From IMG/VR virus record IMGVR_UViG_3300030106_008084, positions 1-56,482 of that record: DNA of 56,482 nt; one strand, 5' to 3'. This document shows, one piece after another, positions 1-56,482 of the stretch; the stretch's first letter is position 1; the number at the start of each line of letters is the position of its first letter. The notes beneath the pieces were generated by a model. That model saw only the letters and a list, made by a program, of their open reading frames with translations. It searched no databases and was not told the origin of the DNA. The DNA comes from a virus (lineage: Duplodnaviria > Caudoviricetes). The translations under genes and the position numbers were made by a program.

Positions 1-572
1 CCAAAACCTCTAAACTTTAGATTAAATCCTAACCAACTATCTTTTCTACAAGTGAATAATCCAAGTCCCATAGCTTCGATCTCAAAAGGTTTTGAGTCCA
101 TTGATTCTCCACGTTTATCACATCCCCATTGTCCCCACATATGTGATCCCCATACACTTAAATCAAAATGAGTACTATAACCTTCTAAATCATCATACAA
201 TAATGGCCCATGGAGTAAATTACCTTCATCTTTACCTTTATCGTAGTAATCTAATAACCTCTTTAATGCGCCATTAGCTAGTAGAACGTGACAGTCCATT
301 ACTAAAACATACTCTGTGTTAGCTAATCCAAATATTTTATCTCTTAACGCAGTTGATGCAAAATTATCATACTCGATATATGTTATTGGTTCTTTAATCC
401 AGTTTTTATAGCCATGTAGTGCTTTACCTTGTGGTGATTCTGGATTATTGTTTATAATAACGAACTCTAGTCTATCTATAATATCTCTATTATGCAGTCT
501 TAATGACTGTAGAGTAAAGTAAGCGCCGTCATAATCATCGTATACACAAATACCAATTGTGAGTTTAGTCAT
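1..572 (-). CDS. GT-A fold glycosyltransferase (GT2/GT27/GT60-like, DxH motif), truncated at window edge; not in ORF track
   Basis: Manual translation from ATG at 572: MTKLTIGICVYDDYDGAYFTLQSLRL...EFVIINNNP...LANTEYVLVMDCHVLL...EIEAMGLGLFTCRKDSWLGFNLKFRGFG, open to the window edge. Has the N-terminal GT-A strand, a DCH metal-binding motif (288-296) and a GLF..R...F.GFG segment. Confidence 0.85.
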   Translation of the reverse strand, partial: MTKLTIGICVYDDYDGAYFTLQSLRLHNRDIIDRLEFVIINNNPESPQGKALHGYKNWIKEPITYIEYDNFASTALRDKIFGLANTEYVLVMDCHVLLANGALKRLLDYYDKGKDEGNLLHGPLLYDDLEGYSTHFDLSVWGSHMWGQWGCDKRGESMDSKPFEIEAMGLGLFTCRKDSWLGFNLKFRGF

Positions 573-584
573 TAATAATAATTA

Positions 585-3500
585 CTACCACTTCAACACA
601 TTGCAACGAGGACCTCCTTTAGAATCTGGAGGACAGATTGTTGTAGGTAATCTTGGTGTAGTACCGGTAGTAACTGTAGTAGTAGTTGTACGTAACGGCG
701 GTGTTGTACGTAACGGTGGTGTAGTATCTGGAAAATCTGGAAACTCTGGAGGATCTTCTGCATCACCAGGAACTATTATTACTTCTGGCTCTTGTGGTTG
801 TGGAACCGGTCCACCAGGTCCAGGTCCAGGAGGTTTGTTAGTTTCTGGGCAGGGGCAACATTCACACATTTCCCAACCTAACCCTTTATCACCCGGTTCT
901 AAAGCACCAACACCTAACTTAGCAGGTTTGTCTTCATTTTGTGGGTTGATAGCCGGGTCATTAACATGAGCTAAAACATCTATAGCAGGGTTTAACATTG
1001 GATTTTTGTTAACAAAATCTTTGTCTATAACCTTAAAACAAATAGGTCTACATGCTTCATTACAATCTTCATTAAAGTTTTTAGCAACATCCTTTAAATC
1101 TTTATCTGGCTGAAAAAATTGACCGTCTTCATTTTGAAAAGATTTTAGTTTATCACCATCAGTAATATCTTCTCTTGCAAGCTCGTTACCTTCGGCAGGA
1201 CCAGTCCAGTTATCATCATTTTTAATTAATCTTTCACGCTCTAGAGCTTCATTTATCTCATTTAAAGCTTCATCTACAGGTCCCTGTTCTCCAAAGAGAG
1301 CTAGCTCTTCTCTTAAAGCTTTTTCAAACCACTCAGGTCTTTCTATATCTTCCGGAGCTTTTCCGGGATTAGCTTCTTGAATTTGCTGCTCTCTAAGTAA
1401 TATTTCACGCACTCTGTCTACTTCTTGTGGACCTATTATTTCTCCTCTCTCACCATGGAGAAGGTTTCCACCTAATACACGTTTTACAATTCTCTCTCTT
1501 AAAGCATTAACATTACCTTCAGCTATGTTAAAATCGATTGCTGCTTCATTTACGTTTATTTCAGCATCAATTACCTGGTATTGTGCGTCTTCTACTGCTT
1601 GTTCGAATCCTCGTCGGAGATCTGCTGGTAAATTACCAAAGCCACCTACATCACTAATTCCCTGATCTAACCGGTCATTAGCTTCTTGTAATTTTTCTCT
1701 AGCTGCTATTAATTCATCACTAGCTTCTTTTCCTTTATCAAAAGCTTCTTGTATTACTTCATCAACAAAACCATCCAATACGAAAGGAGGTGGCTCACAG
1801 CAATAAGTCACCACCATATCATCTTTTACATCTATTCTTACTCCATCATCAGCTGCAGGGTCTTGTAATGCCATGCCTAAGAATGTAAATATATTTTGTC
1901 TTCTATTATCCCAGAACCAACATATATCACAATTAGTAGGAGGACAACATGGGCAACATTCACACTCTTCCCAACCATCACCTCGTCGGAATCCTTTTTC
2001 TTCGTTAACTATTTTACCCCCAGCTGTATCTTCAGATGGTCTAACTTCTTTATGAGCATTTACCCAATCAGCATCATGGATAAAATAACATCTTCTAGAA
2101 TCACGATCCTTAAACTCTGCCTGCCATTGTCTAATTCTAGCTTCTAATGCACCTCTTTGCTCTCGAGGTATATCTAGCATTTCTTGACTTGCTTTTAGTC
2201 TATCATTTTCTAATCTAGCATAAGCAACTTCTCTCTCATCTTTAGTTCCTTCAAATTCAGGTCCTTCCCAAAATACACCACCTTCTTCAGCTACACCATC
2301 ATATGGACGAAGATAATTGTTTATTGCATCTTCATAAAACCATTGACCTTCTCTTTCTGCTGGAGGTGAACATTCCGGTACGCAACACGGTGTAGTTGTA
2401 GAAGTAGTAGTACTTGTAGTACTAGTACTAGTACTTGTTGATGTACTAGTAGATGTAGTAGAGGTAGTAGAGGTAGTTGTTGTCGTTACCGGTGGGGTAG
2501 TAGTAGATGTAGTTGTACTAGTCGTAGTTGTAGTAGTTTTATCTGGGGGACAGCAAGGACATTCTTCCCATCCAGGAGTAATTCCGATAATCTTACCCTC
2601 TTCATCAATCTGTACTGGTGGGTTACAAAGAGCTGACATGTCATCTACATCAGAACTTGATCGTTCTATAGCTTTTATATCTACTAACTTATAACACTTA
2701 CCATTATAACTTACAACAATAGGCTCTCCTTTTTCTAAGGCGTCTTCAACAAACCCTACTGGGTCATTATTACCATCAAGCCAACCCATATCTTGAAATA
2801 TGTTATTGTTTGCAGATTTATCACCACTTTCTTCAGCTGCTTCGCGATCCTCTTTGCTTATTTCAGCCATACGTTCGTAATATTTGTCAATATCGCCGTC
2901 TTCTAAATACTGTTGATATGCCTCATTAACTCTTTCATCTGTTCTATCTAAATTACCCGGGAACCCTGGGTTAGGTCGATTAAGTCCTGGAGGTACAACA
3001 TCTTCAGCAGAAACATCTGGTTTTATAGGATCTAAACCACCACCAGGAACTTGATCAGGATTATTTTTTGATTGATCCCCGTCGATGCCAAATTCCTCCC
3101 TAAGATCATCATTTACGGCATTAATATCACCTAGTAATTCTTCTACTTGTTGCGGACTTACACCAGATTCAAAGTTTCCATCTTCATCAACAAGTCCTAA
3201 TAACCTTATTAAATAAGTACTATTTAAATCTCGTGCACGGTCCAATTCAAATAGCTTATCCTTTTGTGGACCTGGCTCAAAATCCGATGCAGGTCTAAAT
3301 CGATCCCTACTACCTTCTACTAACAAATTATTATCTCTAGCTTGTTGTAGTATAGCCTGGTTTACCCAACCATCCGTACTTGCATCTGCAATAGCTTGAT
3401 TGACTCTATCTTGTAACGAACTAGGTGAATTATTATTAGCTGGGACTCGTGTTAATCTAACTGCAGTAGGCTCTAAACCACCACCAGGCATGCCAGCAGC

Positions 3501-6314
3501 TCCTTCTTGTCCTGCATTACCTCTTGCCCCTGCATTACCTGGTATTTGTAATAAGAAAGAATTTGGCCCAGTTTGTTGCAAGTTAGCATTTTTTACTGGT
3601 TGAATAGTATTAGCAGTATTAGCCCATACCCCAGGGTTATTATCTAACATGTTATATGATGAGTAACCACCATAACCACCAGGGCTCGGTGTATTACTTG
3701 GAGCAGGCGTATTACTTGGAGCAGGGGTATTTCCTGATGCAGGGGCTGGTGTATTTGTTTCAGCATACACATCTTCAATATTTTCTACTGGCTTGTGCGT
3801 GTAACCAAGGTTTTGAAATTTTAAATGCTGTTCATATGTACCTGCCCAATAAGCATACCCATTACTATCATACATATAATGAGGTTCAAAAGATTGAGAT
3901 GTAGGATATGGGTTACTACTATTATTAGTAGGACTTGGAGTTGAATCTTGTGATAATGCTGAAATTACATCGACATATGGTGATGGTCTCATCGTCTGAG
4001 GCCCTTGAGTTGTTGTACTTGATGTAACAACTACATTAGGTGCTTCTGTTGATGTAACTACTGGAACAGGTGTTGTTGTTGTAGCAACTATCGGTGAAGG
4101 TGTTGTAGTTGCTGGAGGTGCTAACGGAAAAGGAGTAGTAGTTACTTTAGGATCAGGAGTTGTTGTTGAAGTGGTCGTCCTAGGTGGTAGAGTTGGTCTA
4201 GGTCCTCCAAATAAAGGTGTAGTAGTAACTACTTGTACAGGAGCTCTAGTAGTTGATGTAGTTACTCGAGTAGGAGTCATTGTAGTTGCAGGCGGCGCTA
4301 ACGGAAAAGGAGTAGTTCCAGCTCTAACTGTTGTAGTGGTAGGTTTTGGAGTAGTAGTTATAACAGGTTTTTGAGTAGTTGTGGTAGTGGTAGTTGGCTT
4401 TATTGTAGTTGTAGTTGTTCCTAAACCATCTAAAATATCAGGATCTTCTTCTTCACTATCTTCTTCACTATCTTCTTCATCTGTAGTTTCAGATAATAAT
4501 TCTGTAAACTCAGCAGCGTTAACGGTATATCCTGTTGAGAAACCTAAAACTTCATTATCAACTCTATCTATAAGAGAATTAAGTGTATTTATACTTGTAG
4601 TACCTCCAGTAAATTGAGCTTGAACTAAAGCAGTAGAGGTGATACCAGCTAAAATAGCTTCGTTGTTAGCAACGAAAAAGGTTGGACTGCTTGAGTCACC
4701 TAATACAATCTCACCGCCCCATCCATTATCAGCTAACCCATTAAGGTTATCACTGTAATATGCTAAACTATTATCAAAAGGAGATTCTGAAGGATCATTT
4801 AATCTTGCAAAAGCGCTTCTAAATAATAACCCTTCTTCTTGTTGATTGGTACCCCATAACAACCCATTAAAATCTACCTTATACCTACCCTCTACTTCTT
4901 CTCCTGTAGATATTATTTGACCATCACTTTTAGTAGTACCACTGCCTGCTCTAGTTAAATCTGAGTTAGGAATCTGACTCAAAATGTCTGTTGGCATTAC
5001 CCTCAATATTTCAACACTACTAGGTAAGTCTTCATCTAAAACACTTATATTATAATCTCCTTCTCTTGGAAATTGACCAGATACGTTACCTAACATAGTA
5101 CGCTCAACTGAATTATTATCTTTGTCTATAAAACCTATTTTATTTCCAGGAGTTAAATTATGAAATCCTACATGTCTAGATATTAATACATGTCGTGGTG
5201 TAATAGCTACACCATGATGCCTTAACCACCGTTGTGTAGGTAGATCAGATCCAGGTTCACGCTTTAAATATGGACTTATACCTGTTATACCTTTTAAATC
5301 TTTGCCCCAAAATTCTTCATTTCTTGTAAATCGTCCTATATTTCGGTTATTATAATTTGTAAATAAATTTTTTGTATTAGGACCCGGCTCAAGCCCACTA
5401 ACTAGTGCTTGAATTTCTTGAGTACTTTTATCTGAAAGTGCCGCTATAGGATTATAACTTGAAGTACTTCCTACATTAATAGGACCGGGTGGTATTACAG
5501 GCTCTGGTGTATAAACATCTAAACGCTGTACAATAATATTCCATGGAGCAGCTGAATCTATAGCTACACTTTCTAAATCATCACCTACATAATATGTATT
5601 TAAAGATCCATTAGCAGATACTATATATCTTACAGGGTCTGAATTAGTATCCCAATCTTCTACATCCACGTCCCAAGTACCTGATGGTATAGTAACTATT
5701 CCAGTATCAGGATTTATGCTTACACTAGCCATAGAAGGCGTTATTGGGCCTCCAATACCGGTTTCACCTTCTGTTCCTAATGGCCCTACAACACCCGAAG
5801 TGCCTGTTATAGTACTAGGAGGGGAATTCCTATTCCAATACCATTCACCTCGAGGAGGGCAACACTCTGTTGTAGTACTAGTAGTTGTAGAAGAAGTAGT
5901 ACTTGATGTAGAGGTTGATGGTGTTGTGGAAGATGTTGTCGTACTAGTAGTACTTGTTGTGCTTGTAGTACTAGTACCTTCATCTGGAGGACACTCAACT
6001 ATAATCTCTTTACAGCAACCACAGCTTTCAATCAAAGCGTAAAGTATTTTGGTTCCATCTGGTTGTATTACCGCGGCTCCTGTTAATTGTAATCCATTAG
6101 GAGGATCAAATGGATTCTTATGATTTCCATGTGGATCATTTTCATGCCATACAAACTCTTTTCGGGGACTAGTTTGATCATGCATATATATCCTATAAAG
6201 AGGACCATTACCACTTATATTGTAAATGATAATTAAATCCTTTTCACAAAATGCTTCATACTCAATTTCGAAACCTGCTCCGCAAGATGATGTAACTGTT
6301 CCAGAATCGCTCAT
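585..6314 (-). CDS. Very large mucin-like virion/surface protein with Thr/Ser/Pro tracts, Cys-rich modules and a trypsin-like domain
   Basis: 1909-aa ORF with several poly-T/S/P tracts and repeated GWEEC(E/P)CCP motifs. Motifs GVAITPRHVLISRH, GDYNISVL and LGDSSSP resemble an S1 protease. Lies at the end of the tail-fibre gene block. Confidence 0.7.
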   Translation of the reverse strand: MSDSGTVTSSCGAGFEIEYEAFCEKDLIIIYNISGNGPLYRIYMHDQTSPRKEFVWHENDPHGNHKNPFDPPNGLQLTGAAVIQPDGTKILYALIESCGCCKEIIVECPPDEGTSTTSTTSTTSTTTSSTTPSTSTSSTTSSTTTSTTTECCPPRGEWYWNRNSPPSTITGTSGVVGPLGTEGETGIGGPITPSMASVSINPDTGIVTIPSGTWDVDVEDWDTNSDPVRYIVSANGSLNTYYVGDDLESVAIDSAAPWNIIVQRLDVYTPEPVIPPGPINVGSTSSYNPIAALSDKSTQEIQALVSGLEPGPNTKNLFTNYNNRNIGRFTRNEEFWGKDLKGITGISPYLKREPGSDLPTQRWLRHHGVAITPRHVLISRHVGFHNLTPGNKIGFIDKDNNSVERTMLGNVSGQFPREGDYNISVLDEDLPSSVEILRVMPTDILSQIPNSDLTRAGSGTTKSDGQIISTGEEVEGRYKVDFNGLLWGTNQQEEGLLFRSAFARLNDPSESPFDNSLAYYSDNLNGLADNGWGGEIVLGDSSSPTFFVANNEAILAGITSTALVQAQFTGGTTSINTLNSLIDRVDNEVLGFSTGYTVNAAEFTELLSETTDEEDSEEDSEEEDPDILDGLGTTTTTIKPTTTTTTTQKPVITTTPKPTTTTVRAGTTPFPLAPPATTMTPTRVTTSTTRAPVQVVTTTPLFGGPRPTLPPRTTTSTTTPDPKVTTTPFPLAPPATTTPSPIVATTTTPVPVVTSTEAPNVVVTSSTTTQGPQTMRPSPYVDVISALSQDSTPSPTNNSSNPYPTSQSFEPHYMYDSNGYAYWAGTYEQHLKFQNLGYTHKPVENIEDVYAETNTPAPASGNTPAPSNTPAPSNTPSPGGYGGYSSYNMLDNNPGVWANTANTIQPVKNANLQQTGPNSFLLQIPGNAGARGNAGQEGAAGMPGGGLEPTAVRLTRVPANNNSPSSLQDRVNQAIADASTDGWVNQAILQQARDNNLLVEGSRDRFRPASDFEPGPQKDKLFELDRARDLNSTYLIRLLGLVDEDGNFESGVSPQQVEELLGDINAVNDDLREEFGIDGDQSKNNPDQVPGGGLDPIKPDVSAEDVVPPGLNRPNPGFPGNLDRTDERVNEAYQQYLEDGDIDKYYERMAEISKEDREAAEESGDKSANNNIFQDMGWLDGNNDPVGFVEDALEKGEPIVVSYNGKCYKLVDIKAIERSSSDVDDMSALCNPPVQIDEEGKIIGITPGWEECPCCPPDKTTTTTTSTTTSTTTPPVTTTTTSTTSTTSTSTSTSTSTSTTSTTTSTTTPCCVPECSPPAEREGQWFYEDAINNYLRPYDGVAEEGGVFWEGPEFEGTKDEREVAYARLENDRLKASQEMLDIPREQRGALEARIRQWQAEFKDRDSRRCYFIHDADWVNAHKEVRPSEDTAGGKIVNEEKGFRRGDGWEECECCPCCPPTNCDICWFWDNRRQNIFTFLGMALQDPAADDGVRIDVKDDMVVTYCCEPPPFVLDGFVDEVIQEAFDKGKEASDELIAAREKLQEANDRLDQGISDVGGFGNLPADLRRGFEQAVEDAQYQVIDAEINVNEAAIDFNIAEGNVNALRERIVKRVLGGNLLHGERGEIIGPQEVDRVREILLREQQIQEANPGKAPEDIERPEWFEKALREELALFGEQGPVDEALNEINEALERERLIKNDDNWTGPAEGNELAREDITDGDKLKSFQNEDGQFFQPDKDLKDVAKNFNEDCNEACRPICFKVIDKDFVNKNPMLNPAIDVLAHVNDPAINPQNEDKPAKLGVGALEPGDKGLGWEMCECCPCPETNKPPGPGPGGPVPQPQEPEVIIVPGDAEDPPEFPDFPDTTPPLRTTPPLRTTTTTVTTGTTPRLPTTICPPDSKGGPRCNVLKW
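682..722. repeat. 18-bp tandem duplication encoding TTPPLR x2
   Basis: gttgtacgtaacgg(c/t)ggt occurs twice in tandem inside the mucin-like gene. Confidence 0.7.
3680..3752. repeat. Imperfect tandem repeat encoding NTPAP(A/S)
   Basis: gtattacttggagcagg repeated; protein reads NTPAPASGNTPAPSNTPAPSNTPSP. Confidence 0.65.
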
Positions 6315-6315
6315 C

Positions 6316-7215
6316 TTACACGCTTCTAGCAGTTATATTACTAACCGTAGAAACCGCAGTCTTGGGATTTACCGGGATCTCAGCACTAGTAATTGTTTCA
6401 GTTAATACAGTCGACCCTTCATATCCTTCAATATGAAAGTTCTTCAAATAAAATTCTTTTGCACTTAAATTAGCGTTTGTAGAAGAAATAGGTGTAGTAA
6501 AAGCAAAACCACAAAACAAATCATCAAGATTACTATAATTTTGTAATCTAAATCCTAAATTAATAGTAGTAAGAGGAGTAAATTCTGTTGTATTAGACTC
6601 ATGAAAATCTATTAACAGCTTTTGACCTAAGTTTATATATCTAAATCGTAGAGTTCTAAATGTATCTGTTGATAAAGTACTAAAAGCAGTAGATATAGAT
6701 GAAAGACTGTGGTTGTAAATTACATTATGATTTAAATCACGTAATATAAGTGATTGTTTATTAACGTGTGTTAGTCCAACACCGGTGCGTCCGTCTCTAC
6801 CAGATAAAGCGTAAAAGCCTGAAGAATCAAAAGCTATTTTAAGTAATAAACCACTCAATTCATTAACATCAGTGGTTAAGTCAATACCACCTTCTGTAAT
6901 AATGTTAACATTGCTTTCAGATGTAATTACACCACCAGATAGAATTAATGCAGGATCTTGATCACCTATGTATTGACCAGGTAGAGATGAGATTGGGGAT
7001 GATAAAGTAGATAAAAAAGTAGAAAAACCTAACTGGTAATTATCTGGAATATTAGCTCCGGATAATATATTATCTTCATAGTTACTAGTAAGTCTTGGTA
7101 ATTTGTATTGGAATGACCATACAATATCATAATTAGAATTATAACGCTTTTTAGTTTCTAAAAAAGTGTAATATCTTGAAGAATTAGGTAAAACAATGTC
7201 ACTAGGAAAGCCCAT
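6316..7215 (-). CDS. Virion protein, probable ConA/L-type lectin-like beta-sandwich
   Basis: 299 aa; segments LKIAFD, TLRFRY, FCGFAFTT and FYLKNFHIEG follow the legume-lectin strand pattern; TAAATA just upstream. Confidence 0.45.
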   Translation of the reverse strand: MGFPSDIVLPNSSRYYTFLETKKRYNSNYDIVWSFQYKLPRLTSNYEDNILSGANIPDNYQLGFSTFLSTLSSPISSLPGQYIGDQDPALILSGGVITSESNVNIITEGGIDLTTDVNELSGLLLKIAFDSSGFYALSGRDGRTGVGLTHVNKQSLILRDLNHNVIYNHSLSSISTAFSTLSTDTFRTLRFRYINLGQKLLIDFHESNTTEFTPLTTINLGFRLQNYSNLDDLFCGFAFTTPISSTNANLSAKEFYLKNFHIEGYEGSTVLTETITSAEIPVNPKTAVSTVSNITARSV

Positions 7216-7233
7216 GTATTTATATTTAATTAC

Positions 7234-7446
7234 TCAACCTCTTATAAAAGTACAGGTCAAAGAATTAGTTGACTCTAACTTTGTTCGAAAAACTAAAACA
7301 TATCCGAGTTTTGCAAGTTCTCTAAATACAATACCAAAATAGTCTTCATGAACATTAACTAGTATACTATCAAAGTCATCATCATATAAGACGAAGTCAG
7401 AGAACTCTTCGCACAGCGAACTGCCTCTCTGATAACTAGCTTTCAT
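7234..7446 (-). CDS. Hypothetical protein
   Basis: 70-aa ORF co-oriented with neighbours; TAAATA-N5-ATG upstream. Confidence 0.65.
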   Translation of the reverse strand: MKASYQRGSSLCEEFSDFVLYDDDFDSILVNVHEDYFGIVFRELAKLGYVLVFRTKLESTNSLTCTFIRG

Positions 7447-7454
7447 ACAAGTAT

Positions 7455-7622
7455 TTATTCTTTAAATACTTGAATTATTTCTTCTATCTTATCTAAAAGC
7501 ACCTTAGTTTCTTCAAGTTCTTTTGATTGATCAGGAGAAAATGTAGTATTATCTTTTAAGATATTTTTTAAGATAACAAAATCGTAGTAGTCTAGTCCTT
7601 CGACAATAACTTCATCGGTCAT
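7455..7622 (-). CDS. Small hypothetical protein (55 aa, not in ORF track)
   Basis: MTDEVIVEGLDYYDFVILKNILKDNTTFSPDQSKELEETKVLLDKIEEIIQVFKE*, fills the intergenic gap. Confidence 0.6.
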   Translation of the reverse strand: MTDEVIVEGLDYYDFVILKNILKDNTTFSPDQSKELEETKVLLDKIEEIIQVFKE

Positions 7623-7655
7623 ATACAGATTTATGTATATAATTAATTATATCAA

Positions 7656-9299
7656 CTATGACCACTCAAACTTAACCATACCAGGGCCTACGCAGTATGT
7701 AGGAGGCCCATTTCCATTTTCACCACCGCCACCGGCTCCAGGAGCTGGAGCTGAACCCCAGAAGGATGAAGCTCCTAATGCGTTGTGATTAGCATCAACA
7801 TTTACTATACCACCATATCCGCCAGTTAATACATGACCTGTTACTACATACTCATTTCCAGTATTTATAGTACCTTCACCATGTAAAGGTATGTTACCCG
7901 GAGATGTTCTGCCTCCATTTGATACAGCAAGGTTACTACCATCCTGACTTATTAGACTTTGATTACCATTAGTATTAATACCTGTTGGATTAGTTCCAAC
8001 AACAACGTTAAATACAGTACCAGCAGGAGCAGATATATATCCTGTTATAGTTGATGCAGCTCCGCCAACTCTATTGCCTCCTGTTGCACCAGATCCTGTT
8101 ACATGAAACTTAACAAACTCTATTCCATTCGGCATAGTAAACCCATTTGCAAAAGTACCTGGTGTTGTTAATATACAATTACCAGGAGTAGCACGTTCAA
8201 TCTTTATTGCTCCGCTTAACGGGTTGAATGATACACCAGTAAAGTTTTCTGAATTTACAAAAGCAGATAAATTTTTACTCACTGTAAGTGTTGGGCTAGT
8301 GACTCCTCCTACAGCTTTTATTATAAACAATGTACCGGTGGCTGATAGTAGAGAGGTTACAGAAGTAGAGTCATTACTAGTAGTAACTTGATATAATGTA
8401 CTGTTTAGTGGATCATCTGAACCATATAAAGCTTTTCGTGTTAAATCAGGTACATTAAATGTAGCTCCACCTACTGCTGTTAAATTGCCTCCATATGCGG
8501 TAGTAATTACTGCTGATAAATCAGGATAATCGGCACCTCTTACAGCTCTACCATCACAGGGTAGCCAACCATTTGGAAAATATTCATTACCTGCTGTAGA
8601 AACATAAGGTACAATTGTTCCTGTAGGTATTAGAGCTGCAGTTGTCGGAGCAACACCAGATGTAATTATGCCTGGAGTGCCCCATTTAAGTTCTCCAGCT
8701 GCATTAGATTCTAAGAAAGAGCTATTTTGAGGTGCACCTCCTGGAAAATTATAATCTATTTTATTAATTTTAAGTTTAGAAGGTATAGTAAAATAATCTG
8801 CTGTATCTGTAGATTTTTGAAGTATACCATCAGTTACAATAGTACTACTTAAAGTAATTCGATTACTTCCTAACGTAATACTTTCACCTAAAGCATCTTC
8901 AGAAAAATTACCTGCAGAAAGAGTACCTACCGTAATACCCTCAGAAACACTTATATCAATTGTAGCATCTCCAGCAGAATTATTAGTAGCTACTTTTTGC
9001 CAATCAGTAATTATGTTACCGTTTCCTGATACACATAAATATAAACTACTATTATCTGTATCATAAGCGTAATCACCTATCTCTACAGGAGCTAATGTAG
9101 TAACATCACTAGCTCTACCTTTATATTTGTTACCTACTAATGTACCACCTTCAGTAGTACCATCTCCAATAAACAACCGCTTAGTATCAGTAGTATAACC
9201 TAGCTCTCCACTGTCTAAAGTAATTTGTTGCCTATCAAAGTTAGTACCTCTTCTAACTAAGAGTTTTAATAAAGTGTTTTCTAATATTTCTATACCCAT
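7656..9299 (-). CDS. Tail fibre protein (Mtd_N-like N-terminus, tail collar domain, Gly-rich C-terminal domain)
   Basis: KLLVRRGT..LDSGELGYTTDTKRLFIGDG; collar motif IPTGTIVPY..PNGWLPCDG..YPDLSAVI..FNVPDL. Confidence 0.8.
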   Translation of the reverse strand: MGIEILENTLLKLLVRRGTNFDRQQITLDSGELGYTTDTKRLFIGDGTTEGGTLVGNKYKGRASDVTTLAPVEIGDYAYDTDNSSLYLCVSGNGNIITDWQKVATNNSAGDATIDISVSEGITVGTLSAGNFSEDALGESITLGSNRITLSSTIVTDGILQKSTDTADYFTIPSKLKINKIDYNFPGGAPQNSSFLESNAAGELKWGTPGIITSGVAPTTAALIPTGTIVPYVSTAGNEYFPNGWLPCDGRAVRGADYPDLSAVITTAYGGNLTAVGGATFNVPDLTRKALYGSDDPLNSTLYQVTTSNDSTSVTSLLSATGTLFIIKAVGGVTSPTLTVSKNLSAFVNSENFTGVSFNPLSGAIKIERATPGNCILTTPGTFANGFTMPNGIEFVKFHVTGSGATGGNRVGGAASTITGYISAPAGTVFNVVVGTNPTGINTNGNQSLISQDGSNLAVSNGGRTSPGNIPLHGEGTINTGNEYVVTGHVLTGGYGGIVNVDANHNALGASSFWGSAPAPGAGGGGENGNGPPTYCVGPGMVKFEWS

Positions 9300-9316
9300 T
9301 GTTTTATATATTTAAT

Positions 9317-10804
9317 TTACCAGCTGTATACAGGAATTGCAAATCTATCAAAAGGTTCATTACAGTCATTTCTAGAGGTACCTGATAATGCAAATCTTAT
9401 AAATCCTGCAGAACTTAGAGTAAGATTAGCACCGTTGCAATCAATTGCATCATAAACTTTTTGATCATAAGAACCTTGATAACCTCTTGAAACCTGGTTA
9501 GGGGCCCCGTTAAATAAATTGTTATTACCATCTACAGATGAATAACGAATAATAAAGTTAAATCCTTGTGCACTTAAAGATGCTGTACCGTTATCTGTTG
9601 TATCAGAACTTAAGTAATATGTAGTCGAGTCTGGTGCGCCTGCATCAGAACCATATAACAATACATTACCTCCGGTTAATTGTGGTACTCTGAAAAAATT
9701 GCCTCCAGGAGAAGGCAAGCCATTAGTAGTATCATACCGGTTACCTATAACATCATATAATTCTCTATAATTAGAAGATTCAACAGAGGAGTATATGTTA
9801 CCGTCACAAAGTAGATAACCATCTGGAATAACATTAAATGCACGCGCGTGAGGTAGTATAGTACCTACCGGTACGTCATTACCAGAGTTAGCACCTGATA
9901 ATCCAGTAGCTGTTACAACATCATAAATTGAACTGGCCATTCCATTTATAATACCGTTAGAAACATTAACAAACGGAAACTCATTACCTGAGGCAACCTC
10001 AGTATTTGTACTAAAGCCATTTGCAATAGCAAGAACTCCACTATTAGAAAGAGTTAAAGAACTATCTACTTGTTTAAATAAAGCTTCTAGTTGATTAGTA
10101 GTAGAATTTAACTGTAAGCCATCTCCTATTGAACCAGGAGCAAAATTAGAAAATTTAATAATTTCATTTCCTAAATCAGCTAAAATTAATCGATTAGTAG
10201 AATCAAAATCAAATTGAGCATTATCAACATGCATCACTACTGGTTCACCATTACCACCTGAAAGCCCACTTGAAAGCGCAGTAGATAAAATCTCTCTTTC
10301 TCCTATTGAGTTTTGTTTAATACTTAATTTTTCTGATGATATTTCAAAGAATGCTGTACTACTATCAACAGCTATAGTATCACCAACTTTTGCAATACCA
10401 GCGCCAAATATTTCTGAAGCAAATTCACTAGAATTAACTGAACTTTTTGCAACTATTAAGGTGTTGTTATCACCAAAATCTAAAGTAGTACCTGGTACAT
10501 TACCAATGTATGCTAACCCAGATAAAGAGTCGTTATAATTTTGACCAGAAAGTATATATAGTTTATTGTTAGCGTAACCAATATCACCTATTTCCAGGCC
10601 TGGAATGTTTAAACTTGATTCTAAATTAAATGGACCAATTCCTATGTTTCCTACTACGCGACCACCAACAGAAGCACCGTCACCTATATATAATCTTCGT
10701 GTATCTAGAGTGTAGCCTAATTCACCTTGATCTAAAATTATAGATCTTCTTTGTTCGTTAGTACCACGTCTTACTTTTAATTTTACTATACTTACGTCTG
10801 CCAT
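9317..10804 (-). CDS. Tail fibre protein (Mtd_N-like N-terminus, tail collar domain), paralogue of 7656-9299
   Basis: KLKVRRGT..LDQGELGYTLDTRRLYIGDG; VPVGTILP..IPDGYLLCDG..YRELYDVIG..FRVPQL. Confidence 0.8.
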   Translation of the reverse strand: MADVSIVKLKVRRGTNEQRRSIILDQGELGYTLDTRRLYIGDGASVGGRVVGNIGIGPFNLESSLNIPGLEIGDIGYANNKLYILSGQNYNDSLSGLAYIGNVPGTTLDFGDNNTLIVAKSSVNSSEFASEIFGAGIAKVGDTIAVDSSTAFFEISSEKLSIKQNSIGEREILSTALSSGLSGGNGEPVVMHVDNAQFDFDSTNRLILADLGNEIIKFSNFAPGSIGDGLQLNSTTNQLEALFKQVDSSLTLSNSGVLAIANGFSTNTEVASGNEFPFVNVSNGIINGMASSIYDVVTATGLSGANSGNDVPVGTILPHARAFNVIPDGYLLCDGNIYSSVESSNYRELYDVIGNRYDTTNGLPSPGGNFFRVPQLTGGNVLLYGSDAGAPDSTTYYLSSDTTDNGTASLSAQGFNFIIRYSSVDGNNNLFNGAPNQVSRGYQGSYDQKVYDAIDCNGANLTLSSAGFIRFALSGTSRNDCNEPFDRFAIPVYSW

Positions 10805-10813
10805 TTTATTTTA

Positions 10814-11536
10814 TTATTGTGTTCTTTTCCATATATAAGCTCCATAACTCATTGGCGATATACTGAATGCTTGATTTTTTCCTACCGTTGAAAGCTTTTG
10901 TGCTATAGGTTGAATGCTTGGAAACCCGTAAATTGGTTCTAAAAATTGTGTAGTTTGTCCTACCGGAATTTGTTTATTAATAGCTCCGCCTTCACCCCCA
11001 CCAGGCACTGCTTCTGCACTTGTCCAAGAAAGTACATTTCCGAACTGACTGTTAAAACTATTAGGTACATGGGTATGAGCCGGCATTTGATCTTCATTTA
11101 AAGATACATGAGAATCTTGACCATCTGATCCTCCAATATTATTTTCAGCCGTATACTCTGCATATCCATTACTTGGATTACGACCACCAGCACCTACAAT
11201 AAATCTACCTTCAGATGCTAGTTCCCAGACTGTACCAGGTATTCTTGTTCCTGGGTTAACGTTATCTATAGTCATCTGAATAGAACCTACAGGAAAAAAC
11301 ATATCTACTAAACTAGTAACATCGTTATCAGTTGCCTCTATTGAATCAACATGCTGCTCAGGAAGCGCTACATTATTAACTACTACTTTAGTACCACTTA
11401 AAGCAATACCGGTTTTATTGCCCAAGCCATCATAAACATCTCTAGGTTGTGGATCTTTATACAAATCACCACCACTTAAATGAAGCAAAGAAGTATATAG
11501 ATCTGCTATTAATTCATTCTGTAAGCTTGCTGACAT
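10814..11536 (-). CDS. Baseplate/short-fibre protein with gp10-C-terminal/collar-like domain
   Basis: FPVGSIQMT..NPGTRIPGTVWE..GRFIVGAG..MPAHTH..YIWKRT. Confidence 0.7.
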   Translation of the reverse strand: MSASLQNELIADLYTSLLHLSGGDLYKDPQPRDVYDGLGNKTGIALSGTKVVVNNVALPEQHVDSIEATDNDVTSLVDMFFPVGSIQMTIDNVNPGTRIPGTVWELASEGRFIVGAGGRNPSNGYAEYTAENNIGGSDGQDSHVSLNEDQMPAHTHVPNSFNSQFGNVLSWTSAEAVPGGGEGGAINKQIPVGQTTQFLEPIYGFPSIQPIAQKLSTVGKNQAFSISPMSYGAYIWKRTQ

Positions 11537-11549
11537 ATATTTATTTATT

Positions 11550-13490
11550 CTAGTTATTCAAAATACTATCTAGTACGTTCTTTTGAAGGTTATAAAGGCT
11601 ATCAAATACTCTAGTTACTACGTTATAATTAATTTCTTCATTTTCATGAAACTCAAAATCTCTAAAATCTACATCAATATTTGGGTATGAAGTGTATCTA
11701 CCTAATACCGGAACATCTTCTATAGTTTCACCAGTAATAATTAAAGCTAAATTAACATATATCTTTAGTGTATCTTTTAGAATTGATTCTATCTCACTGT
11801 TAAGAGAGATACCTAAACTTGATTCACACCCTAATTCCCTATCATAAGTATTAGCTAAATCTAAAGGAAGTATATTATCATATACTAAACCACCTGTCTT
11901 AGAAAAATACAATCTACCTGTATTTTGCAAAAAGTTATAGACGCTTCCTCCTACTTGTTCAGTTTGTAAATTAATAATATTATAATTATTAGATGGTAAA
12001 TTGTTACTATTAAATGCATATCTGCTATTACTAAATAGTTCTTTCGTTCCACCATAATATGCATTTGGTAAAAATTGTAAATTATTAAAACTTAAAAAGC
12101 CTGCTGGAAATTCAGGATTACTAATAAATCTTGTAGTAACGGAACTACCTTCTTTTAAGATGAAAATATTCGAATCATTATCAGAAAATTTAACAGTAGC
12201 CTCTCCTATAGTTCTTCTTCTTCTTCCAAACACAGGAGTATAAGTACGAACCAATCGAGGTCTATCATTTACTCCGAGTATATAGTTTTCTACTAATTCT
12301 GAATCAACATGATAAACATTAAAAGGCCCGTCTGTTCCAGGAATTCGTACGTCATTGCCTTCTACCTTAGTTAATACTAATACTGAATCATCTGTATCTC
12401 TAATATCAAAATCTACAATGACTTCGTTAATTGTAATACCCCCCGGTAACAGACCAAAGCTTTGCCGCGGCGGAGGCGGCTTAATATAACCAAAAAATTC
12501 ATTAGAGTATTTGTTAGTTAATTCAATAGCAATTTGACCACCTGGAAGTCTTACTAAAGCCCCTTTTAAGTCGTTTCCTATTTTAAACTTACCCTTTACA
12601 ACAGGGTTATCAAAAGTAAAGATATCTTTTATTTTCCATTGACCACAAGTGTTATAAAAACTAAAATCATAACCTATCAATCTATCTATTTGTTTAGGGT
12701 TACCATCTCCATCTAATATTACATCTTTTCCTAAGTTAAATAATGTATCAGTATTGTTATCATATAACAATGTAGTACTCGGAGGTATTTGATCCGTAAT
12801 GTTTTCTCTAAACGAAAAAGGACTATTCTTAACAAAGCTACCTGAAAATACTAATGTTTCAGTAGATGTTACAGTAAAGTAATTAAATGTTTCATCTCTG
12901 TTAATAACTATTGTAGCGCTAGTCGTCTCATCTAATTTATCAAAACCGTCTAAAGCAGTAGGTACTTTATTTTCTTCAATTGTCACACCATCAGAAGTTT
13001 GTCTTGTTACATTAAATGGTAAAGTATTTTCTGCAAATCCATTATCTTTAGTAACAACAACATTTTTTGATCTCGCTTCAGATAAACTTGTTAAAGCTAC
13101 CATAAAGCTATCTGCATCTTTTGAAGTAGATTGGAAATTTAAAATTTGAGGATTAGAAATAATATTTAACGCGTATAAATTTAAATTATTATTATTAAGT
13201 ATTTCTAAATTTGTATCAAGAAATACTTGGTCAATAATATCTCTAGGCGATATATGTGGCTTTTCTAAAACTTGACTACCTCGAGGTACACCACCAGCAG
13301 TTCTATCAAATTCTTTTTTAGCAAGAAATGAATTACCCACAAATGTTCCTTTAGAGCTTAAAGGAGTAGAAGTCTCTGAAAGAGTTTTTCCGGAAAATGC
13401 GCGTCCATCTGTTATGTTAAACAAACCATCATAATCTCTACCACTTAAAGTAAAGGACTCTCCAGAAGTATATTTAAAATAAGATATCAT
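11550..13490 (-). CDS. Putative virion structural protein
   Basis: 646-aa ORF within the tail block; ATGA overlap with the upstream gene. Confidence 0.55.
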   Translation of the reverse strand: MISYFKYTSGESFTLSGRDYDGLFNITDGRAFSGKTLSETSTPLSSKGTFVGNSFLAKKEFDRTAGGVPRGSQVLEKPHISPRDIIDQVFLDTNLEILNNNNLNLYALNIISNPQILNFQSTSKDADSFMVALTSLSEARSKNVVVTKDNGFAENTLPFNVTRQTSDGVTIEENKVPTALDGFDKLDETTSATIVINRDETFNYFTVTSTETLVFSGSFVKNSPFSFRENITDQIPPSTTLLYDNNTDTLFNLGKDVILDGDGNPKQIDRLIGYDFSFYNTCGQWKIKDIFTFDNPVVKGKFKIGNDLKGALVRLPGGQIAIELTNKYSNEFFGYIKPPPPRQSFGLLPGGITINEVIVDFDIRDTDDSVLVLTKVEGNDVRIPGTDGPFNVYHVDSELVENYILGVNDRPRLVRTYTPVFGRRRRTIGEATVKFSDNDSNIFILKEGSSVTTRFISNPEFPAGFLSFNNLQFLPNAYYGGTKELFSNSRYAFNSNNLPSNNYNIINLQTEQVGGSVYNFLQNTGRLYFSKTGGLVYDNILPLDLANTYDRELGCESSLGISLNSEIESILKDTLKIYVNLALIITGETIEDVPVLGRYTSYPNIDVDFRDFEFHENEEINYNVVTRVFDSLYNLQKNVLDSILNN

Positions 13491-15859
13491 TTGTAGTTTA
13501 TAAATTTAACATCATTTATGTTAGTGGTTTCAGGAAGGGAAGAAGTTATATTATTCAATATCATAGTTTTTACTTCTTCAGTAATACTACTGTCTTGTAT
13601 ATTTAAATTCTTTACATTAATATCAACTACATTGCTTCTATGCTTTAAGTTTGTGCCAATAGAATTTACCGTGTTAATAGTATCAGTTAAGTTTCTCATA
13701 CCACATGGTAAAGATATAGTAATATCTTGAATATTATTTAAATTTTGTGTTAAGACAGCAGTAATCTCTTCTTCTGCATTTAACGGTGATAAAGTAAGAT
13801 ATATATCATCTAAGTAAATGTTATCCTCTAGATCTGGTTTAAGAATTTTTTCAGTTATATTACCAGGTGATACTATTTCTATAATACCAAATAAAATCAT
13901 TTTATTTAACATTTGGTATGACTTTATATCAAACGAAAATATAACTTCTGAATTTACATAAAAACTACACGTACCTCTTATAGCATCAAATGATAAAAAT
14001 ATAGCATTAGAAACAAAAGGATTAAGATCGATTATTTTAGTTATAGATCTTACTGTCGGTGGTTCAGGTGAATTATCAAAAATGTTAAAAGTAAATCTTA
14101 AATCACCACTAGCTAATCTTTCTATTTCAAACCCCCCATCAATGTCATTTCTTCTTGATCTTATAGTAAATTGTCCAGCATCACTTTTTATATTAAATCC
14201 TAATGCAAAGCCCCCGTTTTTATTTATTTCGTTAAAGTAATTGTTTATTCTATCAGTAAGAACTGCTCCTTCACAAAAATTAGTAGGCTTTTTTCTTTCT
14301 AATTCATCTTTTTTAATTCGTTCGTATCTGTATCTTTTATTAGGTTGGAATACTAAATCGCTCTTCTTATCAAAGATAACTTTCTTTTCTATAGAAGTTT
14401 TTAAAGAGCTATTGTTTTTAATTAAATTTTCTACTAGTTGCTCATATGTAACATCATAAGTGTTATTAGAAGATAAAGCTTCTTCTTTGGAAGCTAGGTC
14501 TGGATAAAAATACCTATCTACCCATACTCCTCTTTTACCTACGCCACCAGATAACCATGTACATAAGTATGTAGCGTCCTCACTTTTTACGCCATCTTCA
14601 TCATCTAGTTCATATACTCTATCAGCTAAAAATGGTTGTGTATATGAAAATGATCCAGAGTCTACAAATTTAGTATCATTAATATTAATCTGTGTAAAAG
14701 GATTTAAAGAAGAAGGAGTTACAAAATACGTAGAGCCTTCTCTTACCCTTACATTAAAATTATTATAAACATAGTTTAATGAAAGAGTTTCATTCTTTTC
14801 ACTATCTACATCTGAAAATATACTAGTATATTTTCTAAGTCCCTTAACATATATAGGGTTGTTATCACTTGAAGAAAGTAAATTATTAGAAGAAACATAT
14901 TGATCAAAATTATTTGAAATGTTTTTTAAATTTAATAAATCAAATTTAAGAGAGGTAGAATTAGAAGAAGTATGGAGAAGGTAATTAGAAGGTAAGTGAA
15001 AATTACTCTTACTAGTATCAACTTTTGAACCGTTTTCATTGTAGGTTATAAACGATGTATTATATGGAGATGGAATAGTTAAATCGATTTCACCTCCTAA
15101 TTTAATAGCACGAGTTGTAAAGAAAAAAGAATTAACATCATCTATATTAGATATATTTTGTGCTACTAATGTTTGTCCATTATTTTCTAAAATATATCTC
15201 TGTTCAGGACTAAAAGTATTATCTGGATCTTTAACTTTAGTAGAGAAGAAAGCTAAATAATCCGACGTTGTTCCTAACCCTCCCTTTACTATAGTATACT
15301 CTAGCTTAGCATTATCTTTGCTTATTTTATTTTCCCCAACGAATAGAGTTTTCTTTTGAGTGTTTTCTTCTGCATCATCACTAACTACTAGATAATATCT
15401 AAAGTTATTAATTAAGAAAGAAACTCTACAATGAAAAGAATCGATTAATTCAATTTCGAAATCATTAGCTTGAGTTGCATCTGTTGTTATACCAGTGTAA
15501 CCATAATATTGTGCATCATATGTGGTACCGGTTTTTTCAAAATTCTTTTTATCTGCTTTTTGAAAAGTTAAAAATCCCTCTGACTCGGCAGAAAAATTTA
15601 AAGCAGAGAAAATCTTTTTAGGTATTACACGTCCTCCTGAAAAATGTGTTACACTATCAAGAGTATACTCATCAGTGAGAAAGAAATTTGTAAAATTTAA
15701 ATTTTTAAAGCTTTGAGTACCTGAAAGAGCTGTAATAAAATTAAAATTAAATCCTCCAGAATACGTTCTACGAAACTGATCTAATTCCAAATCTACAGGA
15801 CAAATTTCTGCAGATTCTGATTTTAAAGCGCTTAAGCTAGCTTTGACCAATGCTCCCAT
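13487..15859 (-). CDS. Putative virion structural protein (possible C-terminal LamG/ConA-like domain)
   Basis: 790 aa; TATAAATA-N6-ATG; C-terminal beta-rich segment IFLSFDAIRGTCSFYVNSE. Confidence 0.55.
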   Translation of the reverse strand: MGALVKASLSALKSESAEICPVDLELDQFRRTYSGGFNFNFITALSGTQSFKNLNFTNFFLTDEYTLDSVTHFSGGRVIPKKIFSALNFSAESEGFLTFQKADKKNFEKTGTTYDAQYYGYTGITTDATQANDFEIELIDSFHCRVSFLINNFRYYLVVSDDAEENTQKKTLFVGENKISKDNAKLEYTIVKGGLGTTSDYLAFFSTKVKDPDNTFSPEQRYILENNGQTLVAQNISNIDDVNSFFFTTRAIKLGGEIDLTIPSPYNTSFITYNENGSKVDTSKSNFHLPSNYLLHTSSNSTSLKFDLLNLKNISNNFDQYVSSNNLLSSSDNNPIYVKGLRKYTSIFSDVDSEKNETLSLNYVYNNFNVRVREGSTYFVTPSSLNPFTQININDTKFVDSGSFSYTQPFLADRVYELDDEDGVKSEDATYLCTWLSGGVGKRGVWVDRYFYPDLASKEEALSSNNTYDVTYEQLVENLIKNNSSLKTSIEKKVIFDKKSDLVFQPNKRYRYERIKKDELERKKPTNFCEGAVLTDRINNYFNEINKNGGFALGFNIKSDAGQFTIRSRRNDIDGGFEIERLASGDLRFTFNIFDNSPEPPTVRSITKIIDLNPFVSNAIFLSFDAIRGTCSFYVNSEVIFSFDIKSYQMLNKMILFGIIEIVSPGNITEKILKPDLEDNIYLDDIYLTLSPLNAEEEITAVLTQNLNNIQDITISLPCGMRNLTDTINTVNSIGTNLKHRSNVVDINVKNLNIQDSSITEEVKTMILNNITSSLPETTNINDVKFINYK

Positions 15860-15879
15860 TGTATATATTTATACCAGCG

Positions 15880-17361
15880 TTAACTTAAGCGAACCGTTGA
15901 AAGTTGATACCCCCATGTATTTCCTACTGCTTCCATACCTTCACTAATTAATTCCTGTATTTGAGCGTTTCCAAAGTTTTTAGCAGTTCCTCCAGATCCA
16001 CCTCTAGTTTGTATTATACCCAACAATATAAGCTCATCATTATAAGGTATAAATAATGGACCGCCGCTATCTCCGGATGCATAACCTGATAAACTTAAAT
16101 TAGCAGATGAAAGCAATGGCGACACATTAGTTAATCTATAATTAGGTAAACCAGGAGGCTTTAAAAATATATTTACTTTATCAGATACGAGAGTGATTAT
16201 TTCGCCATTGAAACCCCTATTAGTGCGCGTTTCATTAATAACATCTGTAGTAGCTATCCCACTGTAATAATCGTTATCGAAAAATTCATTTCCCCCTTGA
16301 TTTATTAAAGGAAATTTACTAGTAGGTACTTCACTATCAAAACGTGGTACTTTATATAACTTTAAATTACCTGCAGCTCCAGTTGAGGTAGTAGCGGTAG
16401 ATAAATCTCTATCAAAACTAATAACAGTTAAGTCTCTATGAGGAATTTCTGATGTAGCAGATATAGTTGCAGATATTGAATTGCCTGTAGTAAAATCATA
16501 AAAATATACTACGTCACCTGCTGCAGGATCATGAGCTGGTTTTGCATGTGATACGCTAATTCCATGTCTTGGAGAAATTAAAGTTACATTATTTTGATCT
16601 GTAAACCCATCTGCTGCATATGACGTACCGGAAAAATTAATTTTAGATCGATTAGCATAACCCCAAAATGTTGTAGTCCAGGTAGCTGACGCCTGTGTTA
16701 CATTCTGTATAAATTTAAACTTAGCTGCTGATCCAACAGGATCAGCTACACCTGAAACATATGACTGCATTTCAGTAATACTTTGATTAGATGTATCATT
16801 ATAAGAAGATAAAGTTGTTGCAGGTAAATCAGAATACTCAATTTCTGTATCATCATGATTTTGAATTACAAAGTTATCTTTTTTCGTTAAATAGGTAAAA
16901 ATAGAATTATTATCTTCACTATCTAAAAGACTAACATTAAGAAGATCTAAATCTTCAATAGTATCTAAATAACCTTCAGTACGAACATTTACAGGAATTG
17001 TGAATTTGGTAGTATTACCATCTATATAACCAACATTAACTCTCATGGTCATTTCTTTCTTAAGTGCAGTATCTGAGGGGTAGAATATATGCTTATAAGG
17101 TTTATTAAAAAACACTGGAGATGCACCTCTTTTGATTTCAGGAAAGATTGATTCTGTTTTATAATTTCTGTATATGGTAATATCAGGTTCTTCTATGCTA
17201 CTACCATCACCCCATTCAATAGCGAGGTAATCGGGAAATATGTTAGAATAAACTTCTGAAAGATCAAGTGACAACTCAGTCATATCAAACAGATCAACTG
17301 CAGGCATTGGTATAGTTGAGCTTGAGTTAACTGATGTTAAAGATAGAGTAAATGAGTTCAT
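15880..17361 (-). CDS. Virion protein: PKD-like N-terminus plus trypsin-like (S1) serine protease
   Basis: Start moved to ATG 17361 (ATGA overlap with upstream stop). IEWGDG PKD-like motif; TLISPRHGISVSH (His), RDLTVI (Asp), GDSGGPLF (Ser), LLGII. Confidence 0.8.
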   Translation of the reverse strand: MNSFTLSLTSVNSSSTIPMPAVDLFDMTELSLDLSEVYSNIFPDYLAIEWGDGSSIEEPDITIYRNYKTESIFPEIKRGASPVFFNKPYKHIFYPSDTALKKEMTMRVNVGYIDGNTTKFTIPVNVRTEGYLDTIEDLDLLNVSLLDSEDNNSIFTYLTKKDNFVIQNHDDTEIEYSDLPATTLSSYNDTSNQSITEMQSYVSGVADPVGSAAKFKFIQNVTQASATWTTTFWGYANRSKINFSGTSYAADGFTDQNNVTLISPRHGISVSHAKPAHDPAAGDVVYFYDFTTGNSISATISATSEIPHRDLTVISFDRDLSTATTSTGAAGNLKLYKVPRFDSEVPTSKFPLINQGGNEFFDNDYYSGIATTDVINETRTNRGFNGEIITLVSDKVNIFLKPPGLPNYRLTNVSPLLSSANLSLSGYASGDSGGPLFIPYNDELILLGIIQTRGGSGGTAKNFGNAQIQELISEGMEAVGNTWGYQLSTVRLS

Positions 17362-20234
17362 AGTATTAAAGCTCCAGCTGAAGGTGAATAAGTTATAGAT
17401 AATGTAGGGTCTCCCGAACTTAAAGCAAAATTTATAAAGCTTAAATCCTTTGAAGGTGTTCCCCAACCTGTAGTTTTAACAAAATTATATGTATATGACA
17501 TATCATTAGATTGATAATAGCTTCCTTTTTTAAATTTTACTTTATCTTTATATTCAAAAACGTACGAATAAAGTCTAGGAGATTTATTTTGATCTTTAAG
17601 TATAAAGCTTAAATTAAACATTTCATTTTCACTACTATAAGTTAGTTGAGGTTTACCTGACTCTAATAGTAAAATATCATTCGAATATTCATTAAAATAA
17701 TTATAACTTTGCAGAACAGGGTTGTCTAAAGTAGGATAAATTTGTTCAGTAGTTTTAGAAGCCCCGGAAAATTTAAATATTCTCGGATATACTCTAATAT
17801 CTTTAAACCCTGAATCATCGTTAACGGCTCCTTCACGAACTAAAATAGCATAAAATACATCATCGCCAACTTTAAATCTATTACTAACTTTATCAAAGTT
17901 ATTTGTGTTACAGGAAAGAAGATTTACTACTGTATTCTCAGTGTTTATAAAATCATATGTATCTACATCATATTCAATATTTTCAATAATAAGAAATGAG
18001 CTAGTCTCTATAAACATAGTATTATAGAGCATATCAAACTCTTTTACCTTACTAGAAAGTTCATTTTTAATAGTAGTCTCATACTCACCACCACCAACAA
18101 ATTTAGTATCTAAATAAGGTAGAGCTTGAGTTAACTCTTTAACATTAGGTAGATTATTTGGTTTATTAATATTTTTAATATAAATTTTACCAAAATTTTC
18201 TTGCTTTGTAAAAAAGCTTTCAGTAGCAGAAAGTACATCTGCAACTACTGTCTTTCTTAAAGTTTCATCATTATAATCAAAACTTTCAAACCCTCGCGGA
18301 CTGTAATCGTATGTAAGTTCATCCGTAAACAACCCTCCATTCATATCTACTACACCATTATCACCGGATGCTACAACATTTAATGTCATATTTCCTGATG
18401 CTGCTGGATGTGTACTATCGCAGAGAGCTCTTACAACTGTAGAGCCGTTATCATAATCAGCTATACCTGCTTCAATTAAATCAGTAAAATAAAAATCTCC
18501 AGTTGAAGTAGTATATGCACTTAAATTGGTACTCACCGCATCATCTAAAATTTCATCATCAGAAAATTTAAAAAAGGCACCTTCTTTTACATCAGCTTCT
18601 ATAGTACCTATTTGTTCTATATCTACTTGTGAAAAATTTGGAGGCTGTATTAGAGGTTCATTAGGACCATAATAACGGAAGAAAATATCTTTCGCTGATG
18701 CAGTTTCAGCATCTGTACCAGCAGTAAAGAATTGAGTAAAAGATGTAATTCCAGATCTAAATGTTTCTGAGTATGTAGCTGATGATCCTGAATTTACCGT
18801 ACTATAATTAAATGCGGAACCTTCGCCATATAGTGTATCAAAAAATTGATAACCATTTAAAATTAAATTTTTAACTACACGGTTAGGCTCTTCTTTAAAG
18901 TTGTTTCTATAAAAATTATTATCTTTAAGTAATCCGTAGATATTACCGTTTAAATCTGTTTTACTGTCATAAATGTATCCATCATCAAACAAAAATGATA
19001 AGTCGGTGTTTATATTTCGATCAGTAGGTACTTCAGAATTATAACCCATCAACGAAGTACTATTTTTATCTGTGTTAGGTTGATTAACTGCTATTCCTTT
19101 ACTTTGATTATTAATAGATCTCGAAGTGTTTATTACAAAAGTAAAAATATTATCATCATTAGTAAATAAAGAAGGATCTGGAAATATATACAATGTATTA
19201 ACAGGATAAAAATCTCTTCCAAAAAATTCTAATCTTTCACTTTCAATAGTTACGATACTCGAGTTAGTAGGTTTGAAAAAGCCTTGATCTCTTACACTTT
19301 TTATATCGTCTGAAAATACAGAAGCAACTGAAGGGTAGTTAGTATTTAAAAAGTTAGCATATGGAGCATCAGCTTCAAACAACTGACCATATTCAGTTCT
19401 ACCTAATTCATTAGTTGAGAGGTAATAATAATCTGCTCCTATAAATTTTTCTGTTTGCTGTCGCTTGTGATCAAAAACTTCATCTACTTCTTTAATTTCT
19501 CTTAAAAAATTATCCGCATCAGCAAAAATTTCTTCTACTAAAACTTCATCATTAGTTAAGAATATATTACTTTCTGGTAACCCATCAGGATTATATTCTA
19601 AATAGTTTCTTCCATATATTTTATCATCAGGCTCTATGTTAAAATATTTTGTATATTGATCTATATATTCGGTTAATGATACAGATAAGTTACTTTTTAT
19701 ATCTTCTATATTATAATCACGAGCAGCTGTATCTCTGTTAGCTAAAAAATCGATTACTAATTCATATGCATTTTGTTGTACTCCAAAATTGCTACCTTTT
19801 AATTTAGCTCTTGTAGTAGAAAATTGTAACTTATCACGTTTTACTTGATAATAGGATATAATACTTCTTATTTTTTTACTATAAAATTGAACAGCTATTT
19901 GTAAATCATAAGGATCACCAAAATCGATTTGTGAAAGAAATTTTCTTTCAGCGTTTGTAGAGTAGTTTAAAGTAATATCTCTCAAAAACTCTCTATACCT
20001 TTCTATTATAATTTGTTTATTATCAGTAGATTTAGAATTTGTAATTTTATTATACCTACGAATATATTCATTATAATAATTTTGTAACCCATCCGGTTCA
20101 TAAAATTCAGGAACATTTTTAATAAATTCTAGAAAAGTAAACGCTACATTTCTATCTAATGCATTTTCTCTACGTACATTAGGGTTGGTTATTGATAAAT
20201 TAACCTCAGGATAACCTTGAATTATTTCGTCCAT
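17358..20234 (-). CDS. Putative baseplate/virion structural protein
   Basis: 958 aa; TAAATA-N6-ATG; downstream of the gp25/gp6 wedge genes. Confidence 0.55.
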   Translation of the reverse strand: MDEIIQGYPEVNLSITNPNVRRENALDRNVAFTFLEFIKNVPEFYEPDGLQNYYNEYIRRYNKITNSKSTDNKQIIIERYREFLRDITLNYSTNAERKFLSQIDFGDPYDLQIAVQFYSKKIRSIISYYQVKRDKLQFSTTRAKLKGSNFGVQQNAYELVIDFLANRDTAARDYNIEDIKSNLSVSLTEYIDQYTKYFNIEPDDKIYGRNYLEYNPDGLPESNIFLTNDEVLVEEIFADADNFLREIKEVDEVFDHKRQQTEKFIGADYYYLSTNELGRTEYGQLFEADAPYANFLNTNYPSVASVFSDDIKSVRDQGFFKPTNSSIVTIESERLEFFGRDFYPVNTLYIFPDPSLFTNDDNIFTFVINTSRSINNQSKGIAVNQPNTDKNSTSLMGYNSEVPTDRNINTDLSFLFDDGYIYDSKTDLNGNIYGLLKDNNFYRNNFKEEPNRVVKNLILNGYQFFDTLYGEGSAFNYSTVNSGSSATYSETFRSGITSFTQFFTAGTDAETASAKDIFFRYYGPNEPLIQPPNFSQVDIEQIGTIEADVKEGAFFKFSDDEILDDAVSTNLSAYTTSTGDFYFTDLIEAGIADYDNGSTVVRALCDSTHPAASGNMTLNVVASGDNGVVDMNGGLFTDELTYDYSPRGFESFDYNDETLRKTVVADVLSATESFFTKQENFGKIYIKNINKPNNLPNVKELTQALPYLDTKFVGGGEYETTIKNELSSKVKEFDMLYNTMFIETSSFLIIENIEYDVDTYDFINTENTVVNLLSCNTNNFDKVSNRFKVGDDVFYAILVREGAVNDDSGFKDIRVYPRIFKFSGASKTTEQIYPTLDNPVLQSYNYFNEYSNDILLLESGKPQLTYSSENEMFNLSFILKDQNKSPRLYSYVFEYKDKVKFKKGSYYQSNDMSYTYNFVKTTGWGTPSKDLSFINFALSSGDPTLSITYSPSAGALIL

Positions 20235-20243
20235 TAAACATAT

Positions 20244-22679
20244 TTATCCTTCGAATAGAGATAGACTACTAAATAACGTGTCTCTAATCATAATATCGAA
20301 TATTTTATTATCTCCCTCTAAACCTGATAGACCTGTATCAAAGTTAAGAGGTATACTGCCTAAACTATGTGTAGGCTCTCCAGCTGCTCCAGAAGAATAT
20401 CTCGTATTAATTACACCAGTTTGAGGATTGCTCCAATCTATAGTATTATTTAAAATAGTATTATCACCGCCTGGAGTATATTCGAAGAAATCATAAAAAT
20501 GAGTTGCTTCTGCAGATAAAGCACTCAAATTAGTAAATTGTGGTATACCTTTTAATCCCGGTGGGTCCGGACCATATGGAATATCTGTTCCATCTAACGC
20601 TGTCTGGCTAGTTACTAAAGAGTTTCTCAATACTAATGGCCACCCCCATAATTCATTATAAGTGCTTAAACTATAGGTAATAGCACCGTTATGTCCTAAT
20701 CCATTTACTCCAAAAGGAAATTGACTAGGTATATGATTCTGTACTGCGGATAGCGTTCCAGATAAACTTAATGGCTGGTAGGTGTTAAGTCTTGAATAGT
20801 CACCACTAAATTTTTCATACGCTACTATATCGTTACCAGCTGATATAACATAAGTAAGAAAGTCGATTTCATCTCCTAAGTTAGTTCCATATACTTCCTT
20901 AGATGTTCTATTTCTACTATCAAAATTATTACTGAATTGATTTTGATATCCTCTAAATTTATTATACTGAACACTAAACAAATTTATAAGACGTTTAATT
21001 GCTGGTGGATGGTTGCTATCGTAAATTAAATTTTCATTAGCTACCAATCTACTCATTCCATCTAATGCATCTATTTCACAAACATCTACATCTGAAGTAT
21101 TTTGTACAAAGTTAATAATACTCTCGTATAATGTTTTACCTAAAGAACTTTCATTACTACTAATTCCTCCAAATATTGATCCTATAAAATCTGTAAAGAA
21201 CACTTCATCATCTAATAAAAACTCTTGGAAACGAAGATCTTTTATCATTTGTTCAAAATCAAAATCTTCATTTATTTTATATAAAGAATAATAATCTTTA
21301 GGATATAATTGAAAACTAGCTCCTCCACTAAGATCATATTCAGTAGAGGATCGAGTATCTTGATAAAAATTTCTCGCGCTTAAAGTAACATTCATTACTG
21401 CAGCACTAGTAGAAGCAAAAAAGCTATCATCAAAATATAAGTAGCCTCGATACCAGAAGTTAGTACCTATTGAAGAAAGGGTATCATTTAAAGTGCTGAT
21501 GCGATAATAAGTAGTATCAATATCACCCGGAGAGCCGGCGGCTTCTCCAACAGGCAGTAAGAATGACCCATTGTTAATTAAAACTATTTCAGGGTCACCA
21601 GCAGAAAGCGACTTCATAGTAAATTGATTGAAGTTTTTCGGCTTTAAAATAAACGGTATGTATGTGTTTTTATATTGAACAGGACTTAATTCAAACGAAT
21701 TAACTTCTTCTCCTTCATTATCTAAGCCATTAGAAGTAATTGATATATGATCTGGAGATTGAAGTGAAGCATTACCCACATGGGAGGACATACTTACAGT
21801 TAAGTTATTAAGATAGTCGTTATTAGAATAGCCCTTTTTGCCTCTAGAATATATATTTTTTCTATCTTTATAAAAGTTTAAATAGACAGGTTCAGTTCCA
21901 CCCGCTTCGGAAATATCTTGTTGTTCAGTTTTAAAGTATACAACTTGAGTACCAGAGGTACCTGCTAAAACTGAAGAAGGTGAGTTAGTAGTAGATGATA
22001 CCAATACATCACCACTTAACTTTACGTATAAATTTTCAGAAGAAAGCGAAATATTTTTAAGTTCAACATATTCAAAAGCTGTTAAATTGTGTATGAAGTC
22101 TCTTTTATAAAAGGAAAAATAATTTTGTAATTGTTTAAATTTGCTATCGTTTAAATTAAAGTAATTAGGGCAGTTAGTATTTGATACAGAAAAATATATA
22201 CTTTGAAAATCTTGATAGAAAGGCGATTGCGAATTAATTGTAAGAGGAGTTGAATACTCTCCAGCAGAAAGTGTAAGATAGTAATCAGGATCTAAATCTA
22301 AACAAGTAACTGTGAATGTATTAGTAATGTAATCTTCAATTTGTATCTCTTTACTATCTGAAGCTAAAATTGCATTATTATTACAATCTCTTAAGATCAT
22401 TCGCACAGTATATACTCCTGGGTAATCAAAGTTGTGACTACTGCTTAATATATTATTTCCATCTACAGTATAAATTGATGTAGCTTCTTCTATAGTACCA
22501 TCACCATAATCGAATGTAACTTCTGTATTGTTAAGAGTAAGTGATTCGTCTCCAGTTTGAGTTGGAATGTTACCAAAAAATGTAAGCGGTGTTATAGGTA
22601 GATTATATGACGATAATACATGCTCGCCTCTATAATCGACTGCGCTAATAGTAGCGTAATTTGTTCTTGCATTACTCAT
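20244..22679 (-). CDS. Baseplate wedge-associated protein with N-terminal PKD domain (gp7 position)
   Basis: VTFDYGDGT..SHNFDYPGVYTVRMIL PKD signature; immediately follows gp6; ATG at 22679. Confidence 0.6.
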   Translation of the reverse strand: MSNARTNYATISAVDYRGEHVLSSYNLPITPLTFFGNIPTQTGDESLTLNNTEVTFDYGDGTIEEATSIYTVDGNNILSSSHNFDYPGVYTVRMILRDCNNNAILASDSKEIQIEDYITNTFTVTCLDLDPDYYLTLSAGEYSTPLTINSQSPFYQDFQSIYFSVSNTNCPNYFNLNDSKFKQLQNYFSFYKRDFIHNLTAFEYVELKNISLSSENLYVKLSGDVLVSSTTNSPSSVLAGTSGTQVVYFKTEQQDISEAGGTEPVYLNFYKDRKNIYSRGKKGYSNNDYLNNLTVSMSSHVGNASLQSPDHISITSNGLDNEGEEVNSFELSPVQYKNTYIPFILKPKNFNQFTMKSLSAGDPEIVLINNGSFLLPVGEAAGSPGDIDTTYYRISTLNDTLSSIGTNFWYRGYLYFDDSFFASTSAAVMNVTLSARNFYQDTRSSTEYDLSGGASFQLYPKDYYSLYKINEDFDFEQMIKDLRFQEFLLDDEVFFTDFIGSIFGGISSNESSLGKTLYESIINFVQNTSDVDVCEIDALDGMSRLVANENLIYDSNHPPAIKRLINLFSVQYNKFRGYQNQFSNNFDSRNRTSKEVYGTNLGDEIDFLTYVISAGNDIVAYEKFSGDYSRLNTYQPLSLSGTLSAVQNHIPSQFPFGVNGLGHNGAITYSLSTYNELWGWPLVLRNSLVTSQTALDGTDIPYGPDPPGLKGIPQFTNLSALSAEATHFYDFFEYTPGGDNTILNNTIDWSNPQTGVINTRYSSGAAGEPTHSLGSIPLNFDTGLSGLEGDNKIFDIMIRDTLFSSLSLFEG

Positions 22680-24522
22680 CAATGACAGTTATGTTATCAC
22701 CTATAGTTTGGGTATTAATTAAATAAGGGAATTTAAAATATGGTAAAGTTGTATCTTGATTTACTAAATCAATATCACTTTCTGGATATTGAGGGTTGTA
22801 TGATAAAAACGACAACCCGTTAAATATAGTACCATTGCTTTCATTTTTTGTAAATATTCTTCTTACACCTTCTATAGATAATAGCTCTCCTGCTATATCA
22901 GATATTTTTATTTGTTGTCCTAACTTATTATTTTCAGGTAAGAAGTACTTTCTCAAAATAGCTGTTGCTTTACTTGCTAATGTCGATTTACTTATCTTAT
23001 TATTAATTTCTCTTACCAAGTATAAATTAGTATTATCAAGTATATCTAAAGTTAAATTTTCTGTATTACTTATACCTAATCCGAAAGCCATGTAGATTGG
23101 ATCACGAGGCACTACATCATTAGATATCATTTTTCTATCTTGTGTAGTAGATATAATTAAGTTTTTAAATGAATTACTTAAGAATGGGGGATATGCTCCG
23201 TCATCGTTTAAAATAAATTTAGGTACAGCAAATACATTTACATTGTTAAAGTCACACGCATCGGCAAAATTTACCTGGTTTAAAAGCACTCTATTTACTT
23301 TATTAGGATCTACACAAATGTCATAAAAATATTGAATATAGCCATTAATATACTCTTTGTTGTCGACAACTTTTATACTGTTAACTACATTAGCTAAATT
23401 CTTATTTATAAAAAATTCATAGTCTTCACCCGTTACAAGTCTTAACTGGGAAGAGAAGCTCTTTGAAGCATTTTCTCTTATTTGATCAGCCGTTTCTTCA
23501 GTTGTTAACGTAGTAGAATTTACTGGGTTACTTATAGTCAGATTAGATCCGTTATCTACATTAATAAACGTTGTATCGTTTTGATTAGTATATGTATCCT
23601 GGAAAATTTGACGCTGTCGAGGTGAATCGTATACAAAAATTTTATTTCCATTTATTACATTTTTGCTTATTGCTCCCTTTAAGTTGTCAGAGAGTAAGTA
23701 GTTAACTGCTACAACATCCCCACGCTCTAATTTTTTACCGAATGAACCATCACCGAATTTAACTTCAAAGTATCCGTTTTCATTTAGTCTCTTCTCATAA
23801 ACTCTATCATTAGCATTAGAAAGATACAAACTATCTATTTGTTTATATTCGAAGTAAGTATCAGATGCAGCTTCTTTAACAAAAACACTTACAGTGTTTT
23901 CTGATATAAAGCTTGTATCGCTGGTGTTAGTAATGTTTTCGATTACTATAGGAAAAGATTCAAAGTCAATTCCCTCTGCTACATAATCTGGATACTCTTC
24001 AACAGATCCTTGATAAAGTATAGCAGAGTTTTCAAGAGATCTTATTTCTTGTTGTCCGGTATCTGCAGTTACATCGAATGAATAGTCTTCATTAAAGGTA
24101 TACTGTGTATTTGAATCTGCTAAAACATAGCTATATTTTCTTATAGTATAATTACCTTTTTCTAAGTTACCTGAACCTGCAGTAGCTACAGCTTTGATAG
24201 GTACAACAGATGTTTGCTTACCTGTTGGTTTGTAACCAATAAGCTTTACTATACGGTTCATATTCTCATACAGGGTAGCTTGATTAAAATCAACCTCTGC
24301 AGCTGTGTTGTTTAAATAAAATAACAACACGTGATATGAATACGCAATAATGTCAATTACTGCTGCTAAATTACTTCCTTCGTAATTTTGATCAGTAAAT
24401 TTCTCATTTTCATTTAGCCTTTGAATTATAAAATCTTTTAAAGTGGTCGCATCGAATGCAACATAAGCGTCTTGAGGCAAATTAAAATCTAAAAACTTAT
24501 TATCTTCTTTATTTGTTGGCAT
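22672..24522 (-). CDS. gp6: Baseplate wedge subunit gp6
   Basis: FTDQNYEGSNLAAVIDIIAY, EVKFGDGSFGKKL and QLRLVTGEDY are T4 gp6-type motifs. Confidence 0.9.
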   Translation of the reverse strand: MPTNKEDNKFLDFNLPQDAYVAFDATTLKDFIIQRLNENEKFTDQNYEGSNLAAVIDIIAYSYHVLLFYLNNTAAEVDFNQATLYENMNRIVKLIGYKPTGKQTSVVPIKAVATAGSGNLEKGNYTIRKYSYVLADSNTQYTFNEDYSFDVTADTGQQEIRSLENSAILYQGSVEEYPDYVAEGIDFESFPIVIENITNTSDTSFISENTVSVFVKEAASDTYFEYKQIDSLYLSNANDRVYEKRLNENGYFEVKFGDGSFGKKLERGDVVAVNYLLSDNLKGAISKNVINGNKIFVYDSPRQRQIFQDTYTNQNDTTFINVDNGSNLTISNPVNSTTLTTEETADQIRENASKSFSSQLRLVTGEDYEFFINKNLANVVNSIKVVDNKEYINGYIQYFYDICVDPNKVNRVLLNQVNFADACDFNNVNVFAVPKFILNDDGAYPPFLSNSFKNLIISTTQDRKMISNDVVPRDPIYMAFGLGISNTENLTLDILDNTNLYLVREINNKISKSTLASKATAILRKYFLPENNKLGQQIKISDIAGELLSIEGVRRIFTKNESNGTIFNGLSFLSYNPQYPESDIDLVNQDTTLPYFKFPYLINTQTIGDNITVIDE

Positions 24523-24524
24523 AA

Positions 24525-25013
24525 CTAAACTATGTAATATCCTTCTTTATTTAAGCGTCCCTCCAAAGTAATGCCATAAGCATTAAGTGAAGGTACATTG
24601 ATTTGTAAAAATATATCATACCTATTTTCATCAGGCTTTCCGATAACATTTACATTTTGTAACTCTATACGGGGCTCCATTCTAGGTAGGTCATCTTCTA
24701 TATCCTTTCTTAAAAATATTTCAGTAGTTGAAGTAATTGGTTCGAAAACATACCTCCTAACATCCACACCAAATTGCGGATTTAAAATTTTCTGCCCCGG
24801 GGCTGTTAAAAAAGCATTTACTATGCTGTTTTTTACAGCATCGAGATCAAATATTGGCTTTAAATCTCTTAACTGCTGACCTTTATCTAACTGCTCATTA
24901 TAATATACATCCAGTTCAAGATCTAAAAGAAGATCTTTATATAGATATTTTTGCTCTAAACTAGCATTTTCTAATTTACCATACGAGAGCTCAGGTATTT
25001 TTATTAATGGCAT
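24525..25013 (-). CDS. gp25: Baseplate wedge subunit gp25
   Basis: DAVKNSIVNAFLTAPGQKILNPQFGVDVRRYVFEP..EPRI. Confidence 0.9.
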   Translation of the reverse strand: MPLIKIPELSYGKLENASLEQKYLYKDLLLDLELDVYYNEQLDKGQQLRDLKPIFDLDAVKNSIVNAFLTAPGQKILNPQFGVDVRRYVFEPITSTTEIFLRKDIEDDLPRMEPRIELQNVNVIGKPDENRYDIFLQINVPSLNAYGITLEGRLNKEGYYIV

Positions 25014-25050
25014 TATTAATATTTAATACCCCAGTGGTAAATCGAGATTA

Positions 25051-25067
25051 AGGAACTATAATATAAT
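25051..25067 (+). promoter_or_regulatory. AGGAACT-N4-TATAAT promoter-like element
   Basis: aggaact-ataa-tataat, 7 nt before ATG 25075; the motif recurs at 53011, 53655, 54945 and 56041. Confidence 0.7.
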
Positions 25068-25074
25068 TAGAAGT

Positions 25075-25359
25075 ATGGAGTTAATTGGTAAAACTGATGT
25101 TAAGGTTGATGTTTCGTTAAAAGACATTCTTAATACTATTGAAGTGGAAGTTCATAAAAAGCTAAAACTTCCTCATCCTAATGAAGGCGAGGTTACAGCA
25201 AATCCTCATCATGACGGTAATTGGCGATGGAATATTAAAAAAGATGTTAATACTTCTCACTCGTTTGAACTTGAAGAAAGTTTAGGACCAGCAGACAGCG
25301 AAGATATTGAAATCTTTCAAGCATATCACACCTTGCGCTTTTTTCTTAAAGATAGCTAA
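25075..25359 (+). CDS. Hypothetical protein
   Basis: 94-aa ORF behind the conserved promoter motif. Confidence 0.7.
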   Translation: MELIGKTDVKVDVSLKDILNTIEVEVHKKLKLPHPNEGEVTANPHHDGNWRWNIKKDVNTSHSFELEESLGPADSEDIEIFQAYHTLRFFLKDS

Positions 25360-25397
25360 AACTGTATGATTCTTTGCAAGGTAGCATAAATAATAAT

Positions 25398-25970
25398 ATG
25401 GCTGATAAAAAGTTTGTAAATTTACATGAATCTTATATGAGAAGATACGAGCGGGGAGGTTTTCTCGTTGGTGATGTTTTTAAGTTTAATGATAACTTCA
25501 AATCAACTGAATGTTATAAAGCACTTGGAGCTAAAACTAAAACAATGATCGATCAAATGATTGATTCTGGTCTTCATATTAGAGTAATAAACATTAAAGA
25601 TTCTGAGCCAGCCCGCTACCCTGCTAATTCGCAGACATCTTCATTGGATGTAGTTTTAGATCTCGCGCTTGATACAGGAGGTGGAAGATATTCGAATTTT
25701 GTTTCTGTACCAGGTGAGTTAGGAGAAACTGTGCTCTTTGCACCAAATTTACTTCCTATTCCTGATGCAATGAGAAGAAAAGATAAAGTGGTAATTAAGC
25801 CAGAAGAAGCAGAAGAAACTAAAGCTCCAGGAGCGCCTGATAATGCTGAGAGAGCACTTCCAAAACAAAATACTGTAATTCCTTCTGACCCTGCTACTCC
25901 TTCTCCGGAAGCTAGAACTTATACACAACAGTATTTGAGTGATTTGACTAAAGGTCCTAGCGAATATTAG
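25398..25970 (+). CDS. Hypothetical late protein
   Basis: Start moved to ATG 25398 (TAAATA-N5-ATG); MADKKFVNLHESY..., Pro-rich C-terminus. Confidence 0.7.
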   Translation: MADKKFVNLHESYMRRYERGGFLVGDVFKFNDNFKSTECYKALGAKTKTMIDQMIDSGLHIRVINIKDSEPARYPANSQTSSLDVVLDLALDTGGGRYSNFVSVPGELGETVLFAPNLLPIPDAMRRKDKVVIKPEEAEETKAPGAPDNAERALPKQNTVIPSDPATPSPEARTYTQQYLSDLTKGPSEY

Positions 25971-26407
25971 ACGTCAATTACTTCTTCGTCTTTATCAATT
26001 AAAGCCTGCATTATATCTTCTCTAGATAATAATACTTTAGTTTGATTATCAGCGATATTAATTCGCTCTCTACTTTCTACATCTATCTTTTTAACCTCAA
26101 GCTGGGTTTCGTTTCTTTCTTTAGCAACATGTAGTTTGTTTAGAGTTTCAATAGCGGAAGAAGATGCTTTAATTAACTCAGCCAAAGCTGCTACGTCTCT
26201 ATTTTCTGGAGCAGATGATATATAATCATTAACGTTATCTACAATACTAAGGGATTTTTTGATAAGCTTTCCTGAATTTTGAATAAGAAAATCCTCTAAG
26301 TCTTCTTTATCAAGAACACTTTCATCTATAGGAGCCCTAGAAACTTTATTATTTTGCTTTAATTGAGAAATAATATCGTTTACAGCTTCATCAAGTTCTT
26401 CAGCCAT
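25967..26407 (-). CDS. gp16: Terminase small subunit gp16-like
   Basis: Helical pattern SAPENRDVAALAELIKASSSAIETLNKLH..NQTKVLLSREDIMQAL parallels T4 gp16; late motif upstream. Confidence 0.65.
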   Translation of the reverse strand: MAEELDEAVNDIISQLKQNNKVSRAPIDESVLDKEDLEDFLIQNSGKLIKKSLSIVDNVNDYISSAPENRDVAALAELIKASSSAIETLNKLHVAKERNETQLEVKKIDVESRERINIADNQTKVLLSREDIMQALIDKDEEVIDV

Positions 26408-26463
26408 TTACATATATTTATTCTCCTCTTGAATATTTTGCAAAGTATCTTATTATAGTATAT

Positions 26464-26886
26464 ATGATATTAAAATTTAAGAAGACTGACGATAGTGCTG
26501 TCCTTCCTTCGAAGAATCATAAGGACGATACTGGACTAGACGTAACTTGTGTTGAAGATAAAGTAATTCCTGCTAAGGGATCTGCTGTTATTGAGGTAGG
26601 GTTAAAGTTTGCATATATCGAGCCTGGTTATTGGGTTAGAATTGAAGGTAGATCTGGCTTAGGCTTTAAACACGGTATTTTACCTCACCCGGGAATCATT
26701 GATTCCGGATATAGAGGTAGTGCTGGAATCAAGCTATATAACTTAACAGATAAAGATTACGAAGTCAAAGCAGGTGATAGAATTGCACAATTTGTAGTTT
26801 ATAATAACCATGATGTTAAAGTTATTGAAGGTGAAATTGAAAATTCTCTTCGTGGTGAAAAAGGCTTTGGTTCTTCTGGTAAATAA
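26464..26886 (+). CDS. dut: dUTPase
   Basis: GLD, GRSGLG, GIIDSGYRG, GDRIAQ and RGEKGFGSSG trimeric dUTPase motifs. Confidence 0.97.
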   Translation: MILKFKKTDDSAVLPSKNHKDDTGLDVTCVEDKVIPAKGSAVIEVGLKFAYIEPGYWVRIEGRSGLGFKHGILPHPGIIDSGYRGSAGIKLYNLTDKDYEVKAGDRIAQFVVYNNHDVKVIEGEIENSLRGEKGFGSSGK

Positions 26887-26888
26887 TT

Positions 26889-27815
26889 ATGATTGACTTT
26901 GATAAAATTTGGGTAGAAAAGTATCGTCCTGCTAAGCTAGATGATATCATCTTAGATGAACGTACCCGTAATATAGTTAAAGAGTTTAAAGATGAAATAC
27001 CTAATCTTCTCTTTGTTGGTAATCCTGGTACTGGTAAGACCACCCTTGCTAGAGTCATCGTTAATGATATTCTTGGGTGTAATTACCTTTATATTAACGC
27101 TTCTGACGAATCTGGTATTGATACTATTCGACATAATATTACTAATTTTGCTCAAACTAAGTCATTTGATGGTGGGGTTAAGGTAGTAATATTAGATGAA
27201 GCTGACGGGCTAACGCCTCAGGCACAAGCTGCTTTGCGTAACACTATGGAGACGTTTGCTAAGTACTGTAGGTTTATTCTTACAGCTAACTATAAGCATA
27301 AAATTATTCCTGCCTTGCAATCAAGATGTCAGGCTCTAGATATTAAACCTGTAGTAGAGCTTGCTGTAAAGCGTTGTTATCATATCCTTAAAAATGAAAA
27401 TGTTAAAGTATCAGACGAACAAAAGATTAAATTCATCCAACTCGTTAAGCGTCACTTCCCCGATTTACGGAAAGCGATCAATGAGCTTCAAAAGAACGTT
27501 ATTGATTCAGAGTTGTGTATTGCTAACATTAATAGCGATAGCGAGCTTCTCGAGACCATCTACAAAAAAGTAGCTAGTAAAAAGACGCTAGAAGCTAGAA
27601 AGTATCTTATTGAAAATGAGGATAGATTTCAAGGTGATTATGATACTCTGTTATGTAACTTTTTAAACTTTGTATATAGTTCGAACTTAGATGATGCTAA
27701 GAAAAAGACATGTATTGCTACTATAGCAGATCATCTATATAAGAGTGCTTTTGTTGTTGATAAAGAAATTAATTCTTTCGCTTGTTTAGTTAATTTAGAA
27801 AATGCCTTACATTAA
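26889..27815 (+). CDS. gp44: Clamp loader ATPase subunit (gp44/RFC small)
   Basis: WVEKYRP, GNPGTGKT, INASDE, ILDEAD, SRC. Confidence 0.95.
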   Translation: MIDFDKIWVEKYRPAKLDDIILDERTRNIVKEFKDEIPNLLFVGNPGTGKTTLARVIVNDILGCNYLYINASDESGIDTIRHNITNFAQTKSFDGGVKVVILDEADGLTPQAQAALRNTMETFAKYCRFILTANYKHKIIPALQSRCQALDIKPVVELAVKRCYHILKNENVKVSDEQKIKFIQLVKRHFPDLRKAINELQKNVIDSELCIANINSDSELLETIYKKVASKKTLEARKYLIENEDRFQGDYDTLLCNFLNFVYSSNLDDAKKKTCIATIADHLYKSAFVVDKEINSFACLVNLENALH

Positions 27816-28062
27816 ACCATCTCAAAGAAAAGACGTAGAAGATAAGCTAAACGTTGCAGGGTTAAATTATGTCCCTAAAAACGCTGGAGAGTTAAACTAT
27901 GTTATGACAGTTTTTATTGATAACTTTATAAGAGCATACGGTAAAAATTATTCTAATCTAAATGAAATGATCGGAGCGTTAGAATGTTGTAAGCAGGAAT
28001 ATTATAGGACTGTAGTAGGACCTTATGAAGATATGAAAATAGATGAAAATGGTGATGTCTAG
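27802..28062 (+). CDS. Conserved small phage protein
   Basis: MPYIK..R..GELNY..IGALECCKQEYYR..PYED.K..ENGDV, a recognisable uncharacterised phage family. Confidence 0.75.
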   Translation: MPYIKPSQRKDVEDKLNVAGLNYVPKNAGELNYVMTVFIDNFIRAYGKNYSNLNEMIGALECCKQEYYRTVVGPYEDMKIDENGDV

Positions 28063-29204
28063 CTCATCGGATCAGACTCTGGTTCATCTCCACTACCCAA
28101 CTGACCTTCTACAGTGTAGAGTTTAAAGGCATTTTCACCGTCATTATTTTTAGTCTTTAGTTCAAACTCTCTACGACGTACACTATCAAACGGTTGACCG
28201 AACATATCAGCAGCTACTTTAGTTTCTTGTAATTGTAAAATTTCTACCCCTACACCATCTGCATCACATTCTTCTTTATCTTCAAATTTTTGTAACATGT
28301 AATCAAAGACTCTATCTTCGCTATCATTAAGTGATTGAGCTTTGTTTACAGCTTTTAAGAAATAGTTTACACCTTTCTGGAACAAATATATTTGATAAGC
28401 TTTTTTTCCTAAAAACTCTTCTACAGATTTGTTTATACCTTCTACTGCTTGTTTTATTAGATCGATTTTTTCTATATCCCTTACCATATGATTTCCATGT
28501 GCAGGGTTAACTTTGCTACGACCACCTGCTTCTTCTGAATCTATTCTAAGCTGATTTTCTTTATCTATAAATGGTAAAGTGTTTTCTGTGCGTACAGCAG
28601 AATTTACATTAGAATTAAACATTCCTTGACCATTAACTATACCTCCAGCTAACAATTGAATTAAAAAACTTGGAGATTTACCTAATGTTATTTCTGGTGT
28701 ATCTGCAGTTATTCCTCCCCAAACAGGTATAGAAGAATTGGCTTCATCTGCACCAGCGGCATTTACACCCATTATATCCGGAGCAGCATTAAATACATCA
28801 GGTAAACCGCCTTCTTCTGCTTGCGCATTTATAACTCCTGCATAAGGCCCTCTCAACAAGCAATCAACATAATAAAGTACAGAGTAGACATCTAATACGT
28901 TTTCTTCTTCTTTACCTCTTTCATCTCCTGTAGGTGACGCTTTATCTAGCTCGTCTATAAATTTAAATAATTGATCAAATCCTAGTGAAAAAATCTTTTT
29001 AAACTCTTCAATAATTTCTAGATCTATATCGCGAATATATGTTGCTGGTGTAGTTCTGTTCCATTTACGCCATTCAGTAAATGGAATATATGAAATATTT
29101 TTAAAACCTACAGCATCACCAGCATCCGGAAACTCTTTTTTGAATTGATCCTTAGTCCGAACCAACGCTCTCAAAATTTCTACTTTTTTAGTAAATTCAG
29201 CCAT
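28059..29204 (-). CDS. Hypothetical protein downstream of baseplate hub gene
   Basis: Likely start ATG 29204 (MAEFTKK), 4 nt after the upstream stop. Confidence 0.6.
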   Translation of the reverse strand: MAEFTKKVEILRALVRTKDQFKKEFPDAGDAVGFKNISYIPFTEWRKWNRTTPATYIRDIDLEIIEEFKKIFSLGFDQLFKFIDELDKASPTGDERGKEEENVLDVYSVLYYVDCLLRGPYAGVINAQAEEGGLPDVFNAAPDIMGVNAAGADEANSSIPVWGGITADTPEITLGKSPSFLIQLLAGGIVNGQGMFNSNVNSAVRTENTLPFIDKENQLRIDSEEAGGRSKVNPAHGNHMVRDIEKIDLIKQAVEGINKSVEEFLGKKAYQIYLFQKGVNYFLKAVNKAQSLNDSEDRVFDYMLQKFEDKEECDADGVGVEILQLQETKVAADMFGQPFDSVRRREFELKTKNNDGENAFKLYTVEGQLGSGDEPESDPMS

Positions 29205-29208
29205 ATCT

Positions 29209-30696
29209 TTAATTTTCAGATTTTCGGTTAACTTGTAAATCACTATCAAGAGGCACTCTAACACCTGGTCCTATATGAGGCTTTATACATTGCATTATAT
29301 TTGTATATCCATCTACCTTAGCACTGTTAAATTCATGTCTTACTTTAGTTATAAACCATGTACCTAATAATTTAGCATCACTTCTATGATCGACTCCGGT
29401 TTCTTCTTGTTGAGGTCTACTTGCAGCTATATCTATACCTTTTCCTGGTTCTCTAGCTACATTACCTAATGAGCTAAAGTTTAGTTGTAAATTAAAAAAA
29501 GTCATATTGGTAGTTAGCTCAGCTTCTGCCATTTTTTTAGCTCTATCTCCAGCAAAAGGAAAGCCTATTCCCCTAAAAACTTCACTAGTTTTGTTGTCGT
29601 TTAAAATAACCCAGGGTTGTGCTTTACCTGAAGAATATTTAAACTTATCAACAAACAGCTTTTTCCATTCTTCTTTAATATCCTTAATTCGAAGTACGTT
29701 AATTTTATGCTCCCCTAACGTAGGATCATAATCTGATACTAACATGTTGGTTAAGTAAGCATTAGTATATGTTAACATTGGTGTAGATAGATCAGAGTTT
29801 TGAAGAGGGGAATTATACACATTAACTGGTGTCACACCTGGAGCAGTAGCTGGGTTATTAGGGTTATTTTCTACTTTATCTATTAGATCATTAGCCATGA
29901 ATAACTCTTCTGGCTCAGCAGCAGCAAATTCAAAATAATCGCTTAGAGGTAGATATTGATATTTTTGACACGTTCGACACCAGTTTAAAAACAGTTTTAC
30001 ATATGTCTTCCCAACCTTTTTATAATTTAATTTAAGTAGGTATTTTATTAAATCAGAGTATCTAAAAGTAGATGGGGGTAAAATGTGCTCTGGCAAAGTA
30101 TCAATAACCATATCGCCGGAGTCCCACCTTAGACAATCAGTTACTTTATCCTTACCTAACACTTCAACTAATATACTTTTTATTATATCTCCAACTTTAC
30201 CTCTATATCTTTTACCGAATGGTATTCTTGCATTTAGTAAATGATAATTTTTATCTATGAGTGAATAAATTTTAAAGTTGTTCAATCTATCGGTTTGTGA
30301 CGCACTATTTACTTCACTTCCTATAACAAATTCATACTTTAATTTTTTTTCTCGCGCTACAGCTGCAAACCCATCAATCGGCTCACCTTCACTCTTATCA
30401 TAAAACTCTATAGTAAAGGTATCACCGCCGTCACCTCTTATTAATCCACCGTCTTCAATAAAATCGAGAGGATTATTAATGTATATATTTCCGTTAGTAA
30501 ATGGCTCTAAAAAATTTTCTTCTATATCCATACCACGAACTGCAGATTTAGAAAAGTTAATGATACTTTTATCTCCACCTTGTCCTGGATCTGGAGGACC
30601 GAATTCCCCTTGCCTTGCACCAGAGGTTTCTAAAAGAAACTTTGCTTCAAATTCAGCATTGTTTATTTTATAGGTTATAGTCTCTTTATTAGCCAT
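29209..30696 (-). CDS. Baseplate hub protein (gp27-like)
   Basis: IEENFLEPFTNGNIYI, GNVAREPGKGIDI and LLGTWFITKVRHEF hub-type motifs; follows gp53. Confidence 0.7.
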   Translation of the reverse strand: MANKETITYKINNAEFEAKFLLETSGARQGEFGPPDPGQGGDKSIINFSKSAVRGMDIEENFLEPFTNGNIYINNPLDFIEDGGLIRGDGGDTFTIEFYDKSEGEPIDGFAAVAREKKLKYEFVIGSEVNSASQTDRLNNFKIYSLIDKNYHLLNARIPFGKRYRGKVGDIIKSILVEVLGKDKVTDCLRWDSGDMVIDTLPEHILPPSTFRYSDLIKYLLKLNYKKVGKTYVKLFLNWCRTCQKYQYLPLSDYFEFAAAEPEELFMANDLIDKVENNPNNPATAPGVTPVNVYNSPLQNSDLSTPMLTYTNAYLTNMLVSDYDPTLGEHKINVLRIKDIKEEWKKLFVDKFKYSSGKAQPWVILNDNKTSEVFRGIGFPFAGDRAKKMAEAELTTNMTFFNLQLNFSSLGNVAREPGKGIDIAASRPQQEETGVDHRSDAKLLGTWFITKVRHEFNSAKVDGYTNIMQCIKPHIGPGVRVPLDSDLQVNRKSEN

Positions 30697-31103
30697 TAGA
30701 AGTGTCGGTTTCCAAATATCGTAGAATTAGTTATCTCTGTAAAAATTAAAGGCAAAAATTCTTCTTTAATAAATTTTAACTGCACACCTCCTTCAACGTA
30801 AAATTGATTTTTTAGTACTTCTTTATTAGCTAAATATAAAATCCACCAATTGTGGATAGTATCATATATATGATACGATACAGTAGTAAGAGGAAGCCGA
30901 CCTTTAACAGTATGTAAATCGAAAAAATTACTATTTATGTTTTCAGGAAGTTCTATTTTGTTTAATATATTATAAAAATAAAACTGCTTACCGTTAGTAG
31001 GCTGTGTATATACTTTAAATATATTTTCATATCTATCAAATTTAGCACCTGATAGGTTTGTTACTTCTGTACGATATTGTCCTAATTTTCCTGTTAAACT
31101 CAT
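30696..31103 (-). CDS. gp53: Baseplate wedge gp53-like (LysM-like)
   Basis: LTTVSYHIYDTIHNWWILYLAN. Confidence 0.75.
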   Translation of the reverse strand: MSLTGKLGQYRTEVTNLSGAKFDRYENIFKVYTQPTNGKQFYFYNILNKIELPENINSNFFDLHTVKGRLPLTTVSYHIYDTIHNWWILYLANKEVLKNQFYVEGGVQLKFIKEEFLPLIFTEITNSTIFGNRHF

Positions 31104-32032
31104 GACGACATATTGGCCTTTTCCAAAAAGTTTGAAGGTTCAAGTGTAAGTGACTGAAATGACATAGATATTGCGTAGGCTTCCGGAACTATTCGTTTAT
31201 CTATCTCTCTTCGAGCACCTATTAAGTTTACTGCTAAGTTAGCAAGTCCTGCCCATTTTATAAATCTTAATCCAGGTATATCTATTTCATATATACGTGG
31301 AAACGAAATCTCAATTGCTGTGTTTCTAGTCGGTCTAGCTTCTTCTATAATGGTCTTTATTAATTTTTGATTTCTCTCTACATCTTCTTTTTCAACAGTA
31401 TTAGCTAATACAAAATTAATTTCTACAGCAGCATCTGTATTAGCGTATTGAAAAAACTTAGGAGTTTCAATATATGTTCCTGGAAAATTAGCTGGATCAC
31501 CTGGTGCTGGTACTTTAAATTGATATCCACCAGGACCCTTATTAGATATTTTACCTAAAAAATCATTTAAGCCTATTTTATCAGCTCCTACTGCAGTAGC
31601 ATTAGCCGCTTTTTGTGTTAACGTTTTAAGCGCTTCTGATTGTGTTTGAGACGCTAATGCAGATCCCCCAACTGCTATTTCTTCAAATATACCACCTCCG
31701 GCATCTAATAAAGGTTGCCCTAAAAATTGAGCCCCCCTTTGTGAAATTTGCGAGAATGTATCAGCATAATTATTTGCAAACGATCTAAAATTATCTTCGA
31801 AATATGGAAAAACATATCTTGTTCTTGATTCTTGATCAACCTTATATAAGTTCTCATAAAAACTCATTGGATCTTCACTCTCTTGGTTGAAAATATTAGT
31901 ATAACCGGAAACAAAAGATCTTAGCTGACTCTCTTGCATTTTATAAGAAGTAACAATAGCTGTAGGAGCCTCACTACGTAAGGGGGAGTTTTTTGGAACT
32001 GAGGTCCAAGAGTATTCTCCTATTATATCCAT
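31100..32032 (-). CDS. Baseplate tail-tube cap (gp48-like)
   Basis: INFVLAN..FPRIYEIDIPG..LANLAVN..VPEAYAISMSFQSL; position between tape measure and gp53. Confidence 0.55.
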   Translation of the reverse strand: MDIIGEYSWTSVPKNSPLRSEAPTAIVTSYKMQESQLRSFVSGYTNIFNQESEDPMSFYENLYKVDQESRTRYVFPYFEDNFRSFANNYADTFSQISQRGAQFLGQPLLDAGGGIFEEIAVGGSALASQTQSEALKTLTQKAANATAVGADKIGLNDFLGKISNKGPGGYQFKVPAPGDPANFPGTYIETPKFFQYANTDAAVEINFVLANTVEKEDVERNQKLIKTIIEEARPTRNTAIEISFPRIYEIDIPGLRFIKWAGLANLAVNLIGARREIDKRIVPEAYAISMSFQSLTLEPSNFLEKANMSS

Positions 32033-32051
32033 ATAAATATTTATACTACAA

Positions 32052-33677
32052 CTATGTAATGAGTGAGTTAGGAGTTACACTATATGGAGAATCTAAATAA
32101 CTTATACGGCTGTCTTTTTTAGGTATTCCACCGGTACCTGGGTTTAAATTAGGTGCTACAGTATTTTGATTATTAGGACGACTCTGTGTAGTTGTGCCTT
32201 GACCAGGTGGTATAATTGTTGGACCCATTCCAGCTCTAGTGTTCTTTTCTATTTGTTGTAGAGTCTTATCTGATTTTCTTAATATATCAGTTATATCAGA
32301 GTCACCTTGTATATTATAATCTGTGTACTTTGAAAGAGGAGTAGCTTTAGCAGCAGTTTTAGCTAAATTTTTAGCTTCTATCTCTTCTCTCTTCTGTTTC
32401 ATTTTCTTAAATATTTGACCAGCAGCTAAAAACGGTAACGCTGGAGCAGCTAGAGGTGTAGCAAGCATTGACCCCATCATAGCTTTACCTATCTTAGATA
32501 ATGCGTTATCTTTTCTTCCAGCATTAGGTAACTCACCTGCTATCACAGAATCTGTCTTAGCAAGTTTAAACATACCCTTTCTACCCTGTACAAGTAAACC
32601 TCCATCTGGACCTATTATACCATCTTCAACTTCTTCTGCTTCTTTAGCTCTCTTTATATCTCTTGCAAGTAAACCAACATCTATACCAACTGATGCTGCA
32701 GTACCTACACCCGGTACCGTTGAGGCTGCTCCAGAAGCTACTTCTAATCCAGCACCTGCCCAGTCGCCTTTAGCTGCACGAGCTATTCCAAAACCTATAC
32801 CGGCTAACAAACCTATAACAGGTATCTTTTTAATAGCTGCTTTACTACCGGCTTTAGCTGCTATTTTACTTGCTGATTTACCTCCTTGTTTAGCTGCGGT
32901 TTCAGCAGCAGTTGCTGCTACTTTACCACCAGTTTTAGCAGCTGCTTTACCTATACCTAGAAACGTTGCTATCCCCTTTACTACTTTAACAATAGGAGAA
33001 AATATAGCTTTAGCTAGCCCTTTTAGTGCATCTAACATAGCACCAAGAGGATTAAGTAAAGCTTTTAATCCAAATTTTACAGCACCTTTTACGCCTTTAA
33101 TTGCCAGCTTTAAAGCTGCTAATGGAGCTGCTAATAGACCTCTTATAGCTAATTTAAAAAGACCTGGAAATTTGTCCCATAGTTCACCAAGTTTAGCTTT
33201 TATCGTTTCCCATAATTGTCCTAGCCAACCTTTGAACATTTCCCACAACTCTCCTATTTTATCTTTAAAGAGGTTATAACCTAATGTTAAAAGAGCTATA
33301 GCTCCTAAAATTTTTCCTAACGTACTAACTGTCTTCTTAACTGATGTTTTTCTTTCTTCAGCACCTTTCGCATCCTCTGTTACTCTTTCAGCTATCTTAG
33401 TTTTACCTTTTTCATCAGCAGGTTTACTATACATCCACGGGTACATTTTTTCCATAATACCTTGGATAATTTTAGTTTCATTTACAATTCTTGATCTCTC
33501 TACTGAGGTAACAGTAGCAGTAGGCTTTTTTGGTTTTGCAAAACCAGGTAAAGCAGTACCCGGAGACGGTATTACATCTCTACGAAATTTATTTTTAGCA
33601 AGCTTTTCATCTTCAAGCTCCCCTGAATCTTTTTCTCTTTGTGCAACAAGTCTAGCTATGTTATCTTCTAACGCCAC
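32052..33677 (-). CDS. Tape measure / baseplate hub (gp29-like)
   Basis: Ala/Gly/Lys-rich helical protein, KKIPVIGLLAGIGFGI..GDWAGAGLE; GTG start after TAAATA-N5. Confidence 0.7.
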   Translation of the reverse strand: MALEDNIARLVAQREKDSGELEDEKLAKNKFRRDVIPSPGTALPGFAKPKKPTATVTSVERSRIVNETKIIQGIMEKMYPWMYSKPADEKGKTKIAERVTEDAKGAEERKTSVKKTVSTLGKILGAIALLTLGYNLFKDKIGELWEMFKGWLGQLWETIKAKLGELWDKFPGLFKLAIRGLLAAPLAALKLAIKGVKGAVKFGLKALLNPLGAMLDALKGLAKAIFSPIVKVVKGIATFLGIGKAAAKTGGKVAATAAETAAKQGGKSASKIAAKAGSKAAIKKIPVIGLLAGIGFGIARAAKGDWAGAGLEVASGAASTVPGVGTAASVGIDVGLLARDIKRAKEAEEVEDGIIGPDGGLLVQGRKGMFKLAKTDSVIAGELPNAGRKDNALSKIGKAMMGSMLATPLAAPALPFLAAGQIFKKMKQKREEIEAKNLAKTAAKATPLSKYTDYNIQGDSDITDILRKSDKTLQQIEKNTRAGMGPTIIPPGQGTTTQSRPNNQNTVAPNLNPGTGGIPKKDSRISYLDSPYSVTPNSLIT

Positions 33678-33685
33678 ATAGATAT

Positions 33686-34426
33686 TTAATCTATATCACT
33701 TGTATCGAAAAACGTAGCATCTATAGAAATTAAAACTTCATCAACAGTTAAAATATCATTAAGATATTCATTTATTTTTTCTATATAATTAGAGATCTCT
33801 GAATACATTGATAAAGGAAGCTGTTCAATTAATTTGATTCTTTCATTTATTTTAATTTTATCAAATTCAATTACATCTTCTTCAATAGTTAAGCTATCAA
33901 TATACTTTAAAATTTCTAACATGTATAGCATGCCAACACTTTCTTTTGTTGAGTTTTCATCTACTACAATATCTTGCTCGCCCTTAGTTAAAATGCTATT
34001 TTCTTCTAGTAGCGTAGGTACCTTTAATCCTACCTTTAAAGACTTTAAGCTTACTTCATGTTTGTCTTTAATTTTAAAGGGGGTCTTTTTAATGTTTTCG
34101 ATTATCTTATCTAAGTCAACAACTTTATCGTCTTGCTTAACCTTATTACCTAATGATTGTTTTCTAAGATGAATAACAAACGGAAACTTATCATACAGCT
34201 TTAAATCTTTATTGTCAGTATTATCTAAAATAATTTTATTCAGAGTTTTGTTAAAATTTAACAACCCTTTAACTCCATCTAAAGTAGATGCAATTAAGTC
34301 TTTTTGCTGCTTAAGTGTAAGAGGAGTAGTATTAATCTCTTTTTTTATAGAAGGAATATAAACCTTTATCTTTTCATCATTTATTTCTTCTAGCTTTTCT
34401 AAAAATCCTGAAACACTTTTATTCAT
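33686..34426 (-). CDS. Baseplate hub assembly protein (gp26-like)
   Basis: IPSIKKEI..PLTLKQQKDL..DKFPFVIHLRKQSLG..LKVPTL. Confidence 0.65.
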   Translation of the reverse strand: MNKSVSGFLEKLEEINDEKIKVYIPSIKKEINTTPLTLKQQKDLIASTLDGVKGLLNFNKTLNKIILDNTDNKDLKLYDKFPFVIHLRKQSLGNKVKQDDKVVDLDKIIENIKKTPFKIKDKHEVSLKSLKVGLKVPTLLEENSILTKGEQDIVVDENSTKESVGMLYMLEILKYIDSLTIEEDVIEFDKIKINERIKLIEQLPLSMYSEISNYIEKINEYLNDILTVDEVLISIDATFFDTSDID

Positions 34427-34454
34427 GAATATATTTAATTGAAGGTTTTAATAA

Positions 34455-35237
34455 TCAAGATTGGTTTGAGTTGCTCTGTTGTTCAATTTCACTCTTATAC
34501 ATTTCAAAGTAATCATTTAACTCTACATATGTACAGTTAAGTAAAAAATTAACATCATTAAATCTCTTAGACAGTATAAACAATAAATCCCTATAACCTT
34601 TTACATCAACGCAATTGAATAAAGATACAATAAAATGTATTAATCCTGGTTCTAATAAGTTAAATTTTATAGGCTGTATTTGCAAATTCTTTCTTTCATC
34701 TAAAAGAGTGATATCAAAAAAATTCCTATTATCCATTAAAAAGGCATCGATGTGTGAATACAGCTCTTTAGGCAATCTTTCAATAACTTTAAAGTATTCA
34801 TCTTCAGACAACTTACCTAAATTCAATTCCTCGCCTTCGATTTTAATCTTAGTTATCATTGATAGAAGAAAATCATCATCACCAATATTAAAATTTAATG
34901 GATAGTCTAAAGTATAATCAACTTTATCAATTGTAACCGTTCTTGTTAAGTTATTAATGCCTCCTATATTCTTAATTAAAAACTCTAAGCTAATTCCTAC
35001 GTCTCCTTTATCTGACCCTATAACAATGTTATCACCTATGCATTGTAATCTTAGATAGAATAATGAATGTATTTTTTCTATTATGTTTAATCCTTTAGTT
35101 AAGATAAATGACTCTAAAAAATTCAATCGACCGCTTATTGATGCTTCTTCATATAAGTTAAAAGTGCGTAGGTCTTTGAAAAATATCTCTTTCAAGCGTA
35201 CCTCTTTACCGTTTGGTAAAATATGAGATATATACAT
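34455..35237 (-). CDS. Second gp26-like hub assembly protein
   Basis: LPNGKEVRLKE..LFYLRLQCIGD..LDYP, same layout as the neighbouring gp26-like gene. Confidence 0.5.
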   Translation of the reverse strand: MYISHILPNGKEVRLKEIFFKDLRTFNLYEEASISGRLNFLESFILTKGLNIIEKIHSLFYLRLQCIGDNIVIGSDKGDVGISLEFLIKNIGGINNLTRTVTIDKVDYTLDYPLNFNIGDDDFLLSMITKIKIEGEELNLGKLSEDEYFKVIERLPKELYSHIDAFLMDNRNFFDITLLDERKNLQIQPIKFNLLEPGLIHFIVSLFNCVDVKGYRDLLFILSKRFNDVNFLLNCTYVELNDYFEMYKSEIEQQSNSNQS

Positions 35238-35272
35238 ACTATTAATTATAACATTTATAAGGTAGAGCCACT

Positions 35273-35950
35273 TTAGAATTGAGGAGTAAAACTACCTGCG
35301 CCGAAAGAACCTGCAAATCCAGGACTGCTTTCATATCCTTCTTCTGGTACATAATCCCTAAATGAGAAAGTAACTGTTTTTTCTGTAAAGGGTGCGTCGG
35401 GGTCTTGTGTGACAGTAAAACCTTCTACGTTTGTCGGAAATGCTTCAATAAATTTATAACCTTTCCGTTTATTACCTTGGTTGTCATACTGTTGAACTAA
35501 AATATCTGCTCTTAAACCAAAGTTAACTAATCCATCTACACTTAATGCTACACTCCATGGAGTAAAAAGATTATGAACGATATCATCTATGGTCTCTATA
35601 AAATTAATAGCTAATGTTCTAGTTAAGAAACTCTCTCTTTGTTGTAACCCATACCCAGGCATAAATCCACCTCTATTATTTTGACCTGCTTCTAAAAATG
35701 TAGATTGCTCGTTTGGTATGGTAACCTGTCGTGCAGCTAAAAGATTCTTATCTGCACCACCTCCACTTGAAAAAGGCGGACCTACTGCCCATGTCTTTTG
35801 ACTTTGTAACTTAGCAGTAGCATTATTAATAGCGCCAGTTAACTCTCCTATATTAACAAATTGAACTGACCAAAGAAAGGGAAGTGAAAGATAATAACTT
35901 CCGTCTTCAGCAAATGAGTCTAAAAATTCTCCTGTAGGTACTATAGGCAC
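35273..35950 (-). CDS. Baseplate tail-tube initiator (gp54-like)
   Basis: Tube-fold motifs VTIPNE, LAINFIET, YKFIEAFPTNV, TVTFSFR; follows gp19. Confidence 0.65.
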   Translation of the reverse strand: MPIVPTGEFLDSFAEDGSYYLSLPFLWSVQFVNIGELTGAINNATAKLQSQKTWAVGPPFSSGGGADKNLLAARQVTIPNEQSTFLEAGQNNRGGFMPGYGLQQRESFLTRTLAINFIETIDDIVHNLFTPWSVALSVDGLVNFGLRADILVQQYDNQGNKRKGYKFIEAFPTNVEGFTVTQDPDAPFTEKTVTFSFRDYVPEEGYESSPGFAGSFGAGSFTPQF

Positions 35951-35977
35951 TACTAATATTTAGTAGTAAAACTTGCT

Positions 35978-36517
35978 TTAACTAAAGTCTTCGTAGTAAT
36001 GATATGAGAAAGTTACGGGAAATGTAACTACTTCACCGGTACCATCTGCTATGGCATAACTCATATCTCCTATCTCTCTTATAGATGCCCCGATAAGAGT
36101 AATTTGCTTTGTTACATTAAGATCTTTTGTTAGTAGGCTTAAAACTATACGGTCTTGTGGCCCGGGCATACCGTATTGACCTGAACTAGTCTGGTCATCA
36201 AATACTGCTCTAGAAGCTTGCTCAAGTTTATCTCTTATATCATTATTTGCATCTGCATAAAACTCTACTGAATAAGCTGCTGAATTATTATAAGTTGCTC
36301 TTCCTGGAACATTAAAAGTTAACCCCATATAATTAACTTCCTTATTATCAATCGTTCTACCAGGTAATGAAGCCGTCCTAGCATAAATTAAATCATCCTG
36401 ACCTTGTAGATCTACGCTAGTTGAACCTAAAGTGATTTCTTGAATCCTAAAGAGAAAATCTCTTGAGAATTGTTTATCAGCTGCGGCTGCAAAAAAGTTT
36501 TGAATTGTCGTTGCCAT
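35978..36517 (-). CDS. gp19: Tail tube protein gp19
   Basis: ARTASLPGRTI..VNYMG..VPGRATY..FPVTFSYHYY; directly after the sheath gene. Confidence 0.88.
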   Translation of the reverse strand: MATTIQNFFAAAADKQFSRDFLFRIQEITLGSTSVDLQGQDDLIYARTASLPGRTIDNKEVNYMGLTFNVPGRATYNNSAAYSVEFYADANNDIRDKLEQASRAVFDDQTSSGQYGMPGPQDRIVLSLLTKDLNVTKQITLIGASIREIGDMSYAIADGTGEVVTFPVTFSYHYYEDFS

Positions 36518-36528
36518 ATAATTATTTA

Positions 36529-38955
36529 TTAACTAACTGCTGAACCCTCGTATAAAAGACCAGGTCCGTCAACTATTTCTTGGAAATTAGCATCTGTTCT
36601 AGTCGCGTAGAAGGTAATTAAGATAAACTCTGCAGTTCTGACCGGCTTCAGGTAAATGTCAACCCTAAGCTTATTTTCATCAATAACTTGCGGAGTATTG
36701 TTTCTTTCATCGCATACAATCAAGTAGTCATAAACTCCTTGGTTTTGTTTAGCCCTCTCAAAAATCGGTGTTAAGACGTTAACTAGTCTCGTTCTAGTGA
36801 ACTCTGTATTAGGTTCAAATACGAAGAACTGAGCTGCTTTCTTAGTAGGTCTTTCTAATGCTAAGAACAACCTTCTAACATTAATTCTATCGAATGCACT
36901 TGGTTTCTTCTGTAAGGTCTTCTGTCCAAATATAACATTACCCTGTGATGGGAAGAATGCTACTGGGTTAATAGCTGACTTATACAACTCATCTCTTTGC
37001 TTCTGATTCGGATTAATTGCAATATCAGTTGCAGTTGTAAGTAAACCTCTGTTAAATCCTGCTGGCGCAAACCATGGGAACGTTGCAGCGTCACTCTTAG
37101 CCATAGTAGCTGCAGCATATCCTGAGAACGGAACCCATACAAGCTCACCTAATCCCTGGTCATATGTTTGTGCCCAGTTACCATATACTGTAGCATAAGA
37201 AGTGTTCTGTGAAGAGAACTGATGCTTCATTGGCCAGAATACATCCGTTGAGAAGTTTCTAGTCTTATCATCTAATATTCTTGTATTACCATTTCCAATA
37301 GCTACGATCTGTCTAAATGTATCAGCAATAAATATTGCATCTCCTCTTGTTCCTCCAAGATATGGTGGCTTAACAAACGTTTCAAACTTATCAAAGATAG
37401 TATTATAATTACTTCTAAGAGTTAAGCCGCCTCCTGCTAAGTTGCCCGAAGTTCTTAGTGCTTTAACTGCTGTTGCAGTTGTGCCACCGTAGTAGAATTC
37501 ATCATAATATAATGGAGCTCCACCGGCGATTCCTCTAGATTTAGCCATTGCCCAGATGGTACCTAAACCAGCTTCAGGAATAACATCAATATCGTAAATT
37601 TCATCGTTTTTAATACCGTCTAATGCTCTATCAAGTTTAGTTGGAATATCACCTAGATCTTTATTAGTAACTTTAGTATTAGAATAAGCACCTAGTGGGA
37701 ATAATTTACCAGCATAGCCTAGTTCACTTTCTAGTCTAGTAAACTGTGAACTAGTAGCAAATCCTATAGTGTCAAAATCGTCCCCATTCGGATCTGCTGT
37801 TAGCAGCGCATCGCTTAGTACTCTTATTCTTAACTTCGGATTATTATTATCATTTAAATTATCATCACCAGTGTTACGCTGTGTAATATTTTCGTTTACT
37901 AATACCTTTACATTACGTGATTTAGCATCTTGATTGCCAATAAAGTAATTAAGTTGTCTTCCACCCTTTTGATCATCAATCTTACGGAAAGCATTGACAG
38001 ATCCTACTAATTTATCTTCTAAATTATAGCCAAGCTGAAATGCTTGAGCAGCGTTTTGAGTTCTTCTTAATTTAAATACACCCATGCTTAATACATCAGC
38101 ACTATCTCTACCTTCTAAGTCATAATCTACTAAGTTTTCCATTACCTGTGAAAGACTACCATCAGGACCTGTAGTAGCTTTAGCTGAAAGAGGAAAATCT
38201 AAAGTACTATCATTTAATATAGTATATGCATTTTGTTTAAAAGCAGAAGCGGTAATAGTTGCCGTGCTTCTTAATCCAACAAAATTATTAGCTGGGTTAA
38301 TATCAGCATTATCAATTAGACCTATGTAATAACCTTCGTAATTTTGATTAATTGTACTTGTTGACTTGTTTAATATAACAAGAGGTGAATTACCCATTCT
38401 AGTATTTCTTTGAGCAACTGTACCACTTGTAATTGAACTCTTGTCTAAACCGGAAACATCACCCCATTCAAATAATGTACCATCAACAGCGCTAAGATAT
38501 TGTGCTTCAGTTAATTCTACATGAGTAGGTTGTCCAATAACAATTGTTCCTCCAGAAGCAACAGTACTGTAAGTAGCTGCGAGAGCTTGACCATTAGCTC
38601 CACCATAATCAGATAGAGCTGATCCGGCATAAACTAATGCAGAATATTGTGAACCAAATCCATCACCATTACCAGCTCCATATGGCAATCTACTCGTGTA
38701 GAGATTTGCTGGTGAGTTTAAAACTTCTTTTGCAGTATGGTAAAAGTATCTTTCTGCAGAGTTAGTAGGTGGTCCATAAATTTGATCTAAATCTTGCTGA
38801 GTAGTAATTAATATTACTTCATCATAAGGTCCTTGAGCAGCAAAACCCGTAACATACACATTTGTACCTACGTTCGGTAAAGCTATATTCGAAAGATCCC
38901 ATTCTCTTATTTCAACACCCGGTGAAGCTATCGTTGGAGTAAAGTCTATTGCCAT
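36529..38955 (-). CDS. gp18: Tail sheath protein gp18
   Basis: SPGVEIREWDLS, PWFAPAGFNRG, FGQKTL..SAFDRINVRRLF, FEPN..TR, CDERNNT, KPVRTAEFI. Confidence 0.97.
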   Translation of the reverse strand: MAIDFTPTIASPGVEIREWDLSNIALPNVGTNVYVTGFAAQGPYDEVILITTQQDLDQIYGPPTNSAERYFYHTAKEVLNSPANLYTSRLPYGAGNGDGFGSQYSALVYAGSALSDYGGANGQALAATYSTVASGGTIVIGQPTHVELTEAQYLSAVDGTLFEWGDVSGLDKSSITSGTVAQRNTRMGNSPLVILNKSTSTINQNYEGYYIGLIDNADINPANNFVGLRSTATITASAFKQNAYTILNDSTLDFPLSAKATTGPDGSLSQVMENLVDYDLEGRDSADVLSMGVFKLRRTQNAAQAFQLGYNLEDKLVGSVNAFRKIDDQKGGRQLNYFIGNQDAKSRNVKVLVNENITQRNTGDDNLNDNNNPKLRIRVLSDALLTADPNGDDFDTIGFATSSQFTRLESELGYAGKLFPLGAYSNTKVTNKDLGDIPTKLDRALDGIKNDEIYDIDVIPEAGLGTIWAMAKSRGIAGGAPLYYDEFYYGGTTATAVKALRTSGNLAGGGLTLRSNYNTIFDKFETFVKPPYLGGTRGDAIFIADTFRQIVAIGNGNTRILDDKTRNFSTDVFWPMKHQFSSQNTSYATVYGNWAQTYDQGLGELVWVPFSGYAAATMAKSDAATFPWFAPAGFNRGLLTTATDIAINPNQKQRDELYKSAINPVAFFPSQGNVIFGQKTLQKKPSAFDRINVRRLFLALERPTKKAAQFFVFEPNTEFTRTRLVNVLTPIFERAKQNQGVYDYLIVCDERNNTPQVIDENKLRVDIYLKPVRTAEFILITFYATRTDANFQEIVDGPGLLYEGSAVS

Positions 38956-38987
38956 AAAATTATTTATCCTATCTCAGTAAAAAATAT

Positions 38988-39572
38988 TCAAAAATCGATA
39001 ATTTCTGTATGTAACTGTGAATAAACAAATGTAAATCCAGATTGAATCTCTTCTGGATTTTGATAGTTATATGTAATTGCTTCTAGAGTTGTAGGAAAGG
39101 CCTTTTTATAGGTGAATTTTATCTTATTATTGTTAAATTCGTCTTTACCATATATTGAAAGATCAGTTTGATATTCTGAAAAATCCGGATCTGATGGTAA
39201 TTCTCTTTCATTATAGCGACCTTCGTACTGACTATGAAGTAAATTTAACCATTGATATATAACCCAGTAGTTTCTATACTGATTGTCTATGTTAAATGAA
39301 ACTGTTACTGGAGGATAAGAATTTTTAGAATGAGAAGATACATATAAAGTGCTTCCAGCAAATCTATTTTCTACAGCAGGTACAGTAATCTCTGGTACTG
39401 CAGTGCCAAAAATAGAAAATTGAACGGAGTCGCTAATTAAACTTTTATTATCATCTTCTGCTATCCAAGGCTTGTTTATATTTTTTAACACAGGTGGTAT
39501 ATCAAATACTAAAAGAAACTTATCAGCTCTTGATTTGTTTAAAACTGCCTGTTTTAATTTATTAGTTGCCAT
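38988..39572 (-). CDS. gp3: Tail completion / tube terminator gp3-like
   Basis: VPEITVP..VTVSFNIDNQYRNYWVIYQWL..FTYKKAFPTTL. Confidence 0.7.
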   Translation of the reverse strand: MATNKLKQAVLNKSRADKFLLVFDIPPVLKNINKPWIAEDDNKSLISDSVQFSIFGTAVPEITVPAVENRFAGSTLYVSSHSKNSYPPVTVSFNIDNQYRNYWVIYQWLNLLHSQYEGRYNERELPSDPDFSEYQTDLSIYGKDEFNNNKIKFTYKKAFPTTLEAITYNYQNPEEIQSGFTFVYSQLHTEIIDF

Positions 39573-39584
39573 ATAATATATTTA

Positions 39585-41318
39585 TTAGTTTACCCGCTCA
39601 CCAGTCCAGTTAGGAGGAGGCTTTTCACCTATCATTTGAAAGCCAAATGCTTCAAGCTCGTCTATATCAGAGCTCTGCTCATCGCCCATACCCCATACTA
39701 GAGCATTCATTTGATGATTAGTAGAACCAACAATCTCATCGTCTAGATATATAGATGTTGGATCTTCAAAATATTGTACTCCAAAATCCATTGGTTCAAT
39801 AACTGAAGGCTTACCCATATCATCAACTTCTACTATCTCAAAAAATCTTTCTGTTATTTCTTTTTCCAAAATAAACAAAGCATAGAGCATAGCCATAACT
39901 CTATCATCGTGGAACCCACCTCTAGCTTTCCATGTACCATTAGGATATCTAACAAAGTTTCTTAGCTCTTCTACAGTCTCTTGTTCATTTATATTAACTA
40001 CTCTAACCTCATTCATAAAATATCGCATATTAAGTACGCCTTTATATTTTGTATTTGTGTGAGCTATCATACCTCGCATTACATTTCTTCTATGAGCATT
40101 TTTATTACCATATGATACAAGCTTTTCATATCCTAAATCTTCAGACAGCCTATCTACTACCTGCGCTCCACAATTGTTTCTCTCTATGAGAGCTAAGGGA
40201 GACCCCCAGTTACGTAATAATTTGTATAATCTATTAGTAAACTCTAAAGGTGGGATCTTATTGTTTCTATAGATAGCTACTTGTTTAATATCTTTAATAT
40301 CAGTAATGTCTAAAATTTGTACTACAGAAGAGTCTACTCCTACACCCTCTGATATATCTACTCCTGCTACGTACAGCTTAGCTTCATCAGGCTCTTCCCA
40401 TATCTTATAATGACCTTCATCTAGAATAATCTTAGGTTCAGATACTTTTGACATCATCTCTTCAAATAGCTCGTCATCTAAAGTAGATTCACCTGAATGA
40501 ATAAACTCACATTCAAACTCTTGTAACCAAGCATCCGCAGAACCAATTGCTGTTTTAGTTGCTTGAGCCCAGGCTTGATCTCTACCTGGAATCTCATCCC
40601 ACTTTATCTTATCATGTGCCCATCCATTTTCACCCTCAATTGCTCCATGGTATAATTTATAGAATAAGTTATCAGTGCCGTTTGATGTAGAGCAAACAAA
40701 CACTTTAGATTTTTTTGAAGAAGTAATAATAGGAAAGACAGACTTCCAAAACTCTTCTACTAAATGAGGTTCAATAAAAGCCATCTCATCAATGACTAAA
40801 CAGTTTACAGATTGACCACGAGCAGCTGTACCAGTCGTAGTAGTGATACCTATTCTACTTCCATTCTCTAATGTCATAGAAGTCTTAGCATATTCTTTTA
40901 CTGGTGGTTTAAGCCAGTTAGGTAACTCTTCATATGCCATTCTAACTCTCTGGAATATCTCAATAGCGGTAGCTTCTTTGTTTGCTACTAATAAGATACG
41001 CTGATCATTATTAAAGCATGCTTGCCATAGAATATAGATAGTCATCATTGTAGACTTACCAATCTGTCTTGAAGCTAGTAAACAAAAGAATCTATTATCT
41101 CTCATTTTTCTAAGAGCTCTTTTTTGAGGTTTATATAATTGAATTTTTTCTTTACCTCTATCTAGATTAACAATATGAAAGAAATTCTCTGCAAAATATA
41201 GTATATTACTACTAGCTTTCTTAAGATCTTTTACTTGTTGTTTAGTGTATTCACCTTTCCAATTTACATTGGGTAAGTTTTTATTACCCATATAGAACAT
41301 ATTATCCTTGGCAGCCAC
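39585..41318 (-). CDS. gp17: Terminase large subunit gp17
   Basis: ASRQIGKST Walker A, LVIDEMAF Walker B, STSNG, QEFECEF, GVDISEG, HDDRVMA; GTG start. Confidence 0.97.
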   Translation of the reverse strand: MAAKDNMFYMGNKNLPNVNWKGEYTKQQVKDLKKASSNILYFAENFFHIVNLDRGKEKIQLYKPQKRALRKMRDNRFFCLLASRQIGKSTMMTIYILWQACFNNDQRILLVANKEATAIEIFQRVRMAYEELPNWLKPPVKEYAKTSMTLENGSRIGITTTTGTAARGQSVNCLVIDEMAFIEPHLVEEFWKSVFPIITSSKKSKVFVCSTSNGTDNLFYKLYHGAIEGENGWAHDKIKWDEIPGRDQAWAQATKTAIGSADAWLQEFECEFIHSGESTLDDELFEEMMSKVSEPKIILDEGHYKIWEEPDEAKLYVAGVDISEGVGVDSSVVQILDITDIKDIKQVAIYRNNKIPPLEFTNRLYKLLRNWGSPLALIERNNCGAQVVDRLSEDLGYEKLVSYGNKNAHRRNVMRGMIAHTNTKYKGVLNMRYFMNEVRVVNINEQETVEELRNFVRYPNGTWKARGGFHDDRVMAMLYALFILEKEITERFFEIVEVDDMGKPSVIEPMDFGVQYFEDPTSIYLDDEIVGSTNHQMNALVWGMGDEQSSDIDELEAFGFQMIGEKPPPNWTGERVN

Positions 41319-41323
41319 GGAAA

Positions 41324-41345
41324 TATTTATCTAAGAGCATAAATA
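41324..41345. promoter_or_regulatory. Back-to-back T4-type late promoters (TAAATA on both strands)
   Basis: Minus-strand TAAATA at 41329-41324 is 5 nt before GTG 41318; plus-strand TAAATA at 41340-41345 is 5 nt before ATG 41351. Confidence 0.75.
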
Positions 41346-41350
41346 ATTAC

Positions 41351-42379
41351 ATGTCAAAAAAGAAAGACTTGTTTAATTTAGGTGAAGCATATAAAGATGT
41401 ATTCAATAAGGTAATAACTGAAGACTCTGTCCCTCCTGGTCAAATAGGTTCAGCTCCATTAGTTGCAGGTGGTCCAGAAGAAAAAGGTGGCTTTAGACCA
41501 GCTCAAGTAGATATTACAAAGATGTCAGATAAAGATAAAAAAGATAATATCTACAATATAAAAGGATATACTTATGGCGATGGCAATAATCCTGGTGATT
41601 GTAACGAGCCAAAGCCTACAGGACCTGAATATGACCAGGTGCCTTATTCTGGTATAGTTGGACCTGAAGAAGATGAAGAAGAAAAAAGACCTGATTATCC
41701 AGATGTAGATGGAGATGGAGATACAGATGAGTCAATGGAAAAAGCTCTGAAAGATAAAAAGAAGGGTAAAAAGGGTAAAGATGACGAAGAAGATGAAGAA
41801 TTTTTGGAAGAACACGAGAAAATTGCACGCGATGGCCTAAATAATTTTATGAGCAAGACTTCTGTATTTGATAAACTTTATAACAAGGTAATGGTTAACG
41901 AAAACTTTGGCGAAGATGCTGAAGATGTTACTGAACTTGAAGCTTTAGGAATTGAAACTGAGACCGATGTCGAAGTTGATGATGTTCCAGAAGAGATCAC
42001 AGTTTCCATTCCCGGTGAACTAGCACAATCACTTTGCGATATCTTACAAACAGCATTAGCTCAACAAGAAGTTGAAGTTGATGTGGATGTAGACGTTGAA
42101 GAGGTAACCGACACTGAGTTCGAAGAGGACGAAGAGGCGGCCATGAAAGACGGTGGAGGTTATGGAATCGATGCTGGTTCTACTCTTAAGCATGCAGTTG
42201 ATTACGGACATGGTGGTAAAAATAAGGTTGGTAACTTAAAGCCAACTGGTGCTGCTAAAGATAAAGACGGTGGAGGCTACGGTGTTGATGCTGGTTCTAC
42301 TCTTAACCATACAGTAGACATGGGCAAGAACAACAAAGTAGGTAAGCTGCCCGTAGGTAAGAACGCTTTTGAAAATTAA
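41351..42379 (+). CDS. Acidic late protein, probable prohead core/internal protein
   Basis: Very D/E-rich, DVDGDGD motif, duplicated C-terminal KDGGGYG.DAGSTL; late promoter upstream and terminator downstream. Confidence 0.6.
   Translation: MSKKKDLFNLGEAYKDVFNKVITEDSVPPGQIGSAPLVAGGPEEKGGFRPAQVDITKMSDKDKKDNIYNIKGYTYGDGNNPGDCNEPKPTGPEYDQVPYSGIVGPEEDEEEKRPDYPDVDGDGDTDESMEKALKDKKKGKKGKDDEEDEEFLEEHEKIARDGLNNFMSKTSVFDKLYNKVMVNENFGEDAEDVTELEALGIETETDVEVDDVPEEITVSIPGELAQSLCDILQTALAQQEVEVDVDVDVEEVTDTEFEEDEEAAMKDGGGYGIDAGSTLKHAVDYGHGGKNKVGNLKPTGAAKDKDGGGYGVDAGSTLNHTVDMGKNNKVGKLPVGKNAFEN
42146..42306 (+). repeat. 44-bp imperfect direct repeat (42146-42189 and 42263-42306)
   Basis: aaagacggtggagg.ta.gg..t.gatgctggttctactcttaa occurs twice. 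Confidence 0.8.
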
Positions 42380-42409
42380 GTCGCTCAAATATTAACCAAA
42401 TTCAAATTT

Positions 42410-42444
42410 AAAAGCCCGTAGAGTACGCCTCTTCGGGCTTTTTT
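42410..42444 (+). terminator. Rho-independent terminator
   Basis: AAAAGCCCG-tagagtacgcctctt-CGGGCTTTT followed by a T run. Confidence 0.85.
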
Positions 42445-42457
42445 AATAAATATAAGT

Positions 42458-43495
42458 GTGAAGTTCTACAACAAAACTCTAAACAAAAAGTTTTGGTCTG
42501 AAGATAATAAATTTAATCCAGACATTAGAGAAAAACTTTTGTCCATAACTAATGATTTCATTGATAAGCTTGATCTAGATGGTGTAGAAATATATGATGT
42601 AACATTGACGGGTAGTAATAGTAATTACAATTACAATGATTATTCTGATCTTGATGTACATGTATTAATTGATTTTAAAGATATAAACGAAGACGAAGAT
42701 CTTGTTAAAAAAGCCTTAGATGGCCAGCGCTTTGTTTGGAATCTTAGACATAACATTAGTTTAAGAGATCATGGAGTAGAGATGTATATGCAGGATAAAG
42801 ATGAGCCTCATGTAGCTTCAGGTTTGTATTCTCTTTTGAATGATGAATGGATTACCGAGCCTTCTTATGACCCTCCAACAATAGATTCAAGAGATGTTTA
42901 TAAGAAAGCTAAAACAATAGAGGATGATGTAAGAGTGTTAAAGGAGAGAGTCTTAGATGTAAAAGGTAGATCAGCTAAAGATCTCCATGATTGTGCTAAT
43001 CAACTAAAGAAAAAGATCTCTAATATGCGAAAGAGCGGCTTAGAAAGAGAAGGTGAATTTAGTATAGAAAACTTAGCATTTAAAGTATTACGTAACACAG
43101 AGGTTATAGGTGATCTCATTGATATTATCTCTAGATCTTATGACAAAATTTATATGGAAAACTTCAAAACCTTTTTTGAATACTATCAAGGAGAAGAATT
43201 ACTTAATCCTCATATGAGAACAGGTAAAAATATTAACAGAGTAGGGTTAGCTAAGAAGCATCTTAACACTGTACCAAAACAATATAGTCATGAATGTCCA
43301 CATGTAAGAAATTTACTTAACGGCGGTGCACATCAAATAAAGTTAATGGGCGCCCCATTGCATGATACGTTAAATGTATATCAAGTCGACTATGCTCCAG
43401 GAATATCTAAAAGCTTAGGTAACTCTGGTGTTGAAGTTGAAATGTTTGAAGATGAAGAAGGTAACCATTGCGGTATGTTAAAGAGAAAGAATTAA
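42458..43495 (+). CDS. Pol-beta-superfamily nucleotidyltransferase with C-terminal extension
   Basis: LTGSNSNYNY..SDLDVHV (GS..DxD), VEMY, GEFSIENLAFKVLR; TAAATA-N5-GTG. Confidence 0.8.
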   Translation: MKFYNKTLNKKFWSEDNKFNPDIREKLLSITNDFIDKLDLDGVEIYDVTLTGSNSNYNYNDYSDLDVHVLIDFKDINEDEDLVKKALDGQRFVWNLRHNISLRDHGVEMYMQDKDEPHVASGLYSLLNDEWITEPSYDPPTIDSRDVYKKAKTIEDDVRVLKERVLDVKGRSAKDLHDCANQLKKKISNMRKSGLEREGEFSIENLAFKVLRNTEVIGDLIDIISRSYDKIYMENFKTFFEYYQGEELLNPHMRTGKNINRVGLAKKHLNTVPKQYSHECPHVRNLLNGGAHQIKLMGAPLHDTLNVYQVDYAPGISKSLGNSGVEVEMFEDEEGNHCGMLKRKN

Positions 43496-43499
43496 TAAT

Positions 43500-44318
43500 A
43501 TGTCTGTATGTAATGAGAATAGAATTAACTGCAAGCCAGATGAAGTATTAGCAGCTACTGCTATACCTCAATGTGGTAAGTTTGTTAATCCTTCTAACTT
43601 ACAAGCAGAGCAATTAGTATATGATCAAGCATTTAATGATCTCATAAACAACTATGGTATACCTATAGATTACTATATTAATACTTTTAATTTATCAGCA
43701 GCAGATCTGCTCTATGGTACTGATTGGGGCTCTAGTGATCTATCAACAGGGTTTGGTGAGTTCAAAGGAGCTCTTGGAATGCAAATGTACGTTGAACTCT
43801 CAGATGATGCGTTGCAGTTATCTAAGTTTGGTTTTGACCCTGGTGATGAATTTACTGGTTATGTACATATTAGTACATTTCACTCAGCAGCATCAGCTTA
43901 TTTTGATTATGCTGAAGTAGGGCAGTCAATAGAACCTAAAGCAGGGGACGTTATAAGCTTAAAAGTTTTAGGATGCGATAGACCTAATGGCAGAGGCACT
44001 GTAATGTATCAGGTAACAGAAAGAATGGAGCAAGATATGTCAGCTCTTAATCCTATTCTCGGACATTATGTATACAGATTAAGAGGTAAGAGATTCGACT
44101 ACTCGTTCCAGAGTGGATTATGTAGCGAGCCAGTCAACGAGCAAATTTACGACAATTCCTTTAGTGGTATATTATCCACCACGCTTGCCGATCAAGTATC
44201 TTCTGATGGTAAGACTTATGCGAATCCGGATGACCCATACAATATTGATGATGTATCAAAAGATCAAGTAATGGATATGGATATCAATGATACTGATATC
44301 TATGGATCATATTACTAA
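43500..44318 (+). CDS. gp14: Neck / head completion protein gp14-like
   Basis: DLINNYGIPIDY, LSKFGF..DE, EPKAGDVI, YVYRLRGKRFDYS. Confidence 0.75.
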   Translation: MSVCNENRINCKPDEVLAATAIPQCGKFVNPSNLQAEQLVYDQAFNDLINNYGIPIDYYINTFNLSAADLLYGTDWGSSDLSTGFGEFKGALGMQMYVELSDDALQLSKFGFDPGDEFTGYVHISTFHSAASAYFDYAEVGQSIEPKAGDVISLKVLGCDRPNGRGTVMYQVTERMEQDMSALNPILGHYVYRLRGKRFDYSFQSGLCSEPVNEQIYDNSFSGILSTTLADQVSSDGKTYANPDDPYNIDDVSKDQVMDMDINDTDIYGSYY

Positions 44319-45211
44319 GTAAGAACGCTTTTTACTATTGCATCCACATCATGCAGCTCTTCTAAGCTACTATAAGGACATTGATGGATTACACCGGTAA
44401 AGTCGTAATCATACAAATACGAATCAACAGTACCTTTAGCGTATTCAACTTTAGGAGCAAAGTTATTATGCAACTTATATCCAAATATCTTTGGTTGAGT
44501 AGCTACCCAAGCAACAGTAGAGGGTAAGTTAAGCGCAGCAGCTGCATGCTGAAGAGAAGAGTCAATAAAGATACGCTTACTTGAATGAGCTACCATACTA
44601 AACAAGGCTTTCTTTCCTATCATTTTATCGAACCTATGAACATTGTTCAGTTGAGGATGAAACTCATAACATACATGAACAATATTAAATTTATCAGCCA
44701 ATTTATCTACAACAGCTTGTGCCTGTGTAGGGTGCATATCTCTGGTCCATGAGTATGGATGTTGCTGATGATCTGGTCCTGGTCCTCCATATGGTTGAAA
44801 TAGCAACATAGGTTTTTGACCATCATTAAATTGATTCATATATGCAGCGCCTTCTTCAATCTCTCGAATATTAAAATCTAACTTTAAAGGCTCTCCTTCA
44901 TACTTAACCCCAATCATCTTACACCAAGTACTAATAAGGTGTGACTTTTTACTAATATGTGATGTCTGCTTATATGGGTCTTGCATATAAATCTCAACAT
45001 CTTTATCTTTAATAACATCCTGATAAAAATAAGGTGTATTACCTATTAGATAAAACCGAGCAACATCTGGATTACGAGTCCAAACTTCTGGCCAAGCAGA
45101 TACTACAATAATATTTCGCTCTGGTTTAGCTTTTTTATAGGTAGCTACTACAGCCGTAGCAGCGATGTTTTTACCTATACCTCCTTCGATGTGGAAAACT
45201 GTTGATGCCAT
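44315..45211 (-). CDS. GT-B glycosyltransferase, GT9 (heptosyltransferase)-like
   Basis: FHIEGGIGKNIAATAVV, LLFQPYGG, FIDSSLQHAAAALNLPSTVAW. Confidence 0.75.
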   Translation of the reverse strand: MASTVFHIEGGIGKNIAATAVVATYKKAKPERNIIVVSAWPEVWTRNPDVARFYLIGNTPYFYQDVIKDKDVEIYMQDPYKQTSHISKKSHLISTWCKMIGVKYEGEPLKLDFNIREIEEGAAYMNQFNDGQKPMLLFQPYGGPGPDHQQHPYSWTRDMHPTQAQAVVDKLADKFNIVHVCYEFHPQLNNVHRFDKMIGKKALFSMVAHSSKRIFIDSSLQHAAAALNLPSTVAWVATQPKIFGYKLHNNFAPKVEYAKGTVDSYLYDYDFTGVIHQCPYSSLEELHDVDAIVKSVLT

Positions 45212-45247
45212 ATATTTAATTTATATATTATACTAGAGAAGTCAATA

Positions 45248-46924
45248 CTATCCAACAGATATTTTTAAATCTGTACCATCTCTCCATACAATTCCTGCTA
45301 CAGAAGGATCGCTTGTTGGTAAAGCCCCAGCACTTAAATATAAACACTTAGCATGTAACGTATCTGCAGCTACTGTATCGATATCACTTCCTACAACAGA
45401 AGAACCACTGTGTAATACTTGGTTGTTTTTACCTCCTGCGATAAAGCTAAAACACTGACCACCGCAATGGATGCTGTTACTCTTACCACCTACAATAGCA
45501 CTATAACACCCTGATCCTAAAATACAATTTGACTCTCCTCCACCTACAAATCCATGTGTATTGGATAAGCAATTGTCTTCGCCACCCGCTATAGTTGCAT
45601 AGCAAACAGTACTCTCATTACCACATCCGCCTCCAATGAAAGAATCACTTGCATTTGACTGTATGCAATTTGATCTGCCTCCAACTACTGAACTATAATT
45701 AGCACTACCTAATACGTAGTTAGCTTGACCACCGACGATAGTTGAATATGTAGTAGTTACACAGCTACAAAAACCGCCTACAAGAACGCTACAATGACCC
45801 TGCACGCTGTTAGCTGTACCGCTTCCTACAAAGCCATGATTGCTATTGCATAGACTGTTTTGTTGTCCGCCTACAATAGTACCTAGATTGGAACTATTAA
45901 TAGTATTACTAACTCCTCCTCCAATGAATGCACAATTAGCTGTAGCAGTATTATTACTACCGCCGACAACTACCGAACATCCATTAGCGGTGCAATTATT
46001 TTCTCCACCTCCAATAAAACTTCTACTTCCTGTAGCACAGTTACTACGTCCTCCAACAATAGCTCCACCTAAGTTGGTTACCCTATTGCCATCGCCTCCA
46101 CCTACAAATGAACTTAATCCACAGGCAAGGTTATTAAGTCCTCCAACAACAATATCATAATCTTTTTCTGCCTGGTTAAAGCAACCGCCTCCTATAAAGG
46201 AATAGCAACCATGTGTTACGTTACATCGGCCAGATGTTATACTTGAATGATCACCTAACGTACGACTACTTAGACCAGCACCTAAAAAGGAATAATCGCT
46301 TATAGCACTTAAATTAGTTCCTCCCGCTACTGCACTATACGTGCCATGAATACCATTTTGGTATCCTCCAGCTATAGTTGAGCAACTACCACATGTCATT
46401 ACATTATGACTACCACCACCAATAGCTGCCACAGGTGAACTACAATTAAGGTTGTTGTCTGCACCACCAGCTATGGTGGTATTAACGCTTCTCGACATGT
46501 TAAATCTACCTCCGCCAATCACACTTCTGTCACATGTTTGAAAATTGCATACTCCACCTCCTATTACATTATGCGATCCATTACAAATTGAATGCTTACA
46601 GCCTCCTCCTACACTGTTTAGTACAGCGGTACACGCGATAGTAACTTCACATCCGATAACCAAATTAGATGTACCACTTAATTGACCAACAACTGTTACT
46701 CCAGACTGAAAACATTGACTACAATTAAAATAATTAATTTTATTTGGTGAGGCTAGCGGTGTAACTGCTCCAGTTGTAACAGCGCCAGATAGATATCCTG
46801 CGATTGAAGAAAGCGATGATCTAGAAGTTACAGCACTACCTCGAGGGTCTTGCACCAACGCTACTAATTCATCACCATCGTACTCATTTCCCTCTACGGG
46901 AAGCTCAGAAATCTTAATCGCCAT
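45248..46924 (-). CDS. Gly/Cys-rich beta-solenoid repeat fibre protein
   Basis: MAIKISELP N-terminus; long array of ~15-aa S-x-(I/V)-(G/V/A)-GG-x-x-N repeats; C-terminal LPTSDP..G.VWRDGTDLKIS. Confidence 0.75.
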   Translation of the reverse strand: MAIKISELPVEGNEYDGDELVALVQDPRGSAVTSRSSLSSIAGYLSGAVTTGAVTPLASPNKINYFNCSQCFQSGVTVVGQLSGTSNLVIGCEVTIACTAVLNSVGGGCKHSICNGSHNVIGGGVCNFQTCDRSVIGGGRFNMSRSVNTTIAGGADNNLNCSSPVAAIGGGSHNVMTCGSCSTIAGGYQNGIHGTYSAVAGGTNLSAISDYSFLGAGLSSRTLGDHSSITSGRCNVTHGCYSFIGGGCFNQAEKDYDIVVGGLNNLACGLSSFVGGGDGNRVTNLGGAIVGGRSNCATGSRSFIGGGENNCTANGCSVVVGGSNNTATANCAFIGGGVSNTINSSNLGTIVGGQQNSLCNSNHGFVGSGTANSVQGHCSVLVGGFCSCVTTTYSTIVGGQANYVLGSANYSSVVGGRSNCIQSNASDSFIGGGCGNESTVCYATIAGGEDNCLSNTHGFVGGGESNCILGSGCYSAIVGGKSNSIHCGGQCFSFIAGGKNNQVLHSGSSVVGSDIDTVAADTLHAKCLYLSAGALPTSDPSVAGIVWRDGTDLKISVG

Positions 46925-46936
46925 ACTTATATTTAT

Positions 46937-47182
46937 TTACTTAGGTGCTTTTAATCGGCAACAAATAGCAATAACTATTGCAAACACACCTGAAAGAATT
47001 AAATGCTTCTTAAATCCTTCAACGTTTTCACTTACAGTACAATATAAATCCCCATCAGTTGTTAAGGCTCCTTTATTTAAAGCATCTAAATACACATTAA
47101 CCATATCTACACAAAAGTACCCTCTAATGACAAATGCTAAAATAATAGCAGCTAAAATATAGACTAGATATTTTGGTTTCAT
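46937..47182 (-). CDS. Small membrane protein (two TM segments)
   Basis: Two hydrophobic helices; overlaps the stop of the holin-like gene. Confidence 0.6.
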   Translation of the reverse strand: MKPKYLVYILAAIILAFVIRGYFCVDMVNVYLDALNKGALTTDGDLYCTVSENVEGFKKHLILSGVFAIVIAICCRLKAPK

Positions 47183-47499
47183 TATTTCTTAATAACCTTC
47201 TCTGGGTTATCTGCAAATTTTTTACCTAATTTTACTATACCTTCAATTACCTCAGGTGATATAACACCGATAATTCCATATGTTACTGCTTTATAAAGAG
47301 ATGAAATCTCTGTTTGCTCAAGTATAAACCATGCTATTCCAGCTGATATACCAGCAGTCAATATCTTTTTAAGCTGTTGACCCCATGTGTAGTTATTCTC
47401 GCCGGATAGCAAACGAGCTAGCATAGCGCCGGCCCCTATTAAAGGTACGACCCATCCACCGCTTAGAAACTCTTTGAGTAGGGATTTTTCCGGCTCCAT
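47182..47499 (-). CDS. Holin-like membrane protein
   Basis: 105 aa, about three hydrophobic segments, basic C-terminus, late motif TAAATA-N6-ATG. Confidence 0.5.
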   Translation of the reverse strand: MEPEKSLLKEFLSGGWVVPLIGAGAMLARLLSGENNYTWGQQLKKILTAGISAGIAWFILEQTEISSLYKAVTYGIIGVISPEVIEGIVKLGKKFADNPEKVIKK

Positions 47500-47587
47500 T
47501 TTATATATTTATGGAAAAAACTACGTAGTTCTAGAGATATGTTAATATATTCTTGATTTTATGATAATACAAATATAATAGAAGATA

Positions 47588-48295
47588 GTGAAAATTTTAT
47601 TCGACGAAGCGTCTCATACCTATACTCATAAAGATACAAAAGAACAATTTACTTCCGTTACTACTTTTCTTGGAAGATATAAACCTCCATTTGATTCTGA
47701 TAAGCATGCTACTAGAGTAGCTAAGCGTGAAGGTGTAAGTAAAGAGTTAGTTCTAGAGATGTGGGAAGAAGAAAAGAATAGAGCTTGTGAAAGAGGTACT
47801 AATATTCATAAGCTATTAGAGGATTATATTGAGTATGGTGAGATAGAAGATACTTATGGTTGGTTGTATAAATCATATGATAAAGCTGTTGAACGTACAA
47901 TAGATCCTTTCGATAATGTACTATGCGAGAACTTACTTTATAACGAAGAGATTAAGATTGCTGGTACTGCTGATTTAATTTACGAGCATAAGGATGATAC
48001 CTTTACTATTGGTGATTTTAAAACTAATAAAAGATTTAGATTTAGTTCACAATATAAAGAGAGAATGAATCCACCTGTAGATCATTTTGATTATTGTGAG
48101 TTTAATACATACGCGTTACAACTCTCTTTCTATGCTTGGCTTTATGAAAGAGCGACAGGTAAAAAATGCCGCAAGTGTGTTATATTTTATTTGAAAGAAG
48201 ATAGATTTTTATCTTATCATGTAAATTATCTTAAGTCAGATATTTATAATATTATTAGTACAGCTAATTTAGGTAGTGATTGGATGGATGTTTAA
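47588..48295 (+). CDS. PD-(D/E)xK exonuclease
   Basis: SVTT, RGTNIH, CE..Y..IAGTADLI, IGDFKT, YALQLSFY. Confidence 0.85.
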   Translation: MKILFDEASHTYTHKDTKEQFTSVTTFLGRYKPPFDSDKHATRVAKREGVSKELVLEMWEEEKNRACERGTNIHKLLEDYIEYGEIEDTYGWLYKSYDKAVERTIDPFDNVLCENLLYNEEIKIAGTADLIYEHKDDTFTIGDFKTNKRFRFSSQYKERMNPPVDHFDYCEFNTYALQLSFYAWLYERATGKKCRKCVIFYLKEDRFLSYHVNYLKSDIYNIISTANLGSDWMDV

Positions 48296-48915
48296 GTAGC
48301 AAGTAAAGCGTTACAGAAATCCCAGTTTACTATCTCAAAATAATTTTCAAGCCATTCACCTCTCTTTGGACCATACATTAGGTAGTAGCTATGCTCCCAG
48401 ACATCTACACCTAATACTGGCTTACCTAAATTAAACATAAGCGGATTATCTTGATTTGGAGTTCTTACTAAATCAAGTCTATCATCTTTCTCTACTAACC
48501 AACCCCATCCGGAGCCAAATTGACCTTTTGCATTCTCTATAAACTCTTTTTTAAATTTATTAAATGTACCAAACCTCTTTACTATTCTATCTTTTATTTC
48601 TCCGTTAAAGTTACTTCCTCCAGGTGTCATCATGTTAAAAAACAATTGATGGTTATAAGCACCGCCGGCGTTATCTTTTATATGATCATTATACTTTTTT
48701 ATATCTTTAACCAGCTCAACTAACGGTGGCTTTCTCCTACTACTCATAGCTGCATTTAGCTTTTTAACATATCCTTTATAATGGTCATTGTAATGAAAAT
48801 CAGTAGTTTGTCTATTTACTACAGGCTCTAAAGCGCTAAGAGAATAAGGAAGCTTAATAGGTTTATAAGTATTAACCTTTTCTAAAAGTAAATCTACTTG
48901 ATTTAAAAACTTCAT
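48292..48915 (-). CDS. sodA: Fe/Mn superoxide dismutase (Mn-type signature)
   Basis: LPYSLSALEP, HYNDHY, NAGGAYNH, FGSGWGWL, NQDNP, DVWEHSYY. Confidence 0.93.
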   Translation of the reverse strand: MKFLNQVDLLLEKVNTYKPIKLPYSLSALEPVVNRQTTDFHYNDHYKGYVKKLNAAMSSRRKPPLVELVKDIKKYNDHIKDNAGGAYNHQLFFNMMTPGGSNFNGEIKDRIVKRFGTFNKFKKEFIENAKGQFGSGWGWLVEKDDRLDLVRTPNQDNPLMFNLGKPVLGVDVWEHSYYLMYGPKRGEWLENYFEIVNWDFCNALLAT

Positions 48916-48943
48916 TTACTATATTTAATAAATAAATAGCAAT

Positions 48944-49147
48944 ATGACACGGAGTGCTCTTCTAAAAAAATTTGATAAAGAAACTGAAAACCTTTGGGAT
49001 CAATTATATAAAATTAAAGACTTACTTGAAAGCGCTGAGGATTATGAGCTTTCTGAGCTAGGAGGAAAATTTTTAGATCAAATAGCTGAAGGAATAGAAG
49101 ATGGAGATATATCCTTAGAAGATATTAGAGATCAAATATCTGGTTGA
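48944..49147 (+). CDS. Hypothetical protein
   Basis: 67-aa acidic helical ORF; TAAATA-N5-ATG. Confidence 0.65.
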   Translation: MTRSALLKKFDKETENLWDQLYKIKDLLESAEDYELSELGGKFLDQIAEGIEDGDISLEDIRDQISG

Positions 49148-49179
49148 TTTCATAGAAAGCTACGTATAATATACGTGGC

Positions 49180-50220
49180 ATGCGTATAGAGACAGAGCTA
49201 AAGTACGATTTTGATGATGTTCTTATTCGACCTAAAAGGTCGACGCTGACGTCACGAAAAGAGGTTGATTTAACTAGAACGTTTAGATTTAAATACGGTG
49301 GTTCGTATCACGGTATACCAGTTATGGCTGCTAATATGGACGGTGTTGGTACATTAGAGGTAGGAAGAACCTTGAGTGACTTAGATCTCTTTACTTGTTA
49401 CAAGAAAGACATTGATGAAAAGGAGCTTATTGAAGAGCTTAAAGATAATAAAGGTAAGCATGTAGCTGTAACTGTAGGTAGGAATGAGTATGATTATGAG
49501 AGGTTAGCTCGTATTAATAAGAAAGCTCCAGTCCGTAATATTTGTATTGATGTAGCGAATGGTTATACTCAAGCGCTTGTTGACTTTGTAAAGGTAGTAA
49601 GAAGAACGTTTCCTCAAAGGACAATTATAGCGGGTAATGTTGTAACAGGTGAAATGGTTGAAGAGCTACTCTTAGCAGGAGCAGATATTATTAAAGTTGG
49701 TATTGGATCAGGAAGCGTTTGTACTACACGGCTAAAGACTGGAGTTGGTTATCCTCAGTTTAGTTGCATTGCCGAATGTGCTGATGCTGCTCATGGATTA
49801 GATGGTCATATTATTGCTGATGGAGGATGTACTACGCCAGGTGATGTAGCTAAAGCATTTGGTGCTGGAGCTGATTTTGTAATGCTTGGATCGATGTTAG
49901 CTGGTTCGACAGAAGGTGGTGGAGAAAAAATTACTATCGATGATAAAGAGTATGTAGAATTCTATGGAATGAGTAGTAAGAAGGCTAACGAAAAACATAA
50001 CGGTGGTCTTAAAGATTACAGAACGTCAGAGGGACGTAGAGTAGTTCTTCCATATAAAGGACCTATGCGTTATATTGTTCAAGATATTTTAGGAGGTATT
50101 AGAAGTACATGTACGTATGTTGGAGCTGCTAAGCTAAAGCATTTAAGTAAATGCGCTACGTTTGTTAGATGTACTAAAACGCATAGTAAGATATATGAAC
50201 CTAATACCTTAGAGATTTAA
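49180..50220 (+). CDS. guaC: GMP reductase
   Basis: DVLIRPKRSTL.SR, AANMD, CIDVANGY, KVGIGSGSVCTTR, FYGMSS, YRTSEG. Confidence 0.95.
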   Translation: MRIETELKYDFDDVLIRPKRSTLTSRKEVDLTRTFRFKYGGSYHGIPVMAANMDGVGTLEVGRTLSDLDLFTCYKKDIDEKELIEELKDNKGKHVAVTVGRNEYDYERLARINKKAPVRNICIDVANGYTQALVDFVKVVRRTFPQRTIIAGNVVTGEMVEELLLAGADIIKVGIGSGSVCTTRLKTGVGYPQFSCIAECADAAHGLDGHIIADGGCTTPGDVAKAFGAGADFVMLGSMLAGSTEGGGEKITIDDKEYVEFYGMSSKKANEKHNGGLKDYRTSEGRRVVLPYKGPMRYIVQDILGGIRSTCTYVGAAKLKHLSKCATFVRCTKTHSKIYEPNTLEI

Positions 50221-50221
50221 T

Positions 50222-51088
50222 ATGAGTAAAAAAATTGTAATACTTGGAAATGGATATGTCGGAGGTAATCTATACGATAGGTTACTTTATAATGAAAAAA
50301 AGCCCTATGATGTTAATATTGAAAAGAGAAAGCTCTTAAACTATAATGATATAAAAAATTTAGAAATATATCTAGATAACGAAAAACCAGATTATGTTAT
50401 AAACTGCTCAGGATTTACTGGAAGGCCTAATGTAGATGAAGGCGAGCTTAAAAAAGAGCTTTGCTTTGAACTGAATACATTTGGACCGCTAAGGGTAAGT
50501 AACCTATGCAAGACAAAGAACATTAACTATATTCATATTTCATCTGGGTGCATTTATACTGGGTATGATAAGTGTTGGGAAGAAGATGATGAACCTAATT
50601 TTGGTTTATTTAATGAAGAATCTTCTACATATTCTAAAAGCAAACATGCATTTGAATTAGGTTGTGATTGGGGTTTAATATTGAGAGTAAGGATGCCATT
50701 TTGTGATATTCTCCATGATAGATCTTTCATTACAAAGATATATAAGTATGATAATCTAATTGATAGAGTTAACTCCAAGACATATATTCCACAACTTCTT
50801 GATTTTATAGAGCATTTTATTAGCAAAGGTTATGAAGCTAAAGAAAAAGATATCTTAAACTTTGTTAACCCCGAAGCTTTATCAACAGCAAGAGTAACTC
50901 AACTAATGGAGAAGTATGACGTATCAAATCCAGACTGGGAATGGGTTCACTTTTGCGATCTTAATACTACAGCTAACAGATCTAACTGTGTAATGTCGAC
51001 TGATAAGCTAGAAAACGAATATGGTTACGAAATGTGGACAGAAGAAGTTGCACTTGAGAGTGCGCTGACTAATATAATAAGTGTATGA
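50222..51088 (+). CDS. NDP-4-keto-6-deoxyglucose (3,5-epimerase)/4-reductase, RmlD/NRS-ER family
   Basis: GNGYVG, GFTGRPNVD, ISSGCIY, YSKSK, LRVRMP. Confidence 0.85.
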   Translation: MSKKIVILGNGYVGGNLYDRLLYNEKKPYDVNIEKRKLLNYNDIKNLEIYLDNEKPDYVINCSGFTGRPNVDEGELKKELCFELNTFGPLRVSNLCKTKNINYIHISSGCIYTGYDKCWEEDDEPNFGLFNEESSTYSKSKHAFELGCDWGLILRVRMPFCDILHDRSFITKIYKYDNLIDRVNSKTYIPQLLDFIEHFISKGYEAKEKDILNFVNPEALSTARVTQLMEKYDVSNPDWEWVHFCDLNTTANRSNCVMSTDKLENEYGYEMWTEEVALESALTNIISV

Positions 51089-51528
51089 GTAAAGAAGTTT
51101 TAGGATTCACTGCGGGTAACTTTGATTTGTTACATCCAGGTTATATAAAATGCTTTAGAGAAGCTAAGAGGCATTGCGATAGGTTCATCGTGTTCTTACA
51201 ACGCGATCCTTCTCTTCATAGAAAAAGTAAATACAAGCCTGTTATTCCATTATTTGATAGGTATGAAGCTTTAATGTCAATCAAATATATTGACGATGTC
51301 TATTGTTATCAAACAGAACAAGAGTTGTATGATCTAATTAAGTTCTTTAAACCTGACATTAGAATTCTAGGAGAAGATTATATCACTAAAGAGTCATTTA
51401 CAGGAGATGATTTGCCACCAGAAATTATCTATACTACTCGTTCTCATGGATGGTCTACTACTAAACTTAAAGATTTAATTACTGCACAGACTGTTAAGCA
51501 GAATCCTGAGACATACAAAAAGATATGA
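51085..51528 (+). CDS. Cytidylyltransferase-family nucleotidyltransferase (TagD/RfaE-like)
   Basis: TAGNFDLLHPGY, KPDIRILGEDY, RSHGWSTT. Confidence 0.85.
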   Translation: MSKEVLGFTAGNFDLLHPGYIKCFREAKRHCDRFIVFLQRDPSLHRKSKYKPVIPLFDRYEALMSIKYIDDVYCYQTEQELYDLIKFFKPDIRILGEDYITKESFTGDDLPPEIIYTTRSHGWSTTKLKDLITAQTVKQNPETYKKI

Positions 51529-52502
51529 GTACATATGTTGTTACAGGAGGTTGTGGTTTTATAGGGTCATACGTTATACAAGAGCTTCTTAAGAGTAAAG
51601 ATAAAAAGCTCTTTATATATAATATTGATAAGATGGGTGTAGGTTCATCTGAAGAAAATGTTATTGACGATAAGCGAGTACAAAATCACTTTATTGATAT
51701 CTCTAATGATGAGCATTGGAGACTTCATATGGCTAACCCTTTAGACTTTATTGACAAGGATGTTGATTATGTTATACATTTAGCTGCAGAGTCTCATGTT
51801 GATAGATCTATAGATAATCCTCTATCTTTTGCCTATTCTAACTTAATCGGCACTGCTAAAGTTTTAGAATTAGTACGCAAGCATAGCGCTAGACTTGTTC
51901 ATGTATCTACTGATGAAGTGTATGGTCATTTAGGAGAGAAGGACCCTCCGTTCTCCGAAGATAGTCCTCTAGCTCCACGCTCACCTTATTCTTCTACAAA
52001 AGCAGGGTCAGATCTCTTAGTTCAATCATACATAACTACTTTCGGTATTGATGCGTCAATAACTAGATGCTGTAATAATTTTGGACCTAGACAAGGAGAT
52101 GAGAAACTAATACCAACCGTAATAAGATCTATAATACAAGGAAATAAAGTACCGGTATATGGAACAGGAAAGAATATTCGCGAATGGATTCATGCAGAAG
52201 ATCATGCTAAAGCTATTATAGAAGTATTGCATGATGATGTACCTGCTACTGTTTATAACATTCCAGGTAACGTTGTATGTAATAATTTAGATCTAATTAA
52301 AAAGGTAATAAAAGAGATTGAGCATCAGTTTCCATCATACAAGAGAAAAAAGAGTGATTATATGGAGCTTGTACCAGATAGAAAAGGACATGATTTTAAG
52401 TATCAACTTAGTACTAAGCATAATTTATCTGCAGTAAAGAAGCAGAAGAAGTTTAATCTATCTCAGACTGTTAAGTATTACGTTAACAAGTATAGATCTT
52501 AA
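51525..52502 (+). CDS. rmlB: dTDP-glucose 4,6-dehydratase
   Basis: VTGGCGFIGS, HLAAESHVDRSI, VSTDEVYG, PYSSTKA, NNFGPRQ, REWIH. Confidence 0.93.
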   Translation: MSTYVVTGGCGFIGSYVIQELLKSKDKKLFIYNIDKMGVGSSEENVIDDKRVQNHFIDISNDEHWRLHMANPLDFIDKDVDYVIHLAAESHVDRSIDNPLSFAYSNLIGTAKVLELVRKHSARLVHVSTDEVYGHLGEKDPPFSEDSPLAPRSPYSSTKAGSDLLVQSYITTFGIDASITRCCNNFGPRQGDEKLIPTVIRSIIQGNKVPVYGTGKNIREWIHAEDHAKAIIEVLHDDVPATVYNIPGNVVCNNLDLIKKVIKEIEHQFPSYKRKKSDYMELVPDRKGHDFKYQLSTKHNLSAVKKQKKFNLSQTVKYYVNKYRS

Positions 52503-52987
52503 AGCTTGTTAGGATCAACATCGAAGAATTTTAAGAGCATTTCTTCTTCTGTCATTTCTTGCTCTACAATATCACTATCTTCTGTCTCTTCTGTATCGCT
52601 ATAGTATTTGTAAATGTCTTCTTCTTCCATACTATAATCGAAGTCAGTAGTCTTAGCAACAGTTGTATCAAATTTAGCTCTTATGTCACCAATAATAGCA
52701 TGCTTCAATGCTTTTACTTCGTCATTCTTTTCAGCACGTTTCAAAAAGTCTGTTATTTCGTCTTTGGTAAGCTTACCTTTTAGAGCTTCAAACGGATCTG
52801 GATACGTTCCCCAAATAAAAAGTACTAGATATTTCTGAGTAATCATAGCACAATCCCTTATTACATAGTAAGCAGATTTATTCTGAATCTCCACTCCAAT
52901 GTCTGGCTTCTTATGAGCTCTTTGCGCGGGACCTAATAATTTTGCTTGTTTCTCCGTACTGTTCTGTAGAATTTTTTCCTCTAACAC
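52499..52987 (-). CDS. Hypothetical late protein
   Basis: Start moved to GTG 52987 (TAAATA-N5-GTG); acidic C-terminus. Confidence 0.65.
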   Translation of the reverse strand: MLEEKILQNSTEKQAKLLGPAQRAHKKPDIGVEIQNKSAYYVIRDCAMITQKYLVLFIWGTYPDPFEALKGKLTKDEITDFLKRAEKNDEVKALKHAIIGDIRAKFDTTVAKTTDFDYSMEEEDIYKYYSDTEETEDSDIVEQEMTEEEMLLKFFDVDPNKL

Positions 52988-53010
52988 ATATATATTTAGT
53001 GGAAACCTAA

Positions 53011-53027
53011 AGGAACTCAATTATAAT
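53011..53027 (+). promoter_or_regulatory. AGGAACT-N4-TATAAT promoter-like element
   Basis: aggaact-caat-tataat, 6 nt before ATG 53034. Confidence 0.7.
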
Positions 53028-53033
53028 AGTAGT

Positions 53034-53222
53034 ATGAAAAGGCGCAGACCGCCAGTAAAACCCTTCGAATATGGTAAATTTATCATCGAATATCGCGATG
53101 GTGAATCCGGCCTGCTACGTTTTCATAAGGAACGCATAGATAATTATAAAGATGCAGAAAAAGTTAGAGATAAGCTATTATCAGAAGGGGTCAATGAACC
53201 AGTTATTAAAAGAATAGGATGA
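53034..53222 (+). CDS. Hypothetical protein
   Basis: 62-aa ORF behind the promoter motif; ATGA overlap with the next gene. Confidence 0.7.
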   Translation: MKRRRPPVKPFEYGKFIIEYRDGESGLLRFHKERIDNYKDAEKVRDKLLSEGVNEPVIKRIG

Positions 53223-53668
53223 TTAGATTTTTTCCATCTAAGAGAATTAAAAAAGAAACAGATATAGATTTTGAATTATTAGGTAAGATTTGCACTGATA
53301 TCTTTGAAAGAGGCTTTGGTAGGAAGATCAATATTGAATGTAAAGTTTGGAAGAGTAAGGTTAAAGAACAATCAACTATGGAACGAACTAAAGGTAGATG
53401 TCATTACGTAATGGATCTAGATACAGAAGGAAATAGACGATATGTATTCGGAAGCATACTTCATGAACTTCGACATGCCTTTCAAGAATATGTTTTTAAC
53501 TTCACTACAGTAGCTAGATTTGCATCTTACAACGCTTATTATAATTCTAAAGAGGAGAAAGATGCTAGAAAGCAAGAAAGGTTGACTACTGAGGTTATGA
53601 AGATTTATGATACTTTTAAGAAAGCTGAAGAAAAATTTGAAAGATTTAACTTAAAGGAACTAGGTTAA
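53219..53668 (+). CDS. Putative HExxH metallopeptidase-like protein
   Basis: ILHELRHAFQ followed by Y..S.EEKDAR. Confidence 0.6.
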   Translation: MIRFFPSKRIKKETDIDFELLGKICTDIFERGFGRKINIECKVWKSKVKEQSTMERTKGRCHYVMDLDTEGNRRYVFGSILHELRHAFQEYVFNFTTVARFASYNAYYNSKEEKDARKQERLTTEVMKIYDTFKKAEEKFERFNLKELG

Positions 53669-53671
53669 AAT
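53655..53671 (+). promoter_or_regulatory. AGGAACT-N4-TAAAAT promoter-like element
   Basis: aggaact-aggt-taaaat, followed by an A-rich leader to ATG 53706. Confidence 0.55.
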
Positions 53672-53705
53672 AAAAGGGTAGAACAAAACAAACCAAAATA
53701 AAAAA

Positions 53706-54545
53706 ATGGGATTCTTAACAGAAATCGAAACGCTAGAAGAAGTACCTCGCTTTGAGGTAAATAAAGTGCCGCTTAAAAATGACCGCGGCGAACATAACGG
53801 AGTATTCGCTCTTGAACGCTCTGATAACGGCGCACACCTTGGTAGTTGCGGTAGGAAGTATCGTCCAATTCAGATGGATGAGATGTTTGACATCTTGCAT
53901 ACGGCCAGCGATAAGGTAGGCGGTATTGAGCACAAAGGGTTTACCTTTGCTGGTAATGGCAAGCGAGTCGTTGTTCAGTCAAAGCTCGGTGAGCCGATTG
54001 ACGTTGAAGGTGATAAGGTAGATGGTTACTTCTACACTATCATTGACAATACAGGAATGAGCTCTAACAAGTGCGCTCCTTCTACAACGAGGATTGCTTG
54101 TGATAACGCTCTTCACTTGATTGAAAAGCGTCGTGGTGATAACCTCCGTCACTCAGCTACTTTCGATGCAAATGTTGAACGTATGGTTCATCGGATTGTC
54201 CACAACATTGAAGACTTTAAAGGATTCAATAAAACTATGGAGTTCTTGAAGAGTAATAAGTTTTCACGCAACCAGATGGTTAAGCTTACACAGAAACTTA
54301 TTCCGGTTGAGAAGGACGAGTCTACTCGTAGAGTTAATCAGCGCGAGGGTCTCGTAGAGCTCTACGAGAATGGTCGAGGTAATGTCGGAGAGTCTCGATG
54401 GGATGCTCTGAATGCTTTCACAGAGTTTGAAACTCATAATCGAAAGCAGTCTCCGGAGAAGCTCGTGAGGTCCTTGATGGGCAACACGCTTTCAACTAAA
54501 GCACTTAGGGTACTGAAGGAGCCTAAGATCCAGTGGGCCGGATAA
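53706..54545 (+). CDS. DUF932-family protein
   Basis: LG..G.KYRPIQ, GNGKRV, TTRIACDNAL, LRHS, SRWDALNAFTEFETH. Confidence 0.8.
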   Translation: MGFLTEIETLEEVPRFEVNKVPLKNDRGEHNGVFALERSDNGAHLGSCGRKYRPIQMDEMFDILHTASDKVGGIEHKGFTFAGNGKRVVVQSKLGEPIDVEGDKVDGYFYTIIDNTGMSSNKCAPSTTRIACDNALHLIEKRRGDNLRHSATFDANVERMVHRIVHNIEDFKGFNKTMEFLKSNKFSRNQMVKLTQKLIPVEKDESTRRVNQREGLVELYENGRGNVGESRWDALNAFTEFETHNRKQSPEKLVRSLMGNTLSTKALRVLKEPKIQWAG

Positions 54546-54554
54546 ATATTCACA

Positions 54555-54599
54555 GAACTTATATCCCGGAGTCCGAATTAGGGCCCGGGATATTAGTTC
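54555..54599 (+). terminator. GC-rich hairpin after DUF932 gene
   Basis: gaact-tATATCCCGG...CCGGGATAT-t-agttc inverted repeat; U tail weak. Confidence 0.55.
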
Positions 54600-54759
54600 A
54601 CTCTTATTATGAACTTAAAAATTCTATCCCTTGCATAACAGAGATGCAAGTATATTATGTAGATAAAGAAGTTGTAGGTAGTAACATATCAGCTGATTTA
54701 GATATATTCTGTCACCTTTATCTAACTAAATTAATAACAGAGGAGCTAAGCCTAATATA

Positions 54760-54936
54760 ATGGAAGGTAAAATTGGAAAATACATTTTTCGACACGATCC
54801 AATAGTCAATAAGATTAATATCTTTGAAAAGCCTGCTTCATCAGAACCTGAATGGTTCATTGAAGTATCTGAAGATCTCTCAGAAAAGGACTTTCACTAC
54901 GAGATTATGGATTGGTATGCTAAGTTCAATTCGTAG
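54760..54936 (+). CDS. Small hypothetical protein (58 aa, not in ORF track)
   Basis: MEGKIGKYIFRHDPIVNKINIFEKPASSEPEWFIEVSEDLSEKDFHYEIMDWYAKFNS*. Confidence 0.6.
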   Translation: MEGKIGKYIFRHDPIVNKINIFEKPASSEPEWFIEVSEDLSEKDFHYEIMDWYAKFNS

Positions 54937-54944
54937 AACTCAAA

Positions 54945-54961
54945 AGGAACTATACTATAAT
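54945..54961 (+). promoter_or_regulatory. AGGAACT-N4-TATAAT promoter-like element
   Basis: aggaact-atac-tataat, 6 nt before ATG 54968. Confidence 0.7.
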
Positions 54962-54967
54962 AATAGT

Positions 54968-55156
54968 ATGACGATAGATCTTACTGAGAGTGATAAGGAG
55001 TATGCTAAGCAGCATGGTCTTACCTTTGGAGAAATGCGAGACTTCAAAGAAGATATGATTCGCGAAGAAGAAATGATGGTTACTTACTATCAAATGAAAG
55101 AGAAAGAACGTAGGGACTTTGAGAATAGCCCTCAAGCAATTTACGCAGCATGGTAA
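54968..55156 (+). CDS. Hypothetical protein
   Basis: Start moved to ATG 54968 (MTIDLTESDKEY) on the basis of the promoter motif. Confidence 0.65.
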   Translation: MTIDLTESDKEYAKQHGLTFGEMRDFKEDMIREEEMMVTYYQMKEKERRDFENSPQAIYAAW

Positions 55157-55410
55157 ACGAAGATAATATTTGTGGTTGTGGAAGAGAAATTGAAGAAGCT
55201 AGAGTCGAATTCGGATTTAAGAACTGTTCGGTTTGCGCGCATTCGGGCGCTGATGTCCCTCGACCGAAAGGCAGGATGGTATATAGTCATAAGACTGGTG
55301 CCGAAATTGAAATACTTTCTGCGGAGAGTTGGGACGAGAATAAGAAGTACTTTACTCCGAATGGTGCTCGCTCGGCGCTGAAGAACTTTAGTCGTAATAT
55401 CTGTTCATAA
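55150..55410 (+). CDS. C4 zinc-finger protein, DksA/TraR-finger-like
   Basis: CGCGREIEEARVEFGFKNCSVC. Confidence 0.6.
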   Translation: MVNEDNICGCGREIEEARVEFGFKNCSVCAHSGADVPRPKGRMVYSHKTGAEIEILSAESWDENKKYFTPNGARSALKNFSRNICS

Positions 55411-55442
55411 AAAAAGCCTCCTTACGGAGGCTTTTCTTTTTT
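55409..55442. terminator. Bidirectional rho-independent terminator
   Basis: AAAAAAAGCCTCC-ttac-GGAGGCTTTTCTTTTTT between convergent genes. Confidence 0.9.
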
Positions 55443-55455
55443 ATGTTAATGGTTA

Positions 55456-55992
55456 TTAAAGACTGTGAACTGATCTACAGTTTAGTTTAGGTCTAGCTCC
55501 GTGAGGACCTTTTCTCTTTTTAGGAAGCCCGTAAGCTTCGCGAATTGAGTTAAGCTCTTCTTCATCCTCATCAGGGTGATCACCATGCTTGCCGCCATAA
55601 TCTCTTTCTTCACTCTTACGACCAGTCTTTTTATCGAATCTACGAGGTCTATCACCTTTGTTACCGCCAAACGTTTTCTGCTTTTTGGTTTCTTTATGAT
55701 CTTCACCATCTTCTGGCTCTTCTTCATCGCCATGACTTTCCGCTACAATAATTTTAGCTTCATTAGCTGGGACAGAGATTAACTCATCTTTGTAATCTAC
55801 ATAATACTCTTCTACAACTCCATCAGCAGTTAAGCTATGATCAACTACGAGAAACTCTTCGTCCTCTTCACCCAGACCTGGGTGTGCAATAGTCTTAGCT
55901 CACCGATGTTGAATAGCATCAGATGCACTGTTAATAAAATTTTCATTCAATCCCTTAAGGATGTCATTAGCTGTTTTATCGAATTCGCTCAT
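55456..55992 (-). CDS. Candidate selenoprotein (178 aa, in-frame TGA at codon 31); not in ORF track
   Basis: MSEFDKTANDILKGLNENFINSASDAIQHR-[TGA 55902-55900]-AKTIAHPGLGEEDEEFLVVDHSLTADGVVEEYYVDYKDELISVPANEAKIIVAESHGDEEE...RSVHSL*. Late promoter upstream, SECIS-like hairpin after the TGA, terminator downstream. Confidence 0.75.
55869..55884 (-). promoter_or_regulatory. Bacterial SECIS-like hairpin
   Basis: mRNA CACCCAG-GU-CUGGGUG is a perfect inverted repeat starting 16 nt after the UGA. Confidence 0.72.
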
Positions 55993-55997
55993 AGAAA

Positions 55998-56003
55998 TAT
56001 TTA
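55998..56003 (-). promoter_or_regulatory. Late promoter TAAATA of the candidate selenoprotein gene
   Basis: TAAATA-TTTCT-ATG, same spacing as the gp17, gp18 and gp19 genes. Confidence 0.7.
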
Positions 56004-56040
56004 TTTAATACAGCTCTATTTCCATAGATTTTTGTAAAAT

Positions 56041-56057
56041 AGGAACTATAATATAAT
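56041..56057 (+). promoter_or_regulatory. AGGAACT-N4-TATAAT promoter-like element
   Basis: aggaact-ataa-tataat, 6 nt before ATG 56064. Confidence 0.7.
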
Positions 56058-56063
56058 CATAAT

Positions 56064-56375
56064 ATGAAACAGGACAAATACTTTGAACTTAGAATTTTTA
56101 TTTGCTTTATTTTAACTATTTTTTATGTGCAGTATACTGTACTAGTTAATAAGAATAACGAACCATCAACAGTCGAAGTGCTTAAAGAAAAGGCTTTAGA
56201 TGGATTTGAGGTTCGTATTATTAACGACCACGCAAACGAACGACTAGAGTTAACAGAAACTCTCGATCAAGCGCTAGCCTACATTAAGGAATACTCTATG
56301 CATCATGATGACTTAGTAGCATTTAATTTGTCTACTGGTTCAATAGTTGCTAAAAGTAACCCAGCAATTGACTAG
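56064..56375 (+). CDS. Hypothetical protein with N-terminal TM segment
   Basis: 103 aa; hydrophobic IFICFILTIFYVQYTVLV. Confidence 0.65.
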   Translation: MKQDKYFELRIFICFILTIFYVQYTVLVNKNNEPSTVEVLKEKALDGFEVRIINDHANERLELTETLDQALAYIKEYSMHHDDLVAFNLSTGSIVAKSNPAID

Positions 56376-56450
56376 CGCTTGTAGCTCAGTGGTAAGAGCA
56401 CTCGACTCATAATCGATAGGTCCTGGGTTCAAATCCCAGCGGGCGCACCA
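56375..56450 (+). tRNA. tRNA with CAT anticodon, probably tRNA-Ile2 (lysidine), alternatively elongator Met
   Basis: GCGCTTG/CGGGCGC acceptor stem, D arm AGCTCAGTGGTAAGAGC, anticodon arm TCGA-CTCATAA-TCGA, GGTTCAAATCC T arm, encoded CCA; no initiator features. Confidence 0.93.
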
Positions 56451-56482
56451 AAAATTTAAAATGGATACAGACGAAGCAATAC

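What the first reader, a model, noticed from the sequence alone, without database searches (positions are those of the whole stretch)
55456..55992. Hidden phage late gene with an in-frame UGA and a SECIS hairpin: candidate phage-encoded selenoprotein
Seen: a late promoter (TAAATA-N5-ATG at 55992), 30 codons, one TGA (55902-55900) in the context H-R-[UGA]-A-K, then 147 more open codons to TAA TAA and a terminator. The downstream part has no in-frame ATG or GTG, so it has no obvious start of its own. A perfect hairpin CACCCAG-GU-CUGGGUG begins 16 nt after the UGA, and a weaker lower stem (UGAG..AAGACU / AGUUU-CUCG) is possible. Established: the E. coli fdhF SECIS has the apex GCAG-GU-CUGC, whose G-U is read by SelB, and lies in the same frame one codon nearer the UGA. 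Inference: UGA is decoded as selenocysteine by host SelA/B/C/D. From memory, the His-rich domain (H-x-U-A..H...DH....G.V..Y.V....VP....H) resembles small T4-like marine phage proteins with H-x-C at this position; I could not verify this. Gene callers miss the gene entirely.
Basis: partly seen in the sequence, partly recalled or inferred. Interest (0 to 1): 0.95.

Follow-up and report, generated by a model that had tools for sequence, protein, structure and literature searches.

The report
Phage gene with selenocysteine codon
A small late gene of an uncultured marine phage carries a conserved in-frame UGA followed by a bacterial-type selenocysteine hairpin, and its cyanophage relatives have cysteine at that spot, so it is very probably a selenoprotein encoded by a bacterial virus.

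Summary
On the minus strand an ATG at 55992 opens 30 codons, then TGA (55902-55900), then 147 codons to TAA TAA and a terminator. The TGA is not an error. All 137 related phage or metagenome loci that cover the site, and the window, have TGA there (0 TGG, 0 TGT/TGC). TGA is also a normal stop elsewhere in the window, and it ends the same gene in three relatives. A hairpin with an apical G-U follows the TGA in every clade. Its loop starts 17 to 23 nt after the codon. Its stem sequence differs between clades, its closing pair switches G:C to A:U at least four times independently, and synonymous sites inside it are frozen. It meets the published bacterial SECIS model, and its apex matches the E. 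coli fdhF SECIS. The "W" in public homologues comes from gene callers reading TGA by table 4. Distant homologues have an invariant Cys at the aligned position; relatives of two of them were found only in T4-like cyanophages. The phage records carry no selA, selB, selD or tRNA-Sec, so decoding would depend on a host that is still unknown. No selenium incorporation has been shown. I found no report of a phage selenoprotein.

The parts
55459..55992 (-). Coding sequence of 178 codons read through one UGA. It encodes an N-terminal helix, a conserved core of about 60 residues (29-87) and a charged, variable tail.
   Evidence: Searches give the translation. Both halves show conserved residues with synonymous change in 54 distinct relatives. 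80 complete genes in relatives have the same layout.
55990..55992 (-). ATG start codon
   Evidence: It is conserved in 11 of 11 aligned sequences.
55900..55902 (-). In-frame UGA, codon 31, the proposed selenocysteine codon in the motif Q-H-x-U-A
   Evidence: TGA is present in the window and in 89 of 89 plus 48 of 48 related loci. Cys occupies the aligned position in distant homologues.
55869..55884 (-). SECIS-like upper stem-loop CACCCA[GGUC]UGGGUG: 6 base pairs plus a G:C closing pair inside the loop
   Evidence: 99.7% of cells are paired in 51 distinct sequences, against 17-47% when partners are slid. Pair 37:40 is GC in 36 and AU in 15. RNAalifold predicts the same stem. Hairpin energy is -7.9 kcal/mol. 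Pro38 is CCA in 54/54, Gly39 GGT in 43/43, Leu40 CTG or TTG only, Gly41 GGT in 53/54.
55876..55877 (-). Apical G26-U27 dinucleotide, the bases expected to be read by SelB
   Evidence: A G-U stands at the 5' side of the apical loop in every hairpin type across clades, with the G at nt 22, 26 or 27. E. coli fdhF has G23-U24 in the same GGUC loop. That SelB contacts these bases is recalled, not tested.
55852..55901 (-). Possible lower stem: GAGC (nt 2-5) pairing with GUUU (nt 48-51)
   Evidence: RNAalifold predicts it, but its four pairs are nearly invariant, so there is no covariation test. Clades with other hairpin types do not share it consistently. It remains unverified.
55453..55458 (-). Tandem stop codons TAA TAA
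55412..55435 (.). Intrinsic-terminator-like hairpin between convergent genes, with T runs on both strands
   Evidence: Weak terminator-like Rfam hits lie here.
55998..56003 (-). TAAATA box 5 nt before the ATG, resembling the T4 late promoter TATAAATA (that consensus is recalled)
   Evidence: Relatives L004, L005 and L009-L011 have exact TATAAATA-N5-ATG. The motif is not enriched in the window, so promoter function is inferred only.

Best explanation
The gene encodes a small phage protein whose codon 31, UGA, is decoded as selenocysteine. The 16-nt hairpin starts 15 nt after the UGA, at nt 19 counted from its U, and acts as a bacterial-type SECIS. When the ribosome reaches the UGA, the host factor SelB, carrying Sec-tRNA(Sec) made by host SelA, SelC and SelD, would bind the exposed apical G-U of the hairpin and deliver Sec in competition with release factor 2. 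Sec sits in the motif Q-H-x-U-A. Together with the invariant H29, H52 and H87 on a small SH3-like beta-barrel, it most likely forms a metal-binding or redox centre in which Sec replaces the Cys of cyanophage homologues. Shown by computation: the conserved UGA, the structured and covarying hairpin with the SECIS hallmarks, the Sec/Cys pairing with homologues, and TGA as an ordinary stop elsewhere. Inferred: recognition by SelB, selenium insertion, a Sec-competent host, and the protein's chemistry.
For: (1) UGA is maintained. The window, 89 of 89 loci and 48 of 48 loci have TGA at this codon, down to about 40-49% protein identity. These give 73 distinct 60-nt sequences. There is no TGG, TGT or TGC. 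(2) Recoding is local. TGA ends 7 of 44 long ORFs in the window, and it ends the same gene in L060, L088 and L091. (3) Both halves are translated in one frame: residues are conserved with synonymous variation on both sides, and there is no downstream start codon. (4) RNA structure. The 7-pair stem is paired in 99.7% of cells against 17-47% for slid partners. G25:C28 and A25:U28 interchange, changing Gly39 to Ser. This needs 8 changes on the tree, at least 4 forced by well-supported branches, and no intermediate appears among 99 sequences. C21 to U keeps a G-U pair in 14 of 51. Synonymous sites are frozen only within the hairpin. Other clades encode different peptides and different stems (GCUCCUC/GGGGAGU, CACCUCA/UGAGGGYG, GCRCC/GGUGC) but keep an apical G-U, with the G at nt 22 to 27. 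(5) It fits the published bSECIS model: loop of 3-9 nt, stem of 4-16 bp, G in the first two loop positions, 16-37 nt from UGA to loop, and MFE of -7.5 or lower (passages of PMC13188914). Here the loop is 4 nt, the stem 6 bp, the spacing 21 nt and the energy -7.9. The apex CA-GGUC-UG is identical to E. coli fdhF. (6) Sec/Cys pair. 20 of 20 distant homologues with a sense codon have Cys. hhalign of the Sec branch against the Cys branch gives 98.7%, E 2e-16, with the columns aligned. All 5 cyanophage loci examined have TGT or TGC, with no hairpin better than -0.6 kcal/mol. (7) The phages bring no Sec machinery, so host machinery is implied. tRNA-Sec reached the family cut-off in 0 of 10 related records searched, and SelA, SelB-wing3 and SelD matched in 0 of 5 each; both sets include a record that is 93% complete.
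Against: There is no direct evidence of selenium incorporation or of readthrough. The host is unknown, so its Sec capacity is untested. The hairpin is a perfect stem without the bulged U that E. coli SelB is recalled to need, and its distance from the UGA varies by up to 5 nt between clades. No Rfam SECIS family matches, although a preprint notes that Rfam covers bacterial SECIS poorly. The 60-nt fold is no more stable than shuffles (z -0.35). In some relatives the 48-nt MFE is only -6.9 to -7.0. Sec does not sit in a classical CxxU or UxxC redox motif. My ad hoc hairpin filter does not detect the real fdhF SECIS, so its background rates are only indicative. I put C at the UGA in the profile used for hhalign, which adds a little to that score.
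Confidence: 0.8

Rival explanations
1. Programmed stop-codon readthrough without selenium. The hairpin slows termination, and a near-cognate tRNA (Trp or Cys) reads UGA at low frequency. This would give a 30-residue peptide plus a minor full-length protein.
For: UGA is the leakiest stop codon and phage Qbeta uses UGA readthrough (recalled). Public protein sets show W at this position. No Sec machinery or host is identified.
Against: The W is a table-4 artefact. The most conserved motif of the protein spans the UGA, and the only sense residue seen in homologues is Cys, never Trp. A generic roadblock hairpin would not need an invariant apical G-U kept through changes of stem sequence and of peptide.
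Confidence: 0.1
2. UGA is a true stop. A 30-residue peptide is made, and the downstream frame is expressed separately by non-canonical reinitiation or not at all. The hairpin would be a regulatory or RNA-stability element.
For: Table 11 gives only the 30-codon ORF. Gene callers on long contigs begin at a downstream codon (P0109, P0114, P0119).
Against: The window has no in-frame ATG, GTG or TTG after the UGA. Codons right after the UGA (A32, T34, I35, A36, H37) are conserved as protein with synonymous change. The two halves stay in one frame in all 80 complete genes. The Cys homologues are continuous across the site.
Confidence: 0.04
3. Alternative genetic code or a phage suppressor tRNA: TGA is read as a standard amino acid throughout late genes.
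For: Stop-codon-recoded phages exist (recalled). tRNA genes lie next to the gene.
Against: TGA ends 7 of 44 long ORFs in the window, and no other long ORF is interrupted. The same gene ends in TGA in three relatives. The neighbouring tRNAs are Leu(taa), Met(cat) and Arg(tct), and the 93%-complete relative has only these three tRNAs plus a tmRNA.
Confidence: 0.03
4. Sequencing or assembly error, or a pseudogene.
For: The window is a single metagenomic contig.
Against: TGA stands in 137 other loci from many assemblies. In four runs of four studies, none of the 40 listed variant places is at 55900-55902, while the codon before it varies; 23 further variant places were not shown. Purifying selection acts on both halves.
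Confidence: 0.01

Closest known systems
E. coli fdhF (formate dehydrogenase H) UGA-140 with its SECIS hairpin
   Same: An in-frame UGA is followed within the coding sequence by a hairpin whose apex is CA-GGUC-UG. The apical G-U is encoded by GGU CUG (Gly-Leu) in the same reading frame.
   Different: The loop lies 3 nt further from the UGA (nt 25-28 against 22-25). The stem is a perfect 6 bp without the bulged U. The protein is unrelated. The gene is in a phage of unknown marine host.
Poxvirus selenoproteins: molluscum contagiosum GPx1 and fowlpox GPx4
   Same: A virus-encoded selenoprotein that relies wholly on host Sec machinery. In fowlpox the SECIS lies inside the coding region (passages of PMC8310308 and PMC1802603).
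   Different: Those are eukaryotic-type SECIS elements in genes captured from the host. Here a bacterial-type hairpin sits just after the UGA, in a protein family for which two pattern-based scans of 185,579 species genomes found no relative.
Cyanophage proteins annotated 'possible cytitidyltransferase' or hypothetical (P-HM1 PHM1_163, P-SSM7 PSSM7_192, S-ShM2 SShM2_183); phrog_764, phrog_22379, phrog_11470
   Same: The same core domain with invariant H-x-[C/U]-A, H52, G58 and H87.
   Different: They carry Cys (TGT or TGC) and have no SECIS-like hairpin. They are often longer, duplicated or fused to other domains. Their hosts are Prochlorococcus and Synechococcus.
Qbeta A1 readthrough protein (recalled)
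   Same: A phage gene whose full product needs decoding of an in-frame UGA.
   Different: In Qbeta the UGA follows a complete coat protein, the inserted residue is irrelevant and no specific hairpin is needed. Here the UGA lies inside the conserved motif and aligns with Cys.
Stop-codon-recoded phages, codes 4 and 15 (recalled)
   Same: In-frame stop codons in late genes that standard gene callers mishandle.
   Different: That recoding is genome-wide and uses suppressor tRNAs. Here a single codon in a single gene is recoded, and TGA is a normal stop elsewhere.

Membership tests
Bacterial SECIS element (bSECIS consensus model as quoted in PMC13188914) | Apical loop of 3-9 nt on an upper stem of 4-16 bp | tested here: met
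   The loop is GGUC (4 nt) and the stem is 6 bp. Other clades have loops of 3-5 nt and stems of 5-7 bp.
Bacterial SECIS element (bSECIS consensus model as quoted in PMC13188914) | G in one of the first two loop positions, usually followed by G or U | tested here: met
   The loops are GGUC, AGUU, CGUUU, UGUUU and GUU, and all carry G-U. Under my filter 71 of 73 distinct sites pass; the other 2 have only a 4-bp contiguous stem.
Bacterial SECIS element (bSECIS consensus model as quoted in PMC13188914) | [quoted passage not shown] | tested here: met
   The spacing is 21 nt in the window (loop starts at nt 25) and 17-23 nt in other clades.
Bacterial SECIS element (bSECIS consensus model as quoted in PMC13188914) | Minimum free energy of -7.5 kcal/mol or lower | tested here: met
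   The window hairpin alone gives -7.9, the 48-nt fold -9.5 and the 60-nt fold -14.3. Some relatives with CAU reach only -6.9 to -7.0.
Bacterial SECIS element | Binding by SelB and SelB-dependent Sec insertion | not testable with these tools
   This needs a reporter assay or 75Se labelling.
Bacterial SECIS element | Match to a curated Rfam SECIS family | tested here: not met
   None of the 27 matches at E up to 10 in 55400-56482 is a SECIS family. A preprint states that bacterial SECIS elements are poorly represented in Rfam, so this says little.
Selenoprotein gene | An in-frame UGA conserved among orthologues, with both flanks under protein-level selection | tested here: met
Selenoprotein gene | Homologues with Cys at the position aligned with UGA | tested here: met
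   20 of 20 distant sense-codon homologues have Cys; see also A5, hhalign at 98.7% and the 5 cyanophage loci examined.
Selenoprotein gene | The organism, or for a virus its host, has selA, selB, selC and selD | not testable with these tools
   The host is unknown. tRNA-Sec reached the cut-off in 0 of 10 phage records, and SelA, SelB-wing3 and SelD matched in 0 of 5 each.
Genome-wide TGA reassignment (code 4 or 25) | TGA is not used as a stop, and many in-frame TGAs occur in conserved genes | tested here: not met
   TGA ends 7 of 44 long ORFs. Only one recoding candidate was found in the window and one in the 197-kb relative.
Translational bypass of the T4 gene 60 type (recalled) | Matched take-off and landing codons, with the intervening codons untranslated | tested here: not met
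   The codon before the UGA varies (CGG, CAA, CAC, ACC, ACA, TTC and others), and the codons right after it are conserved as protein.
SH3-like small beta-barrel fold | Structural similarity of the core (residues 29-87) | tested here: inconclusive
   The AF2 model has pLDDT 80-89 over residues 31-80. The best matches are SH3, Tudor and KOW domains at Z 5.4 or lower, under the tool's trust level of 8.

The most novel reading that the evidence does not exclude
This would be the first family of selenoproteins encoded by bacterial viruses. A whole branch of uncultured marine myoviruses has replaced the invariant Cys of a phage-specific His-rich domain with Sec. These phages carry their own bacterial-type SECIS and depend on host SelA, SelB, SelC and SelD. 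The UGA-plus-hairpin would then mark phages of Sec-decoding hosts, in contrast to the Cys form in cyanophages. It would also make synthesis of a late phage protein depend on the host's selenium status.
Probability: 0.7. Interest if true: 0.85.

Novelty: new variant of a known kind. Interest (0 to 1): 0.82.

Why it matters
Selenocysteine recoding is known in cells and in two poxviruses. The reviews and scans I could search name no phage example. A phage selenoprotein would show that phages exploit the host's rarest decoding pathway. It would add a widespread marine gene family to the selenoproteome, one that is mis-annotated everywhere as Trp-containing, truncated or absent. It would give a sequence marker that restricts the possible hosts of an abundant uncultured phage group to Sec-decoding bacteria. 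It also offers a natural set of diverse, compact SECIS hairpins with built-in covariation. The Sec/Cys split between these phages and cyanophages is a clean system for asking what Sec buys over Cys.

Tried and rejected
Searches with the read-through protein or the region gave no useful annotation. Pfam gave only PF02276 at E 0.24, below its cut-off, and PHROGs gave nothing. blastn and tblastn against 50,697 phage records found no match. A PDB sequence profile found no match at E up to 1. The Rfam scan found no SECIS family.

The structure search gave only generic SH3, Tudor and KOW similarity at Z 5.4 or lower, so it suggests no function. Pfam hits of the Cys homologues are all below their cut-offs. 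The name 'cytidyltransferase' on phrog_764 and on the cyanophage genes probably comes only from the neighbouring gene; that is my inference.

Two pattern-based scans of one genome per species, with profiles A4 and A9, found no cellular relative. A first try with A8 had no conserved stretch to search with. These scans need exact peptide patterns, so absence is weak evidence.

Thermodynamic stability of the 60-nt region is not unusual (z -0.35). The case for structure therefore rests on covariation and frozen synonymous sites. My own hairpin filter requires at least 5 contiguous pairs and fails on the genuine E. coli fdhF SECIS, which has 4 pairs and a bulge. Its background rates (30 of 1991 TGAs at -4 or better, 6 at -7 or better) are rough.

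The late promoter could not be tested either; TATAAATA is not enriched in the window.

Host identity could not be settled. TerL is under 40% identical to any cultured phage. No psbA was found in 5 related records. A preprint reports Sec machinery in all Actinomarina genomes and no selC in 135 Pelagibacter genomes (passages). This only shows that Sec-competent, low-GC marine hosts exist. Passages of PMC5029168 did not settle whether marine cyanobacteria lack Sec decoding. In the tool's control genomes, SelA and SelB-wing3 did not ring in Synechococcus elongatus.

Reads were of limited use. Only Logan contigs were available. Contigs from two RNA libraries bridge the UGA (X15 covers 55703-55917, X16 covers 55592-55965). 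The tool warns that presence in an RNA library does not show transcription, and 23 variant places were not displayed.

A second in-frame TGA with a hairpin in the 197-kb relative, at minus-strand position 34823, is just an upstream stop before a lipoprotein gene that has its own ATG. Bypass, frameshift and code-4 readings were considered and rejected (see Membership tests).

Supplementary files of papers were closed. Supplementary lists of the marine selenoproteome, deep-Sep and BSepDB papers might already contain this family, and I could not check them.
Full report
WHAT IS THERE. The window is an IMG/VR virus record of 56,482 bases, estimated 27% complete, with 34% G+C. It carries a myovirus structural module, including tail sheath and large terminase. 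Its terminase is under 40% identical to that of any cultured phage.

On the minus strand an ATG at 55992 opens 30 codons. These are followed by TGA at 55902-55900 and then 147 further open codons ending in TAA TAA at 55458-55453. A terminator-like hairpin follows at 55412-55435. After the TGA the frame holds no ATG, GTG or TTG.

THE TGA IS REAL AND CONSERVED. A first protein search seemed to refute the idea, because 113 of 120 public homologues show Trp at position 31. The DNA says otherwise. All ten IMG/VR relatives have TGA. So do all 89 loci of L002-L091 that cover the site (the 90th, L076, starts downstream), and all 48 loci of a more distant branch. Some loci are the same contig held in two collections. 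Even so, there are 73 distinct 60-nt versions.

The Trp is an artefact of gene callers that switch to table 4 on short AT-rich contigs. Protein P0124 continues as '...KKKKKW...' through a TGA that is the real stop of the near-identical genes in L088 and L091. On long contigs the callers instead start at a downstream codon (P0109, P0114, P0119).

TGA is otherwise a normal stop. It ends 7 of 44 long ORFs in the window, and it ends this very gene in L060, L088 and L091. In four public runs from four studies, none of the 40 listed variant places lies in the TGA, while the preceding codon varies; 23 more variant places were not displayed.

BOTH HALVES ARE ONE PROTEIN. In 54 distinct relatives, residues on both sides of the TGA are conserved while their codons vary synonymously, for example D25 GAT/GAC, Q28 CAA/CAG and A32 GCT/GCG/GCA. 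The two halves stay in frame in all 80 complete genes. The codon before the TGA is variable and the codons after it are conserved as protein. This excludes bypassing and frameshifting.

THE HAIRPIN. Nucleotides 19-34 after the U of UGA form CACCCA[GGUC]UGGGUG. On 51 distinct sequences the seven pairs are formed in 99.7% of cells, against 17-47% when the partners are slid. RNAalifold finds the same stem.

Three kinds of evidence show selection on the RNA rather than on the peptide.

(i) Synonymous sites are frozen only here. Pro38 is CCA in 54 of 54 sequences, while Pro75 uses all four codons. Gly39 is GGT in 43 of 43. Leu40 is only CTG or TTG, in a 34% G+C genome whose other Leu sites prefer TTA. 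Gly41 is GGT in 53 of 54.

(ii) The innermost pair switches between G:C (GGT CTG) and A:U (AGT TTG), which changes Gly39 to Ser. No intermediate is seen among the 99 sequences with this hairpin type. On a tree built without the hairpin columns, the switch needs 8 changes, and at least 4 are forced by well-supported branches, for example L065 against L077 and L081 against L082/L083. The His37 wobble C/U keeps a pair with G in either state.

(iii) More distant clades encode different peptides (KAPPFGES, SAPQFEGV, VAPVGAE) and different stems (GCUCCUC/GGGGAGU, CACCUCA/UGAGGGYG, GCRCC/GGUGC). They keep a hairpin with an apical G-U, with the G at nt 22, 26 or 27.

These features match the consensus bacterial SECIS model quoted in a 2026 review: a loop of 3-9 nt, a stem of 4-16 bp, G in the first two loop positions, 16-37 nt from the UGA, and MFE of -7.5 or lower (passages of PMC13188914). 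I checked the fdhF comparison on E. coli K-12. Its SECIS apex is GCA-GGUC-UGC with the loop at nt 22-25, in the same frame, one codon closer than here.

There are weak points. The 60-nt fold is no more stable than shuffled sequence. There is no bulged U. No Rfam SECIS family matches. My own hairpin filter is too strict to find fdhF.

CYS IN TRUE HOMOLOGUES. A profile search of 1.84 billion representative proteins gave 50 hits. Of the 30 I retrieved, 9 have 'W' and belong to branches that I then showed to carry TGA. One has an odd frame. The other 20 have H-x-C-A-[ST]-H-V, with Cys at the aligned column.

Profile-profile comparison of the Sec branch with the Cys branch gives 98.7% probability and E 2e-16 over 62 columns, with the U and C columns aligned. 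As a caveat, I had written C at the UGA. Invariant across both branches are H29, U/C31, A32, H52, G58 and H87.

The Cys proteins match phrog_764, phrog_22379 and phrog_11470. For two of them, relatives among cultured phages occur only in T4-like cyanophages, in 269 and 243 records, for example P-HM1 PHM1_163. Five cyanophage loci were examined. All five have TGT or TGC, and none has a SECIS-like hairpin better than -0.6 kcal/mol. This is the classical Sec/Cys signature.

WHO SUPPLIES THE MACHINERY. tRNA-Sec did not reach the family cut-off in any of the 10 related phage records searched. SelA, SelB-wing3 and SelD did not match in any of the 5 records searched for each. Both sets include a 196,877-base record estimated 93% complete. 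That record has only tRNA-Leu, tRNA-Met and tRNA-Arg plus a tmRNA, and its only credible recoding candidate is this same gene. The window likewise has a single candidate.

Decoding must therefore rest on the host, which is unknown. These phages lack psbA, and two pattern-based scans of one genome per species found no cellular copy of the family. A preprint reports complete Sec machinery in all Actinomarina genomes and none in Pelagibacter (passages). This shows that abundant low-GC marine Sec users exist, but it is not evidence that they are the hosts.

THE PROTEIN. AlphaFold2 with a 50-row alignment gives an N-terminal helix (residues 3-23), a confident small beta domain (pLDDT 80-89 over residues 31-80) and a disordered charged tail. 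The domain resembles SH3, Tudor and KOW barrels only at Z 5.4 or lower, which is generic. The invariant His, Sec/Cys, His and His suggest a metal or redox centre. That is inference.

LITERATURE. I read passages of reviews on viral recoding (PMC8310308), on prokaryotic selenoproteomes (PMC13188914, which has no occurrence of 'phage' or 'virus') and on marine trace elements (PMC9402790, which says that families other than three named metalloproteins lack or have very few viral sequences). I also read passages of a scan of 1977 viral sequences (PMC1802603). These name only poxvirus selenoproteins. Phrase searches for phage selenoproteins returned only that last paper. In another search, none of the 15 listed of 1,251 hits contains 'selenoprotein'. 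The roles of SelB, the bulged U, Qbeta readthrough, T4 gene 60 and recoded phages are recalled, not read here.

VERDICT. The finding stands. The gene is most probably a phage-encoded selenoprotein with its own bacterial-type SECIS. It belongs to a large, previously mis-annotated marine family whose cyanophage relatives carry Cys. What remains unshown is selenium insertion itself, the identity and Sec capacity of the host, and the function of the protein.

Noticed in passing
G006 (IMG/VR record of 196,877 b holding L146), complement 15777-16193: ARAGORN finds a tmRNA gene in this 93%-complete phage record, next to only three tRNAs: Leu-taa, Met-cat and Arg-tct.
   Followed up: no
window 55990-56010, and L004, L005, L009-L011 around 2983-3003: The T4-late-like box TATAAATA (TAAATA in the window) ends just 5 nt before the ATG, with no visible Shine-Dalgarno sequence. 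If it is a promoter, the mRNA would be leaderless or nearly so. The motif is not enriched in the window.
   Followed up: partly
Public protein clusters P0002-P0121, P0124: Public gene calls record this family with Trp at the UGA, because table 4 was chosen on short AT-rich contigs, or they truncate it at a downstream start. P0124 runs on through a TGA that is the real stop of the near-identical genes in L088 and L091.
   Followed up: yes
Protein P0135: One representative crosses the UGA region in another frame ('IEHRTLKAP') and then returns to the family frame. This looks like an indel in an A run, probably a sequencing error, but it could be a natural frameshifted variant.
   Followed up: no
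window 55459-55560 (C-terminal 30 residues), P0129 C-terminus: The motif NSIREAYGLPKKRKGPHG-x-x-PKLNCRSV is conserved at the end of the otherwise low-complexity tail in one sub-branch. A similar 'LHGARPKL' occurs in a distant Sec sub-branch. It holds the only Cys of the window protein.
   Followed up: no
window 55150-55410 (+): The convergent neighbour encodes an 86-residue protein with C-G-C and C-S-V-C motifs, which looks like a small zinc ribbon.
   Followed up: no
window 55856-55903: Summed contig depth in a marine DNA run peaks sharply over the UGA-hairpin stretch: 354-486 against about 25-175 elsewhere. This would be expected if many related phages share this nucleotide-conserved segment.
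   Followed up: no
Proteins P0148, P0156, P0159, P0166; P0143, P0145, P0161: Some Cys-branch proteins carry two copies of the domain. Others fuse it to an N-terminal region with an HExxH motif (HELVHH), which resembles a metallopeptidase; the Pfam hits are below their cut-offs.
   Followed up: no
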